From positions 128,001-192,000 of the forward strand of contig JAYTSD010000020.1 of assembly GCA_043745805.1 (NCBI GenBank): a stretch of 64,000 nt of DNA, given 5' to 3'. Every line of letters starts with the position of its first letter. Position 1 is the first letter of the stretch. A program made the position numbers and the translations under genes. The notes beneath the pieces were generated by a model. It was not told the DNA's origin. It did no database searches and saw only the letters and a program-made list of their open reading frames with translations. Of this stretch, positions 1 through 64,000 are shown piece after piece. Origin of the DNA: Fibrobacteria bacterium (GTDB lineage: Bacteria; Fibrobacterota; Fibrobacteria; UBA11236).

Positions 1-825
1 CACCATAAAATCCATGACATTACTCGCTCTTTTTTCCGAAAGCTTATGATTATATTCTTCCGAACCTTGATTATCGGTATGCCCTTCTACTATGACATTA
101 GCATCTTTATAAATGGTAAGAATACCCGAAATTTTTGCCAAATTGGTTTTGAGATCCGCAGTTAATGAGGCTTTACCTACATCAAAAAGGATATCGGACA
201 TGGAGATAATGGTTCCGCGCGCATCTTTGCGTACTTGAATTAAAGCACTATTCAATTCATTAAAACGCTTTTCGGCATCTTCTTGACGTTCTCTTAATTT
301 GCGTTTTTGTTCTTCTAAATCGGATCGCATAGCGGAAAAATCCGAACGTAAGGCGGAAGCATTACCTTGCTCCACTTTAATGATTTCTTCATTCACTGCA
401 TTAATATCATTGAGCGCCTTAGCTCTATCGACATGCAGTTGTGCAATTTGTCGGCGTAATTGAGTCGTGGCTATTTGGGTAAGCGCCGCTTCAGTTAGTA
501 GCGTACACGTTTTAAGCCATTGTTCGCGTTCGTCACTTTTAGGATCAAGTTTTAGAATGCTATGCGCTTCTTGCAAACGTGCTTTCGCGGCAAAGTATAA
601 ATCCACCTCTTCCACATTACCCTGCAAACCGCTCATAGCCTTATCCAAGCTGCTTTCGAGTTCGCCAAAAGTTTTGGGAGTCGCAGTAGGCAAAGGAGCA
701 ATAGTATTTATAGTAATAGAAGCGTGAGTGGAATCTTTATTCTTTTCAAGTAATGATTTAGCGGGAGGTAATTGCGTTATGGCAAAGGCCGAGCTAGCGA
801 GTAGGGATAAAATTAAAGCGCGCAT
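1..825 (-). CDS. OmpA-family protein with N-terminal coiled coil (3' end runs off the window)
   Basis: Not in ORF track. Manual translation: MRALILSLLASSAFA signal peptide ... SDILFDVGKASL ... VEGHTDNQGSEEYNHKLSEKRA (OmpA C-terminal motif). The ATG overlaps the upstream stop (TAATG). Confidence 0.9.
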   Translation of the reverse strand, partial: MRALILSLLASSAFAITQLPPAKSLLEKNKDSTHASITINTIAPLPTATPKTFGELESSLDKAMSGLQGNVEEVDLYFAAKARLQEAHSILKLDPKSDEREQWLKTCTLLTEAALTQIATTQLRRQIAQLHVDRAKALNDINAVNEEIIKVEQGNASALRSDFSAMRSDLEEQKRKLRERQEDAEKRFNELNSALIQVRKDARGTIISMSDILFDVGKASLTADLKTNLAKISGILTIYKDANVIVEGHTDNQGSEEYNHKLSEKRASNVMDFMV

Positions 826-1226
826 TAGGGTTTCCTCTTGGCTTTCATTTCATTTAAAATTTCGGAATAGGTGCTGAGTCTATCTTGCTCTAAAGCCAAA
901 GCGGATTTAAGTGATTCTGCAAGTTTTTTTTGATCGGCATATTCTTTTTGGGCAATTGCTTGACGAAAATAAATGCTGGCTAAGTCGGCTTGGTCACTGG
1001 CAACATCAATTTCTTCAGCCTTATAATTCTTTTGCGCTAAACCCATTAAAGAATCCCCTTTAATGGTTTCGGGTGATTTTAAACCGGCTTTTTGGCAATA
1101 CTCTTGCAAAGTTTGTGAGGCGAAATGATTTTGTCGGCCTAGGAAAACTTTATGGACAGAGCAAGCACTAAAAAAATAGAGAGTGCATAAGGCTGTTAAA
1201 CTCATAAAAAATAATCGGAGGAACAT
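825..1226 (-). CDS. Helical lipoprotein (DUF4398-like), partner of the OmpA gene
   Basis: Lipobox FSAC, helical body, translationally coupled to the OmpA gene. Confidence 0.65.
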   Translation of the reverse strand: MFLRLFFMSLTALCTLYFFSACSVHKVFLGRQNHFASQTLQEYCQKAGLKSPETIKGDSLMGLAQKNYKAEEIDVASDQADLASIYFRQAIAQKEYADQKKLAESLKSALALEQDRLSTYSEILNEMKAKRKP

Positions 1227-1321
1227 ACTTTCCTTTCTTTGAAACTGAAAATAAAACTTAAAAAAATGTGAATTAATTTGTGGATCGATTGTAAGAAGGC
1301 TAATTCAATAAATTAAAGGAT

Positions 1322-2242
1322 TTATTTGTGATGTCCTTCATGCGATTTTTCTTCTGATGGTGCAGGCTCTGAGCTTTCTTCATTAAGCACATCAATGGGT
1401 TTAACCATATCAGGCAATGCACTATGCCCTGAGGGACTTTCCTCAGTATTTGAAGGGTGATGCTCTTCCATAACTTTGGGCTCCGACCTTTCGGCTGAGG
1501 CCGACAATATCACAATATCTACGCGCCGATTACGCGCTCTTCCAGCAGGGGTGGTATTTTCTGAAATGGGTCTAAATTCCCCATAGCCCACGGCGGATAT
1601 TTTATCGGGAGCAATCCCATAATGATTGACCAAGGTTTGCAAAACATTAGTGGCTCTTGCGGTAGACAATTCCCAATTGGTGGGATAAGTGCGTGAGCTC
1701 ATGGGGGTATTATCGGTGTGACCCTCCACGCGTAGAGGATTTCGAAACTTGGCAAATTGTGCGCCTAATTCTTGAAATATTTTTTTGGATTCTTCTTTGA
1801 CCTCGGCTCGTCCACTTTCAAATAATCCGGATTCCTTCATACTAATAACTAGGCCGCGTTCTTGCGACTCCACCTGTACCTTATCAAATTTATTTTGTGT
1901 CATTAAAAATTCTTCAATCGCATGTTTCATGCTTTCTAAATCAGAACGTGTCGCTTGCGTAACCGATCGGGCGGCTTGCTCATCACTTTTTTCCGGCGCA
2001 TCAGGATGCCCTTTGGTATCGTACTTTTTAGGTTTCATCCCATCCATTTTCACGAGGGAATTTTGCGGGGTACCAAAGACGATACGCATAGATTCCGCCG
2101 CCGATTTAGCTTTGTCAGCATCGGATCGACCTAAAGCATATAAGGCTGTAAAGGTGGCAAATAATAAAGTGATAAAATCAGCATAAGACACTAACCAGCG
2201 TTCATGATTAACATGTTCTTCGTGATGCGCTTTACGAGCCAA
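1322..2242 (-). CDS. motB: Stator protein MotB
   Basis: ERWLVSYADFITLL TM motif with the conserved Asp; OmpA-like VEGHTDN, NWELSTARA, RNRRVDI. Confidence 0.93.
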   Translation of the reverse strand: MARKAHHEEHVNHERWLVSYADFITLLFATFTALYALGRSDADKAKSAAESMRIVFGTPQNSLVKMDGMKPKKYDTKGHPDAPEKSDEQAARSVTQATRSDLESMKHAIEEFLMTQNKFDKVQVESQERGLVISMKESGLFESGRAEVKEESKKIFQELGAQFAKFRNPLRVEGHTDNTPMSSRTYPTNWELSTARATNVLQTLVNHYGIAPDKISAVGYGEFRPISENTTPAGRARNRRVDIVILSASAERSEPKVMEEHHPSNTEESPSGHSALPDMVKPIDVLNEESSEPAPSEEKSHEGHHK

Positions 2243-2260
2243 AATTAAAACCCTTCAAAA

Positions 2261-3022
2261 TCAATGTGCCTCTCTATGCCCTTCGGGTAAAAAGGCTTTT
2301 AAACGTTGGCCCAAGAAATGAGGATTCTCACCATTTTGTAGTGCTACCAAACCCGCTAAGATTAATTCTTTTTCATGACCCATTTGTTTAGCGCGTACTT
2401 TCATTTTATTCGCCAAAGGCAAAGCAATAATATTGGCAATCACTAAGCCATAAATAGTAGCCACAAAAGCTACCGCAATACCCCCACCCAATTTGGAGGG
2501 ATCATCTAAGTTTTCCATAACGTGAATAAGTCCAAGCACTGCACCAATAATACCCACCGTAGGCGCATAACCGCCCATGGCTTCAATAACCGGAATACAT
2601 ATTTTGCATTCGTCTTCAAAAGTGGTGAGTTCGGTTTCCATAATGCTCAGTAACACTGCGGGATCAATACCATCGACAATTAAGGTTAAGCCTTTGCGGG
2701 TAAAAGGATCAGGATGTGCTTTGGCTTTGGTTTCTAAAGCCATGATTCCATTTTTACGCGCGAACTGACAAAGTTCGGTAAGCTCATTAATAATTTTAGC
2801 ATGATCCGATTTAGGGGGAGAGAGTGCCACTTTTAAACTCTTGAGCGCGGTTACTAAATGATCCATGGGGAATCCAGCCATGGTAGCACCCAAGGCACCC
2901 CCCACCACAATTATAAAAGCTGTCGGTTGTACTAAAGCCTCAACATGTCCGCCTTCGAGAATTAATCCCAAGAGAATCATTCCGATGCCGAAGCCTGGTC
3001 CGCCTAGTGTGGTTATATCCAC
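2261..3022 (-). CDS. motA: Stator protein MotA
   Basis: ARKNGIMALE, GGYAPTVGIIGAVLGLI, AFVATIYG motifs; adjacent to motB. Confidence 0.93.
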   Translation of the reverse strand: MDITTLGGPGFGIGMILLGLILEGGHVEALVQPTAFIIVVGGALGATMAGFPMDHLVTALKSLKVALSPPKSDHAKIINELTELCQFARKNGIMALETKAKAHPDPFTRKGLTLIVDGIDPAVLLSIMETELTTFEDECKICIPVIEAMGGYAPTVGIIGAVLGLIHVMENLDDPSKLGGGIAVAFVATIYGLVIANIIALPLANKMKVRAKQMGHEKELILAGLVALQNGENPHFLGQRLKAFLPEGHREAH

Positions 3023-3180
3023 GGTATAAATCCTTGAAAAGGTGAGCTGTATCCGAATTCATTATTGCACGTTTATGTACAAACGACAATAGCGGCAAGG
3101 GTTATAATGCTTAAGTAAAACTTAAAGTAAAGTTGAAGTAGGGATTTATTAGTAGGAAACACGATACCCAAACGGCGAGT

Positions 3181-3207
3181 TAGGGGTGTATCGCTATATG
3201 CCCCTAC
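3181..3207 (-). repeat. GTAG-type REP-like hairpin
   Basis: Minus strand GTAGGGGCATAT-AGCG-ATACACCCCTA, just downstream of the pit stop. Confidence 0.6.
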
Positions 3208-3218
3208 TTGCAAAAAAA

Positions 3219-4211
3219 TTAAGTCAAATGCTTTAAAGTAAAAGCGACCAGCCCCGCTATTGCGGCGGTAGCAGGAATAGTTAAAATCCAAGCAATCATC
3301 ATTTGTCCTGCAACGCCCCAATTTACAGCCTTTAAGCGTTTAGAAGCGCCTACTCCCATGATGGAACTAGAAATCACATGAGTAGTAGAAACGGGTGTGC
3401 CTAAATGACTCGCGGTTAAGATTACAATGGCAGCACTGGCTTCCGCGGCAAAACCATTGACAGGTGCAAGCTTAATCATTTTTACACCCATGGTTTTAAT
3501 AATACGCCAGCCACCTGCTGCAGTACCTAGCGCCATGGTGGACGCACATAAAAAAATCACCCAATTAGGAATATAAAAACTGGAAATATACCCCATGCCA
3601 AAAAGGGCTAGGGCAATAATACCCATAGACTTTTGGGCATCATTAGAACCGTGACTAATTGCCATAAAGGCAGCAGAAACAATTTGTAAATATTTAAACC
3701 AACGATTGACTTTGCCAGCCGGACTTTTATGGAACATCCACATAATAATAATCATGATTACAAATCCACCGAGCAAACCACATAAGGGGGAAATAATTAA
3801 GCCTTTTACAATTTTCCATAAGCCTAAAGCATTGATGGCTTGAACGCCATGTGTAGTCACCACTGCGCCAATAAGCCCACCAATTAAAGCATGGGAGGAA
3901 CTAGAAGGAATGCCATAATACCAAGTGAGTAAATTCCAGCAAATAGCGCCTACAAGGGCGGAAGCGACAATGATATTAGTCACCATGGAGGGATCCACAA
4001 TACCTTTACCAATGGTTTTAGCTACGGCAGTACTTAACCAAGCACCTAAAAAATTTAAGATGGCCGACATAATCAAGGCATGCTTGGGAGACAGCACACG
4101 CGTGGAAACCACAGTAGCTATGGCATTCGCCGCATCATGCATACCATTGATATAATCGAAGGCCAAGGCCAAACCGATTAGTACCAGTAGAATGATAAAG
4201 GTACTATCCAT
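3219..4211 (-). CDS. pit: PiT-family inorganic phosphate transporter
   Basis: NGMHDAANAIAT and HGSNDAQK signatures, PSSSSHAL, PVSTTH. Confidence 0.95.
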   Translation of the reverse strand: MDSTFIILLVLIGLALAFDYINGMHDAANAIATVVSTRVLSPKHALIMSAILNFLGAWLSTAVAKTIGKGIVDPSMVTNIIVASALVGAICWNLLTWYYGIPSSSSHALIGGLIGAVVTTHGVQAINALGLWKIVKGLIISPLCGLLGGFVIMIIIMWMFHKSPAGKVNRWFKYLQIVSAAFMAISHGSNDAQKSMGIIALALFGMGYISSFYIPNWVIFLCASTMALGTAAGGWRIIKTMGVKMIKLAPVNGFAAEASAAIVILTASHLGTPVSTTHVISSSIMGVGASKRLKAVNWGVAGQMMIAWILTIPATAAIAGLVAFTLKHLT

Positions 4212-4827
4212 GTTTGAGAACTATCCCTTCGATAATGCCAGCTACATGTTCACATTTGTCGGTAGCGGTTTCGAGATAATCATAAATGTCGCGCCACTTC
4301 ATCACTTCCAAAGGATTCTTTTCGCCTTTAAACAATGCAGCCACCGCTTCGCGCGAAATTTTATCGCCCAAGTTTTCCAAACGATTAATTTCCACACAAT
4401 GGGGAATGATTTTTTCGTATTTAAAATCTTTTATTACCGGAATTACTTTATTGATTTCTTCTACTTGCTTCACGAGCACTTCGATGAGACCTTTCATCGG
4501 TGGTGTGATTTCATTTAGATCATAAAGCATCATGCGTTCGGTAACCGCTTCCATGTAATCCATACAATCATCTAAGCCTAAAGCCAGTTGATGAATATCT
4601 TCACGGTCAATTGGCGTGATAAAGCTTTTGTCGAGGCGAATTAAAACCTCATGTGTTAATACATCGGCATCATGTTCAAAGCGTTCGAGCTTGGAGGCGG
4701 CACTTTTAATATTTTCGGGATGATCCACCATATCTTGCAAAGCATTGGCCGCTTGTTGTAATACATCCGCGGTTTTCTTAAACATGTCGAAGAACTTCTC
4801 GTCGCGAGGGATTAATTTTCTAAACAT
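4204..4827 (-). CDS. DUF47 (PhoU-like) PiT accessory protein
   Basis: EHDAD, FITPIDREDI, LENLGD motifs; directly upstream of pit. Confidence 0.92.
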   Translation of the reverse strand: MFRKLIPRDEKFFDMFKKTADVLQQAANALQDMVDHPENIKSAASKLERFEHDADVLTHEVLIRLDKSFITPIDREDIHQLALGLDDCMDYMEAVTERMMLYDLNEITPPMKGLIEVLVKQVEEINKVIPVIKDFKYEKIIPHCVEINRLENLGDKISREAVAALFKGEKNPLEVMKWRDIYDYLETATDKCEHVAGIIEGIVLKHG

Positions 4828-5039
4828 ATTTCAATCCTGTTTCAAACGCGTTAAAGTTAATAAACCATTTCCAACTATGGGACGGTAGGGGAAAAGGGAT
4901 TAATTTGTTAAAAAAAGGCGGTTGTTTTTGAAATTGGTTTTTAAAATGTTGGCTTGCCGTGATTGGTTATGGATGTGGATGTTAAAAACGTATGGGCCGA
5001 TCATGTTGGCCATTTATCGATCGAAAATCATATCGAACA

Positions 5040-5211
5040 TATGTCCATGTATACCATGTAGGCATTGATTTTGTATCGGATGGCCACGTAGTAGGGGCTG
5101 AAGATTTTCAGCCCCTACTACAAAATAATCCCCTACAAAATTCCCCATACATTTTCAAAACAAACGTTTTCAACCCCACGCCGTCCGTCAATTCAATAAT
5201 TCCATGCACAT
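5040..5211 (-). pseudogene. Internal fragment of a second RAYT copy (HUH region plus REP-bearing insert)
   Basis: 5190-5211 is identical to 5491-5512 (22 bp, VHGIIEL); ~5045-5118 is homologous to ~5675-5744. Confidence 0.7.
5088..5121. repeat. GTAG-type REP hairpin (family A)
   Basis: Perfect 15-bp stem gtagtaggggctgaa/ttcagcccctactac with a 4-nt loop. Confidence 0.85.
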
Positions 5212-5918
5212 TATTTATAAAATTTGCCCTCATTCCATTTTGCAGGATTACTACGGATGTAATTCGAAATGCTTTGATACGATTCTTCGTCGCGGATAAT
5301 GCGTTCATGAAAATTGCGCTGCCATACGATTTGGGTATCGGTATTGTTGCGGAACCATTTAGTGACACCCGTTTTATATCCGCGAATAATTGCACCAATG
5401 GAACGGGGTATTACTTTTTGATATTTATTTTGGTTCGCGATATTGAACGGTAAACGTGGGTTTTGAATTCTGTCATCGATGTCATTTATTAATTCAATAA
5501 TTCCATGCACATGATTTGGCATTATGACATGTTCATGTAAAATCACATTGGGAAAATGTTTTGGTATTTCCGCCCAACATTCATCGGCAATTTTTCCGGC
5601 ATCGTTTAATACCATAATTGGTTTTAATTTGTTTGGTACATGATGTGTCGGTTGAACATGTAAATCATGTGAACCATGTATGCCGTGTTGGGTTTGATTT
5701 CGCATTGGATGTTCAAGTAGGGGCTGAAGATTTTCAGCCCCTACAAAATCGACCCCCGAAATTTCAACACCAACATATTCGGGCGATGTAATTTCACCAA
5801 ACAAACGCATTTTGTTATGGCAACAAATGGTAATGAAATACAAACCGGCCCGTGAATAATTGTATCCTTGTAATCGAATGGATTGGCGATGGTGGATATT
5901 AGCGTTGTGTTTATTCAT
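5211..5918 (-). mobile_element. REP-associated tyrosine transposase (RAYT, IS200/IS605 Y1 superfamily)
   Basis: HHRQSIRLQGYNYS..YFITIC, MPNHVHGII (HUH), WQRNFHERIIR..YIRSNPAKW; flanking REPs; likely start ATG 5918. Confidence 0.9.
5717..5744. repeat. Family A REP inside the RAYT coding sequence
   Basis: gtaggggctgaagattttcagcccctac, identical to 5091-5118; read as VGAENLQPL. Confidence 0.85.
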
Positions 5919-5939
5919 TTTGAGGGTATCGTAGTACAA

Positions 5940-6113
5940 TCAAGTTTTTATCGTTTCACTTAATTTTTCTCCGATATTATTATCACGACTATTCTCCTCT
6001 CCGTGTATATCCGTTAAATAGGTTCGAATCATTGGAATTAATTCCATTCCAGTTGGGAAACCATATTCCTTGCTTGCACCTGCACCAATTACAAAAACAA
6101 TATTATTAGCCAT
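5940..6113 (-). pseudogene. Truncated SIR2-like protein (57 aa)
   Basis: Below ORF-track cutoff. MANNIVFVIGAGASKEYGFPTG matches the N-terminal GAGAS motif of SIR2-family proteins; ends at the RAYT boundary. Confidence 0.65.
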
Positions 6114-6149
6114 TATCTACCTGAAATTAAATCGTTACATCCATCTCAT

Positions 6150-6371
6150 TCACCCCCTCGGCGGCCTACAAACTTTACAAGGCACCCCACCTTGCTTCAT
6201 CGCATCTTCCAACTTCATCTCCACACAATGCACCGTGCATTTCTTCGCCCACTTACAAGATGTATAGTGATACTTTTTAGTTTGCTGATTAAACGCTACA
6301 ACGAGATTTGAAGACGATAATGAAAAAGAAAAAAGAATACCTAAAGAAACAAAAAGTCGTATCGTTTGCAT
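6150..6371 (-). CDS. Small secreted Cys-rich protein with an Ada-like metal-binding domain
   Basis: Signal peptide; KYHYTSC...A...G..PCKVCRP pattern. Confidence 0.65.
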   Translation of the reverse strand: MQTIRLFVSLGILFSFSLSSSNLVVAFNQQTKKYHYTSCKWAKKCTVHCVEMKLEDAMKQGGVPCKVCRPPRG

Positions 6372-6450
6372 GATACCTCATTTCTGTGCGGTTTGTCGTT
6401 TTTAGTCTTTCCGCGTTCCCAAGTGTTAATCAAAGCTTATTAAATAACCC

Positions 6451-7827
6451 TTATGCTGGAAAGTTCGGTTTCGAAATCGTCACCTCCCAATGACCCTCTT
6501 TTCTTCCTCCTGCGCGACGGAGAAAACCATCGTGTTGTAATTTCTGAATATTTCTTTGTATGGATCGCTCCGTAACAGATATTTTTAAAGCCAACTCTGG
6601 TATGGTTATATCAGGATTCTCTAAACAGGCACTCAGAATTTTAGATGACGTTATCCCGACGCTTTCCCGACGCTTTCCCGACGTTATCCCGACATTGTCA
6701 GCAACCTCGTTCAAAATAGGGTGAGCAAAGAGAGTCATAGTAACACCGCCGTTAATCTCGGAGAATTCTGGTTCTGGTAAGCCGGCTTCTTTACAGGAAT
6801 TGATAATTTTCAATGTTCCGCGTCCCCAAGTATCAATATATCCCCCTAAAAAGCAGGCATTGGCCAATATGGGATTGCGGGGGCGTGAATTATGTTCTTT
6901 TTTTAGATCTTCAAGGCTCAAACCGTTGGGAAGAGTGCCTTCATTCCAAATGGAAAGTTTGTCGTCATATACGCGCATCTGAATGGTCGCGCCCATATTG
7001 TAAGTACGATGAACCAGTGCATTCAAAAGTATTTCTCTTAGTGCTGCAATGGGATATAGGTCATTTTCCAATCGTTGAAAGCCTTTAAAAGTTACTGGGC
7101 GTGTCAGGAATTTATAATTAAGCTGAACCTGAACTTCATGGAGCATCTGAACCAAATTACCTTCTACAATTTCTTGAAACCGCAAGTCTGCCGCATCTAT
7201 GCCAAAGCGGCCAATTTTTATCTGTACATTGGGATAAAATTGCAGTGGATTTTTACCGAACAAGATAATGGCAGCTTTTTTAAGTTTTTTTCCATTTGTC
7301 AGATTCAGTTTTTCCAGAATCTGAAAGGTGTTTAATCCTTTTGTTTCGGGTAGCCGTCCTTTATCTTTACTGTCTTCAATGAATTTGGTAATACTTTTTT
7401 CATCGATGTCTTTTACCGTTGCACCATCTTCAATCATATCATCCCAAGTTTTTCCCGCTTTTTTAATGAGAAATTCATTAAGCTCCACACCGGTAAGTTC
7501 TAATTTGGTGCTGCCAGATCGATAATAAAATCTGCCTCGCAAAGAAACCGGTACGGAATAGGGATTCACTTTTATGGAAATAAATTTTTTGTCATTTTTT
7601 CCGTGGAGCTGTACGTCGCAAATGATCCCCATAGCATTGCGGATTTTATTGGGTAGGTCTTCCATCAGTTTAGCGTAATCGAGCAATCCAATTACTTTCC
7701 CATTATCATCCTTACCAACATAAATCATTCCGCCGATGGCATTGGCAAAGCCGCAAATCCATTTAAGGTAGTCGTCCTGCCAAGAAGATTTGAATTCAGT
7801 GTTTTGGGATTCGGGCATTTTTTTCAT
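6451..7827 (-). CDS. AlbA_2 (Schlafen-like) + HATPase_c_4 (RecG C-terminal-like) + wHTH protein
   Basis: ESQNTEFKSSW, ICGFANAIGG, REILLNALVHR, SRPRNP, C-terminal HTH ending GHWEV. Confidence 0.88.
   Translation of the reverse strand: MKKMPESQNTEFKSSWQDDYLKWICGFANAIGGMIYVGKDDNGKVIGLLDYAKLMEDLPNKIRNAMGIICDVQLHGKNDKKFISIKVNPYSVPVSLRGRFYYRSGSTKLELTGVELNEFLIKKAGKTWDDMIEDGATVKDIDEKSITKFIEDSKDKGRLPETKGLNTFQILEKLNLTNGKKLKKAAIILFGKNPLQFYPNVQIKIGRFGIDAADLRFQEIVEGNLVQMLHEVQVQLNYKFLTRPVTFKGFQRLENDLYPIAALREILLNALVHRTYNMGATIQMRVYDDKLSIWNEGTLPNGLSLEDLKKEHNSRPRNPILANACFLGGYIDTWGRGTLKIINSCKEAGLPEPEFSEINGGVTMTLFAHPILNEVADNVGITSGKRRESVGITSSKILSACLENPDITIPELALKISVTERSIQRNIQKLQHDGFLRRAGGRKEGHWEVTISKPNFPA
6647..6693. 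repeat. 11-bp tandem repeat, 4 units plus a partial
   Basis: gacgttatccc gacgctttccc gacgctttccc gacgttatccc gac. Confidence 0.85.
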
Positions 7828-7888
7828 TATTTATAAAATTTATCTTCATTCCATTTTGCGAGACTACTGATAAAATGTAATTTGAAAT
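7827..7888 (-). pseudogene. 3'-terminal remnant of a third RAYT copy
   Basis: Aligns with ~5211-5270 (AKWNEDKFYK* versus AKWNEGKFYK*). Confidence 0.75.
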
Positions 7889-7939
7889 CCCATTCCCTAG
7901 GTGTGCAGTATCCCCCGTCTTTGCTACTTTGTTCCCCGT

Positions 7940-8608
7940 ATGAAAAGTAAATTGCTACGAATCGGTGCCTTAATTTTGGCGGTAATTGCCCTCAATTACT
8001 TTTTGCCTTTGCGCGTCATTTTGCTGAATAGTATTGATTGGTTTCATCAAGCCGGGTTTATTGGGGTTTTGGTTTTTGCTTTGGTGTTTATTTCTGCCTC
8101 GCTATTCTTTATGCCGGTAGGCCCATTAATGTTGGTGGCGGGAATCGTTTATGGAGTTATCAATGGCTACATACTGGTGGCAATTTCTTCTTTAATCGCT
8201 ATTAGCTTGGCCTATTTTATCGGGAAAAAATTCCTGCAAGCAAGAGTGGAGCGTTATCGTTTAGCTTATCCGCGCTTTGAACAATTCCATCGTGCGGTGT
8301 CGCATAAAGGCCCTTTGCTGGTTTTTCTCATTCGCTTAAATCCTTTTTTCCCTTTTTCATTACTTAATTATCTCTTTACAATACCGCATTTAAATTTTTT
8401 CAGTTATCTCCTCAGCTCTTGTTTGGGAATGGCTCCGGATATTTTATTGTATCTCTATGTGGGACGTCTCGGTGCCGATGTATTACAGGGCCATGCGCAT
8501 TTTAGCGGATGGAATATTCTCTTTATAGTGGTGGCGCTTATCGCTACCGGAGTAGCCGCTTATATCATTAATAATTTGGTAAAAAAAGCGGCCCAAGAAC
8601 CCGCATAA
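7940..8608 (+). CDS. TVP38/TMEM64 (DedA superfamily) membrane protein
   Basis: LIRLNPFFPFSLLNY motif, multiple TM segments. Confidence 0.88.
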   Translation: MKSKLLRIGALILAVIALNYFLPLRVILLNSIDWFHQAGFIGVLVFALVFISASLFFMPVGPLMLVAGIVYGVINGYILVAISSLIAISLAYFIGKKFLQARVERYRLAYPRFEQFHRAVSHKGPLLVFLIRLNPFFPFSLLNYLFTIPHLNFFSYLLSSCLGMAPDILLYLYVGRLGADVLQGHAHFSGWNILFIVVALIATGVAAYIINNLVKKAAQEPA

Positions 8609-8722
8609 TTAAACCCAATCAACTCACTTTTTCCTAAAAAAATCTTACTTTTCCGCCATCTTTTCGCATTGGCATCGGTATATTAAAAGGCATGCCACAC
8701 AGGCAACTCTTATGAGGTTCAT

Positions 8723-10108
8723 ATTATTTCAAAATTAATTTCGACTAGTAAACAAAGGGGATATTCACTCAGTCTCTTTGTTATAGTTGCGCTTCTCTCT
8801 CTAGCATTAATGAGTTGTGCCGATAAGCATAGAGAAAATGAAATCAAAATCCTTTGGGCAAAATGGCCACCGGCTGATTATTTGTCTGAAATTGCGATGC
8901 AATTTACCCAACAAACCGGCTTTGCCGTTAAGGTGGTGCAAAAATCGTGGGACGGTGCTTTTGGTGACGCTACTTTTTCGGAATTCCGCAATCGCGCCGA
9001 CAATTACGATATCATTATTGGCGATAGTCAGTGGTTAGGATTAGGCGTTGTGGGCAAACATTATTTGGATCTTACCGATTGGTTACCGTCTAATGTAAAG
9101 ATGGATTCTATTGAGCCCGCAGCGTGGAAATGGTATAGTGAATATCCCAAAGGCAGTAAACGTTATTTTGCCGTGCCTTGCGAAGCCGATGCTTTAGCTT
9201 GGGCTTATCGTAAAGATTTATTTGAAAGTCCAGATCATCAAGCGGCGTTTAAAAGTTTCCTGAGTGAAAATAAAATTGCTGATTTTCCTTTAGCTCCACC
9301 GCAAACATGGGAGCAGCTTTATTGGATAGCAGCTTATTTCAAAAAAAATATTCCCGGCATGTCGGGTGTAGTAATGGTTACCTCCCGCAATTATGATATG
9401 GCGACTATGAGTTTTGAACAAGTGCTCTGGTCTTTTGGGGGTGAGTTTGGGAATTATGAAAACAATAAAGTCATGATTCAATCACCAGAATCTGTTAAAG
9501 CTTTATCTTTCTTCCGCAAATTAATGGAGACCACTTCCGATGGTGGAAAAAATATGAGTTATAGTGAAGTGGCTGCCGAATTTATTGCTGGCCGAGCCGC
9601 CATGGCTTGTGACTTCTTAGCCTTTTTTCCTGCGCTGGCAACGCCGCGTGAAAATCCTGATTATTATAATAAAACCGGATTTTTTAATGCGCCAGGACAT
9701 ACGGATGATAAAGGCATTTATCGTCGCGTAGTTTCTTTAGGCGGGCAAGGTATGAGTATTAATGCGCATATTAGTCCCGAAAGACAAGCGCGTGCGAAAG
9801 CTTTTTTAAAATGGTTTTCCCTTTCAGAAACGCAAAAAACTTGGGCGGAAAAAGGCGGTTATACTTCGGATAAAACAGTTTTAGCGAGTCCCACATTTTT
9901 AAAAGCAGCGCCATACAATCCCTTATTCGCCGACGCCTTTACCTCCATGAAAGATTTTTGGTCGGTACCGGAATTTGATGAATTGCTCAAAGTATGTCAA
10001 AGAGAATTTTGTTCAGTATTTCAAGATAATGCCGATCCAGTGCAGGCCATTGCCGAAATTCAAAAAGAACATGAAGCGATTTTTAATAAAAGAGCGGGAC
10101 GGAAGTGA
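8723..10108 (+). CDS. Sugar/polyol ABC transporter substrate-binding lipoprotein (start uncertain)
   Basis: SBP family 1 motifs (YDIIIGDSQWLG, AYRKDLF, PPQTWEQL). The frame is open upstream of ATG 8810 and encodes a lipoprotein signal peptide. Confidence 0.85.
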   Translation: MISKLISTSKQRGYSLSLFVIVALLSLALMSCADKHRENEIKILWAKWPPADYLSEIAMQFTQQTGFAVKVVQKSWDGAFGDATFSEFRNRADNYDIIIGDSQWLGLGVVGKHYLDLTDWLPSNVKMDSIEPAAWKWYSEYPKGSKRYFAVPCEADALAWAYRKDLFESPDHQAAFKSFLSENKIADFPLAPPQTWEQLYWIAAYFKKNIPGMSGVVMVTSRNYDMATMSFEQVLWSFGGEFGNYENNKVMIQSPESVKALSFFRKLMETTSDGGKNMSYSEVAAEFIAGRAAMACDFLAFFPALATPRENPDYYNKTGFFNAPGHTDDKGIYRRVVSLGGQGMSINAHISPERQARAKAFLKWFSLSETQKTWAEKGGYTSDKTVLASPTFLKAAPYNPLFADAFTSMKDFWSVPEFDELLKVCQREFCSVFQDNADPVQAIAEIQKEHEAIFNKRAGRK

Positions 10109-10995
10109 AAAATTCGGGTCGATTAATGTCGGATGCACGTGTACGTACCCTTTGTTTAGTACCGGCTTTAGGCTTACTCATTGTATTTAATATTTTCCCT
10201 TTACTCGCTTCGCTCAGTATTAGCTTCACCGATTTTAATCCGATTATCGATACGAGACCTCGTTGGGTGGGATTACAAAATTATTGGGATTTACTCAATA
10301 GTGCTCGTGATGAAGTGTGGATGAGTTTTTCGCGCACAGCCGCTTTGGTTATTGTAACGGTTGGGTTACAGACACTAATCGGTTTCTCCGTAGCTTTACT
10401 GTTACGTCGTTCTTTTCGTGGGCGCGGTTGGATTATGTCGGCCTTGCTTATTCCCATGATGCTATCTCCTGCTATTATGGGATCGTTTTGGCATTATATG
10501 TTTAATGCCGACTATGGAGTAATAAATTGGTTACTCGATACGCGTTGGAATTGGGATGGTTCACATTGGCGCTCCTTTGCGGCGGTAGTGATTGCGGAAG
10601 TGTGGATGTGGTCCCCTTTTATGATGCTCCTTTCACTCGGTGGATTAAACGGGATTTCGCCTGCGCTCTATGAAGCAGCGGAAGTGGATAGAGCGAGCCC
10701 TTGGTTTCAATTTCGACATATTACTTTGCCCTTGGCCATGCCTTTAGTTTTGCTGGGAATGATTTTTCGCGTGATGGATACCTTTCGCCTTTTCGATAGT
10801 GCGATGGTTTTAAATGGTAATCTCGAAGGACAACCGACCACATTTATTAGCGTACTCTTACATGCTCGTGGATTTGGGGGCAGCCGATCTTTAGGTGAAC
10901 CAACGGCTTTAGCTTATCTATTACTAATTGTGGCTTTAGCGATTGCTAATTTGGCAGTGCGTTATCTCGACTCTATTCGCGAAAAAAATACATGA
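10105..10995 (+). CDS. Carbohydrate ABC permease (MalF-like)
   Basis: EAA motif LYEAAEVDRASPWFQFRHITLP. Confidence 0.92.
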   Translation: MKNSGRLMSDARVRTLCLVPALGLLIVFNIFPLLASLSISFTDFNPIIDTRPRWVGLQNYWDLLNSARDEVWMSFSRTAALVIVTVGLQTLIGFSVALLLRRSFRGRGWIMSALLIPMMLSPAIMGSFWHYMFNADYGVINWLLDTRWNWDGSHWRSFAAVVIAEVWMWSPFMMLLSLGGLNGISPALYEAAEVDRASPWFQFRHITLPLAMPLVLLGMIFRVMDTFRLFDSAMVLNGNLEGQPTTFISVLLHARGFGGSRSLGEPTALAYLLLIVALAIANLAVRYLDSIREKNT

Positions 10996-11846
10996 AGCAC
11001 CAAACCAACCCATTGCGCATTTCCTTATTAATGCTTTATGCTTTCTTGGCCTTAGCGCCTATTATTTGGATGGTATTAACCAGTATCAAATTACCCGCAG
11101 ACACTGCGGCCTTACCACCGCGCATTTTCCCCGGCTTACAAGCGCCCGAAGATTCCTTTTGGTTTCGCTTCACTTGGATAAACTTTCAGCGCTTTTTCGC
11201 GGAAGGGGAAACTTTACAGTATTTGTTTAATTCTTTTTTTGTTTCCATTGTGAGCACTTTCACCTCGGTACTTTTTGGCACTTTGGCGGCTTATGGCTTT
11301 AGTCGTTTTCGTTTTCGCGGATCCAAGGATTGGCAATTTTTCATTTTGTCCACTCGCATGTTACCTCCTTTGGCGGTAGCGGTTCCCATTAGTTTTATGT
11401 ATAGCCGCATGGGTTTATACGACACGCGCTTTGGACTTATTTTGCTGTACACTTGTTTCAATCTTTCTTTTAGTACTTGGATGATGAAAGCTTTTTTAGA
11501 TGAAATCCCTTTGGCTTTTGAAGAGGCGGCTTTGTTAGATGGTTATTCCCGCTTTGCCATTTTACGCAAAATTATTATTCCACAAGCGAGTGCGGGAATT
11601 ACGGCTACGGCAGTATTCTGTTTGATTGCCTCTTGGAATGAATATGCTTTTGCTTTGACTTTAACCAGTACCCGTGCAGTTACTATGCCGGTACGTATTC
11701 ATGCCATTATTGGCGATACCAGCATTATCCCTTGGGGCCCCTTAGCTGCAGGGGCGGTATTATTTATGTGTCCCATGATTATCTTTGGTTTTTTCATGCG
11801 TAAACATTTATTACGGGGTATCACTTTTGGTACGGTTAAAGGTTGA
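10992..11846 (+). CDS. Carbohydrate ABC permease (MalG-like)
   Basis: FEEAALLDGYS EAA motif, SWNEY. Confidence 0.92.
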   Translation: MKHQTNPLRISLLMLYAFLALAPIIWMVLTSIKLPADTAALPPRIFPGLQAPEDSFWFRFTWINFQRFFAEGETLQYLFNSFFVSIVSTFTSVLFGTLAAYGFSRFRFRGSKDWQFFILSTRMLPPLAVAVPISFMYSRMGLYDTRFGLILLYTCFNLSFSTWMMKAFLDEIPLAFEEAALLDGYSRFAILRKIIIPQASAGITATAVFCLIASWNEYAFALTLTSTRAVTMPVRIHAIIGDTSIIPWGPLAAGAVLFMCPMIIFGFFMRKHLLRGITFGTVKG

Positions 11847-11848
11847 GC

Positions 11849-12004
11849 ATGAAAAGTAAATTAGAAAGACTCGCTTTAATGGCTATGGCCTTAGGACTTC
11901 TCATGGTGAGTCAACCTTGGATACATATTTTTTTCAGTTTGGGTTTTGTCGTTATTTTGCTGGGAATTATTTTATTTAATATTGCTGGAAGGCGTAAGGT
12001 TTAA
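11849..12004 (+). CDS. Small two-TM membrane protein (51 aa) within the ABC operon
   Basis: Not in ORF track. MKSKLERLALMAMALGLLMVSQPWIHIFFSLGFVVILLGIILFNIAGRRKV fills the gap with 2-3 nt spacers. Confidence 0.75.
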   Translation: MKSKLERLALMAMALGLLMVSQPWIHIFFSLGFVVILLGIILFNIAGRRKV

Positions 12005-12007
12005 AGC

Positions 12008-13129
12008 ATGAGCGATTGTCGTATTGCTTTGCAAAATGTTTCTAAGCGATTTGCTGCGGTAAATGCGGTTCAGAATTTGGATTTGGAAATTAATGCCGAA
12101 GAATTTGTGGTTTTGCTTGGGCCTAGCGGTTGTGGTAAAACCACTACTTTACGTATGATAGCCGGATTAGATTGGCCCACTGCAGGGCAAATATTAATTG
12201 ATGGCCAAGATAAAACTTTAGCTAAGCCGGGCGAGCGTGATATTGCCTTTGTATTCCAAAACTTTGCTTTGTATCCGCATTTAACCGTGGCTGAAAATAT
12301 TGCATTTCCTTTACGCGCACAAGGCCTCTCCGCCATGGAGCGCGATCTTCGTGTAGGCGACACATTGCGTAAATTTGGTTTAGCGTCCTATGCCAAATGG
12401 AAACCCAAACAGCTATCGAGTGGAGAGCAACAAAGAGTAAGCTTGGCGCGTGCGGTGGTACGAAATCCTAAAGCCTTTTTGATGGATGAGCCGCTTGGCA
12501 CCTTGGATGCCGAATTACGCGAACAAACGCGAGAACAATTACGCGCCTTGCATAATGAAATAAAAGCCACTACCGTTTTTGTGACGCATGATCAACAAGA
12601 AGCCATGAGTTTGGCGGATAGAATTGCCATTATGCAAAATGGCCGCTTATTACAATACGATACTCCCCGTAACGTGTATGCTAACCCTGCGCATTTATTT
12701 GTGGCGCATTTTATTGGATCGCCGGGGATGAATTTTATCGACGCGCGTCGACAAGGCGATATACTGCATTTACAAGATATGCCCATGCAAATTCATATTG
12801 CAGATGGACTTGCTTCTAAAAAATCAGTGGATCAAGGGCGTGAGGGTTTATTTCGTTTGGGCATTCGACCGGAACATATTTTGGTGAGTAGCTCGGAAGG
12901 CATGGCTTGCGTGGTTGAGCATACGGAAAGATTAGGCGCCTATAATTTAATGGAAGTTAAAGTGGCGAAGGGTTTTTTAAAAGCCCGTGTACCAGCCTAT
13001 CAATACTATGCAGACGGAGAAACGGTATATTTATCCTTTAATCCTTTTGGATGTCGTTGGTTTGATATTCAGAGCGAAAAAGCCTTGCCTTGGAAGTCAC
13101 TGGAGATTGTATGCCCAGCTATCAAGTAA
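12008..13129 (+). CDS. Sugar ABC ATPase (MalK-like) 1
   Basis: GPSGCGKT, LSSGEQQR, MDEP, C-terminal TOBE region. Confidence 0.93.
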   Translation: MSDCRIALQNVSKRFAAVNAVQNLDLEINAEEFVVLLGPSGCGKTTTLRMIAGLDWPTAGQILIDGQDKTLAKPGERDIAFVFQNFALYPHLTVAENIAFPLRAQGLSAMERDLRVGDTLRKFGLASYAKWKPKQLSSGEQQRVSLARAVVRNPKAFLMDEPLGTLDAELREQTREQLRALHNEIKATTVFVTHDQQEAMSLADRIAIMQNGRLLQYDTPRNVYANPAHLFVAHFIGSPGMNFIDARRQGDILHLQDMPMQIHIADGLASKKSVDQGREGLFRLGIRPEHILVSSSEGMACVVEHTERLGAYNLMEVKVAKGFLKARVPAYQYYADGETVYLSFNPFGCRWFDIQSEKALPWKSLEIVCPAIK

Positions 13130-14127
13130 TAGGTTTAAGTAAAAGTTTTCCACGCTATGATGGCGGTGAAACTATAACCGCTTTGCAAGAAATTCATTTT
13201 ACCGCCAAGCCGGGTGAATTACTCGTGCTATTAGGTCCAACCGGAGCGGGCAAAACCACTTTATTACGCACCTTGGCAGGTTTGGAAAAACCTAATGCGG
13301 GACAAATTTTAGAAGATCAAAAAGATATTACCCAATATCCACCGCATCATCGTGATGTCGCCATGGTATTTCAAAACTTTTCTTTATACCCAAATTTTAC
13401 CGTGCATGAAAATTTGGCTTTTCCTTTGCGTGCGAAATGGCGAGCGATCGCCGAAACTCAAATCGTAACCGCCGTGCAGGAAATTGCAACGATGTTGGGT
13501 TTACAGGACAAATTACAACGCCATCCTCAAGAGTTGTCTGGCGGCGAACAGCAGCGCGTAGCCATTGGCCGGGCTTTAATTCGAAAACCCAAATTATTTT
13601 TACTCGATGAACCTTTAGCGCATCTCGACGCAAAATTGCGGGAACAGATGATCAGCGATATTCATCATTTGCAGAGAAAATTAGGCGTAACCATGCTATA
13701 TGTTACCCATGATCAAATTGAAGCCATGAGTCTTGCGGATAGAATTGTGGCCATGGATAATGGCAAAGTTTTGCAAATTGGAACGCCCGATGAAATTTAT
13801 CAAAAACCGCGATCGGCTCGTGTAGCACGGATGTTGGGAAGTCCTATGATCAATTTATTTTCTCGCGATGAAGCCACACGCATGGGTATTAATTCACAGG
13901 GCTTTGCGCAAATCGGTGTGCGTCCTGAGCATGTTTTAGTGAAGCCTAATTTGCAAGGTCAAGCGCGAGTGAAGGTTTATGAAAATTTAGGAGCCATGGC
14001 GATTCTATTACTTGAATGGCAAGGGCTTTCCATCCGCGTTTTAACGGAAAGCTATTTGACCTTGCATTACGGGGATACCGTCGATATTAGTGTCGATGGC
14101 GATAAAATTTTATATCTCGAAGTGTAA
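13111..14127 (+). CDS. Sugar ABC ATPase (MalK-like) 2
   Basis: GPTGAGKT, LSGGEQQR, LDEP; GGAG SD before ATG 13111. Confidence 0.92.
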   Translation: MPSYQVIGLSKSFPRYDGGETITALQEIHFTAKPGELLVLLGPTGAGKTTLLRTLAGLEKPNAGQILEDQKDITQYPPHHRDVAMVFQNFSLYPNFTVHENLAFPLRAKWRAIAETQIVTAVQEIATMLGLQDKLQRHPQELSGGEQQRVAIGRALIRKPKLFLLDEPLAHLDAKLREQMISDIHHLQRKLGVTMLYVTHDQIEAMSLADRIVAMDNGKVLQIGTPDEIYQKPRSARVARMLGSPMINLFSRDEATRMGINSQGFAQIGVRPEHVLVKPNLQGQARVKVYENLGAMAILLLEWQGLSIRVLTESYLTLHYGDTVDISVDGDKILYLEV

Positions 14128-14191
14128 ATCTGAGAATTCTAATTCACAAAAAAGTATATTCGCTTAATCGTTAAGATTTTCTGGGGAATAA

Positions 14192-15364
14192 ATGCAATTC
14201 AATAAATTATTAATCCAAAGTTTTTGTGGCGTACTATTTTCTTTTGCGCTGGCTTTTGCTCATCCTTCTGGTGTATCCGTACTTGATATTCATATTGAAA
14301 AAGATTCTTTGCTTATGGGCGTTGTGGTTAAAGGTCCAGATGTTTTATATGCCTTAAATACCAATTCGACGCTATCTCGATCACCCGAAGAAATTATAGC
14401 CCTAAATGATCAAATCGCTGCGTATATGCAAAATCGCATTGCTTTGAAAATCGATAACAATCATCTTTCGGGAATGTCCGTGCGGAGTTGGACAAAGGAA
14501 AATAAGTCACCTACTAACCGTTTGGATAGTGCGCAATTAAATGATACTACTTATCAATTCGCATTAGTTTGGCCACTCCCTTTGAAGCATCAAAGATTAG
14601 AAATCAATGTGCGTATGTTTGCTGAATTTGAAATGCAAGTGGTATCGCAAGTATCCATATATTGGCAAAACCAAGTGGTGCAACGTAAGTGGTTAGGATT
14701 AGACGATAATTTATTAATAAATATTATGCCAGACTCTTTGCTTGCCCGATTAGCCACTGAAAAAAATCAAACGCCAACCGAAAAAAATACCGAGAGTAAA
14801 TCGGTTTTCTTACGCTTTGTTGGTTTAGGCTTCAAACATATTATTCCCTTGGGTATTGATCATATTTTGTTTGTACTCGGTTTATTTTTATTCTCGACCA
14901 AATTACGGCCCTTATTTATTCAAATCTCGGCTTTCACATTAGCGCATTCCATTACTTTGGCCTTAGCTATGTTAGGCTTGTTTTCTCTTCCTGCACGTAT
15001 CGTGGAACCGCTGATTGCTTTATCTATTGCGGTGGTAGCCATTGAGAATATATTCTTTCGCACTCTGCGACCTTGGCGTTGGATATTAGTTTTTTGTTTT
15101 GGACTCGTGCATGGGTTAGGTTTTGCTAGTGCGCTAAAAGATTTAGGTTTAGTCAAATCACAATTCCTTACCATTTTAGTAGGGTTTAATGTGGGAGTGG
15201 AAGTGGGGCAATTAACCGTAATTAGTGGCGCGACTTTGCTTACCATTTGGTTTTGGAAAAAGCGCTGGTATTTTAAGGGAATTGTTTTACCAGGTAGCAT
15301 AGGCATCGCCGCTATAGGGCTTTTCTGGGCGATTACTCGCGCTTTCGGTTTGAACTTCGGGTAA
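14192..15364 (+). CDS. HupE/UreJ-family protein with a periplasmic N-terminal domain
   Basis: Signal peptide ending AFAH; GIDHILF, FTLAHSITL, GLVHGLGFA, FNVGVEVGQ. Confidence 0.88.
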   Translation: MQFNKLLIQSFCGVLFSFALAFAHPSGVSVLDIHIEKDSLLMGVVVKGPDVLYALNTNSTLSRSPEEIIALNDQIAAYMQNRIALKIDNNHLSGMSVRSWTKENKSPTNRLDSAQLNDTTYQFALVWPLPLKHQRLEINVRMFAEFEMQVVSQVSIYWQNQVVQRKWLGLDDNLLINIMPDSLLARLATEKNQTPTEKNTESKSVFLRFVGLGFKHIIPLGIDHILFVLGLFLFSTKLRPLFIQISAFTLAHSITLALAMLGLFSLPARIVEPLIALSIAVVAIENIFFRTLRPWRWILVFCFGLVHGLGFASALKDLGLVKSQFLTILVGFNVGVEVGQLTVISGATLLTIWFWKKRWYFKGIVLPGSIGIAAIGLFWAITRAFGLNFG

Positions 15365-15387
15365 TTAAATTTTAATAATTAAAGTTT

Positions 15388-16344
15388 TTAAATAAGGCTT
15401 AAAACGAAAACCAAAAATATGCCGGTTACCCCATAAACCATGTGAATCATTCGCCTCACATCGAGTGATTCAACTTCTTCTTTATCTTGTGCATCACCCA
15501 ACCACAAAGTATTTACCAATTGGCCTTGTAACCAAATAGGTCCAGCTAATTTAATTTGCAAGGCAGCGGCCGCAGCCGTTTCACTCCAGCCTGCATTGGG
15601 TCCTGGCACTAAGGCGTGTTGCGCTAACCCAATACGCCAAGCCTTAGGTGCTGAGCAATTTCGCACACAAGCGGCATAAGCGGTAATTAATAACCAAGTC
15701 AAACGTGCAGGAATAAAATTCAGTACGTCATCGAAGCGCGCGCCAAAGCGGCCAAAATATAAATAGCGTTCATTTTTATAACCCACCATAGAGTCCATAG
15801 TGCTCACAATTTTAAAAAGTATCAATCCTGGCAAACCCAATAAGGCGAAATAAAAAAGCGGAGCAATCACTCCATCGGTTAAGTTTTCGCTGAGACTTTC
15901 AATGGCAGCGCGATTACAAGCGGCTAAATCCATTTTATCGGTATCTCTTCCCACTAGCATAGAAACAGCTTCGCGGGCTTTTTCCAAATTACCGCTGGTA
16001 GTAGCCTGCGCGATACGTAACCCATGCGTACACAAGTCTTTTAAGGAAAGTAGGCTATAGCCGATAAATAATTTCCAAGCATACGCCAGCGCAGGATGAA
16101 TCCAATTCAAAAAAAAGGAGAGGCCATAAATACCGCCAAATACCGAAAGGGTGAGAAATATAAAAAGTAAAATCCCGCCGACAATCCCAGTAAAACCTCG
16201 CAAGCGCAAATGCTTTTCCCAAAACAAAAGTAATTTTCCGATTATTCGAATAGGATGTCTAACATAAACGGGATCTCCAAAAATTAAATCTAGAACAATG
16301 CAAAGCAGAAAAAACCAAACGGATTCCGAAAAAAAAGTAAACAT
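15388..16344 (-). CDS. cbiB: Adenosylcobinamide-phosphate synthase CbiB/CobD
   Basis: DLIFGDP..HP, VGRDT, AIESLSENLTDG, TMDSMVGYK, DDVLNFIPARL, PNAGW. Confidence 0.95.
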   Translation of the reverse strand: MFTFFSESVWFFLLCIVLDLIFGDPVYVRHPIRIIGKLLLFWEKHLRLRGFTGIVGGILLFIFLTLSVFGGIYGLSFFLNWIHPALAYAWKLFIGYSLLSLKDLCTHGLRIAQATTSGNLEKAREAVSMLVGRDTDKMDLAACNRAAIESLSENLTDGVIAPLFYFALLGLPGLILFKIVSTMDSMVGYKNERYLYFGRFGARFDDVLNFIPARLTWLLITAYAACVRNCSAPKAWRIGLAQHALVPGPNAGWSETAAAAALQIKLAGPIWLQGQLVNTLWLGDAQDKEEVESLDVRRMIHMVYGVTGIFLVFVLSLI

Positions 16345-16349
16345 TTAAA

Positions 16350-17528
16350 TCAAGTCCATTTTTCCTGCCAACCCAAAGCTAAGGCTTTAAAAACCAAGTT
16401 TGGAAAATCAATCGAATTTGTCGCCCATTCCGCTAATTGCCTGCGCATGGAGGGGTAACATTCTGGTTTACAAGCTAAACACGAAGCCAATAAAGCGGCC
16501 TGTTGAATCAGTAATTCATGTCCTGCGCTTTCGGGCAGCACTTTATAAATAATTCTGTCGCGTATTTCCGCCAAAGCATACGCACAACCGACCGTTTGCG
16601 GTTCATGTACCAAGGCTTGATAATTATCTTGGGCGCGTGCAAAATTTTCTGGAGACAAAATTTTTTGCAAACCGGCAATTAAAGTTATATCATCCACACC
16701 GAAGCGTCTTAAGGCATGCACTAAATTTCTTGTTAAAGCAGGCTCCAAACCATTTTGCCAAATCAAAGCTTGTCGCAAAGCCTTCATCATCGCTTGCGCT
16801 AAAATTTCTCCCAATTTTCCATGCTTCCCAGTCCAAGTTTTAGGAATTCTATCATCTATTGGCGCCGCCAAACAAAATTGATCGGTTCCCGTTCCGGTGG
16901 CCAGGCCTTGCGAGGAGCGGCTCGATATGGCAAGCTCTAGTAATACAGCACTTTTTGCTTCAGTCATGGTGGCCACGGCGCGAGTTAAAGCCGCGGGTGC
17001 TAAAGGCCAATTAAAAAGCAAAAGCGTATTAATTGTTCCGCCCTCCGCATGTACTTTGTGCCATTGATTTTCCCCTTCGTGCCAAAGTGCCTTATCGCCA
17101 GCGCGTCCGGCATTGCCTTGTACACCAGCTGTTACGATGGCGCAGACAGAAATTTCCGCATAACTTTCTTCCACGATGGCCACATTTTGCATATTGGCGG
17201 CGGTACCCATCACGGCTGTTTCAAGTTCAGGCAAGCTTGTTTCGGCACATACTTGGCGATGATATTCTTCGCGAGGTAAATCATGATAAGGACCACTATG
17301 CCCTTTTCCTTCACAACTTTGATGATTGAGGAGGTAACGTAGATGTTTATTTTGCCCACCATTTATCTGTGAGGTGGTTAATGTAAGATGAGGTCCATGC
17401 AATTCACTCCACAAAAATTTGCCTTGGCGAAATACGGTAAAATATTTTCCTTGATGTATAGATAAAGCTTGGGATAAAGCCTGAGACGGTACTTCTGTGT
17501 TACCTTGATTCGAAATAGATTCCTTCAT
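16350..17528 (-). CDS. cbiZ: Adenosylcobinamide amidohydrolase CbiZ with C-terminal extension
   Basis: MGTAANM, TAGVQGNA, GTINT, TEAKS, ATGTGTD motifs; cobalamin operon context. Confidence 0.88.
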   Translation of the reverse strand: MKESISNQGNTEVPSQALSQALSIHQGKYFTVFRQGKFLWSELHGPHLTLTTSQINGGQNKHLRYLLNHQSCEGKGHSGPYHDLPREEYHRQVCAETSLPELETAVMGTAANMQNVAIVEESYAEISVCAIVTAGVQGNAGRAGDKALWHEGENQWHKVHAEGGTINTLLLFNWPLAPAALTRAVATMTEAKSAVLLELAISSRSSQGLATGTGTDQFCLAAPIDDRIPKTWTGKHGKLGEILAQAMMKALRQALIWQNGLEPALTRNLVHALRRFGVDDITLIAGLQKILSPENFARAQDNYQALVHEPQTVGCAYALAEIRDRIIYKVLPESAGHELLIQQAALLASCLACKPECYPSMRRQLAEWATNSIDFPNLVFKALALGWQEKWT

Positions 17529-18289
17529 TTGCCTTCTCCTCCAATAAGTGCATCCAAAGAAAATAGTTTACGAAACTCCGCATCTTCTCGAAACTCCTTC
17601 GCGGAACCCTTTTGCAAAAGACCTCCCGGATGGAGTAACCAAATTTGGTCTACCGCCTTCAAAACTAATTCAGGATCGTGCGCAGAAAATAAAATACCTT
17701 GGGAAGTTTCTCGCGTTAATTTTCTAAGCAATTGCAATACTTCCACTTTATGCGGCCAATCTAAAAAGGCTAAAGGTTCGTCTAAAATTAGTACGGGGGT
17801 TTGTTGGGCTAAACAACGGGCGAGTAACACCCTTTGTTTTTCTCCATCGCTGAGTTCCGAAAAAAGTCGCGCGGATAAATTAGTGACATCTAAGGCTTGT
17901 AAAGAATTACTAATAATAGTTTCATCCGCTTCCGAAAGGTTTCCCCAATAATCGGTATGTGGATGCCGACCTAAAGCCACTAATTCGTAAACTTTTATTT
18001 CGCCCCATGCTATTCTATCGGTAAGTAATACTGCCAATATTTTTGCGCGCTCGGAAGCGCTATATTGCACCAGCAAATCTCCAGTAACATTAATGTAACC
18101 TGCAAGGCTGTTTTGTAATCCCGCTAGCGTGCGCAATAAAGTAGATTTACCCGCGCCATTATAGCCCAATAAACCAATTAATTCTCCGGAACGGATTTGT
18201 AAATTTAAAGCTTGTGCTAAGATCCGATTTTTTCCATGCTGAGTATAACCGATAGCTAAATCATGAGCATCCAATAAAAGAGATTTCAA
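17525..18289 (-). CDS. Cobalamin/Fe-siderophore ABC ATPase (BtuD-like)
   Basis: GYNGAGKST, LSDGEKQR, LDEP; TTG start overlaps the permease stop. The ORF-track start 18580 is over-extended. Confidence 0.88.
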   Translation of the reverse strand: MKSLLLDAHDLAIGYTQHGKNRILAQALNLQIRSGELIGLLGYNGAGKSTLLRTLAGLQNSLAGYINVTGDLLVQYSASERAKILAVLLTDRIAWGEIKVYELVALGRHPHTDYWGNLSEADETIISNSLQALDVTNLSARLFSELSDGEKQRVLLARCLAQQTPVLILDEPLAFLDWPHKVEVLQLLRKLTRETSQGILFSAHDPELVLKAVDQIWLLHPGGLLQKGSAKEFREDAEFRKLFSLDALIGGEGK

Positions 18290-19317
18290 AATCCACCTCG
18301 TCTTCGCAATAAAAGCAAAATTACAATCGGCGCCCCTAATAATGAAAGGATGGTATTTAATGGCAAGATATGCCCCGATCCGGGTAATTGGGTTAATGCA
18401 TCCGCACCTATTGCGACAATGCCACCGAGTAAAATACAGACGGGTAACAAAATGCGATGATCGGCGGTGCGGAAAAGGTAACGTGCGGCATGTGGTACGG
18501 CTAAACCTAAAAAGGCTAAGGGTCCACAATAGGCGGTTACGGCTCCGGTTAATAAACAGGTGGAAAATAATAGGATCCAACGGGATTGCCGCAAGGAAAC
18601 CCCTAGGCTACGGGCATATTGATCGCCTAATAATAAAGCATTCATAGCCTTCATAGCAAAAAAGCTGAACAAAATCCCCATTAATATTAAAGACGCCATG
18701 AGGGGTAACCTTTGCCAAGAAACACCTGCAAAAGTTCCGAAATTCCATAAAGCATAGGATTGTACTTGGGCGGCTTGCGCGGAGGCTAAAAGTACATTCA
18801 CTAGTGCGCCCACGGCATACCCGAGCATAATCCCTAATAATAGCAAAGGAAGATTGCCTTCTAAGCGTTTGGCGGCCCAAAGTATAATCGCCATGACTAT
18901 TGCGGAACCTAACATGGCAGCGAATTGTATCCCCAACCCTCCCACCATATTACCGAGCCAAGAAGTGGGAATGGTAAGTAACACTAATGATACCCCCAAA
19001 CTGGCTCCAGAACTTATTCCTAAAACAAAAGGATCAGCCAAGGGATTACGAAATAGAGTTTGCATTTGCAAGCCGCTCACGGATAAAGCAATGCCGGCCA
19101 ATAAGGCCGCTAAATTTTTGGGGAAACGAAATTCCCAAAAAATAGCCAGCCAACTCAATTTTTCCGGCGTATGACCTAAGAGCATATTTTTAATCGCGGA
19201 AAGTGGAATAGAAACTGATCCCCAAGTCAAATTGAAAATAAAAATTATCAGCAAGACTAATACTAATAGGGATAATTTAGCCCAAGGGTAACCGGAAGAT
19301 TTCATCAAGGCCTTCAT
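18286..19317 (-). CDS. Cobalamin/Fe ABC permease (BtuC/FecCD family)
   Basis: QTLFRNPLADPFVLGISSGA, ARSLGV, FLGLAVPH. Confidence 0.92.
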   Translation of the reverse strand: MKALMKSSGYPWAKLSLLVLVLLIIFIFNLTWGSVSIPLSAIKNMLLGHTPEKLSWLAIFWEFRFPKNLAALLAGIALSVSGLQMQTLFRNPLADPFVLGISSGASLGVSLVLLTIPTSWLGNMVGGLGIQFAAMLGSAIVMAIILWAAKRLEGNLPLLLLGIMLGYAVGALVNVLLASAQAAQVQSYALWNFGTFAGVSWQRLPLMASLILMGILFSFFAMKAMNALLLGDQYARSLGVSLRQSRWILLFSTCLLTGAVTAYCGPLAFLGLAVPHAARYLFRTADHRILLPVCILLGGIVAIGADALTQLPGSGHILPLNTILSLLGAPIVILLLLRRRGGF

Positions 19318-20468
19318 TCTAGTTTATGAAACCATTTCAAGGAATGTTGTGGTAATAATTCGGGATGGAAAATAGTTAGCATATCGGCCAGGAGAGCCGC
19401 TGGATCGGCAGCCCCTTCTTCGAAAATATCATTTCCTCCTTCAGGAGTAACGCGTGCATTATTGTTAAAAACATTTTTGTTGCGAAAGGCTTTAAAAAGA
19501 TTATAGCGTTCATCCTGCTCCAAGCCCTCGTTCAAAGAATTCCAGTTAGACGGATTAATCCAAAAATCGGCGGCTGAGGCTTTGTCCAAAACACTTTCAA
19601 AGTTCAGCGGAAGAATTTCGCTGGATGAATCCTCGGCCCATAAATATTTTGCACCTGCATCATTCAAAATTTTGGCGACATAACTATTCCCTCCCGACAT
19701 ATGCCAAGTGCCGCCGAATAAAGCATTCACAAATACTGTGGGAGAGGACTTTGCTTGACGACTTAAAATTGCCAAGTCTTCATACTGCCTAGCTGTTTTT
19801 ACAAATAAACTTTCGGCTAAAGCCTCTTGATTAAAAAATGCCGCGATGAATTTAATCCATTCTGCGCGACCCAGTGGGTGACTTTCCAAATAAGAAGCAT
19901 TCAAAACCATGGGCAATTTGGCCAAGTTTATTTTTTCATTATTTAGATCTTTTTCTTCTACTGCAAAACTAATAATGAGATCCGGAGCTAATTCTAAAGT
20001 ACGCTCTATATTAATTTGATTATTACTTGCTAAAGCTATGACTTTGCCATTAGCAAGAGCCTCGCGAATTTTTGGATTATACACGTAATTTGCTTCTCCA
20101 ACGGCCACTAAATGATCGAGTAAGTTTAAATGATCTAGGTGGGGGAAATCGGTGGCGGAAAGTAATGCGATGTGATTTACAGGGGTGCGAATAATGACCT
20201 GTCCCATAAGGTACAGTGGGATGGGTTGATTTTTGGGCACTAAAAAATAATGCTGTGAGGCTTTGGCGCCGAGCCATGGTTTGCGAACAATAATTTCGGT
20301 ATACAGGGCGTGATGAATGATTTGTAATCCGTTGGAATAATGCATGGGGACAGCATCCCCTTTTTCAGTCAAAACAGGACTTTGACGTTCCTTAAATTTG
20401 CATGAAAGGCAAAAAAAGGAAAAGCATAGGTATAGACTCAAAATGACCGAAGGTGATTTTTTCATCAT
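19314..20468 (-). CDS. Cobalamin ABC substrate-binding lipoprotein (BtuF-like)
   Basis: Lipobox LSC; ESHPLGRAEWIKF; operon with cbiZ and cbiB. Confidence 0.88.
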   Translation of the reverse strand: MMKKSPSVILSLYLCFSFFCLSCKFKERQSPVLTEKGDAVPMHYSNGLQIIHHALYTEIIVRKPWLGAKASQHYFLVPKNQPIPLYLMGQVIIRTPVNHIALLSATDFPHLDHLNLLDHLVAVGEANYVYNPKIREALANGKVIALASNNQINIERTLELAPDLIISFAVEEKDLNNEKINLAKLPMVLNASYLESHPLGRAEWIKFIAAFFNQEALAESLFVKTARQYEDLAILSRQAKSSPTVFVNALFGGTWHMSGGNSYVAKILNDAGAKYLWAEDSSSEILPLNFESVLDKASAADFWINPSNWNSLNEGLEQDERYNLFKAFRNKNVFNNNARVTPEGGNDIFEEGAADPAALLADMLTIFHPELLPQHSLKWFHKLE

Positions 20469-20611
20469 CGAAATATATCTCCTCCCAAGGATGTTGTAAA
20501 AAGATTCGTCGCAAACCCTTTATTTTAGGGCTTCGCATACATTTGATTGGGAATCATTTGGATTTTTTTTATATATAAAAAATCGAACCGACAATTAATC
20601 CAGAGGCTACT

Positions 20612-21388
20612 TTGGAAGAGAATATTTTCCCTACCGGCACTAACAAAAAGTTTAGTTCCATTGACGCGCATGCACTCCGCGCAAGATTGGATGAGTATTT
20701 TTCTAGTCAACATAACGGTGAACATTTAACCGTCGAATTACCTATTTCCATGCTTTTAGAAATGGAAAAGAGTGTAGAAAAATCCTATGCCGAACCCGAC
20801 GAAAAAACTTTAGCCGACGAAGCCGAAAGACAAAAGTGGAATAAAGAGTTGGGTAATCATTTGCGTCGTGTAGCAGCCTATGCTAAACTCTTGGCGCAAA
20901 AACTGGGCATGAGTGATGAAGAAGTTAAAATCATTAAACAAATTTCTCCCATGCATGATATTGGCAAAGGAGCTATTCCCGAATCAATTTTACACAAGCC
21001 CGCTAAACTCACAGTAGAAGAATTTGAAATCATGAAAACCCATACGCAATGGGGTTATGATTTGCTTAAAGATTGTAAAATGGAAATGCTCCAATTAGGG
21101 GCGATGGTGGCAGTACAACACCAAGAAAAATTCGATGGGTCGGGTTATCCGAATGGCTTAAAGGGTGAAGAAATTCATATCTATAGCCGCATCACTACCG
21201 TGGCCGATGTATTCGATGCTTTAGCGAGCGAGCGTAGTTATAAAAAAGCTTGGGATATTGAGGCTATCGTGCAATATTTTCAATGCGAACGCGGTGGTCA
21301 CTTTGATCCCCTATTAGTGGATGTACTACTAGAAAATTTACCTGAAATTCTTGAGATTAAAAAGGCCTTTGCGGAAAAGGGCGAGTAA
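20612..21388 (+). CDS. HD-GYP c-di-GMP phosphodiesterase domain protein
   Basis: HDIGK, HQEKFDGSGYP, ADVFDAL, RSYK. Confidence 0.9.
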   Translation: MEENIFPTGTNKKFSSIDAHALRARLDEYFSSQHNGEHLTVELPISMLLEMEKSVEKSYAEPDEKTLADEAERQKWNKELGNHLRRVAAYAKLLAQKLGMSDEEVKIIKQISPMHDIGKGAIPESILHKPAKLTVEEFEIMKTHTQWGYDLLKDCKMEMLQLGAMVAVQHQEKFDGSGYPNGLKGEEIHIYSRITTVADVFDALASERSYKKAWDIEAIVQYFQCERGGHFDPLLVDVLLENLPEILEIKKAFAEKGE

Positions 21389-21416
21389 CGCTTAATTAAA
21401 GCGACGAAGCCGTGAT

Positions 21417-21788
21417 TTAGTCGCCCAGTAATTCCTGAACTAAATTCATTAAAGCATGCAAACGAAATGGCTTTTGCAAAAAGGCCACTCCCGGCTGATC
21501 CAGTGCTTTTTGTATAGTGTCATTGCTATTCCCAGTATATCCCGAAATAAAAAGCACTTTTAAATGGGGATGAATAGCGCGAATTTTCACCATTAAATCA
21601 GGACCACTCATACGCGGCATGACTACATCGGTAATCATTAATTTTAAAGGCTCTAAATGCGATTCAGCTAATTCAATCGCTTCATTACCTTGGGAGGCAA
21701 ACAATACGATATAACCGCGACTTTCCAGTATTTCGCGAATGAGCCTTCGAAGCAGCTCTTCATCTTCCACTAAGAGAATCGTAGTCAT
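21417..21788 (-). CDS. Stand-alone receiver-domain response regulator
   Basis: LVEDE, TDVVMPRMSG, SGY, KPF. Confidence 0.92.
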   Translation of the reverse strand: MTTILLVEDEELLRRLIREILESRGYIVLFASQGNEAIELAESHLEPLKLMITDVVMPRMSGPDLMVKIRAIHPHLKVLFISGYTGNSNDTIQKALDQPGVAFLQKPFRLHALMNLVQELLGD

Positions 21789-21828
21789 TATGGAGAAGGT
21801 AAAAAAGCTTTAGTTAAAACGGAAAAAA

Positions 21829-22986
21829 TTAAGGCAGAAAAATTTCTTTAAAAGCCATGGTACTATCAGCTGGCATAGAGGAAATGGAAAAATGCGTGAT
21901 CCCGATAACTTGATCATACTGTGACTTAACATACACGCGCCAATCCCCTGCGAGAAGATTTTGCTTATAGGTAAAACCACGAAAACCATTTTGCCTACCG
22001 CCGAAAATGGGATACCCTATTTTTGAAACAACCTTCCAATTTTTGTGAGATTTGTCATAATATTGCCATTCATGATAAATATGGGTATCTATACCGGAAG
22101 GAAGAAATAACGCGGAATAGCAGTATAATTTTTCCCCAGGAAATAAATGCACTTCCTGTTCGGTGCTTTTCCAGAACTCCCAAAAGGCAGGTTTTTCAAT
22201 TCGCAGCGCAAATCCTCCCGCCTGCTTTTCTAAATTACGCGCCATACGCAAATCTTTTTTCACCAAGGGTACTGGCGGTAAAGCATGGAAAAGAAATAAT
22301 AAACCCATAGTGCCTCCCACTAAGTAACTAGGGAAAATATTTCCTTTCGCTAGGGGGCTTAAACGTCGCACGCCTAAGGTTATGCCAATTCCCAAAGCAA
22401 TACTTATAAAAAACCAAATGGGATTTAGGCTGTGAAATAAATGCGGTAAAGCAAAATTAAAATACAGAATACCGGCAAAAGTGAATAAGGACCAAGATAA
22501 GGTAAAGCGATGATAATGCTTGTCCCAAAACTCATTTGCCACCAATAAAAAAATCAAAGTCCCGGTGAATACAAAGCTAGGCCAATAACTGGAGCTAAGG
22601 AAATAAAAAATAACTAGAGCACTGAAAATACTACCAAAACAAAATTGCAATAAAAAATTGGGAACTTCTTTCCAAGGAAAACCATTTTGCTCCTCAAGGG
22701 TTTCTATTTCCATTCTGAGATTTTGCCTTGCCATGATAGGTAACATAGCAGCTGCTCCCAAATAATAAGCCAGTAGAATAAAAAGGTCTAAGGCTTGTAT
22801 ATTTTTTCCCAAGGAATAGGCGTCCCAAAGAAAACCTCCAATAAAGGCGGTGGCCGGAAAATAGGGTTTTATTTTTTGATATGGCTTAACGACGAGATGC
22901 GATGCTTTCATTATTTTAAAAATAAATCCTCTATGACCTTCTTTTAAAGTCCTTTGGACAATAAAACTTTTTAATTTGAGAGACAT
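21829..22986 (-). CDS. DUF2914-domain membrane protein
   Basis: GGFLWD, several TMs, IYHEW and GGRQNGFRGFTYK..GDWRV. Confidence 0.8.
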   Translation of the reverse strand: MSLKLKSFIVQRTLKEGHRGFIFKIMKASHLVVKPYQKIKPYFPATAFIGGFLWDAYSLGKNIQALDLFILLAYYLGAAAMLPIMARQNLRMEIETLEEQNGFPWKEVPNFLLQFCFGSIFSALVIFYFLSSSYWPSFVFTGTLIFLLVANEFWDKHYHRFTLSWSLFTFAGILYFNFALPHLFHSLNPIWFFISIALGIGITLGVRRLSPLAKGNIFPSYLVGGTMGLLFLFHALPPVPLVKKDLRMARNLEKQAGGFALRIEKPAFWEFWKSTEQEVHLFPGEKLYCYSALFLPSGIDTHIYHEWQYYDKSHKNWKVVSKIGYPIFGGRQNGFRGFTYKQNLLAGDWRVYVKSQYDQVIGITHFSISSMPADSTMAFKEIFLP

Positions 22987-23059
22987 CCTACTTCATCTCT
23001 TTCGAGGGCGGTAGAAATTTCAAGATTACCAGAAAGTTGCAAAAGCAAGAAAGCTTCAT

Positions 23060-24133
23060 TTGTCAAGCACAGATCCTTCTCAAAACCATTCAAATCCTTT
23101 GGATAAATTCGCGTCTTCGCCCATTCGAAAGCATCGTCGATTATTTTGGTTTACATTTATACTCGCTTTATTGATCTCTTTAGTGTTACATCGCTGTTAC
23201 CAAGAAGCTATTTTAAAAATCCCCCCATTACCCGCGCCAGTCCATGGCGAGGCAAAAAATGCAAGCCAGGACAGCAGTTTTAAGCCCGCTATTCCCCTGA
23301 CTCCCAAAATATTGGTGCCCACGACTCTTCAAAAACCTAAACTCGTCTTAAAAGAGATTTTACCTAAAGCTAAAATCGTCCTCTCCGACTCTGCACCCTA
23401 CGTGTATGCTGATCCTTGGGGCGGGAGACATTTTGATTCTGTGGAAGTCAAATTGTTTTGTCGCGGGAATTGTGTGGTGCTGTATTCTTTGGAAGACAGT
23501 ATTCATTTTAAAAGCTATGAAAATCCACTAACCTTTCGACGCAATACCACACTTTGGATAACCGCTGTGGATTCCTTGGCGCGCCAAACCCAACCTTTAC
23601 GCATCGAATATATTATCGAAAAAGATCAAGGCTTATGCCGGCGTGGCATGATGCCGCTCACTGTAAAGGAAAAAAACCTCTGCATGGATATTTATGAATG
23701 GCCGAATAAGGCGGGAGAGCTTCCTCAGGCTTCGGTAAATCAGGCGCAAGCGGCAGATTCTTGTCAACGAGTGGGTAAACGTTTATGTGCCTTAGACGAA
23801 TGGCAAAGCGCTTGTCACGGTCCTGCCAAGGATGCCTACCCATATGGACCAAAATACAATACCCAATATTGCGTCACTAAAGAAAATGCTGCCGAACGTT
23901 CTGGAAGAACTCCCGCTTGCCGGTCCTATTATGGTAACATGGATATGACGGGTAACTTATGGGAATGGACTTCTACGCCGGCTCCTGAAAATGAAGATTT
24001 CTTTTGGGTGGTTGGAGGTCAATGGAGTACTGGACCGGAAGGAACTTGTAGTTTGCATCGCTATAGCTTTTATCCTCAAAATCAATATCCTTTTGTGGGC
24101 TTTCGTTGCTGTGCCGAAATGGATAAAAAGTAA
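23060..24133 (+). CDS. Membrane-anchored FGE-sulfatase (SUMF1)-domain protein
   Basis: N-terminal TM; KRLCALDEWQSAC, DMTGNLWEWT, GFRCC. Confidence 0.82.
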   Translation: MSSTDPSQNHSNPLDKFASSPIRKHRRLFWFTFILALLISLVLHRCYQEAILKIPPLPAPVHGEAKNASQDSSFKPAIPLTPKILVPTTLQKPKLVLKEILPKAKIVLSDSAPYVYADPWGGRHFDSVEVKLFCRGNCVVLYSLEDSIHFKSYENPLTFRRNTTLWITAVDSLARQTQPLRIEYIIEKDQGLCRRGMMPLTVKEKNLCMDIYEWPNKAGELPQASVNQAQAADSCQRVGKRLCALDEWQSACHGPAKDAYPYGPKYNTQYCVTKENAAERSGRTPACRSYYGNMDMTGNLWEWTSTPAPENEDFFWVVGGQWSTGPEGTCSLHRYSFYPQNQYPFVGFRCCAEMDKK

Positions 24134-24158
24134 CCGTATTATTATTATCTTCTAGCCC

Positions 24159-27101
24159 ATGCAAGAAACACTTTATCTCATCGACAGTTCGGCTGTGGCC
24201 TTCCGTTCTTTTTATGCTTTTATCAATCGCCCTTTAGTCAATTCCAAAGGCCGTGAAACTTCGGTGATATTTGGTTTTGCGTCACATATATTGCGTTTGA
24301 TTAATGAATGTCATCCTACTCATATTGCCATTGTACAAGACTTACCCAAAAAAACTTTTCGTCATCATATGTATCAAGAATACAAGGCGCATCGCAAACC
24401 CATTCCCGAAAATCTGATTACGCAATTACCGGATGTAAATGAATTTGTTGAGCTCTCAGGATTACATTGTATTTCCAAAGAAGGATTTGAAGCCGATGAT
24501 GTGATTGGGACTTTAGCCTTACAAGGCAAACGTGCAGGCATGAAAGTATTTATTGTCAGTCGCGATAAAGATTTAATGCAATTGGTGGATGATGATATTT
24601 TAATGTTTGATCTAGGTTCTGCTGGCGAAGCCTCCACTACTATGGGTGTCGCGGAAGTCAAAGAAAAAATGGGAGTACCACCAAAGCAAATCGTTGATTT
24701 ATTAGCCCTCATAGGCGATGCTTCGGATAATGTTCCGGGCGTGGCTAAAATAGGCCCCAAAACCGCTGCTGATTTGTTGGCCACTTATGGTAACTTAGAG
24801 AATACCTATAAAAATGCTGAAAGCATTAGCAAAAAGGGCTTACGCGAGAATTTGCTTAAAGATAAAGAGATGGCCTTCCTTTCGCAAAAACTGGTTACCT
24901 TGGATTGCGATATCGTTTTGCCCGTAGGCCTGGAAAATTTTCGTTATCAAGGCTTGGATCTCAAAGCTATTAATACTTTTGTAGAAAATTTAGAACTGCA
25001 TTCTTTACGTAAATTTATTCCCAAAGAGAATACGGTCACTTCGACAGGCTCAGTTTCCGCAGGTGTAAGCTCAGTGAATGTAGTGGCCGCAGTATCTGGA
25101 GGTGGGCGCTCTACATCCAGGGGATCAGCAGTTGCAGGGAACCCTTCTTTACTTGATGATTCGATGATCGGTACTGTTCCTTCGACAAGCTCAATGTCTT
25201 CGGTGTCTGGTAAGGGTGACTCGGTAGTCACTGAGTCTGTCGAAGTGACGGAAGTGACCGAAGCAGCAGCCAAAGCGAATCGCTCTCACTTGCACTATCA
25301 ATTAGCGTATGGTGAAGAAGCACTTGATAAGCTATTTCAAGAATTGCGTAAAGCCGACATCATTGCGCTCGATACCGAAACTACGGGTCTTGATACTAAT
25401 ACCGCAGGCTTGGTGGGTATTTGTCTTTCCACGCAAAGTCATACCGGCTGGTATATTCCGATAGGACATCATGCAGGTCCAAATTTGAGTCTGGAGGAGG
25501 CGCGCAAATTTTTAAGCCCGATTTTCCATGACGCAAACAAAAAATTTATTTTCCACAATGCCAAATATGATATTCCTATTTTAGAGCGTCATGATTTTTT
25601 ACCATCCTGTTTATTTTTAGGCGGAAATTTAATCGATACCATGGTGGCGACTTATGTATGTAATCCGGGTACGCGCCGCTTATCGCTCGATGATTTAGCG
25701 ATGGATCATTTTCAACATGCCATGATTCCTATTGAGGTGTTAATTGGCAAAGGAAAAAATCAAAAAAGCTTTGCCGAAGTGCCGGTGGATAAAGCCTGTG
25801 AATATGGTGCGGAAGATGCCGACATTACTTTTCGCTTATGGGAAATTTTCTCCAAAGAATTAACCGAGAAAAATTTAAGCCAACTTTTTTTCACCATGGA
25901 AATGACTTTGCTGCCAGTATTATTGCGCATGGAAGGTCGCGGAATAACTTTAGATGTTAATGTCTTAAAAACTCTTTCTGAACAATTAAAACTGGAAATC
26001 GCGCGCCTCGAAAATGAAATCTTTACTTTAGCCGGACAAATTTTTAATGTCAGTTCGCCTTTGCAATTGCAAGAAATTCTTTTTGCAAAACTCGGATTAA
26101 AAACTGGTAAAAAAACCAAAACGGGCTATTCCACTGATGCCGACGTATTGGGTAAATTAGAAGGGAAGCATCCCATTATTAGTTTGCTTTTGGATCATCG
26201 TGAATGCACCAAGCTACGTAGCACTTATGTAGAGGCTTTGCCGGAAATTGCCGATCCCGTAACACACAAAATCCACACACATTATTCCCAAGTGATTGCT
26301 GCCACCGGACGCTTATCCAGCATTAATCCCAATTTGCAAAATATTCCCATCCGCACCGAAACAGGCCGGAAAATTCGCGGTTGCTTTGTGCCGTCATCGC
26401 CTGATCACGTTTTATTATGTGCCGATTATTCGCAAATTGAATTGCGCCTGCTTGCGCATTTGAGTGGCGACCCCGCACTTTGCGAAGCTTATCAAAAGGG
26501 TTTGGATATTCATAGTCGCACGGCTTCCATTCTCTATAAAATCCCCGAAGATCAAGTGACATCCGATATGCGACGCAATGCCAAGGTGGTTAATTTTGGC
26601 GTACTTTATGGCATGGGACCACAACGCTTATCCGCGCAACTCAAAATCCCGCGTGCGGAAGCGCAACAATTTATCGCTAATTATTTCAGTACTTATGCTT
26701 CCGTGGACCGTTACATACAAGATACCATAGAAAGTGGTCGCCGTTTGGGTTATGTGGAAACCCTAGCGGGGCGCAAAAGGTTTTTACCCGATTTAATGTC
26801 CGATAATCGAATGTTGAAAGAAAATGCGGAACGCATTGCTGCGAATACGCCAATTCAAGGCAGCGCAGCAGATCTAATCAAAATTGCCATGATTAGCATT
26901 GATAAAAAAATAGCCGCTAAAGGTTGGGATTGTGCCATGCTTTTGCAGGTACATGATGAATTGGTATTTGAAGTACATACTCGCGATGTGGCTGCTGCTT
27001 CGGAATTTATTCGCGAGGAAATGATAAATGCCATGCAATTGCGAGTGCCTTTAACCGTGGAAATCGGCACCGGCTTGACTTGGCTATCAGCTCACTCCTA
27101 A
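24159..27101 (+). CDS. polA: DNA polymerase I with a repeat-derived linker insertion
   Basis: 5'-3' exo (EADD, GDASDNVPG), 3'-5' exo (DTET, HNAKYD, YGAEDAD), polymerase motifs DYSQIELR and QVHDEL. Confidence 0.97.
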   Translation: MQETLYLIDSSAVAFRSFYAFINRPLVNSKGRETSVIFGFASHILRLINECHPTHIAIVQDLPKKTFRHHMYQEYKAHRKPIPENLITQLPDVNEFVELSGLHCISKEGFEADDVIGTLALQGKRAGMKVFIVSRDKDLMQLVDDDILMFDLGSAGEASTTMGVAEVKEKMGVPPKQIVDLLALIGDASDNVPGVAKIGPKTAADLLATYGNLENTYKNAESISKKGLRENLLKDKEMAFLSQKLVTLDCDIVLPVGLENFRYQGLDLKAINTFVENLELHSLRKFIPKENTVTSTGSVSAGVSSVNVVAAVSGGGRSTSRGSAVAGNPSLLDDSMIGTVPSTSSMSSVSGKGDSVVTESVEVTEVTEAAAKANRSHLHYQLAYGEEALDKLFQELRKADIIALDTETTGLDTNTAGLVGICLSTQSHTGWYIPIGHHAGPNLSLEEARKFLSPIFHDANKKFIFHNAKYDIPILERHDFLPSCLFLGGNLIDTMVATYVCNPGTRRLSLDDLAMDHFQHAMIPIEVLIGKGKNQKSFAEVPVDKACEYGAEDADITFRLWEIFSKELTEKNLSQLFFTMEMTLLPVLLRMEGRGITLDVNVLKTLSEQLKLEIARLENEIFTLAGQIFNVSSPLQLQEILFAKLGLKTGKKTKTGYSTDADVLGKLEGKHPIISLLLDHRECTKLRSTYVEALPEIADPVTHKIHTHYSQVIAATGRLSSINPNLQNIPIRTETGRKIRGCFVPSSPDHVLLCADYSQIELRLLAHLSGDPALCEAYQKGLDIHSRTASILYKIPEDQVTSDMRRNAKVVNFGVLYGMGPQRLSAQLKIPRAEAQQFIANYFSTYASVDRYIQDTIESGRRLGYVETLAGRKRFLPDLMSDNRMLKENAERIAANTPIQGSAADLIKIAMISIDKKIAAKGWDCAMLLQVHDELVFEVHTRDVAAASEFIREEMINAMQLRVPLTVEIGTGLTWLSAHS
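25033..25260. repeat. Family B palindromic repeats inside polA (inverted pair plus partial copies)
   Basis: cggtcacttcgacaggctcagt 25033-25054; ccttcgacaagctca 25179-25193; inverted gtcactgagtctgtcgaagtgac 25227-25249. Confidence 0.85.
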
Positions 27102-27116
27102 TGAAGAAAGAAAACT

Positions 27117-27761
27117 ATGGCCAGTAAACTTCTCATTGGTGTAACCGGAAATATTGCGAGCGGGAAATCGAGCGTCGCGCAAATGTTACGCGAAAAGGGT
27201 TGCGCTTTAATCGATGCCGATAAGGTTGCACATGATTTATATCTCAATAATCGACCGTTGGTACAGCAATTGGTATCGGAATTTGGAGCCGAAATACTCG
27301 ATACTTATGGTCGACTCAATCGTACTAAATTAGGTAAAATTGTTTTTGGAAATCTCGAAGCTATGGCCACCTTGAATCGTATTGTACATCCGGTGCTGAC
27401 GGTGGAAATACGCAATCAAATTTGGTCTTCGCTGAAAGTTTTAAATCGTGTAGTGCTCGATGCCGCACTCATTGTGGAATTTGGATTGGCCCAAGATTTT
27501 GATTATTTAATTTTTGTCTCCGCCAATACCGAAACACGTTTGCAACGTTTAATTAGTCGCAATGAACTGAATGAAGAAGACGCCGCCGAACGCATTCGCA
27601 GCCAAATGCCCGAAGAGGGAAAATTACAATATGCAGATTTTGTGTTAAAAAACGAAAGTACTACCGAATATTTATCCGAGCAAGTCGATGCCGTATGGGA
27701 TGAAATTGTGGATCGGGAATTGCGTGATATTCACAGCGATAGACAGCGTCGTGAGCTGTAA
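27117..27761 (+). CDS. coaE: Dephospho-CoA kinase
   Basis: IGVTGNIASGKS, IDAD, IVHP; polA-coaE synteny. Confidence 0.95.
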   Translation: MASKLLIGVTGNIASGKSSVAQMLREKGCALIDADKVAHDLYLNNRPLVQQLVSEFGAEILDTYGRLNRTKLGKIVFGNLEAMATLNRIVHPVLTVEIRNQIWSSLKVLNRVVLDAALIVEFGLAQDFDYLIFVSANTETRLQRLISRNELNEEDAAERIRSQMPEEGKLQYADFVLKNESTTEYLSEQVDAVWDEIVDRELRDIHSDRQRREL

Positions 27762-27790
27762 AAATACTTATAAATACTTATACTTTGTTC

Positions 27791-29011
27791 ATGGCTATGA
27801 CTGGGGAAAATGCCGATAAGGCCAATACTGCATTAACTGAAAATCAGAATTTAGAACCTGATCGTATTGCGGGTCGTTTTTGGGTGATTACCAAAATGGC
27901 CACCTTCGTTGCGACCTTGGTTTGTTTATTTCTTGATCATAATTTATGGGCCACTATTTTTCTTTCCGCCTCATCTTTTATGGGGTTTTACGCTTCTTTT
28001 AAAATTCGTCATGATGATATTGAAAGACCGCTCACTTTATTTTGGTTGGAGCTCGGCGAAAAACTTTTAGCCAATATTATATTCTTGGTTTTGTTTTTGC
28101 GTTTGGTTTGGGATCCGCATGAATCCTTTCCGCTCATGCTTTTGGTGGGCCTTATCACTATCACGGTGCGAAATATTTTTTATCTCATTTTCTCAATATC
28201 TTTATTGAAAGAACATCGTGCCCTACCGCTCAATAGTATATGGGGTAAAATCACTACACTTTCTTCAAATATCACCATGATTTTATATGTGTGGAATTCG
28301 GAACACTACTCCCGCATTATGATGGTCATCAGTATTATTTTGATTTTCTGCACGAGTATAGGCTATTTGTATTTTTATTATCGCGATGTGGACTCACGTA
28401 AACCTGTATCTGTGGCCACGCAAGTTACCCTTAGTCGCATTATACTTAGCCCCTTTTTCATTTGGGTATTTTTTTACGACAATAATTTGGAATATCAAGA
28501 CAATCATTTAGTATTTAAAATTATCGCGGCCTTAATGGCCATATTTTTTGTAGCGAGTGATGGTCTCGATGGCTATTTGGCACGCAAACGTGGCGAGGTA
28601 ACCAATCTCGGAAAATTCTTGGATCCGTATTCCGATAAAATCTCCAATATGGTAATTTTTCTTTGCTTTCTCGCATCGGGCTATGCGGCGGTGTGGATGG
28701 TGGCAGTAATTCTTTTCCGTGAATCCACCATTGAAACCCTACGTACTTTAGCCGCTGCCGAAGGCGTAATTATCGATGCGCGTAAAAGCGGCAAATGGAA
28801 AACCGCAATTCAAGGAGTGGCGGTAATCACTATTTTAGTTTTAGAAATAGCAGATACTTTAATCAGTAAATACTCGCCCAATCTTGCCTATTGGAAAGAT
28901 ATTTGGAATTATACGCCTTATACTTTGATGACCATTGTTACGATAATCACTTTATTATCGGGCGTAGATTATTTTGTAGCCAATCAAAAGGTATTGAAAA
29001 AATATTTTTAA
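27791..29011 (+). CDS. pgsA: CDP-alcohol phosphatidyltransferase (PgsA-like) with an extra N-terminal membrane domain
   Basis: C-terminal half carries SDGLDGYLARKRGEVTNLGKFLDPYSDK, RE and GKWKT. Confidence 0.8.
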   Translation: MAMTGENADKANTALTENQNLEPDRIAGRFWVITKMATFVATLVCLFLDHNLWATIFLSASSFMGFYASFKIRHDDIERPLTLFWLELGEKLLANIIFLVLFLRLVWDPHESFPLMLLVGLITITVRNIFYLIFSISLLKEHRALPLNSIWGKITTLSSNITMILYVWNSEHYSRIMMVISIILIFCTSIGYLYFYYRDVDSRKPVSVATQVTLSRIILSPFFIWVFFYDNNLEYQDNHLVFKIIAALMAIFFVASDGLDGYLARKRGEVTNLGKFLDPYSDKISNMVIFLCFLASGYAAVWMVAVILFRESTIETLRTLAAAEGVIIDARKSGKWKTAIQGVAVITILVLEIADTLISKYSPNLAYWKDIWNYTPYTLMTIVTIITLLSGVDYFVANQKVLKKYF

Positions 29012-29034
29012 GCACAAATTCACATGAGTTTTTT

Positions 29035-29895
29035 ATGAAAATTTCCGTATTAGGTTTAGGTATTATTGGACAAGCTTGGGCACGTAATTTACAAGCCGAT
29101 GGATTAGATATTGTCACTTGGAATAGAACACCCAAAGATTTTCCTGGCTATACTTCCGATTTAGAAAATGCCATTGCCGGCGCTGACCTTATCATTATCG
29201 TGGTAGCCGACCCTCCAGCAGTGGCGGCAATTTTGGATAAGGTAACGCCAAAGTTAATGCCTTCCCAAACTATTATTCAATGCAGTACTATTTCAGCGAT
29301 GTGGACACAAAAATTTGCGCGGCAAGTGGAAGCAACCGGGGCAAAATTTTTAGAAGCTCCTTTCACCGGAAGCAAACCCGCTGCCGAAGCACGCAAAACT
29401 GTTTTTTATATCGGCGGCGATGCGGCCCTCTTAACTAAAGCGCAACCGACCTTACAGCGTTTATCCCAAACCATTTTACATATTGGTCCTTTAGGCAGCG
29501 CCTCCTCATTAAAGCTAGCGATGAATATGAATATCGCCTTAGTCATGCAAGCACTTTCCGAAAGCCTCATGTACGCAAGGCGTGAAGGCATTAGTGATGA
29601 AATATTTTTTCAAGCTTTAGGGGTAAATGTTTCGCGCTCAGGACTTTCCGATTTAAAAGAAACGAAATTAAAAACCGGAGATTTCACCCCGCAATTTTCT
29701 TTGAAGCATATGCACAAAGATTTAAACCTTGTTCTTGAAAGTATTAAGGGCGAGAGCACGAAAAGCGATAGTCCTAATAAGTTTTCACTCCCACAATTAC
29801 AGGCTCTTAAAGCCATTTATGATCAAGGGGTGGAAGCGGGTTTAGGCGATGAGGATTTTAGTGTTTTAATTCAATTACTGCAAAATAAAACCTAA
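29035..29895 (+). CDS. NAD(P)-dependent beta-hydroxyacid dehydrogenase (3-hydroxyisobutyrate dehydrogenase family)
   Basis: GLGIIG Rossmann motif, EAPFTGS, KLAMN, FSLKHMHKDL. Confidence 0.9.
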   Translation: MKISVLGLGIIGQAWARNLQADGLDIVTWNRTPKDFPGYTSDLENAIAGADLIIIVVADPPAVAAILDKVTPKLMPSQTIIQCSTISAMWTQKFARQVEATGAKFLEAPFTGSKPAAEARKTVFYIGGDAALLTKAQPTLQRLSQTILHIGPLGSASSLKLAMNMNIALVMQALSESLMYARREGISDEIFFQALGVNVSRSGLSDLKETKLKTGDFTPQFSLKHMHKDLNLVLESIKGESTKSDSPNKFSLPQLQALKAIYDQGVEAGLGDEDFSVLIQLLQNKT

Positions 29896-29998
29896 GCAAA
29901 GCAAACCAATCAAAACTTAATGCGCTAAGAAAATTTAGAACACGGCATTTTTAATTTTTATCTTTCCTCTTTTTCTCCCTTTCAGTAAGGAAAATTTT

Positions 29999-30979
29999 AT
30001 GGTCAGTCCATTAATAGTCGGTGTAGGTGCCGCTCTCGTTGATCTACTCATTGAAGAAAATGATGCTTTTTTAAATAGCCTTGATTCACAAAAAGGCGGC
30101 ATGACTTTAGTCGATTTGCCACTCATTGAAAAAGCTCTTACTCAATCCAAAGCCAATGTAAAAAAGGTTCCTGGCGGATCGGCTTGTAATTCCTTAGTGG
30201 GCATTGGTCATTTGGGTGGCCGGTCACGCATGATAGGCCGCTTAGGACAAGATGCTTTAGGTGAAGCCTTTTTAAGCGGCATAGCTAAAGCGGGTGTGGA
30301 AAGTGAAATCACTATTACTACGGCTAATACGGGCCGCGTGCTTTCGGTAGTCACTCCCGATGCACAACGTACCATGTTTACTTATTTAGGCGCCTCGGCT
30401 GAATTGCATCCCGATGATATTTTGGCAAAACATTTTGCGGATGCCGATATTGTTTTACTCGAAGGCTATTTACTTTTTAATCGTCCGGTAGTAGAAAAAA
30501 TTTTGGCCCTAGTGGCCAACTCTCCTGCCAAATTAGCTTTGGATTTAGGGTCCTTTCAAGTGGTGGAATTTTGCCGCCCCTTTTTGGAAGAAATTGTGCG
30601 CGATCATGTGGATATTCTTTTAGCCAATGAAGACGAAGCGAAAGCCTTTACCGGACTTGGAGAACAAGAGTCTTTAGAGTTTTTTAGTAATCAAGTTGAA
30701 TTAGCCGTAGTGAAATTAGGTAAGCGCGGCGTACTTTTATCCCAAGGCAAAAAACGCGCAAATATTGTGGGCGAAGTGGTGAATGCCATTGATACCACGG
30801 GTGCTGGCGATTTATGGGCGGCTGGTTTTCTCTATGGCTTAACCCAAGGTTATGGCTTAGAAAACTCAGCACGTTTGGGTTGCAAAGTTGGTGCCGAGGT
30901 GGTGCAAGTCATGGGAGCCTCCATTCCTGAGGCCGGTTGGCAACGCATTAAGGCCTTTGAGTCACAACTTCAAGCATAA
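29999..30979 (+). CDS. PfkB-family kinase, adenosine/inosine kinase-like
   Basis: KGGMTL, PGGSACN, DAQRTMFTYLGA, DTTGAGDLWAAGF. Confidence 0.88.
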   Translation: MVSPLIVGVGAALVDLLIEENDAFLNSLDSQKGGMTLVDLPLIEKALTQSKANVKKVPGGSACNSLVGIGHLGGRSRMIGRLGQDALGEAFLSGIAKAGVESEITITTANTGRVLSVVTPDAQRTMFTYLGASAELHPDDILAKHFADADIVLLEGYLLFNRPVVEKILALVANSPAKLALDLGSFQVVEFCRPFLEEIVRDHVDILLANEDEAKAFTGLGEQESLEFFSNQVELAVVKLGKRGVLLSQGKKRANIVGEVVNAIDTTGAGDLWAAGFLYGLTQGYGLENSARLGCKVGAEVVQVMGASIPEAGWQRIKAFESQLQA

Positions 30980-31077
30980 TTGGACAAGACCACAGTTTTC
31001 TAGCTATATTTGGCTATGGCCATTCATTTCCCCGCCATAGCATTTTTTCAAATCCACATTTTTTGGAAGGCTAAATT

Positions 31078-32595
31078 ATGGCCCGTATATTAGAAGATTT
31101 TTCTCGTACCTTTTCCGAATACCTTTTGGTTCCTCGCTTAACCAAGCTTGAGCATACGCCAAAAAATACGGTTTTGCATACGCCTATCAAACGATTTAAA
31201 AAAGGTGAAACTCCTTTGCAATTAAATATTCCCATCGTTTCGGCAGCTATGCAATCGGTTTCGGGTTCAGAAATGGCCATCGCTTTGGCGCGCCAAGGTG
31301 GCCTCACCTTTACTTACTGTTCGCAAAGTATTGAAAGCCAAGCAGCTATGGTAAATAAAGTTAAATCGCATAAAGCCGGTTTTGTACGTAGTGACTCGAA
31401 TGTGAAGCCCTCGGCTACTTTAGCCGAACTCGTAGAAGTGATGAAGCGTACGGGTCACTCCACGGTTCCGGTAACCGACGATGGCACTAATACTGGAAAG
31501 TTGCTCGGCATTATTACCGACAAAGATTTTTGGGAATATGAAGATGATTTATCCTCCTTAGTGCAAGACCATATGACCAAAAGGGAAAATGTGATTTTCG
31601 GCAATGTGGGTGTGGCTTTAAAAGAAGCGAATCGACTTTTGTATAAACATAAAAAAGAATGTTTGCCGATTTTGGAAGCGAATGGAAATTTAAATTCCTT
31701 AGTTTTCAAAAAAGATTTTGTCGATCATCAAAATAATCCCAATGAATTATTAGATGCACAAAAACGTTTCATGGTGGGCGCAGCGATTAATACTCATGAT
31801 TTTAAAGAACGTGTTCCTGCCCTCATAGAAGCAGGCGTAGATGTTCTTTGCTTTGATTCTTCGGATGGGTATTCGGAATTTCAAAAAGACTCGGCCTTAT
31901 GGGTACGGGAAAAATATGGAGATAAAGTGATACTCGGCGGCGGCAATATCGTTTCTGCCGAAGGTTTCCGCTATTTAGTAGAAGAAGCGAAACTCGATTT
32001 CATTAAAGTAGGCATTGGTGGGGGTAGCATCTGTATTACCCGTGAACAAAAAGGCATAGGCCGCGGCCAAGCCTCTGCGATAATGGAAGTCGCTGCCGAA
32101 CGCGATAAATATTATGCCGAAACCGGAATTTATATTCCTTTATGTTCCGATGGTGGCTTAGCAAATGACACACAAATCATTGTGGCCTTAGCCATGGGTG
32201 CCGACTTTGTGATGATGGGCCGTTACTTCGCGATGACCGATGAAAGCCCTACTCCCAAAGTGTCCATCAAAGGCCGTATATATAAACCCTATTGGGGCGA
32301 AGGGTCGAATCGCGCCCGTAACTGGCAACGCTACAAAGAAGGCGAGTCCGGCGTGTCCACCCGTTTGCAGTTCGAAGAAGGTATTGATGGTTATGTGCCG
32401 GTAGTCGGTTCGGTGGATGAAGTATTAAGTGTTACCCTCAATAAATTACGCAGCACCATGTGCAATGTAGGTTCCATGACCTTAGGCACTTTCACGGAGA
32501 ATGCGGTACTCACCTTGGTATCCGAACAAAGTATAGTCGAAGGCGGCACTTCGAATGTGATTCAAATCGAATCTAATTTTGAACAAGGGAAATAA
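31078..32595 (+). CDS. guaB: IMP dehydrogenase
   Basis: [12 protein letters not shown] catalytic loop, CBS pair, YWGEGS. Confidence 0.95.
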
Positions 32596-32618
32596 GTTGT
32601 TATTGCTTGTTTTGTGTT

Positions 32619-32753
32619 AGGGGAAAGCCTTCCCCTGGCCTCGGCTTCACGATTTAACACGGTGGTTACGGTCACATTCGACAAGCTCAGTGACCGAACG
32701 GGGAATGTTAAATCGTGTGATCCTCGGCCACCCCTTCTCCATCACGGCAGTGT
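32619..32753. repeat. Composite nested palindromic element (family C with a family B hairpin inside)
   Basis: Hairpin 32619-32636; IR cacgatttaaca 32648-32659 / tgttaaatcgtg 32706-32717 enclosing the hairpin at 32669-32696; 32723-32753 recurs inverted at 35150-35180. Confidence 0.8.
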
Positions 32754-32949
32754 CCACTGATACGGAAAGTTTCGTTTTTATTGGGTTTCTAAAGCAATTA
32801 TAACCTAGCTAAAGCCTTATCAAGCAATGACTTTCGCAATTCCCCTTTCGCAATTCGCAAAACGCAAAATGCATTCTCGAGAATTTGTAAAAACACATCA
32901 AAAAATAAGCATAAGCTGCCAAATAACAGAACTTTCATTACTTTAATTT

Positions 32950-32966
32950 TTGGTATAGCTATTGCG
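32950..32966 (+). promoter_or_regulatory. Sigma54 (-24/-12) promoter of the pilin gene
   Basis: TTGGTATAGCTATTGCG gives GG-N10-GC, ~75 bp upstream of the pilin ATG. Confidence 0.75.
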
Positions 32967-33039
32967 AGTACCCTTTCTCAGAACAAAGTCGCAGGCAAGG
33001 TTGTCATGGGCTTTTCGGGTACACAAAAAGGAGCAAACA

Positions 33040-33453
33040 ATGAAAAAGCAAGCAAAAAAAGGTTTCACATTAATCGAGTTGATGGTGGTTATTGTTATCA
33101 TCGGTATTCTTTCCGCTTTGGCTATTCCAAAGATGTTGGGTGTTAGTGCAAAGGCTAAAGCGGCGGAACCACTTCCTATTCTTGCAAATTATGAAACACT
33201 ACAAAGCTCTTATTATCAAGAAAAAGGTGTATTAGGGGACTCGACGGCTATAGGTTGGTCCGGTTCGGGTTCGACTTGGTTCACTTATCTGGCTACCACA
33301 AATACAAAAGTTCAAGCTATCGTTAAAAAGACATTCGGTGATTGTACCCTAACCACTGACTTTTGGACTTCAACACCTGATGCAACAGCTAGTGCATTTA
33401 CCCATCTTGCTCCGGTCACTGGAAAATGTGCCGCTTACACTTCTAATTTCTAA
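33040..33453 (+). CDS. pilA: Type IV pilin (probable major pilin)
   Basis: AAGGAG SD; MKKQAKKG/FTLIELMVVIVIIGILSALAIP prepilin motif; C-terminal Cys pair; own promoter and terminator. Confidence 0.85.
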   Translation: MKKQAKKGFTLIELMVVIVIIGILSALAIPKMLGVSAKAKAAEPLPILANYETLQSSYYQEKGVLGDSTAIGWSGSGSTWFTYLATTNTKVQAIVKKTFGDCTLTTDFWTSTPDATASAFTHLAPVTGKCAAYTSNF

Positions 33454-33466
33454 GCGTATCTTTTTA

Positions 33467-33503
33467 AATTAAAAAGCCCAGCCAATGGTTGGGCTTTTTA
33501 ATT
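33467..33503. terminator. Bidirectional intrinsic terminator
   Basis: aattaaaaagcccagcc-aat-ggttgggctttttaatt. Confidence 0.85.
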
Positions 33504-33713
33504 TTGGTTTTTTGAATCATCTTGAAAAAAGTTTAAAGAAATGCGAACCTCAAAGACAGCTAATGATTTTATAGCTTTAATCTTTTTTGATTTTAGAAAT
33601 AAAGCATTATTAAAAATAATACTCTAGCAATGTTTCTCATCTGAACTATTATCGAGGTGAAATGAAAAATAAAATTAACCTATTGTCCATTCTATTTGGA
33701 TTTTCTGGTGCTG

Positions 33714-34131
33714 TGTAACTCCCGACTTAGGTAGACAGTTTCTACCATTAAAATATTTCGAGGGATTTAGAGATGAATTGAAAAGCGCATCATGATATTT
33801 CAAGAAAATTAACGATTTTAAATTATGCTAAAGAATTTGGCAACATAGCTAAAACTTGTCGTCACTTTGTTAACTATGTGGCAAATAAATTCCCTTTCCG
33901 AATAAAAATGATTAGAACAGATAATGGCCACGAATTTCAAACTAAATTCCATTGGCATGTTTGTGATTTAGGTATCGAACATGCATATATTAAACCATCG
34001 TCACCCAGACTGAATGGAAAAGTAGAACGTTCTCATCTTACAGATGAACGAGAATTTTACCAACTTTTGGATTATAAGGGGGACGTTGATTTAAACGAAA
34101 AACTTGTTCAATGGGAAGGCTACTATAACCA
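33714..34131 (+). mobile_element. IS481-family remnant (internal deletion, premature stop)
   Basis: TGT end at 33714; MN*KAHHDISRKLTILNYAKEFGNIAKTCRHF joined to the integrase core RTDNGHEF...NGKVERSH. Confidence 0.8.
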
Positions 34132-34277
34132 TGATCTGCGCCCTTGTTCACGGACATTTAGTTAAACAACACAATCCCTCTTCTCAAACTCGGCTGGGCT
34201 AACATGGCCGATGTTGAATGTTGTCGCTGAGCGGCGTGTTTCAGGCAAAATGTCCGTTTAGTGTAATTTAAATTACA
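34132..34277 (-). mobile_element. Internally deleted IS3-family remnant (~146 bp)
   Basis: TG...CA ends with a shared ACGGACATTT inverted core; minus strand encodes RQHST/GHVSPAEFEK, an IS3 transposase C-terminus with a 1-nt deletion. Confidence 0.65.
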
Positions 34278-34302
34278 ATATCGTAGTTGTCATTGACACC
34301 CT

Positions 34303-34956
34303 ATGTTTGAGCTCAATAATTGGTGCTATTCCAAAATATTTTTTGCGACACTGTCACAACAATTGAGTTGGTCACATATAGTTGAAATGATTAAGGTCGA
34401 AGAGCCTATCAAACGTGATTTTTATATCAATATGTGCACCCAAGGTCGTTGGTCCGTTCGTACCTTGCGCGAACGTATGGACAGCATGCTTTTCGAGCGT
34501 ACCGCCATTTCAAAACAGCCGGAAGCAATGATACACAATGAATTGACGGCACTGCAACAAAATCAAAGTATAACGCCTCATCTTTTTCTGAAAGACCCTT
34601 ATCTATTCGATTTTCTCGATTTGCTTTTCTACCACCGTAAACTTCGACGTTTAGTATTAATTGAATTGAAGATGGGTGATTTCAAACGCGAACATAAAGG
34701 TCAGGTCGAAATGTATCTCAAATGGTTAACCAAATATGAACAACAACCTAGTGAACAGTCACCTATTGCCATTATTTTATGTAGCGGAAAAGATACGGAG
34801 CTAGTTGAATTGATGGACTTAGAACCTGACAATATTCACATAGCAGAATATTGGTTAACATTACCTCCCAAAGAAGTGCTACAAGCCAAATTACATAAGG
34901 CTATGATCGAAGCTAGAGAAAAGTTAGACCTTCGAATCGAAGGAAATGACAAATGA
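34303..34956 (+). pseudogene. DUF1016 (YhcG, PD-(D/E)xK) gene, truncated and internally deleted
   Basis: LSWSH, WSVRTLRE; KDPYLFDFL fused directly to DLLFYHR...IELK; N-terminus missing. Confidence 0.8.
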
Positions 34957-35005
34957 ACTTCGGTATGATAGACAAAACCATTTTGCAATGGTTACCGAAA
35001 AGACC

Positions 35006-35047
35006 AAAAATAGTAGGGGTTGAAAATCATCAACCCCTACTATTTTT
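35006..35047. repeat. Family A REP variant (18-bp perfect stem)
   Basis: aaaaatagtaggggttga-aaatca-tcaacccctactattttt; compensatory change relative to 5091-5118. Confidence 0.85.
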
Positions 35048-35083
35048 CATCGTGTGGGACCTTAAAGGATGTATTTAGGAATA

Positions 35084-35120
35084 GGTTACGGTCACATTCG
35101 ACAGGCTCAGTGACCGTAAC
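35084..35120. repeat. Family B palindromic hairpin
   Basis: 35084-35116 matches 32664-32696 at 32/33 nt. Confidence 0.85.
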
Positions 35121-35149
35121 GCCCGTGTTTACGGACGCAGAGTCCCTCC

Positions 35150-35180
35150 ACACCGCCGTGATGGAGAAGGGGTGGCCGAG
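35150..35180. repeat. Family C repeat, inverted copy of 32723-32753
   Basis: 30/31 nt reverse-complement identity. Confidence 0.85.
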
Positions 35181-35388
35181 AGGAGAACGGTGCGCTACTC
35201 ACCTAATAAGCGTAACTGCAAAATACCTTTCGCAAGCGCTTCGTAATAAAAAAATGCATTCATGATTGCTTCAATAGCGATCAATTGGTCAACATGCCCC
35301 GGCTTCACCCTTGATTTTAGAAAATAAGTATTGAAGGAAAAAACTTTCTCCTTCTTTTCGTTCAATGATTTTGGCCAATTACTCTCAC

Positions 35389-35712
35389 TCATTTCAAGCA
35401 ATCGGTTTTAATCAACTTCGCTAAATCATTTTTTGAAATGTCTAATTCGAAAAGGGATCTTATTAAAAGATCAATAGAAACAGAGACATCGCCGGCTTCC
35501 ATTTTTGCAACTCTCGATTGACTGGAGTTCAATCTTTCGGCAAGCTGAGTTTGCGTTAAATGTTTTGCTTTTCTTGTTCTAGTCAAATTTCTTGCTAGAG
35601 CCAGCTTCAATTCAATGTATTCCACTTCGGAAGCACTTAATCCCAGAAAATCCTTGGTTTCTCTGACTTTCCATCCGGAAGAGTCGAGTTTTTTCTTTTT
35701 GTTTGCATCCAT
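35389..35712 (-). CDS. XRE-family HTH protein (orphan antitoxin)
   Basis: MDANKKKKLDSSGW..DFLGLS..LTQTQLAERLNSSQSRVAKME. Confidence 0.85.
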   Translation of the reverse strand: MDANKKKKLDSSGWKVRETKDFLGLSASEVEYIELKLALARNLTRTRKAKHLTQTQLAERLNSSQSRVAKMEAGDVSVSIDLLIRSLFELDISKNDLAKLIKTDCLK

Positions 35713-35770
35713 AATATTTAAGTTCCAAATAACCACACGACCCGTTTATTATCAAAAAATAATTTACGAG

Positions 35771-35799
35771 ATTTTATGCCTAAATTGACATAATGTCAA
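35771..35799 (-). promoter_or_regulatory. Sigma70 promoter with an overlapping palindromic operator
   Basis: Minus strand TTGACA-17 nt-TAAAAT; palindrome ttgacat-a-atgtcaa 35785-35799 covers the -35 box. Confidence 0.75.
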
Positions 35800-36148
35800 G
35801 GAGACCCTTCCATTAGGGGATGATTATATATGCGCGCAAAAGGTTGTCCGCTAGGGTATTTATGGGTCGTCCCCTTTTCCACCATGAAACTATTTCACCA
35901 AATAAAGGGGATTAGTTTTCAAGATTGGAGATTAAGCAAATACGCCGAAAGGAGAGGCCCTCCCACCAAAAATCAACATATTTTCATCAGTAAAAATAAA
36001 ATATCGGTAAATCATGATAAACCGATACTTTATTTTTGGGATTATTAGTACAATTATTCATCAGTAAAATTTTCGCAGCGTTCCTTATGGATGCGCGGCA
36101 AAATAGAATGATTTTACGAGACTTTAAAAATTTAACGCAGGAGTTACG

Positions 36149-37321
36149 ATGGCAAAACATCTCTTCACCTCTGAATCTGTATCCATGGGTCATCCCGATA
36201 AAATGGCGGATCAAATTTCTGATTCTATTCTCGACGCAATGCTCGAACAAGATCCAAAAAGCCGCGTGGCTTGCGAAACCTTAATCACTACCGGTTTGGT
36301 TGTGGTGGCCGGTGAGATCACTACCAAAGCGAATATTGATTTTCAAAAAGTGGTGCGCGACGCGATAGGTCGTACAGGTTACACCGATGCGGCTTTTGGT
36401 TTTGATAATAAAACTTGCGGTGTGATGATAGCACTGGATAAACAAAGCCCAGATATTTCCCAAGGCGTTAGCGAAGGCGAAGGCAAATTTAAAGAACAAG
36501 GCGCTGGCGACCAAGGTATGATGTTTGGTTTTGCATGTGATGAAACCGAAGAATTAATGCCTATGCCTATTCATTTGGCGCATCGTTTGATTGAAAAAAT
36601 TACTGAACTTCGCGAAAACAAAACTTTAAATTACTTGCGTCCCGATGCAAAATCCCAAGTTACTGTGGAATATGTAGATGGCAAGCCTAAGCGTATTGAC
36701 ACGGTTGTGCTTTCTACCCAGCATGATGAAAATGTTACGCATGCAACCATTGAAAAAGATATTATTGAAAAAGTTGTGCGCGCGGTTATTCCTGCGAATT
36801 TACTCGATACCCAAACCAAGTTTTTTATTAATCCAACCGGCCGCTTTGTAGTAGGCGGTCCTATGGGCGATTGCGGTTTAACGGGCCGTAAAATTATCGT
36901 GGATACTTATGGTGGCATGGGCCGTCATGGTGGCGGTGCTTTCTCGGGCAAAGATCCTTCTAAGGTGGATCGTAGTGCCGCGTATGCTGCACGTTACGTT
37001 GCGAAAAATATCGTAGCCGCTGGTTTGGCTACCAAATGCGAAGTGCAAGTGGCTTATGCCATTGGTTATGCTAAACCAGTTTCGGTCTTTGTAGAAACTT
37101 TTGGAACTGGCAAAATTCCTCAGGAAGCTTTGGAAAAATTAGTGAGCGAACATTTTGATCTCACGCCTGCCGGCATTGTTAGCACTTTGGATTTGCTCAA
37201 GCCACGTTATAAAGCCACCGCCGTGCATGGCCATTTTGGTCGCAAAGGCGATAGCTTTACTTGGGAAAAAACCGATAAAGCGGCTGCTTTGAAAGAAGCT
37301 GCTAAAGCGTATTTAAAATAA
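36149..37321 (+). CDS. metK: S-adenosylmethionine synthetase
   Basis: [28 protein letters not shown]. Confidence 0.98.
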
Positions 37322-37388
37322 TCATCAGTAGTCAATTGAGTAATTAAAAGAACTAATCAAAAAACTATCAAAAGAAATAAGGAAAAAT

Positions 37389-38819
37389 ATGACAACAGCT
37401 TCTCCTTCTACCGCTAAAGTGGAAAACGATTTTCACGTAGCCGATCTCAGCTTATCAGAATTCGGTCGTAAAGAAATCATTATTGCCGAAAAAGAAATGC
37501 CAGGACTTATGTCTTTGCGTGCTAAGTATGGCAAATTAAAACCATTAAAAGGCGCACGTGTTATGGGCTCTTTGCACATGACTATTCAAACCGCCGTATT
37601 GATTGAAACGCTCGTAGAATTAGGCGCCGATGTGCGTTGGGCTTCTTGCAATATTTTCTCCACTCAAGATCATGCGGCTGCGGCGATTGCTACAGCTGGC
37701 GTTCCAGTATTCGCTTGGAAAGGCGAAACCTTGGTTGAGTATTGGGATTGCACTTTCAAAGCTTTGGCATTTCCTGGTGGACTTGGCCCGCAATTGATTG
37801 TGGATGATGGTGGCGATGCCACTTTATTGATTCACTGGGGCGTAAAGGCGGAGAAAGATGCTTCTTTCTTGGATCGCAAACCTGGCAGTGAAGAAGAAGG
37901 AGTCATCTTAGAGTTACTTAAGAAGACTTTGAAAACGCATCCTGGAATTTGGACACGTTATATGAAGGATTGGAAAGGCGTTTCCGAAGAAACTACTACC
38001 GGCGTTCATCGTTTATACCAAATGATGCAAAAGGGTGAATTAATGGTTCCTGCTATCAATGTGAACGATAGTGTGACCAAGAGCAAGTTTGATAATTTAT
38101 ATGGCTGTCGCGAATCTTTGGCCGACGGTATCAAGCGTGCTACGGATGTGATGGTTGCCGGTAAAGTGGCTGTGGTTTGTGGCTATGGCGATGTAGGCAA
38201 AGGTTGCGCTCAAAGTATGCGCGGCTTTGGCGCTCGAGTGATTGTGAATGAAATCGATCCCATTTGCGCTTTGCAAGCCGCAATGGAAGGTTACAAAGTA
38301 GCTCCAGTAGAAGATGCATTACCCGAAGGAAATCTTTATATAACAACTACAGGTAATGTTGGCGTTATCACTGCCGAACATATGAGCAAGATGAAAGATC
38401 AAAGCATTGTTTGCAATATCGGTCATTTCGATAGCGAAATTGATGTTGTTGGTTTGCAGACTTGGCCTGGCATCAAAAAAGAAAATATCAAACCCCAAGT
38501 GGACAAATATATTTTCCCTGATGGCCATGAAATTTATCTCTTAGCCGAAGGCCGTTTGGTTAACTTAGGTTGCGCTACAGGCCATCCTAGTTTTGTAATG
38601 TCTAGCTCTTTCACCAATCAAACTTTAGCACAAATTGATTTGTGGACCAATCCTCGTCCAGTCGGTGTTTACACTTTGTCTAAACAATTGGACGAAGAAG
38701 TAGCTCGTTTACATTTGGAAAAGTTGGGTGTAAAGCTCACGAAGCTTTCTAAAGTTCAAAGCGACTATATTAGCGTTCCGGTTGAAGGCCCTTATAAGCC
38801 TGATCATTATCGCTATTAG
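37389..38819 (+). CDS. ahcY: Adenosylhomocysteinase
   Basis: [42 protein letters not shown]. Confidence 0.98.
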
Positions 38820-38843
38820 TAGTCGATAAAATTTTTAAAAATT

Positions 38844-38873
38844 AAAGCCTCCGTTTTCACGGAGGCTTTTTTT
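38844..38873 (+). terminator. Intrinsic terminator after ahcY
   Basis: aaagcctccg-ttttca-cggaggcttt followed by a T run. Confidence 0.85.
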
Positions 38874-38900
38874 ATGAACGCTATTTTAAATGTAAATAGC

Positions 38901-39758
38901 TTATGTAGCAAACACTTTGCTTTTCAATAAACAAAAGGCTCTTTCCCCTTTTTGTAAAGCATCGGGCCTTGCATCACGTACATTGTCTACTGGTGTGAAT
39001 TGCAAAATTTCCCAACCCGTTCTATGCAATATTCTTTTGAGACTGGCTTCGGTAAATATCCAATAATTGGTTGGATCATTATTCAGTTCATCGTCATTTA
39101 AAAAGTAAGCGATGGGCTCTTCTCGCATGTCAATAGTACTTCCGGGCAGGCGAGAGAATATACGCGTATTAAAAAACATATACTCCGTGTGTTTGGCAAA
39201 ATACTCCAAGGCATAATAAGGGTTTTTTAAATGATAGAGTAGGCCTGCAAAAAATATGGTGCCGAAGCGTTTTACGGGTAAAGTAAAAAAGCTATCCAAA
39301 TCCATATCGTGAATTTCAATTTTAGATTGACGTTCTTTTTTTAAGAGATGCGCGCCTTCGAGTTCATTGCAATTGGTCGGCGCATGATCAATCACATGCA
39401 GATTTTTAACTCCCAAGCTTTCTAAGAAAAAAGCCATGTCGCCATCCGCAGCGCCAATATCTCCCACTGGTTTATCACCTAGGAGGGAAAGAATATCGCG
39501 ATATTTTCCGCGTAATAATTGATTCCATTCCTTGAAAGTTCCGAGTGTGCTATGAGGGTACCAGACATGGGCCAGATTGGAAAATGTCAAACGATCCTTA
39601 ATCTGCTTTTGTTCGGCATCAAAGGCCTTACTTTTCATCAGCAAATTGAATAATGGATCTTTAGCATCACATAATTCTTCGGTATTGGAATCATACGGCG
39701 AAGTCCATTCTTTGATCCAAGTTTTCATTTGATCCACGGGGCCTTTATTCATGTTCAC
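38901..39758 (-). CDS. Class I SAM-dependent methyltransferase
   Basis: VGDIGAADG motif I, GLLYHLKNP, NDDPTNYW. Confidence 0.82.
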   Translation of the reverse strand: MNMNKGPVDQMKTWIKEWTSPYDSNTEELCDAKDPLFNLLMKSKAFDAEQKQIKDRLTFSNLAHVWYPHSTLGTFKEWNQLLRGKYRDILSLLGDKPVGDIGAADGDMAFFLESLGVKNLHVIDHAPTNCNELEGAHLLKKERQSKIEIHDMDLDSFFTLPVKRFGTIFFAGLLYHLKNPYYALEYFAKHTEYMFFNTRIFSRLPGSTIDMREEPIAYFLNDDELNNDPTNYWIFTEASLKRILHRTGWEILQFTPVDNVRDARPDALQKGERAFCLLKSKVFAT

Positions 39759-39773
39759 TCCGTATAAATTGAT

Positions 39774-41002
39774 TTAAAAAAGATGAATAGGAAAAGTATG
39801 ACTTTGATCACCCTCATCCATTTTTAGAAAATAAATGCCAGGTTTAAGATTATGCATATCCATAATCCATTCATGGTCATTCGCTTTAAGGAAAAGTTTT
39901 TCCATTGCTATCACTTTTCCCGTAACATGGAAGAGACGGACATTTGAGCAGAAGCATTTTTCAATTTCCATATTTTATTACCCACCGATTGCCAAGTCCA
40001 TAAGGCTTTGGGTTTGGCCAAGGGCTCAATTCCTGCATTGAGATCGCAGTGACTTTTCCAAGTAATTTTTGCTCCTCCATCTACTATTTCAAAATCAGTG
40101 ACCTTGATAATATCCAAGTCCCGCGTTCCCAAAAGCCCATTCCATTTAATGCTGGAGAATTGATCGCTTTGTCCCATTAAAGCGATATTGCCTCCGTCGG
40201 CGAGAAACATACCATAGGTTTTTAATGCTTTAGCCACAGTGCGCGCTGCGGCATTGGGAAGAGAGTCCAAGGGAAAATTCGCACGCAAACGCCAACGCGA
40301 TCCATAAGGCGGCGTGTCCGCCCCGCCACTGGCGGTTTTGGTGGCATGGGTGCCTGGATGTACATAGGTTAAATGTTGAATTCTATCATTGGGTAAAGCG
40401 AAGCGAATGGCATGTTTAATTTCACCGGCTTGGACTTCGGCAGGTGAAAACAACAAGGGAGCCATAGGTAACCCCGCTGCGTCGGCACTGCCGCAATCAT
40501 CCCCTCGGCCTGTAGGCCCATAAACACGAGTTAAATCCCATATCGCTAAACAACCACCCTGAAAATTATTACCGATAATATTGGCGCGCCACATTTCATA
40601 TAATTTTTTAGTAGGACGATGGATAACGATTAAATGACAGTCTCCATCTCCTGCGCAAGCATAATTTGTTTCGCCTTCTAAAGCGCCTACAGTTGGAACT
40701 GGCACAGCTGCGAGATTGCATTCATCCGAAAAAAAATTATCCGTTGGCGTAAAGGATTTAAAAGAAGTAGTGGAATTGCCTTCCAATACTTCTATGGAAA
40801 AATCCATTTGAAAACGCCCAGTTCCAAAGCCGCCATTTGTTCTCACGCCTTCAATTATTGAAGCGCTTTGATTATCCAGCGGCGCTTGTGAAATATCTTG
40901 CGTCCAAGTCGATCCGGCGGGGAAATAATCATACAAGCTTTGCGAATGAGTGATATGGAATGCACAAAGTGCTACTAACCCAAAAGCATACTTATATTTC
41001 AT
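39774..41002 (-). CDS. Secreted protein whose C-terminal sorting-like domain is separated by a frameshift
   Basis: Signal peptide; GDCHLIV..LYEMW, ADAAGLP, IKHAIRF, ALKTYGMFLADGG; the overlapping -1 frame (39774-39971) encodes RLFHVTGK...NLKPGIYFLKM. Confidence 0.7.
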
Positions 41003-41182
41003 GGTTCAATTATCTTTTACTTTAGGTTTGTAAGCCAATATTTCGCAATTTAAACCAAAAAACAAAAATTAAGGTTTATTACACTACAAATAAATCTATA
41101 ATAAGTGCGCATTTACTTGATTATTGCCTTTATTTATTTGTAAATTGAATATACAATACACTACAATGCTGATGGTCCAAAA

Positions 41183-42031
41183 TTGAAATCCATATTTGAT
41201 TACACCGATTATCGTATTTACTTGCAAGACTATTATACTTGGGCGAAGGTGCATAAGCGAGGATTTTCGCATCGCGCCTTTTTAGGCCGTGCAGGAATGT
41301 CGGGCCCTAATTATTTGAAGCGAGTAATGGAAGGTGCGCATAATCTCACAGATAATAGCATTCCTAAATTTGCATTAGCCTTAGAATTAGATGAAGCGCA
41401 AGCAAATTATTTTCAGCATTTAGTGCATTTCAATCAAGCCAAAACCTTGGAAGAAAAAGATCAATGCTTTGTTGCTTTAATGGAATTGAAATCGCCTTCG
41501 GCACAAACGCATAGTGTATTAGAAAAAGATCAATACGAATATTATTTAAACTGGTACAATGTGGCTTTGCGAGAAATGCTTTCATTTTTCCATTATCAAA
41601 ATAATCCTGAGGAAATGGGCAAGTTACTTATGCCTGCGGTGCCTTCCAAAAAAGTAAAAAAAGCCTTAGAATTATTACAACGCTTGATGATGGTGGAAGC
41701 AAAGCCTGACGGGAGTTTAAAGGCCGCTACCGCTTTTGTAAAATCAAATTCAGAAATAGAATCTTTATTAATTCCTAAATTTCATAAAGCCATGGCCACC
41801 TTAGCGGAAGAAGCAATAACGCGTTTTCCTAAATCCGAACGCCATTTTAGCTCGATAACAGTGAGTTTATCCGAACAAACCTATCACAAAATTATTGAAC
41901 TCATCCGCACTACCCGCAAACAAGCTCTGGAGGCTGTTGCGCAGGAGTCTACACCGGATAGAGTTTATCAAATGAATATGCAGCTATTTCCACTTACCGC
42001 GCTTAAATTAAAAAAGAAGAAGAGTGTATGA
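41183..42031 (+). CDS. TIGR02147-family protein (N-terminal HTH plus DUF4423-like domain)
   Basis: IFDYTDYRIYLQDYY, FSHRAF, YYLNWYNVALRE, VYQMNMQLFP. Confidence 0.88.
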   Translation: MKSIFDYTDYRIYLQDYYTWAKVHKRGFSHRAFLGRAGMSGPNYLKRVMEGAHNLTDNSIPKFALALELDEAQANYFQHLVHFNQAKTLEEKDQCFVALMELKSPSAQTHSVLEKDQYEYYLNWYNVALREMLSFFHYQNNPEEMGKLLMPAVPSKKVKKALELLQRLMMVEAKPDGSLKAATAFVKSNSEIESLLIPKFHKAMATLAEEAITRFPKSERHFSSITVSLSEQTYHKIIELIRTTRKQALEAVAQESTPDRVYQMNMQLFPLTALKLKKKKSV

Positions 42032-43110
42032 TGAAAAAAGCCTTTATGCATTTATGGAAAGTAGACCTAGGTCTATGTCTAGTTGCAGGGTTTTTAATTT
42101 CATGCCTTGGTGGAACGGGTACGGAAACAGAAAATCAAGTACAGGTATTTGCTCCTTTTCCAACGCAAAAGGAATTTACTTTGCAAATGGTCGATCAAAA
42201 TAATAAGCCATTGGCACTCACTAAAGTCAGCATTCAAAATGAAGGTTATATTCCAGATTCCTCCGCGGATTTATTAAGCACTAGTAATAGAAAAACCGAT
42301 AAATCAGGAAATCTGCAAATGGCTTTTAGTTTTGCGGGTTCATATGTTATAGAAGCTTATGATAGCACGGGCGTTATTCTTTTTGACACCTTGCATGTTA
42401 CGGGTTCAGGTCCGAAAATAAATTCGCGTATTTTTAAGGCGCAGGATTTTGCAGAGTTCAAAGGAAAAATAAGTTTACAGTCTTCATTAATTATGGATTC
42501 TGCTGCTTTATTTATTCGCGGTACTAAGCATAGAGTTAATATGGATAAAAAAGGGAATTACAATTTTGGGCGCATGCCTTTGGGCGTTAGTAAAATGGGC
42601 ATAGGCGCAAATTATTTTGCCAGTCAAGTTGCGCGTAAAGAATTGAGGGTTAAAATTGTTTCGACCATAATTCCTGCAGATACCACAAAGATTGACACGA
42701 CATCCACACAACCCACCGTAAAATTAGACACTACTTATTCCTGTTCTGAATTGCATAATGATACCTTGATGGTGGATTCAGCCAATCAAAATGTGCCTTT
42801 GGATTCAGTTCGTAAATCGGAAGACATTTATAGTACAAAGGCCATTAAAATATGCAGCTTAGTACCTGGCTCTGTAGTTCAAGTTAGTTCTAATACAAGT
42901 GAAAAACTTGCTGCACAATATCAAGTGATTAATGTTAACGATCAAATAAAAACAAATTTTATAGATACCCTAAAATCTATTTCTTCCAGCTGTATAAAAT
43001 CATCCACTGAAAAAGAAAATCAAGCTTTTGATTTGAAATTGGAATCGAATACGACAGGAACACAAATTGTCATACAGGATATTTATAAAGATCCCGTATG
43101 TACACCTTAA
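42028..43110 (+). CDS. Lipoprotein coupled to the TIGR02147 gene
   Basis: Lipobox LISC followed by GGTGTETEN; ATGA overlap; beta-rich sequence. Confidence 0.8.
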   Translation: MMKKAFMHLWKVDLGLCLVAGFLISCLGGTGTETENQVQVFAPFPTQKEFTLQMVDQNNKPLALTKVSIQNEGYIPDSSADLLSTSNRKTDKSGNLQMAFSFAGSYVIEAYDSTGVILFDTLHVTGSGPKINSRIFKAQDFAEFKGKISLQSSLIMDSAALFIRGTKHRVNMDKKGNYNFGRMPLGVSKMGIGANYFASQVARKELRVKIVSTIIPADTTKIDTTSTQPTVKLDTTYSCSELHNDTLMVDSANQNVPLDSVRKSEDIYSTKAIKICSLVPGSVVQVSSNTSEKLAAQYQVINVNDQIKTNFIDTLKSISSSCIKSSTEKENQAFDLKLESNTTGTQIVIQDIYKDPVCTP

Positions 43111-43158
43111 AAGTTTAAGGTAAAATTCTTAACGTGCAAAAAACAAAGAGAGTTTGTT

Positions 43159-43650
43159 TTAAGAAAAATTTTCGGATTCAAATTGTTGATGGTTTTTTTT
43201 CCACCAATCCGCCCATTGATCCATCATTCTTTTTTTACCTGCGAAGTCGGTATATTCCAAAGATCCAAAATTTTTACCTGAAAATCCTTCAAGTACTTTC
43301 CGAGCGATTTTATTAGTACGCATTGGTGGGTAGCCCAAAACCATTTCTTCTTCGGTAAGCAATTGGATTAAGGTGGATACACCTGTAAAGCAATTCATGG
43401 AGACTAGGGCTTGAGCAGCCGCTAAACGTACGCTGACGCTACTATCCTTTAAAGCTTTAATAAATTGTGGAAACAGTATTGGGTCATGGTATTCACTTAA
43501 TGCGGTGATAGCCACCCAGCGCGTAAATTCATGTTGGCTTTGCAATAATTCCAGCAAAGTGCTAATCTGCTCAGAGTTTTTCAGAATCTTTTCGTCCAAA
43601 CCTCTGTTTTCCCCAGAAAGTTGATTTTGTGAGCCGGTTGTTTTTTGCAT
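43159..43650 (-). CDS. HEAT-repeat protein
   Basis: TRWVAITAL and LKDSSVSVRLAAAQAL repeats. Confidence 0.75.
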   Translation of the reverse strand: MQKTTGSQNQLSGENRGLDEKILKNSEQISTLLELLQSQHEFTRWVAITALSEYHDPILFPQFIKALKDSSVSVRLAAAQALVSMNCFTGVSTLIQLLTEEEMVLGYPPMRTNKIARKVLEGFSGKNFGSLEYTDFAGKKRMMDQWADWWKKNHQQFESENFS

Positions 43651-43938
43651 AAGTAAAACCTTTGTCTAAAGGAATTGAGTAGACTATCCCTTAGACTTTT
43701 CCCCAACTGCAAAATGTAACCTTGTTGTTGAAAAAGTTTACATATTTTAAGATTTACCCCGAAAATTCGAGTAAATATGGCATGCGCTTTTAATTAAAAA
43801 CTAAACCAAAACAAAAAATACGTGAGATTTTAGAGCTATTTAAGTTGTTAAAGGCTTCAGAGATCCTTTAGTCGAGTAAGGGTTCGAAAAAACTAGACTC
43901 AGGTATCAGCCACTCCTATGCTCTAAGATAGAGGGTAT

Positions 43939-45609
43939 ATGCGAATTAATTTTCAAAAGTTGATTGTATTTTCATTGGCAATCGTAGTGTGGAGTGGGAA
44001 AGCTTTTGCAAGCTCTCCAGATTTACGTTTTGGTTTTGTGGGAACGGGTGGATTGTCTTTTGCCAAAAAATTTGGATTAGAATATTTCACTTTAGAAGGG
44101 AATTATACAGCAGGTCAGGGGCAAATATTTTCATCCGTAAATCCTATAAACGATCCTCCCATGGGTAAAAAAGTTCTGCGCGAAGTGGCCAAGCTTAATG
44201 TCAGAAATGATAGTTTAGGGGAAAATAATTCACAATTTCAATCTCGTTTTGAAACCTATAGTACTAATTTAACGACTTGGTATTTAATGGGAAGTTTTGG
44301 GACGAAACCAAAATTCACTTGGTATGCACCTAATCCTCAAAAATTAGTAGCTGCCGAAAGTACACAAATTTTAGAAACAATGCGTCGAGAAAAAACCAAG
44401 TCTATCGCTGGAACCGTATGGGAAATTGGTAATGAACCGAATGTATTTCCTGCTATTTTGCCGGAAGAATATGCAGCAATTGTTACGGTGTATACGCGAC
44501 TAATTAAAGCAGAAGATGCTAATGCACAAATCGCTTTAGGCTCTTTGTTTATGCCGGAAACCGCACCGGATCTTAAAATTAAAATTGAAGAAGAATTAAG
44601 AATAAAACTGCAAGCGAGCTTAACTAAGGCGGGAGTTTATAATTCTTTAGTGTCTATGGGTAAGTATAATTCACTCGCTAATGATTTAAAAAACACTTTA
44701 TTTAGTCGCATTTTAAATCAGGGCAGCAAAGAGTATTTAGATAAGGTGCTCGCAGCGTTACCCTCCGATGTAAATCCTAACTTGCTATCTTTGCATATTT
44801 ATCCTTATGATGATCGTACACCGTATTTACAAAATGCAGATTTTAAAAAAATAATTGATTCGACATTGGGAGCTATTACCAATGCTTGGCAAACAAAAAA
44901 CATTAGTCATTTGTGGATAACTGAGTTTGGAAATATCAATGCTAGCTTAAGCGAAAGTGAAGTGGCGTCACAATTGGAAAATTTGCTGAATATCTTTTCC
45001 GCAAATGCTCAAATTGAAAAATGGTTGTATTATAAAGCCACCGGAGCTGATGAACAATTTGCTTTAGTAAGTTCGGGTCCAGCGCCGCTCACACGATTGT
45101 CGATGACAACCGATTTCAATCCCAATGAAGCTGATTTTTCTTGTTCGCATTTAAATAGTATAGGTACTCTGTACTATTTAAGAGGTACGGGTAAGGTTTG
45201 CAGCGACCCAATTCCGAATCATGCTCCCGCTATTATTGCTTTACTTGTTTCCAAAGATAGTCTCGTATTGGGGGATTCCATACTCATACAAGTGCAGGCT
45301 TCTGACAGCGATGGCGATAGCTTACAATATTATTGGTTACGTAACGGGAAAGATACCCTAGCTAAGGCCAAAGAATTTATTTGGAAACCCTTGAGTATTG
45401 GACAAGATACTTTACAAGCTCAGGTGGGAGACGGTCATGGCGCATTTGCAAAGCAAAATTTTATTGTGGTGATTAAGGCGGCCTCAATTCCGGTGAGAAT
45501 TATTTCATCACATCAGATAGCCACTCCCTTTATTAAGCCTAACATAATCGATTGGCATTTCGAAGCCCGAAGGCGAATCTTGAATGGCAGAGAAAAACAT
45601 AGGCTTTGA
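43939..45609 (+). CDS. Secreted clan GH-A-like glycoside hydrolase with an Ig-like domain
   Basis: Signal peptide; WEIGNEPN, SLHIYP, LWITEFG; NHAP...ASDSDGDSLQYYW Ig-like module. Confidence 0.75.
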   Translation: MRINFQKLIVFSLAIVVWSGKAFASSPDLRFGFVGTGGLSFAKKFGLEYFTLEGNYTAGQGQIFSSVNPINDPPMGKKVLREVAKLNVRNDSLGENNSQFQSRFETYSTNLTTWYLMGSFGTKPKFTWYAPNPQKLVAAESTQILETMRREKTKSIAGTVWEIGNEPNVFPAILPEEYAAIVTVYTRLIKAEDANAQIALGSLFMPETAPDLKIKIEEELRIKLQASLTKAGVYNSLVSMGKYNSLANDLKNTLFSRILNQGSKEYLDKVLAALPSDVNPNLLSLHIYPYDDRTPYLQNADFKKIIDSTLGAITNAWQTKNISHLWITEFGNINASLSESEVASQLENLLNIFSANAQIEKWLYYKATGADEQFALVSSGPAPLTRLSMTTDFNPNEADFSCSHLNSIGTLYYLRGTGKVCSDPIPNHAPAIIALLVSKDSLVLGDSILIQVQASDSDGDSLQYYWLRNGKDTLAKAKEFIWKPLSIGQDTLQAQVGDGHGAFAKQNFIVVIKAASIPVRIISSHQIATPFIKPNIIDWHFEARRRILNGREKHRL

Positions 45610-45630
45610 GAAATATTTTGTTAAACTTGT

Positions 45631-45984
45631 TTGATGAATAGTATCAATGAAACTCTAGAAATTCTCAGCGAAGCTGATGCGGAAAAAATATACGAGGAAT
45701 CTTCCCATTTCCCCTTGCTCATTTATAAGCACAGTCCCATTTGTCCAACCAGTTTTTATGCACAAAAAGAATGGCAAAAATTTCTTGCGACTAGTCCACA
45801 AATAAAAACCTATTGGGTCAATGTGATTGCCTCTCGCAAAGCTTCACAAAACATTGCTGCCTTGACGGATATACGCCATCAATCTCCACAGATTTTATTA
45901 TTACAAAATAGGGTCTGTATTTGGAATGTCAGCCATGAGCAAATTATTTGGGAAGCGATTGCCGAGCAAGTAAAAAAACTTTAG
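45631..45984 (+). CDS. YtxJ/BrxC-family monothiol bacilliredoxin-like protein
   Basis: KHSPICPTS, RHQSPQILL, WNVSH. Confidence 0.82.
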   Translation: MMNSINETLEILSEADAEKIYEESSHFPLLIYKHSPICPTSFYAQKEWQKFLATSPQIKTYWVNVIASRKASQNIAALTDIRHQSPQILLLQNRVCIWNVSHEQIIWEAIAEQVKKL

Positions 45985-46272
45985 AAGCTCTACGATAGTA
46001 TGTTACTGGGATAATACTGTAATACAAAGTAAAATTGCATTTAGTGCGCAATAAAATCGAAATATCAGCCATTTAATACCATTGCTAAATGCCCGTGTTA
46101 ACTAGGGTTGTGTCTTTTAAAGCCATAAATAATTACTATCTAACTCGTAGAGTGTCGAGGCGATTATGACCCCACCGCTAAACTTCTCGATCTAGGAAAG
46201 AGTTTTATTAATGCTTATTTCGATAACATAGCTTGGGGGTTGGCTATGAGATAATTCACATCGGAGTATTTA

Positions 46273-49200
46273 ATGGAACTGATTCTTAAGGTTTTCCAAC
46301 CCTCTTTTATTTTCTTTTATGCCTATTTAAGTCTTTCGCTTGCGCAAGCGTTACCAGCGAACTTTACCCTTACTAATATCCTTCCCACGGTAGTACAAGG
46401 CACCAGCATTTTGCAAACAGCGGATACCCGACTTTTCATCACTGAATTAGGCGGCGATTTAAAAACATATAAAAGTGGCACATCTTATACATTGCATCAT
46501 TTCCCTACCAGCAATGCGCGCTCGGAGCAAGGTTTATTCGGATTAGTTGCGGATCCCAATTATGCGACCAATGGTTGGATGTATGTGCATTATTTTGTTT
46601 TCGTAAATGGTGGAGATCAAGATTATCACGTTGTGATGCGTTTCACATTAGCTAATCCTTTGGGAGGAAATCCAACTTATGTGGATGGTAGTGAATATTT
46701 AATTTATCGATTGCCTAATTTACCTGCGGGTAATTCGCGACATAACGGTGGACATATAACATTTGGTAGCGATGGCTACTTATACATCTGTAAGGGTGAA
46801 GGCGAACATCAAGAGCAAGCTGAAATTTTAACTAATGTGTTTGGGAAATTAATTCGCATTGATGCGCACAGTAATTCGGCAAGCAATAGCGACATCGATG
46901 GTCATTATGGTATTCCAGCAGGTAATGCGGGTTTAGCCAAACCGGAAATTTTCGCCTATGGTTTTCGTAATCCTTGGTCTTTAAGTAAAGATCCTTCCAG
47001 TGAAGATATTTACATAGGTGACGTGGGTGGTACTGAGGAAATAAATCGAGTAATCCCATCCTTACATGTAGGGAAGAAATTTGGTTGGGGAGCCGGAGGA
47101 AATTCCGGAATGTTTAGTTGTGGCGATGCGACCTATGTTTGCCCAATGGTGGCCTATGACGGAGGAGCCGTAACCGGCGTAGCAGTGAAAAGAAATATTG
47201 GCGGCAATTGGCCGGCAGAATATATTAATACGGTTTTTTATTCTGATCATAATGGACGATGGATTAAGTATACGCCGATTGGCCAAAACAATCCTGTAAC
47301 ATTTGATGCGAATGGCGATCAACCCTTAGGTTTAACCTTTGGTGAAGTGGATGGCAATCTTTATTATTGCACCTATAATAGAAATGGTCTTTGGCAAGTA
47401 CGTTATGATGGTGTGGTTCCTGTTGCACCAGCCATTGTTACTCAACCCGTGAGTAAAACTGTTCATTCTGGAAACACAACAACATTTGCTGTGGTAGCCT
47501 CTGGCACACCTTTAAACTTTAAATGGCAAAGTGCACCTGTAGGAAGCACAAATTTTACGGACCTTGTTGAAGGTGCGATATTTACAGGTGTTGCCACTGC
47601 AAATTTAAGTGTTAAACCTACAGTAAGCCAAGCTGGAAATTATCGCGTAGTGATTTCTAATACCGCTGGCTCCGTAACAAGTAATACGGTAGTACTCGCG
47701 GTGTTACCGCCTGACTTTGCGCCTTCTATTACTTTTAATGCTCCTGCACAAGGTTCTTTTTTTACGGTTCCTAATCCGATTAATTTTTCTGCGACAGCTA
47801 ATGATCCTGAACAGGGAAATTTACCACCTAGTGCATTTCATTGGGATTTAGAATTAGCACATCGTACTTCGCCAAGCGTATATCATACGCATCCTATCAC
47901 TTTTTACGATGCTACTCAAACAGGAAATTTTGCGAGTACGGTTGGAGGCGAGCCAAGTAATCAGGTTTGGTTGCTATTAATTTGTACCGTAACCGATAGC
48001 GCCGGCAATATCGATAAAGATACTTTAACTCTATTCCCTAATTTGGTTCCAATGACTGCGAAGTCTGTGCCTCCTGGATTAAATGTGGTAGCAATGGAAT
48101 TAGTTAAAACCGATACCACCTTTAATGCGGTGATAGGAAATGATGGAAGAATCAATGCCAACTCCCCTCAAATTATCAATGGTGTTCGTTATGATTTTGA
48201 TCATTGGGTATTCGGAGGCACAGTCCCGAGTGGTTTGAATACCACCACCCCTTTTCAAACTTTTATCGTACCAACAACAACCTCTATCTTTACGGCGTAC
48301 TATAATGCCACTCCCGTTGCTACCGTTTATTCCATTAAAGCGGTTAACAATAATTACGCTACTTTATTAGCAGACAATCGCGTGCAACCTAATTCAGCAA
48401 CGGTAACCGGCAATAGTCAATTATTTGAAATGTATGATAATGGCGATGCCACTCTCTATTTAAAAGCCTTAGGCAATGGCAAATATTGCCAAGCAACCGG
48501 AGATGCAGATATGACTTGTGATTTAGCCACAGTCAGTTCTGCTGCCGCAAAATGGACATTAGTGGATAATGGAAATGGAACAAAAGCGGTTAAAAATGCA
48601 GGTAGTTTAAAATACATGGTGGCAGAAGGTGGGGGTGGTGCACCACTCAAAGCAAATCGCGCTAATGTCTCTGGTTGGGAATCTTTTACTTTCGCGGTAC
48701 AAGCTGCTCCAACCCCTCAATATGGAATTACGCTTGCCGTATCAGGCGGCGCGGGAACTACAAGTCCAACGATTGGCACTACGACTCAAGTATCTTCTGG
48801 GGGTAGCTTGAATATTACGGCTACTCCAGGTGCGGGAATGATATTTGATCATTGGACAGTATCGGCTGGATCCACGATTGCCAATGCATTAAGCGCAAAT
48901 ACACAAATCACAAATGTATCAGCAGCAGGCACAGTCACCGCATTTTTTATTGCGGCCCCTCAATATGGAATTACCCTTGCAACAGGTTCTGGTACAGGTA
49001 CTACCACTCCAGTAACTGGCACAACCACTCAAATCTCTTCCGGCGGCAGCTTGAATATTACGGCTACGCCAGGAGCAGGTATGGTATTCGATCATTGGAA
49101 TGTATCGGCAGGTTTGACTATTGCAAATGCAAATAGCGCTAGCACACAGATCACCAATGTGACGGTGGCAGGAACCGTCTATGCTTATTTTGTCCCCTTT

Positions 49201-50715
49201 TATGGAATCACTCTTGCCGTGTCAGGCACAGGAACAACAACTCCTGCCGTGGGCACAACTACTCAAATAATCTCCGGTGGTAATTTAAATATTACGGCTA
49301 CGCCAGGAGCAGGTATGGTATTCGATCATTGGAATGTATCCGCTGGGTTAACTATTGCAAGTACGACAAGTGCCAGCACACAGATTACGAATGTGTCCGC
49401 AGCGGGAACTGTAACGGCTTTCTTTATTGCAGCTCCTCCAACTAATGGGACTAAATACGCATTTAAAGCAACCAATAATCAATATGTCACCTTATTAGCA
49501 GATAATAAATTGAATCCAAATTCAACTACGATAGCGGGCAATAATCAATTATTGGAAGTGGGTAGTAATGGGGATGGTACTGTATATATAAAAGCGGTAG
49601 GAAATAATTTGTATTGCCAAGCCACAGGCGCTAATGATGTGACTTGTGATGCAGCGAGTGCGACAGCAAATGCGGCTAAGTGGACTCAGGTTAATAATGC
49701 CAATGGAAGCACTTCATTTAAAAATATCGGTACTGCGGGTCATCTGGTAGCTGAAGGTGGCGGTGGACAACCTTTAAAGGCCAATCGCGCCAATATTTCG
49801 GGTTGGGAGTCATTTACGATTACTGTTCAAGTTCCTCAAGGCCCGCAATATGGAATAACAATGGCAGTATCAGGAACTGGAACGACCGCTCCAGCTGTGG
49901 GCACAACAACACAAGTGAGCTCGGGTGGGAGTTTAAATGTAATAGCTACACCAGGAGCTGGAATGAAATTCGATCATTGGACTGTGTCAGCAGGATTGGC
50001 CATTACCAGTGCAACGACAGCGTCCACGCAAATCACGAATGTGACGGTAGCGGGAACAGTTACAGCCTATTTTATCGCGATACCGCAATATGGAATAACC
50101 CTTGCAGCATCGGGTACGGGGACAACAGCTCCGGCTGTTGGAACAACTACTCAGGTAACTTCAGGTAATAACTTAAGTGTTACGGCGACACCTAGTGCAG
50201 GAATGCTCTTTGATCACTGGACCGTATCGGCTGGGTTAACTATCACTAGTACAACCAGTGCAACAACGCAAATCACTAATGTAACAGTCGCGGGTACGGT
50301 AACCGCCTATTTTGTGACAGCGCCTCTGGGCACAAGGTATTCTTTTAAAGCGGTTAACAATCAATATGTTACTTTACAAGCGGATACAAAATTAATCCCC
50401 AATTCAACCACAGTTGCTGGCAATAATCAATTGTTTGAAATCGGGAGTAACGCAGACGCTACGCTATATATTAAGTCTTTAGGCAATGGCTTATATTGTC
50501 AAGCTACAGGTGCAAATGATGTTACTTGCGATCTTGCTTCGGTTAGTATTGCTGCAGCAAAATGGACGCAAACCAATAATGCCAATGGCACGAAGTCTTT
50601 TAAAAATAGCGGAACCAATGGTTATTTGGTAGCAGAAAACGGCGGTGGCGCACCTCTAAAAGCAAATCGTGCCAATATTTCGGGTTGGGAATCCTTTACC
50701 CTATTAGCCCAGTAA
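46273..50715 (+). CDS. Secreted GSDH-type beta-propeller dehydrogenase with Ig/PKD domains, three fascin-like beta-trefoils and five ~78-aa repeats
   Basis: EQGLFGL, RHNGG, GFRNPW, GDVG..EEIN; three LKANRAN.SGWESF modules; five YGIT...FDHW...VxAxF repeats. Confidence 0.82.
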   Translation: MELILKVFQPSFIFFYAYLSLSLAQALPANFTLTNILPTVVQGTSILQTADTRLFITELGGDLKTYKSGTSYTLHHFPTSNARSEQGLFGLVADPNYATNGWMYVHYFVFVNGGDQDYHVVMRFTLANPLGGNPTYVDGSEYLIYRLPNLPAGNSRHNGGHITFGSDGYLYICKGEGEHQEQAEILTNVFGKLIRIDAHSNSASNSDIDGHYGIPAGNAGLAKPEIFAYGFRNPWSLSKDPSSEDIYIGDVGGTEEINRVIPSLHVGKKFGWGAGGNSGMFSCGDATYVCPMVAYDGGAVTGVAVKRNIGGNWPAEYINTVFYSDHNGRWIKYTPIGQNNPVTFDANGDQPLGLTFGEVDGNLYYCTYNRNGLWQVRYDGVVPVAPAIVTQPVSKTVHSGNTTTFAVVASGTPLNFKWQSAPVGSTNFTDLVEGAIFTGVATANLSVKPTVSQAGNYRVVISNTAGSVTSNTVVLAVLPPDFAPSITFNAPAQGSFFTVPNPINFSATANDPEQGNLPPSAFHWDLELAHRTSPSVYHTHPITFYDATQTGNFASTVGGEPSNQVWLLLICTVTDSAGNIDKDTLTLFPNLVPMTAKSVPPGLNVVAMELVKTDTTFNAVIGNDGRINANSPQIINGVRYDFDHWVFGGTVPSGLNTTTPFQTFIVPTTTSIFTAYYNATPVATVYSIKAVNNNYATLLADNRVQPNSATVTGNSQLFEMYDNGDATLYLKALGNGKYCQATGDADMTCDLATVSSAAAKWTLVDNGNGTKAVKNAGSLKYMVAEGGGGAPLKANRANVSGWESFTFAVQAAPTPQYGITLAVSGGAGTTSPTIGTTTQVSSGGSLNITATPGAGMIFDHWTVSAGSTIANALSANTQITNVSAAGTVTAFFIAAPQYGITLATGSGTGTTTPVTGTTTQISSGGSLNITATPGAGMVFDHWNVSAGLTIANANSASTQITNVTVAGTVYAYFVPFYGITLAVSGTGTTTPAVGTTTQIISGGNLNITATPGAGMVFDHWNVSAGLTIASTTSASTQITNVSAAGTVTAFFIAAPPTNGTKYAFKATNNQYVTLLADNKLNPNSTTIAGNNQLLEVGSNGDGTVYIKAVGNNLYCQATGANDVTCDAASATANAAKWTQVNNANGSTSFKNIGTAGHLVAEGGGGQPLKANRANISGWESFTITVQVPQGPQYGITMAVSGTGTTAPAVGTTTQVSSGGSLNVIATPGAGMKFDHWTVSAGLAITSATTASTQITNVTVAGTVTAYFIAIPQYGITLAASGTGTTAPAVGTTTQVTSGNNLSVTATPSAGMLFDHWTVSAGLTITSTTSATTQITNVTVAGTVTAYFVTAPLGTRYSFKAVNNQYVTLQADTKLIPNSTTVAGNNQLFEIGSNADATLYIKSLGNGLYCQATGANDVTCDLASVSIAAAKWTQTNNANGTKSFKNSGTNGYLVAENGGGAPLKANRANISGWESFTLLAQ

Positions 50716-50950
50716 TATTACTGAGTATTTCGGTACACATTTACGAGTTCTTCTTTTTTGGAGATCTCGTTACTATTGATGCTTATAGCATCTCTGATAG
50801 AAGTAAAATGAGAAACATTTTTATTTGGGGCCATTAGGGCCTAAAAGAGAAGATGGTAAATCTAGGAAAGACTTCGATTAATAAATATTTCCGAAGTGTA
50901 GTTCAAGGACAAAGCCACATAATAAAAACATTTATGCAGGGGATCCTTTT

Positions 50951-53900
50951 ATGCAAAGAATATTAAAGTTTTTTAATGTCGCAACTATTTTTTTATTTGC
51001 GTGCTTAAGCGTTTCGCTCTTACAAGCAATTCCCCCTGCGAACTTTACTTTAAATAATATACTCCCCACTATTAAACATGGTACTACGGTTGTACAAACG
51101 GCAGATAGCCGTCTCTTTATTACTGAATTAGGTGGCGATTTAAAAACTTATAAAAATGGTGCTTCTTATACATTGCATCATTTTCCAACGAGTAATGCTC
51201 GCTCTGAGCAAGGCCTATTTGGCTTGGCCGTTGATCCCAATTATGCTAGCAATGGCTGGATGTATGTGCATTATTTCGTGTACGTTAATGGTGGTGATCA
51301 AGATTATCATGTGATTATGCGCTTCACGCTTTCTACTCCGCTCGGAGGCAATCCTGCTTATGTAGATGGTAGCGAATATCTTATTTACCGTATGCCGAAT
51401 TTACCCGGTGGCGCGTCTCGGCATAATGGCGGACATTTGGTTTTTGGCAATGATGGCTTTTTATATATCGCAAAAGGCGAAGGTGAGCGTCAGGAACAAG
51501 CGGATAATTTAACTAATGTATTTGGCAAATTAATTCGTATTGATGCACATAGTACTACCGCAAGTAATAGCGATGTGAATGGCCATTATGGTATTCCTAC
51601 CGGCAATCCAGGCTATGCTAAACCAGAAATATTTGCTAATGGATTTCGCAATCCTTGGTCCATGACCAAAGATCCTTCTAGCGAAGATATTTATCTCGGC
51701 GATGTAGGGGGTACCGAAGAAGTTAACCGGATTATCCCTTCACAGCATGTGGGTAAAAAATTTGGTTGGGGTGCGGGTGGAAATTCGGGTATGTATAATT
51801 GCGGGGATGCCGCCTATGCTTGTCCTATGGTGGCCTATGGAGGTGGAGCTATCACGGGTGTGGCTATTAAACGTAATATTGGTAGTGCTTGGCCAGCCCC
51901 TTATGCCAATGCGGTATTCTATTCGGATCATAATGGCAGATGGATTAAGTATACCGCGATTGGAACGAATGGTGGAACCATTTTTGATTCCGGCGATCAA
52001 CCCTTAGGATTAACTTTCGGTGAGGCCGATGGCGACATGTATTATTGTACCTATAATCGCGATGGCTTATGGCAAGTGCATTATAATGGGACTTCGGTTG
52101 TAGCACCTGCTATTGCGACTCATCCGCAAAACACGAGTGTGAACTCAGGCAATCAAGCCAATTTTTCTGTTGTGGCTTCGGGATCAACACTTGCTTACAA
52201 ATGGCAAAGCGCTCCGATTGGCAGCACGACTTTTACGGACCTTGTCAATAACACCATTTTTAGTGGTGTAACAACGGCCAACTTAACCATTACCGCTACT
52301 GTAAGCCAAGCAGCTAATTATCGGGTGATTGTTTCGAATACAGCGGGAAGTGTTACCAGTAACTCTGCGCAACTGACAGTATTAGCGGCCAATGCTCCAC
52401 CGGTGATTACTTTTGTTTCTCCTGCGCAAGGATCTTTTTTCACTATCCCCAATCAAATCAATTTTTCGGCGACGGCTAACGATCCTGAGCAGGGCGTTTT
52501 ACCTGCCAGCGCTTTTCACTGGGACATTGAATTAGGGCATCGCGTATCTCCAACGAATTATCATACTCATCCCGTCACATTTTTTGATGGAATAAAATCA
52601 GGGAGTTTTCCTAGCACAGTGGAAGCAGAACCAAGTCCACAAGTATGGTTGCTCTTAATTTTAACAGTAACCGATAATGCGGGTAATATCGATAAAGATA
52701 CTCTTTCAATATATCCTAATCTCACCACAGTTACGGCCAAGTCTGTTCCTGCGGGTTTAAATGTAGTGGTCATGGATTTAGTAAAAACGGATACTACTTT
52801 CCCCGCTGTTATTGGCAATGATGGAAGAATAAATGCAAATACTCCGCAATTTGCGAATGGCAATCGTTATGATTTCGAGCATTGGAGTTTTTCCGGAGAT
52901 GTCCCGCCGGAATTAAATACCACAACAGTTTTCCAAAACTTTATTGTACGCGGAAACCCTACAACTTTTACGGCGAATTATATCGCTACGCCCGTCCCCA
53001 CTTTGCAAGCGGAAGCGGCCGCATTTGTTGGAGCTACAGTCGGCAATGGTTATGCTGGATATCATGGCACAGGATTTTTGGATTATCAAAATGCCAGCAA
53101 TGATTATATCGAATGGACGGCAGCAGCAACCACAGCAGGTGTTTATACCATTGGCTTTCGTTATGCTTTAAGTGCGGGTAATCGTCCACTCAAACTTACC
53201 ATTAATGGAGTGGATGTTGTGGCTTCATTAAGCTTCCCCGCTACTGGAGCATTTACCACTTGGGCTACCATTAATACTGTACAAAATCTTATTGCCGGCA
53301 ATAATAAAATTCGTCTCACTGCCATTGGAAGCAGTGGTGGAAATTTTGATGAAATGACCTACTCCTTGAATGGTCCACCTAATACCAAAACGTATGGGGT
53401 AACATTGAGTGTCGCCAATGGCTTAGGATCGGTTTCGCCCGTAGGTACCACTCAAGTTACTGCTGGTGCCAATTTGACGATTAGTGCAACACCTAGTGCG
53501 GGTTATGTTTTTGCGCATTGGCATGCAACAGGCGTGACAGTAGCAGATTTGAACAATCCCAATACCAATGTCGTATCCGTGAATGCAATTGGCACCGTGC
53601 AAGCACATTTTGATACGATTCAATCTGTAACCACTAAAACTTTCCCTGCGGAAAACGCGACTTTTGTGGGTCCGGTTTTTGGGAATAATTATACAGGTTA
53701 TAATGGCACTGGATTTTTGGATTATCAAAATGCTAGTATTGATTATATCGAGTGGACAGTACCCACTACTGCTGCAGGTTCTTATAATTTGGCTTTTCGT
53801 TATGCTCAAGGTTCAGGAAATCGTTCGCTTAAACTAAGGATTAATGGGGTTGATGTAGTCGCTTCCTTAACTTTTGCAGCAACAGGTTCTTTTAATACCT

Positions 53901-54343
53901 GGGCTACAGTTACATCCACACAAAGTCTTATTAATGGCTCGAATAAAATTCGTCTGACAGCTATCGGTAGTAGCGGTGGAAATTTTGATGAGCTCACCGT
54001 TAGTGGAGCAGGTTTAGCTAAAAGAGGCTCCGAAAATTTTTCAGCTACTCCAAGTAGAAATTATTTAGGTTTGCAAAAAAATATATATCGCCTATCTTCA
54101 GCACAATTTATTCCTATTGGACTTGCGAATAATGTGGATGATAATGCTTTGCTCGAATTTAAATTGATTTCCTTAGAAGGAAAAATTTCTGCTTACTTTA
54201 AAAAACCTATAATTGGATTAATGGAGTATCAATGGGATGTGGGAAACAATTCCAATTTAAAACCGGGCTTGTATTTTTATCAAGTAAAAATATTAGGCTT
54301 AGAAACAAAAATAAAATCCGGAAAATTGATGTTATTACGTTAA
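50951..54343 (+). CDS. Paralogous secreted GSDH-type dehydrogenase with two CBM35-like modules and a C-terminal sorting-like domain
   Basis: N-terminal ~680 aa closely similar to the upstream gene; two GY.GTGFLDYQNA...NKIRLTAIGSSGGNFD modules; ends LKPGLYFYQV...GKLMLLR. Confidence 0.82.
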   Translation: MQRILKFFNVATIFLFACLSVSLLQAIPPANFTLNNILPTIKHGTTVVQTADSRLFITELGGDLKTYKNGASYTLHHFPTSNARSEQGLFGLAVDPNYASNGWMYVHYFVYVNGGDQDYHVIMRFTLSTPLGGNPAYVDGSEYLIYRMPNLPGGASRHNGGHLVFGNDGFLYIAKGEGERQEQADNLTNVFGKLIRIDAHSTTASNSDVNGHYGIPTGNPGYAKPEIFANGFRNPWSMTKDPSSEDIYLGDVGGTEEVNRIIPSQHVGKKFGWGAGGNSGMYNCGDAAYACPMVAYGGGAITGVAIKRNIGSAWPAPYANAVFYSDHNGRWIKYTAIGTNGGTIFDSGDQPLGLTFGEADGDMYYCTYNRDGLWQVHYNGTSVVAPAIATHPQNTSVNSGNQANFSVVASGSTLAYKWQSAPIGSTTFTDLVNNTIFSGVTTANLTITATVSQAANYRVIVSNTAGSVTSNSAQLTVLAANAPPVITFVSPAQGSFFTIPNQINFSATANDPEQGVLPASAFHWDIELGHRVSPTNYHTHPVTFFDGIKSGSFPSTVEAEPSPQVWLLLILTVTDNAGNIDKDTLSIYPNLTTVTAKSVPAGLNVVVMDLVKTDTTFPAVIGNDGRINANTPQFANGNRYDFEHWSFSGDVPPELNTTTVFQNFIVRGNPTTFTANYIATPVPTLQAEAAAFVGATVGNGYAGYHGTGFLDYQNASNDYIEWTAAATTAGVYTIGFRYALSAGNRPLKLTINGVDVVASLSFPATGAFTTWATINTVQNLIAGNNKIRLTAIGSSGGNFDEMTYSLNGPPNTKTYGVTLSVANGLGSVSPVGTTQVTAGANLTISATPSAGYVFAHWHATGVTVADLNNPNTNVVSVNAIGTVQAHFDTIQSVTTKTFPAENATFVGPVFGNNYTGYNGTGFLDYQNASIDYIEWTVPTTAAGSYNLAFRYAQGSGNRSLKLRINGVDVVASLTFAATGSFNTWATVTSTQSLINGSNKIRLTAIGSSGGNFDELTVSGAGLAKRGSENFSATPSRNYLGLQKNIYRLSSAQFIPIGLANNVDDNALLEFKLISLEGKISAYFKKPIIGLMEYQWDVGNNSNLKPGLYFYQVKILGLETKIKSGKLMLLR

Positions 54344-54366
54344 GTATTTCTTTACTTTGTTAATTT

Positions 54367-54393
54367 AAGCCTCCTCTTTGAGGGGGCTTTTTA
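54367..54393 (+). terminator. Intrinsic terminator
   Basis: aagcctcctc-ttt-gagggggctt followed by a T run. Confidence 0.8.
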
Positions 54394-54479
54394 TTTTGTA
54401 TGGGTTTTATGTCTTAAAAATCCAACAAGAATAAAAAAAGCTATTAGGTTTTGGGGAATGTTAAAAGGATATCAATCGA

Positions 54480-55754
54480 ATGGATAAATTAGATTCTATT
54501 TCCGAAAAAGAAAAACCTAAGGGAAAAGTGTTTACACCCTATCAGGTTTTTATCATAGCCATTTTGGCTTTCTTACAGTTTTCCATTGTCTTGGATTTTA
54601 TGATTCTCTCCCCTCTCGGCGCTTTGTTGATGGATGTATTGCATATTACCACCAAACAATTTGGTTTATTGGTTTCGGTTTATGCCTTTAGTGCAGGCTC
54701 CGCAGGTATATTGGCGGCGGGATTCGCGGATAAGTTCGATCGGAAAAAACTTTTATTGTTTTTTTATGCTGGCTTTATTCTCGGTACTTTTTTATGTGGT
54801 ATAGCGCCTAATTATCACTTTCTTTTGATAGCGCGTATTGTAACCGGCCTATTTGGTGGAGTAATCGGATCTATTAGTTTTTCTATTATTGCTGATTTAT
54901 TCGCTATGGAATTTCGCGGACGTGTAATGGGTTTTGTGCAAACGGCCTTTGCCACGACTCAAGTTTTAGGTATACCCTTAGGTCTTTATCTCTCTAATCA
55001 TTGGGGCTGGCATATGCCCTTTTTAATGATTGTAGGTATCAGTATAATTGTTGCCATTTTAATTGCCGTTAAAATGAAACCTATTGATGCGCATTTAAAA
55101 ATTTCATCCGATCGCAATGCCTTTCAACATTTATTAAAAACGGTTTCACAAATGCGTTATTTAAAAGCCTTTGCCGCCACCACTTTATTGGCTACGGGTG
55201 GATTTATGTTAATGCCTTTTGGCAGTGCGTTCAGTGTGCATAATTTGGGAATCTCTTTACATAAATTACCTATGGTCTATATGATTACTGGATTTGCATC
55301 AATATTAGCAGGCCCTTTAATGGGTAAGTTAAGCGATTCTATTGGCAAATACGCGGTGTTTTTTATCGGGTCCGTTATCAGTATGATCATGGTATTAATC
55401 TACTGTAACTTGGGAGTTACTCCATTATGGGCGGTTATATTGGTTAATGTTATTTTATTTATTGGAATATCCGCTCGGATTATTTCCGCCTCTGCATTAA
55501 TGTCAGCGGTTCCCGACCCCAGGGATAGAGGGGCTTTCATGGCCATTAACGCTTCTACTCAGCAACTTTCCGGTGGTTTGGCGGCAACCTTAGCTGGTTT
55601 TATAGTGATACAAAATGCGGACGAATCTCTAGGCCAATATAATGTATTAGGTTTTGTATCAGTTGGAGCAATGATGCTTACTTTAATCATGCTTTATTTT
55701 ATCAATAAATCGGTCATCGAAAAACAAAAAATGATCGAAGTAAAAACGCATTAA
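54480..55754 (+). CDS. MFS transporter
   Basis: GFADKFDRKK motif A; ~12 TMs. Confidence 0.92.
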   Translation: MDKLDSISEKEKPKGKVFTPYQVFIIAILAFLQFSIVLDFMILSPLGALLMDVLHITTKQFGLLVSVYAFSAGSAGILAAGFADKFDRKKLLLFFYAGFILGTFLCGIAPNYHFLLIARIVTGLFGGVIGSISFSIIADLFAMEFRGRVMGFVQTAFATTQVLGIPLGLYLSNHWGWHMPFLMIVGISIIVAILIAVKMKPIDAHLKISSDRNAFQHLLKTVSQMRYLKAFAATTLLATGGFMLMPFGSAFSVHNLGISLHKLPMVYMITGFASILAGPLMGKLSDSIGKYAVFFIGSVISMIMVLIYCNLGVTPLWAVILVNVILFIGISARIISASALMSAVPDPRDRGAFMAINASTQQLSGGLAATLAGFIVIQNADESLGQYNVLGFVSVGAMMLTLIMLYFINKSVIEKQKMIEVKTH

Positions 55755-55806
55755 TTTTTAGTCCTAACTTTATTACTTCCTATTTTCCCTTTATGAATTG
55801 TAATCG

Positions 55807-56724
55807 ATGAATTTATCCCCTCAAAAATCCCGAAAACCTATGGATGCCTTCGCCGCTTTCATTATGCTTTTACTTTGCCTAGTTTGGGGTTTACATCAAG
55901 TAGCCATTAAAGCGGCGGGTGCGGATATGAATCCAGTTTTGCAAGTGGGGATTCGTTCCTTAGTGGCCGCGACAATAATGTTTGTGATGCTATGGTTACG
56001 TAAGCAATTAAATCAATTTCGTAGAGAAACCTTTATTCCTGGAATAGTCATAAGTATTTTATTTGCTGGCGAATTCTTATGTGTTGCCCTCGGTTTAAAT
56101 TTTACCAGCGCATCTCATATGTCGGTGTTTCTTTATACCGCGCCTATATTCGCTGCCTTAGGATTGCATTTTTGGGTAAAGGGAGAAAAACTAAAATGGT
56201 TGCAATGGATAGGAATACTCGTAGCCTTCACCGGAATCGCTTTCGCTTTTTCTAATGGATTTAGTAGAGGTGACAGTTTCTCAAAATTAATTCTATGGGG
56301 AGACATACTTGGTGTATGTGCTGGACTATTTTGGGCGGCGACAACGGTTTATATTCGTTTTTCGGTTTTATCAGAAGCACCTGCTTCGATCACTTTATTA
56401 TATCAACTTTTAGGGGCTGCATTAATATTACTTCCCATTGCTTATTGTAAAGGCTATACCCATACATTTTCTATGACGACCGTAGTTTGGACAAGTTTAA
56501 TTTTTCAGTCCGTGATAATCGCTTTTGTCAGTTTTTTGACTTGGTTTTGGATGTTACGTATTTATTTAGCATCCCGGCTTTCGGTATTTTCTTTTTTAAC
56601 ACCATTATTCGGAGTCGCTTTTGGGGTGTGGCTTTTGCACGATACTTTGGATCAACGATTTATTGTAGGCTCGGTTTTAGTGATGCTGGGCGTGATCACC
56701 GTGAATTGGAAAACCGCCGACTAA
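55807..56724 (+). CDS. DMT/EamA-family transporter
   Basis: Two EamA halves; VWGLHQVAIK, FLTPLFGV. Confidence 0.9.
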   Translation: MNLSPQKSRKPMDAFAAFIMLLLCLVWGLHQVAIKAAGADMNPVLQVGIRSLVAATIMFVMLWLRKQLNQFRRETFIPGIVISILFAGEFLCVALGLNFTSASHMSVFLYTAPIFAALGLHFWVKGEKLKWLQWIGILVAFTGIAFAFSNGFSRGDSFSKLILWGDILGVCAGLFWAATTVYIRFSVLSEAPASITLLYQLLGAALILLPIAYCKGYTHTFSMTTVVWTSLIFQSVIIAFVSFLTWFWMLRIYLASRLSVFSFLTPLFGVAFGVWLLHDTLDQRFIVGSVLVMLGVITVNWKTAD

Positions 56725-57194
56725 TTATTCAATAATTTATTTAATCCGTAAATAAAGTCTTTACGATTATCATGTACTTCGGGAATTTTATTGGTCATTT
56801 CAATCGCTTCCTTAGGGCAAGCTTCGACGCAATAACCGCAATAAATGCATTTCAACATATCGATTTCAAAAACCTTAGGAATTTTATCGCGACCATCCCA
56901 AGTGGGTGGTGCAGCTTGCGCTTCGATATTAATGCAAAGCGCAGGACAGGCTGTAGCGCACATATAACAGGCCACGCATTTCATATGACCATCGGCATCC
57001 TTAGTTAAGCGATGCTCCCCACGAAAGCGTTCGTTGATTTCAGGACGTGCTTCTGGGTATTGTATAGTAACTGGTTTTTTAAAAAACTGCTTGATGGAAA
57101 CTGTCATTCCTTGCGCAATGGCAGGCAGATATATGCTATTCCAAAAGGAAAGTTTATTGCCTTGTGTGGAAGGCTTAATCGTTTTAACGGACAT
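56721..57194 (-). CDS. nuoI: NADH-quinone oxidoreductase subunit I
   Basis: TIQYPE; two CxxCxxCxxxCP motifs. Confidence 0.95.
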   Translation of the reverse strand: MSVKTIKPSTQGNKLSFWNSIYLPAIAQGMTVSIKQFFKKPVTIQYPEARPEINERFRGEHRLTKDADGHMKCVACYMCATACPALCINIEAQAAPPTWDGRDKIPKVFEIDMLKCIYCGYCVEACPKEAIEMTNKIPEVHDNRKDFIYGLNKLLNN

Positions 57195-58266
57195 AAAATC
57201 CTCCGTATTCCATTAACAAAGCCGTTAACAGAATATTGAATAATGCTAAAGGGATTAAACGTGTCCAACCCAAACGCATCAGCTGATCCCAGCGAAAGCG
57301 TGGCAAAGTCCAACGTACCCACATAAAAAAGAAAATCATAAAAATTACTTTAGCGAGGAAAATTCCAAAGCTCACCAAAGCTAAAACATACCAAGGTAAG
57401 CCACTTAACAGGGAAAGACCAGGCAAAGTCCATCCGCCTAAAAAGAGAGTAACAATGATGCTACACATAGTAAACAAGGCGGCGTATTCACCCAACATAA
57501 ACCAAGCATAACGCATACCGGTATATTCGGTGTGATAGCCGCCGACCAATTCTTGTTCCGCTTCAGGCAAATCAAAAGGCGCGCGATTAGTTTCGGCAAA
57601 GGCTGCGACTAAAAACAAAATAAAAGTCAAAGGTTGGCGTAAAATATTCCAAGCAGGAATAAAACCAAACATTAAATGATCTTGGCCTTTCACAATTTCA
57701 CTCATATTTACAGAACCCGTCATCATCACTAAAGAGACCACGGCCATTCCCATTACTATTTCATAACTAATTAATTGCGCAGAAGAGCGCACGCCACCGA
57801 GCAAAGCATATTGATTATTGGAAGACCAGCCCGCAAAGGCAATGCCATAAGCGGCTAGCGAGGAAATAGAAAGTATCACTAATAATCCCATTTCAATATT
57901 AGAAATAGAAAGGACTCCATTTTCGCCGAGTAAAGTATTGGAACTAATACCTACGGGAATCATAGCGAAGGATAATACGCCAGGAATAAAAGCCATAATT
58001 GGCGCAGCCAAGAAAATTAATTTATCGGTATTATTCGGGAAAAAATCTTCTTTCCACATTAGCTTCACGGCATCGGCTATGCTTTGCAGTAATCCAAAGG
58101 GGCCTACGCGATTGGGACCTAAACGCAATTGAAAGCGGGCAGATACTTTACGCTCCATCCACACCATCATAGGAACAGCGGACATCACAATGCCCAAGCC
58201 AGCCAACATTTTAATCAGCAGGATGACTAAAGGATTTTGGATAATTTCTAAGGCGAGAGCTATCAT
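57184..58266 (-). CDS. nuoH: NADH-quinone oxidoreductase subunit H
   Basis: GPNRVGPFGLLQ, AETNRAPFDLPEAEQEL. Confidence 0.96.
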   Translation of the reverse strand: MIALALEIIQNPLVILLIKMLAGLGIVMSAVPMMVWMERKVSARFQLRLGPNRVGPFGLLQSIADAVKLMWKEDFFPNNTDKLIFLAAPIMAFIPGVLSFAMIPVGISSNTLLGENGVLSISNIEMGLLVILSISSLAAYGIAFAGWSSNNQYALLGGVRSSAQLISYEIVMGMAVVSLVMMTGSVNMSEIVKGQDHLMFGFIPAWNILRQPLTFILFLVAAFAETNRAPFDLPEAEQELVGGYHTEYTGMRYAWFMLGEYAALFTMCSIIVTLFLGGWTLPGLSLLSGLPWYVLALVSFGIFLAKVIFMIFFFMWVRWTLPRFRWDQLMRLGWTRLIPLALFNILLTALLMEYGGFYVR

Positions 58267-59705
58267 GCCTTCACCTTTGATTTTTGTTCGCGTGCGAGTT
58301 CCATCAAGATTTCAACTTCAGGACGGCCATAAGTCAGTGGTTCCATCACTGGCGTAAAACTCTGCGCTAAACCCTTGCCATTTACAAAGGTTCCCGATTT
58401 TTCAAAATGCGTGAGTGTAGGCAACGCTACGGCAATGTTACCGTAACGCAATAGTTCCGTTTCGGCGAAGTCCAATAAAATTACTTTTTGCGTGCGATCA
58501 AGTATGGATTTCAATTCCGCAGTCAATTTGAAATTGGGGATATTGTTCACCAAAATCAAGCAATCGATAATGTTTTTTTCTCCGGCCAATTGAGCAAGGG
58601 AAGCATCGGGGTCATTGCCAAAAATTTCTTTCACTCCGGAACGATTTGGGTTTTTATCTCCACTAATCGTGAAGCCCGGAAATACTTGATCCTTTTGACT
58701 GCCATTAGCATAGCTATAAATGGATCCATCAATATCATTGGATAAATTTTTCAAAGCTTGCAGAGCTTCATTGGTATTCCAAGCACTCGCGAGAATAACG
58801 GTTTTGCTTTGCAAAAGCTCGGCGGCTGCTTTGCGTGCGTCTTTCCAACTCACGGCTACACCTTCTACTAAAGGCTTGGCCAAACGCTTTTCATATACAT
58901 AAGGAAAGCTTAAACGACCAGCATCGCACATCCATTCTTTATTCACTTCATTATTGCGACGCGGGACAATGCGTTTGATGACATCTTTTTTATCCATGTC
59001 CACACGCGTGTTACAACCTATGGTGCAGTCGGGACAAATAGAAGGTTTTTCATGCAAATGCCAGACACGAGTTTGATAAAGAAAATCCGAAGATACTAAA
59101 GCGCCCACAGGACAAATATCCACGGTATTCAGGGATAAAGGATTATCCAAAGTTTGACCTGGGAATACAGCAATTTCGCTGCGGTCGCCACGATTAATCA
59201 CGCCGAGTTCTTTCGTGCCACTCACTTCATCGGTAAAGCGTACGCAACGTGTGCAGACAATACAACGCGAGCCCCAGTATTTCACATGTTGGCCCATAGT
59301 GGCTTTAGACTTAATCACTTTTTCTTCTTCAAAGCGGCCATGATCGCGGCCATATTCATAACTGTAGTTTTGCAAACGGCATTCGCCGGCTTGATCGCAT
59401 TCGGGGCAATCCAGCGGATGATTAATGAGCATAAATTCCATTACAGATTTACGCGCTTCTTCCACATCTTTACCCGTAGTGGTAACTTCCATGTTCTCCG
59501 TAACGGGCGTGGCACACGCGACCACTGGACGGGGCATACCTTTTACACCGACCATACAAATACGGCAATTACCGGCAACACTTAAATCGGGATGATAACA
59601 ATAATGCGGAACATCTATACCATTAGCATGACAGGCTTTAATCACCGTGCTATCGGCAGGAACGGTAAATTCCTGCTCATTGATTTTGATTTTAACTTCT
59701 TTCAT
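58263..59705 (-). CDS. nuoG: NADH-quinone oxidoreductase subunit G (short form)
   Basis: CYHP..GNCRIC, NHPLDCPECDQAGEC, CIVCTRC, CPDCTIGC. Confidence 0.9.
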   Translation of the reverse strand: MKEVKIKINEQEFTVPADSTVIKACHANGIDVPHYCYHPDLSVAGNCRICMVGVKGMPRPVVACATPVTENMEVTTTGKDVEEARKSVMEFMLINHPLDCPECDQAGECRLQNYSYEYGRDHGRFEEEKVIKSKATMGQHVKYWGSRCIVCTRCVRFTDEVSGTKELGVINRGDRSEIAVFPGQTLDNPLSLNTVDICPVGALVSSDFLYQTRVWHLHEKPSICPDCTIGCNTRVDMDKKDVIKRIVPRRNNEVNKEWMCDAGRLSFPYVYEKRLAKPLVEGVAVSWKDARKAAAELLQSKTVILASAWNTNEALQALKNLSNDIDGSIYSYANGSQKDQVFPGFTISGDKNPNRSGVKEIFGNDPDASLAQLAGEKNIIDCLILVNNIPNFKLTAELKSILDRTQKVILLDFAETELLRYGNIAVALPTLTHFEKSGTFVNGKGLAQSFTPVMEPLTYGRPEVEILMELAREQKSKVKA

Positions 59706-59731
59706 GCTTTCCTGCTCAGCGAATCAGCGCT

Positions 59732-61129
59732 TTAACGCTTTTCGGCTTCTTTCATTTTTTGCTTGGCGGTGGGCGTGATTTCATCGCGATAGCTGCGTTG
59801 GCGTTCCACGGTTTTCGCGGCTTTCACACGCGCTTCGAAGTCCGCTTTAAAATGTTGCAAATAACTTTGCATAGGCATGGCTGCGGCATCCGCTAATACG
59901 CAAATAGTGCGTCCACGCATGTTCTTGGCGATATCGCCTAACAATTCCACATCGCCTTCACGACCTTCATTATGATGAAAACGATGCGCTACTTTTTCCA
60001 ACCAACCTGTGCCTTCGCGACAAGGAGTGCACTGTCCACAACTTTCATGATGATAAAAGCGCATGGTATTATAAATGGACGACATCATATCGGTATCTTC
60101 ATTTAATACGGTGATGCCACCGGAACCCAACATGGAGCCTAAGCCTGCTATGCATTCATAATCCAAATTGGTTTGATCGAGCTTATCGGCCATAATCAAT
60201 GGCGCGCTCATGCCACCTGGAATAATGGCCTTTAATTTTTTGCCATCGCTTAAACCACCGCCTAATTTTTCAATCATATCGCGCATAGGGTAACCTAGCG
60301 GTACCTCATAAATTCCAGGTTTGTTTACCGCACCGGACAAACAGAAAATTTTAAAACCAGGGCTTTTTTCCGTGCCCCATTGCTTATGCCAAGCGGGGCC
60401 GTTTTTGAGAATATGCACTACATTGGCAATGGTTTCCACATTGTTCACAATAGTGGGACAGCCAAATAAACCGGACACCGCAGGGAAAGGCGGTTTAATT
60501 TTGGGATAGCCGCGACCACCTTCGATGGATGAAAGCATACCCGTTTCTTCGCCGCAAATATAGGCACCTGCACCGCGTATCACAGTGATTTTAAGATCAA
60601 AACCTTTGTCCAAAATATCTTTGCCGACCAAACCTTTTTGTTTGGCATCGAGCATGGCTTGCTGTAAGCGTTGATAGCCTAAAATAAATTCGCCGCGCAA
60701 ATAAATAAAAGCATGATGGCAACCAATAGCATAAGAGGTGAGAATAACCCCTTCGATTAATTGGTGCGGATCGCGTTCTAAAATATACCGATCTTTAAAA
60801 GTACCCGGTTCACTTTCATCGCCATTCACGGCGAGATAAATCGGTTTGCCGGTGCCTTTAGCTAAGAAACTCCATTTTTTGCCCGTAGGAAAACCCGCGC
60901 CACCACGTCCGCGCAAACCGCTTTCATCTATGGTTTTAATCATGGCAGCGGCATCGGAACCGATAAATTTCTTTACCGTATCGTAACCGCCACGTGACAA
61001 GTATTGTTCAATAGTATGCGAATCTTTATCATTAATATGTTTGAGCAAAACCGGCTCAAAGGGCACAATAGGCTTAGGTTCTGGAGCGGGTGCAGCCGCA
61101 GGTACCACAGGTGTTACTGGATCAGCCAT
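59732..61129 (-). CDS. nuoF: NADH-quinone oxidoreductase subunit F
   Basis: GRGGAGF, GAGAYICGEET, ESCGQCTPCREG. Confidence 0.96.
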   Translation of the reverse strand: MADPVTPVVPAAAPAPEPKPIVPFEPVLLKHINDKDSHTIEQYLSRGGYDTVKKFIGSDAAAMIKTIDESGLRGRGGAGFPTGKKWSFLAKGTGKPIYLAVNGDESEPGTFKDRYILERDPHQLIEGVILTSYAIGCHHAFIYLRGEFILGYQRLQQAMLDAKQKGLVGKDILDKGFDLKITVIRGAGAYICGEETGMLSSIEGGRGYPKIKPPFPAVSGLFGCPTIVNNVETIANVVHILKNGPAWHKQWGTEKSPGFKIFCLSGAVNKPGIYEVPLGYPMRDMIEKLGGGLSDGKKLKAIIPGGMSAPLIMADKLDQTNLDYECIAGLGSMLGSGGITVLNEDTDMMSSIYNTMRFYHHESCGQCTPCREGTGWLEKVAHRFHHNEGREGDVELLGDIAKNMRGRTICVLADAAAMPMQSYLQHFKADFEARVKAAKTVERQRSYRDEITPTAKQKMKEAEKR

Positions 61130-61766
61130 TTTTCCCTGCTTTATTTTTCAAATAAGGATCTTTATCTTCCATATGTCTTGCACCTGTATCCGCATCATGT
61201 TCAAAGCGTTGATGCACGGGAAGCGTAATCACTCGACCATCCATACGAATAGGTGTTTGGCCCTTATAGCTTTCGGAAGTTTTACCATGTTGCGCTAAAA
61301 GGCTATCGATATAATTGTCGAGCGCCGCGCCTTTCATTGAACAAAAATGTTCGCTGTCTTTTTGAATGACAGGAGGTTTATCGCAATCCGCTAAGCATTC
61401 CACTTTTTCACAAGAGAATAAGCCATCCGCTGTGCGTTCGCCCGCACCAATTCCGAGTTTAGCTTGGATTTGGTTTAAAGCTTGTTTGGTATCGCCGCCC
61501 ATTGAGCACATCAGTGTTGCGCAAACCATAAAACGATGTTGACCATGACAAGGGCGTTTAAAATGCGTGTAAAATGTTACCATGCCTTGTACATGCGAGA
61601 CACTCACTTCGCAAAGGTCAGCTACCATTTGCATCGCTTCATCATCGATAAAACCAAATTGCTCTTCGGCTAAACGTAAAGTCATCATTAAAGTCGAACG
61701 CTTATTGGGATACTCTTCGACATATTCTTGAAATGTCGCCATGCGCTCGGGGCTAAAGGTTTTCAT
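61122..61766 (-). CDS. nuoE: NADH-quinone oxidoreductase subunit E
   Basis: VTFY, CATLMC...ECLADC 2Fe-2S motif. Confidence 0.92.
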   Translation of the reverse strand: MKTFSPERMATFQEYVEEYPNKRSTLMMTLRLAEEQFGFIDDEAMQMVADLCEVSVSHVQGMVTFYTHFKRPCHGQHRFMVCATLMCSMGGDTKQALNQIQAKLGIGAGERTADGLFSCEKVECLADCDKPPVIQKDSEHFCSMKGAALDNYIDSLLAQHGKTSESYKGQTPIRMDGRVITLPVHQRFEHDADTGARHMEDKDPYLKNKAGKNG

Positions 61767-62974
61767 CGATCCAATTCTCCCGCGATAATATTAAAAGACG
61801 CCAACATCGCCACCAAATCGGCAATCATTGCACCAGGGAGCAATTTGCTGAATACCGGATAATTGATAAAAGAAGGGGGACGTATGCGTATGCGCCAAGG
61901 ATTAGAAGTGCCGTCGGAAACAATATGGAAACCGAGTTCGCCATTAGGCGCTTCCGTGCCGAAATACATATCGGTTACGGGGGCATGTATGCCATGATTT
62001 TCGCCCGGCATAATCATTTTAAAATGGTGAATCAAAGATTCCATATCTTTATAAGCGGAATTTTTGTCCGGTAATATTCTTTTTTGATCTGCAAATTGAA
62101 TCGGGCCGGGTTCCAATAATTTCAGAGCTTGGCGCACAATGGAAATACTTTGTTCCATTTCATCCAAGCGAATTTTATAACGCGCTAAAGTATCGCCTTG
62201 CGTATGAATAGGTACTTCAAAGTTCACTTCGGAGTAGCATAAATAAGGTTTGAATTTACGAATATCATAAGCCACACCCGAAGCTCTCGCCATGGGGCCG
62301 GTAATACCATAACTCAAAGCATCTTCTTTAGTAATAACACCAACACCTTGGGTACGATCTAAAAAAATGCGATTATTATAAAAGCTAGTGCGTAACTTAT
62401 CGATGGTGCCCTGCATTTCGTCGAGTATTTTTAATACACGCTTATCAAAGTCAGCGGGCAAGTCAAAAGCTAGGCCGCCCACGCGGGCATAGCTCGTGGT
62501 GAGTCGCGTACCGGTTACGGCTTCGAATACATCGTATAATTTCTCTCTATCCACAAAGGTCCAGAGAATAGCACTAAATGCGCCTAAGTCCATGGTCATA
62601 GCGCCAACCGACAAGCTATGATCGGCCAAGCGTGACAATTCGCACAAAATAGTACGAATGACTTGGCAGCGACGTGGCGTTTCGATACCCAGCAATTCTT
62701 CCACGGCTAATGCGAAGCCGATATTATTATTCAGTGGCGAAAAATAATTGAGACGGTCGGTGAGTGTGATGAATTGATTATAAGTGCGATATTCACCGAG
62801 CTTTTCAAAACCTGTATGTAAAAATCCAATTTCTTGCTCGGCAGCAACAATGCGTTCCCCGCGTACTTCCAGCTTCACGCGCAAAGTGCCATGCATGGCT
62901 GGATGCGAAGGGCCCACATTCATATGTACGGTGTTTTCAGTTTGGTCGACTATTTCTTTTTCGTAAGAATACAT
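61763..62974 (-). CDS. nuoD: NADH-quinone oxidoreductase subunit D
   Basis: GPSHPAMHGTLR, GFLHTGFEK, GELDR terminus. Confidence 0.96.
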   Translation of the reverse strand: MYSYEKEIVDQTENTVHMNVGPSHPAMHGTLRVKLEVRGERIVAAEQEIGFLHTGFEKLGEYRTYNQFITLTDRLNYFSPLNNNIGFALAVEELLGIETPRRCQVIRTILCELSRLADHSLSVGAMTMDLGAFSAILWTFVDREKLYDVFEAVTGTRLTTSYARVGGLAFDLPADFDKRVLKILDEMQGTIDKLRTSFYNNRIFLDRTQGVGVITKEDALSYGITGPMARASGVAYDIRKFKPYLCYSEVNFEVPIHTQGDTLARYKIRLDEMEQSISIVRQALKLLEPGPIQFADQKRILPDKNSAYKDMESLIHHFKMIMPGENHGIHAPVTDMYFGTEAPNGELGFHIVSDGTSNPWRIRIRPPSFINYPVFSKLLPGAMIADLVAMLASFNIIAGELDR

Positions 62975-62976
62975 GT

Positions 62977-63522
62977 CTAACTCTCTTGATTTTCTTTATG
63001 CGTGGCCTGATATACAGGGAAGCTTGAGCGCTCACCGCGGCCGCGCAAAGGATAGTCCTTGCGCAAAGGATGCCCTTCAAAATCATCGGGCATTAAAATG
63101 CGTTTTAAATCGGGATGACCCGTAAACTCAATGCCGTATAAATCAAAGACTTCGCGTTCAGTCCAATTGGCACCTGCAAAAAGTGAGGTAACACTGGCGA
63201 TACTCAATTCCGCTTCCGAAACAAAAGCTTGCACTTGCGTTTTGATTCCCAATTTAGTGGACATCAAAGTATAAGAGATTACAAAGCGTTCTAATTTTTT
63301 TTCCGGATAGTTCAAATAATCAATGCCAGCTAAGTCGATAAAATAATCAAAGGCGAGTTCGGCATCGTTTTTTAAAAACTCGATTAATGCAAAAGCATTT
63401 TCGGCTTTAACACGAAAGACATGGTATTGAGATTTTTCTTCGCGACTTAAAATTTTGTCGCTGGCAAAAGCTTCGACTTTAGTGACGAGCTTGAGATGGT
63501 TTTCGGGAGTATAAATCAACAT
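62977..63522 (-). CDS. nuoC: NADH-quinone oxidoreductase subunit C
   Basis: EREVFDLYGI..GHPDLKRIL..GHPLRKDYP; likely start ATG 63522. Confidence 0.93.
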   Translation of the reverse strand: MLIYTPENHLKLVTKVEAFASDKILSREEKSQYHVFRVKAENAFALIEFLKNDAELAFDYFIDLAGIDYLNYPEKKLERFVISYTLMSTKLGIKTQVQAFVSEAELSIASVTSLFAGANWTEREVFDLYGIEFTGHPDLKRILMPDDFEGHPLRKDYPLRGRGERSSFPVYQATHKENQES

Positions 63523-63541
63523 AGGCAAACAGCGAAAAAAC

Positions 63542-64000
63542 TTAAGCTTTATCGTCGGTGATAAATTCTTGCGCCTTTTCAATTCCTTTCTTGGCTTTCT
63601 CTTGCACCATCATGAGAGCGTCTAAGAACGCTTCAGGACGTGGAGGGCAGCCCGGCATATAGGCATCAACAGGGATAAATTGATCTACCCCTTGAATCAA
63701 AGTATAAGTATCAAACACACCGCCGCTAGAAGCACATGCACCCATGGAAATACACCATTTTGGCCCGGGCATTTGTTCCCAGATACGTAACAAAACCGGC
63801 ATCATTTTAATGGAGATACGTCCGGAGACAATCATCAAATCACTTTGACGAGGGGAAAATTTCATTACTTCAGATCCGAAACGAGCCGTGTCATATTTCG
63901 ACATGAAGGAGGCCATCATTTCAATACCGCAACAGGCGGTGCCAAAAGGCATAGGCCATAAACTATTGGCGCGCGCCCAGTTAATGGCGGTATTTACTGT
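63542..64000 (-). CDS. nuoB: NADH-quinone oxidoreductase subunit B (5' end outside the window)
   Basis: [41 protein letters not shown]. Confidence 0.95.

What the first reader, a model, noticed from the sequence alone, without database searches (positions are those of the whole stretch)
25033..25260. Palindromic repeat pair inserted in frame into polA, creating a ~75-80 aa linker
Seen: the Ser/Val/Thr-rich stretch between the 5'-3' and 3'-5' exonuclease domains is bounded by inverted repeats. 25035-25054 (gtcacttcgacaggctcagt) and 25230-25249 (actgagtctgtcgaagtgac) are reverse complements at 19/20 nt. Partial copies lie at ~25067 and 25179-25193. The same motif forms free intergenic hairpins at 32669-32696 and 35085-35120. 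Known: Rickettsia palindromic elements insert in frame into housekeeping genes, polA included. Inference: a mobile REP/REPIN-like family here is creating new peptide sequence inside a core gene, in a lineage where I know of no such report.
Basis: partly seen in the sequence, partly recalled or inferred. Interest (0 to 1): 0.75.

Follow-up and report, generated by a model that had tools for sequence, protein, structure and literature searches.

The report
Mobile hairpin repeats translated inside polA
The flexible linker of this sediment bacterium's only DNA polymerase I gene carries three in-frame copies of a small hairpin repeat that is scattered through its genome and many other bacteria, a real but already documented kind of "selfish DNA inside a working gene".

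Summary
The polA linker (window 25023-25292) contains three full copies and two partial copies of a ~27-nt hairpin unit, cGGTCAC-TTCGACARGCTCA-GTGACCg. The core occurs 33 times in the 3.95-Mb genome and 0 times in the reversed control.

The same unit sits in frame in two more genes, ispG and a membrane-protein gene, always in the only frame without stops (VTSTGSVT / VTEPVEVT).

The repeats did not create the linker. In 26 relatives it is 16-67 aa; here it is 90 aa.

There is no RAYT transposase. A 103-aa single-domain GIY-YIG nuclease gene is wrapped in seven copies of the hairpin. Its homologues are repeat-flanked at 17 of 23 loci, against 8 of 400 random places.

This resembles the published Ssn nuclease / SRM hairpin system, but the hairpin fails the published SRM motif (0 of 33). 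Six of 19 high-copy genomes have no homologue at the search threshold, and none was found flanked by the motif in the five examined.

The exact 23-nt hairpin occurs in at least six phyla by record title.

In-frame REP insertions in polA are already published (2013). Earlier notes of this scan describe similar elements on other DNA.

Verdict: a new variant of a known kind, of moderate interest.

The parts
24159..27101 (+). polA (DNA polymerase I), 980 aa, the only copy in the genome
   Evidence: ORF. Pfam finds 5_3_exonuc_N 1-164/164, 5_3_exonuc, DNA_pol_A_exo1 and DNA_pol_A 3-380/381. There is 1 match in G000.
25023..25292 (+). Interdomain linker (residues 289-378, 90 aa) between the 5' nuclease and the 3'-5' exonuclease domains
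   Evidence: Anchored alignment with 26 relatives, whose linkers are 16-67 aa, median 38.
25033..25059 (+). Hairpin unit copy 1 (core 25040-25052, exact), read as TVTSTGSVS. The right stem arm is eroded (GTTTCC for GTGACC).
   Evidence: The DNA fold is no better than shuffles (z -0.11).
25067..25076 (+). Partial unit (AAGCTCAGTG: loop end plus stem arm)
   Evidence: Family D2. Similar tandem partial units lie at G000:C46:1613-1674.
25174..25200 (+). Hairpin unit copy 2 (core 25181-25193, exact), read as VPSTSSMSS. Stems are eroded.
   Evidence: Fold z -0.60.
25226..25251 (-). Hairpin unit copy 3 (core 25232-25244, 1 mismatch), reverse orientation, read as VTESVEVT. With copy 2 it forms an inverted doublet 51 nt apart.
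   Evidence: Fold z -1.22.
25251..25260 (+). Extra partial stem arm (GAAGTGACCG), giving the EVTEVTE repeat in the peptide
   Evidence: Pair I5 (10/10 complementary to 25033-42). Sequence.
32664..32696 (+). Intergenic copy of the hairpin, with an extended stem
   Evidence: DNA fold -7.5 kcal/mol, z -3.15.
35084..35122 (+). Intergenic copy of the hairpin, with an 11-bp stem
   Evidence: DNA fold -11.1 kcal/mol, z -5.32.

Best explanation
The Ser/Thr/Val-rich stretch in the polA linker is made of copies of a small mobile hairpin repeat. The unit has a 6-7-bp covarying stem and a conserved 13-nt loop, TTCGACARGCTCA. The copies landed, probably more than once, in an already variable, flexible interdomain linker.

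They survive there because they lie in the one reading frame that has no stop codon. They are therefore translated as short peptide modules (VTSTGSVT forward, VTEPVEVT reverse), and their stems have since decayed.

Shown here: membership of the repeat family, the multicopy and patchy distribution, the in-frame state in three genes, and the intact host gene. The 'only open frame' rule is read by hand from the codons.

Inferred: the units move as single-stranded DNA hairpins. Their partner enzyme is the 103-aa single-domain GIY-YIG nuclease gene that sits inside a cluster of them at G000:C46:1694-2005. This would work like the published Ssn nuclease / SRM hairpin pairs.
For: Family and mobility
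- The genome holds 33 exact cores against 0 in the reversed control.
- Copy number among 32 genomes of the same family runs from 0 to 90.
- In a sample of 151 genomes of the phylum, 123 have a match and counts reach 194; controls give 0-2.
Record titles name Bacteroidota, Chloroflexota, Actinomycetota, Bacillota, Armatimonadota, Syntrophaceae and Fibrobacterota.
- Across 137 aligned units only about 27 nt are conserved. Neighbouring units keep the loop but change both stem arms together.

In-frame copies
- Five of the 33 exact cores, plus 2 one-mismatch partners, lie in three long genes. These are polA, ispG (Pfam GcpE, 414.8 bits) and a 768-aa membrane protein.
- All are read as VTST[GS]SV / VTE[PS]VEVT.
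- Reading the codons by hand, the reverse unit has a stop in the other two frames.
- The three in-gene doublets are spaced 42, 51 and 72 nt, all multiples of 3. Five intergenic inverted pairs are spaced 32, 56, 70, 80 and 58 nt, none a multiple of 3 (positions; the C46 cluster was left out).
- In other genomes, 22 of 121 loci of at least 300 nt are open end to end through the hairpin, in the same readings (one of the 22 is mostly masked).

Tolerant site
- Linkers of relatives are 16-67 aa.

Nuclease link
- The gene scores 63.6 bits on Pfam GIY-YIG.
- Seven cores lie within about 200 nt of it, and its last codons are a hairpin copy.
- Homologues in G010 (62% identity), G044 (77%) and a Chloroflexota genome (59%) are flanked by the same hairpin.
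- 17 of 23 homologue loci share a repeat of at least 14 nt between their two flanks, against 8 of 400 random places in G000.
- 13 of 19 genomes with 20 or more cores have a homologue at E<=1e-10, against 34 of 132 others (kin are not independent).
Against: - No empty site could be shown, because no same-genus genome is held.
- In ispG the doublet adds only about 2 aa compared with relatives.
- In the membrane protein the loop is 27 aa against about 15 in most relatives. A clean insertion event is therefore not demonstrated in any of the three genes.
- Six of the 19 high-copy genomes (194, 90, 62, 37, 26 and 20 cores) have no homologue of the nuclease at E<=1e-10.
- In five of these, 0 of 7 small GIY-YIG genes have the motif within 300 nt, and one genome has no GIY-YIG hit at all.
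- Two of five other-phylum genomes that hold the hairpin gave no homologue.
- On a tree of 27 nucleases the flank-motif classes cluster only weakly. All classes together need 10 changes against 15.3 for shuffles. The class with this loop needs 5 changes, and 58 of 500 shuffles do as well.
- Translation of the linker is not shown: no RNA run was listed.
Confidence: 0.75

Rival explanations
1. The hairpins are host-serving elements, not selfish mobile DNA. They could be RNA stabilisers or terminator-like structures, or marks for an Ssn-type single-strand nuclease that limits uptake of foreign DNA. On this view the polA copies are incidental by-products.
For: Most copies are intergenic (28 of 33 exact cores lie outside long ORFs) and fold stably. 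Chenal et al. show that NTS/SsnA modulates transformation in Neisseria (PMC11893778, abstract and discussion read).
Against: Copy number swings from 0 to 194 among related genomes. Copies sit inside essential genes with decayed stems. Neither fits a conserved host function. Rfam has no matching family in the window or at a cluster locus.
Confidence: 0.12
2. It is a classical REP/REPIN family moved by a RAYT (Y1/HUH) transposase.
For: The units are short hairpins that often form inverted doublets 30-100 nt apart, as REPINs do.
Against: PF01797 gives no match in G000, which is 99% complete, while the control genomes ring. In five relatives it gives one weak hit (26.5 bits, G014), and none in G010 (90 cores) or G012 (19 cores, closed). 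There is no GTAG or CGTC tag in the 137-unit consensus.
Confidence: 0.04
3. The similarity arose locally, by slippage or duplication within a low-complexity linker, or through misassembly across repeats. On this view there was no insertion of a dispersed element.
For: The linker contains partial tandem pieces (25067-76, 25251-60). Contigs of runs X3 and X4 break inside it.
Against: Runs of 20-27 nt in the linker are near-identical to copies on seven other contigs. The units are shorter than usual assembly word sizes. A 59-kb Logan contig spans the stretch with 0 differences in X1 and X2 (these may be the source samples, so they are not independent).
Confidence: 0.04

Closest known systems
Intragenic REPs / Rickettsia palindromic elements (RPE). 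Source: Di Nocera, De Gregorio & Rocco 2013, PMC3733652 (passages and section 15 read).
   Same: Both are short hairpin repeats, mostly intergenic. Single units or dimers lie in frame inside functional genes and add about 10-30 aa, often in flexible linkers. DNA polymerase I and other repair genes are named as recurrent hosts.
   Different: The sequences are unrelated. This unit has no GTAG or CGTC tag. The conserved part is a 13-nt loop, not the stem or a tag. The published CGTC families have 8-9-bp stems and 4-5-nt loops. The host here is a free-living sediment member of the Fibrobacterota (phylum inferred), not an intracellular bacterium.
Ssn single-domain GIY-YIG ssDNA nucleases with NTS/SRM hairpin repeats. 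Source: Chenal et al. 2025, PMC11893778 (sections 6, 7, 10, 12 and 17 and Supplementary Data 4 header read).
   Same: A single-domain GIY-YIG gene of about 100 aa is flanked on both sides by copies of a hairpin repeat that is also dispersed through the genome. The nuclease-repeat pairing recurs across phyla. The architecture resembles an insertion sequence.
   Different: The hairpin does not fit the published SRM search motif (0 of 33 cores). Its geometry differs, with a long conserved loop. CDD cd10448 membership of this nuclease could not be tested. Its nearest solved relatives are UPF0213 proteins (1zg2, E 2e-13). No biochemistry exists for it.
REPIN/RAYT systems (PMC3116915; search listing only)
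   Same: Inverted doublets of a short hairpin form the repeated unit, with a patchy within-genome expansion.
   Different: No RAYT gene was found.

Membership tests
REP/REPIN with RAYT | A Y1 (HUH) transposase gene (PF01797) in the genome, typically flanked by the repeats | tested here: not met
   0 matches in G000, with controls positive in 6 of 14 named genomes. In five relatives there is 1 weak hit of 26.5 bits; none in G010 or G012.
GTAG- or CGTC-tagged REP superfamilies (PMC3733652) | A conserved GTAG or CGTC tetranucleotide at one end; for CGTC also an 8-9-bp stem and a 4-5-nt loop | tested here: not met
   The consensus of 137 units is a.GGTCAC-TTCGACAgGCTCA-GTGACCGgt: no tag, a 6-7-bp stem and a 13-nt loop.
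Rickettsia palindromic elements | Sequence membership in RPE-1 to RPE-10 of Rickettsia | not tested
   No RPE sequence was available from a tool. The resemblance is in behaviour only (in-frame hairpin repeats).
Ssn / SRM system | A single-domain GIY-YIG protein of about 100 aa | tested here: met
   103 aa; PF01541 at 63.6 bits over profile positions 2-75 of 78; no other domain.
Ssn / SRM system | The gene is flanked on both sides by copies of a dispersed hairpin repeat | tested here: met
   Seven cores lie within about 200 nt of the G000 gene. 17 of 23 homologue loci share a repeat of at least 14 nt across their flanks, against 8 of 400 controls.
Ssn / SRM system | The repeats fit the published degenerate SRM motif HGTCWYN(0-2)YYVSBRHN(0-5)WNVSBRGN(0-2)RNCYNB | tested here: not met
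   G000 has 5 matches against 7-15 in five block shuffles. 0 of 33 cores have a match within 25 nt.
Ssn / SRM system | The protein belongs to CDD cd10448 (GIY-YIG_unchar_3) | not testable with these tools
   No CDD library and no SsnA sequence is on hand. NCBIfam gives only a sub-threshold hit. PDB gives UPF0213 proteins. Supplementary Data 4 of PMC11893778 lists a cd10448 homologue in Fibrobacter succinogenes S85 with only 2.3-fold SRM enrichment.
Ssn / SRM system | Site-specific cleavage of single-stranded DNA next to its hairpin | not testable with these tools
   This needs a nuclease assay.

The most novel reading that the evidence does not exclude
The hairpin with the TTCGACARGCTCA loop may be an undescribed, pan-bacterial class of mobile hairpin partnered with a clade of tiny GIY-YIG nucleases. 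It is structurally distinct from the published SRM/NTS and REP classes and invisible to the published SRM search. It would write the same three peptide modules (VTSTGSVT, VTEPVEVT, GHFDKLSD) into proteins of many phyla. It would also explain why genomes such as Fibrobacter carry Ssn-type genes without an enriched SRM.
Probability: 0.45. Interest if true: 0.65.

Novelty: new variant of a known kind. Interest (0 to 1): 0.45.

Why it matters
The finding adds Fibrobacterota (phylum inferred) to the lineages in which hairpin repeats are translated inside essential genes. It gives another independent case of DNA polymerase I as a host, a bias noted in 2013 and still unexplained.

More usefully, it points to a second kind of hairpin tied to small GIY-YIG nucleases, one with a long conserved loop. 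If that holds, it widens the set of site-specific single-strand DNA nuclease and target pairs. It also supports the view that such nucleases, and not only RAYT transposases, spread short repeats.

For annotation, the three recurrent peptide modules flag repeat-derived segments in proteins and many spurious small ORFs.

Tried and rejected
- Rfam at gathering thresholds gave 0 families in the window and at the C1 cluster loci.
- A literature search for the four 13-mers gave 2 unrelated papers. Searches with Fibrobacter plus palindromic, repeat, hairpin and intergenic gave nothing relevant. Nothing newer than Chenal 2025 turned up for GIY-YIG hairpin repeats.
- 'TTCGACA' and 'TGTCGAA' are absent from the 10 supplementary files of PMC11893778 that are held as text. 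Figures of both papers are not held, so a drawn motif could have been missed.
- Three contigs carry copies about 5.3 kb from their start. They share no sequence there, so this is coincidence.
- The other small GIY-YIG gene of G000 (C1:150605) has no flanking hairpins and is of a different type, which I recall as YhbQ-like.
- A 187-aa ORF over the copy at C35:21114 has an odd composition and was not counted as a gene.
- Matches with 1-2 mismatches inside long ORFs (C1:43428, C1:73607, C8:67068, C20:37605, C28:30340, C44:84457) were treated as chance and not counted.
- The protein atlas gave only generic PolA clusters and no usable taxon.
- Folded as RNA, the whole linker is only marginally more stable than shuffles (z -1.97, 6 of 200).
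- No RNA holder was listed among the public runs. In X3 and X4, positions 25097-25119 have no contig cover.
- The 'joint' 25054-25227 is the other doublet locus (C20:82469-82523) laid on by its repeats. It is not a deletion allele of polA.
- The hit in a MAG titled Methanomethylophilaceae archaeon is doubtful, because that genome also holds a bacterial-type PolA at 46% identity.
Full report
**Observation**

The window encodes a 980-aa DNA polymerase I at 24159-27101. All four Pfam domains are matched essentially full length. It is the only polA match in the genome.

Between the 5' nuclease and the 3'-5' exonuclease domains lies a Ser/Thr/Val-rich stretch. It also finds a 27-nt direct repeat (25031-57 / 25172-98, 78%) and a 10-nt partial copy at 25067-76.

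The motif TTCGACARGCTCA, with up to 1 mismatch, hits the window five times against 0.10 expected. Three hits are in the linker. Two are intergenic (32677, 35097) and fold as stable DNA hairpins (z -3.15 and -5.32).

**The repeat family**

In the whole 3.95-Mb assembly (50 contigs, 40% G+C) the exact core occurs 33 times, against 0 for the reversed control.

The unit is about 27 nt: cGGTCAC-TTCGACARGCTCA-GTGACCg. Of the 33 cores, 28 have at least 5 of 7 flanking positions paired. Other copies keep the loop but change both stem arms together, for example GGCGC/GCGTC and GACAT/ATGTC. Units often form inverted doublets 30-100 nt apart.

BLAST of the loci shows that only the unit is shared, not the spacers. 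Rfam has no family for it.

**In-frame copies**

Besides polA, two more long genes carry a doublet. One is ispG (619 aa, Pfam GcpE)...EWVTSTSSVTGLSNQAIALVLKPATSVTEPVEVTVW.... The other is a 768-aa membrane protein with no Pfam family...SVTSTGSVTAKSVIPVTEPVEVTC....

So 5 of the 33 exact cores, plus two one-mismatch partners, lie in three genes. They are always read the same way. Read by hand, the forward unit has one frame with a stop and the reverse unit has two. A doublet therefore has only one open frame.

The in-gene doublets are spaced 42, 51 and 72 nt, all multiples of 3. Five intergenic inverted pairs are spaced 32, 56, 70, 80 and 58 nt, none a multiple of 3 (positions; the complex C46 cluster was left out). 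This is what selection against frame-breaking insertions would leave behind.

Inside polA the stems have decayed (z -0.11, -0.60 and -1.22).

**Did the repeats create the linker?**

No. In 26 full-length relatives the segment between the same anchors is 16-67 aa (median 38), low-complexity and unalignable. Here it is 90 aa. None of the relatives' polA loci has an exact core.

In ispG the doublet sits in a variable region and adds only about 2 aa relative to family members. In the membrane protein the loop is 27 aa against about 15 in most relatives.

No same-genus genome is held, so a clean empty site could not be shown. The copies enlarge or overwrite loops that were already tolerant.

**Assembly**

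Four public runs of one sediment-metagenome study hold the stretch. In two of them, which may be the source samples, a 59-kb Logan contig spans 24700-25600 with no difference. In the other two, contigs end at 25096 and 25120 and are otherwise identical. The apparent 172-nt 'joint' is the doublet of the membrane-protein gene laid on by its repeats. I see no sign of misassembly.

**Distribution**

- In the same family, 24 of 32 genomes have the core, with counts from 0 to 90.
- In a sample of 151 genomes of the phylum, 123 have it, with counts up to 194 and controls of 0-2.
- Record titles name Bacteroidales, Chloroflexota, Actinomycetota, Lachnospiraceae, Armatimonadota, Syntrophaceae and Fibrobacterota.
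- One 'archaeal' MAG also holds a bacterial PolA and is doubtful.
- Of 121 such loci of at least 300 nt, 22 are open end to end through the hairpin, again as VTST[GS]SVT, VTEPVEVT or GHFDKLSD (one of the 22 is mostly masked).

The window's phylum is Fibrobacterota by inference. The family-mates of a MAG with that title have the same coordinates and counts as G087, G088 and G106, which labels 'same phylum'.

**What moves it?**

No Y1/RAYT transposase was found in this genome, nor in relatives with 90 and 19 copies.

At G000:C46:1694-2005 a 103-aa ORF is a single-domain GIY-YIG nuclease. It scores 63.6 bits on PF01541, and its nearest solved relatives are UPF0213 proteins (1zg2, E 2e-13). Seven cores lie within about 200 nt of it, and its last codons (GRFDKLSD) are a hairpin copy.

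Homologues with 59-77% identity are flanked by the same hairpin in G010, in G044 and in a Chloroflexota genome. Other homologues are flanked by related hairpins with other loops, such as TTCGACTACGCTCA, TTCGGCTCCGCTCA, TTCGAGAGCCTCA, or loops enlarged by an inner hairpin.

Overall, 17 of 23 homologue loci share a repeat of at least 14 nt between their flanks, against 8 of 400 random places in G000. In the phylum sample, 13 of 19 genomes with 20 or more cores have a homologue at E<=1e-10, against 34 of 132 others. Kin are not independent.

**Evidence against the nuclease link**

- Six high-copy genomes, including the richest with 194 cores, have no homologue at that threshold.
- In five of them, 0 of 7 small GIY-YIG genes have the motif within 300 nt, and one has no GIY-YIG hit at all.
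- Two of five other-phylum genomes gave no homologue.
- A tree of 27 nucleases resolves poorly and shows only weak clustering of flank-motif classes.

The nuclease link is therefore a good lead, not a demonstration.

**Comparison with what is known**

Di Nocera et al. 2013 (PMC3733652; passages and section 15 read) catalogue REPs inside genes of several phyla. They state that many lie in replication and repair genes, DNA polymerase I included. They also state that R. conorii RPE-4 and RPE-6 are CGTC-type REPs. The present unit has neither a GTAG nor a CGTC tag, and its geometry differs.

Chenal et al. 2025 (PMC11893778; sections 6, 7, 10, 12 and 17 read) show that single-domain GIY-YIG proteins of CDD family cd10448 (Ssn) cut single-stranded DNA next to their flanking hairpin repeats (NTS/SRM). 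They note the insertion-sequence-like architecture. The arrangement here is the same. However, their degenerate SRM motif matches G000 only 5 times (shuffles give 7-15) and none of the 33 cores.

Their Supplementary Data 4 lists a cd10448 homologue in Fibrobacter succinogenes S85 with only 2.3-fold SRM enrichment. This fits a cognate repeat of another type. I could not test cd10448 membership of the protein studied here.

**Earlier notes of this scan**

The scan describes in-frame hairpin repeats and hairpin-flanked mini GIY-YIG genes on other DNA, mostly CPR and Bacteroidota. None matched this sequence. Those notes gave me the leads to the two papers. I found the nuclease adjacency here, before reading them.

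**Verdict**

The mechanism is of a published kind, and polA as a host is in print. What seems new is the hairpin class itself (long conserved loop, many phyla, missed by the SRM definition) and its presence in Fibrobacterota.

Noticed in passing
window 32723-32753 and 35150-35180: A 31-nt inverted repeat (97%) brackets a 2.4-kb segment. The segment holds a pilin-like gene, a 95-aa integrase-core fragment and a 217-aa ORF. A hairpin copy lies just outside each arm, in direct orientation (32664-96, 35084-116). It may be a decayed composite mobile element.
   Followed up: no
window 32619-32660; also G000 C4:119428-69, C15:179-224, C30:5340-74, C6:151617-48: A second dispersed repeat module of about 40 nt often lies next to the hairpin unit (90-97% identity). 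This suggests mosaic repeat clusters.
   Followed up: partly
L018:1500-1512 (polA linker of relative G007): A one-mismatch core (TTCGACAAGCACA) lies in that relative's polA linker and is read in the same frame (HSTSTATK). It has no clear stems. It could be a decayed old copy or chance.
   Followed up: partly
L040-L172 (loci from other genomes): In-frame copies of the same hairpin appear in apparently real proteins of other phyla, for example a 2-oxoacid dehydrogenase E2-like linker (L150) and TldD/PmbA-like proteins (L146, L154). One locus holds a run of five VTEPVE repeats (L133). The protein names are my reading of the translations, not tool results.
   Followed up: no
G000 C15:147, C18:625, C21:136: Hairpin copies sit within a few hundred bases of contig ends. 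The repeats or their neighbours may be breaking the assembly, so the true copy number may be higher than 33.
   Followed up: no
table (G098, G100, G110, G132, G138, G142, G159, G170, G073): Several homologues of the small GIY-YIG gene carry one in-frame stop (TGA, TAA or TAG). They look like decaying copies.
   Followed up: no
L068 / G051: A MAG titled Methanomethylophilaceae archaeon holds the hairpin and also a bacterial-type PolA (46% identity to this one). It is probably a mis-binned bacterial contig.
   Followed up: partly
G000:C46:1613-1674: Three tandem 21-nt partial units (stem arm plus loop end) lie just upstream of the GIY-YIG gene. They resemble the partial pieces inside the polA linker.
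   Followed up: no
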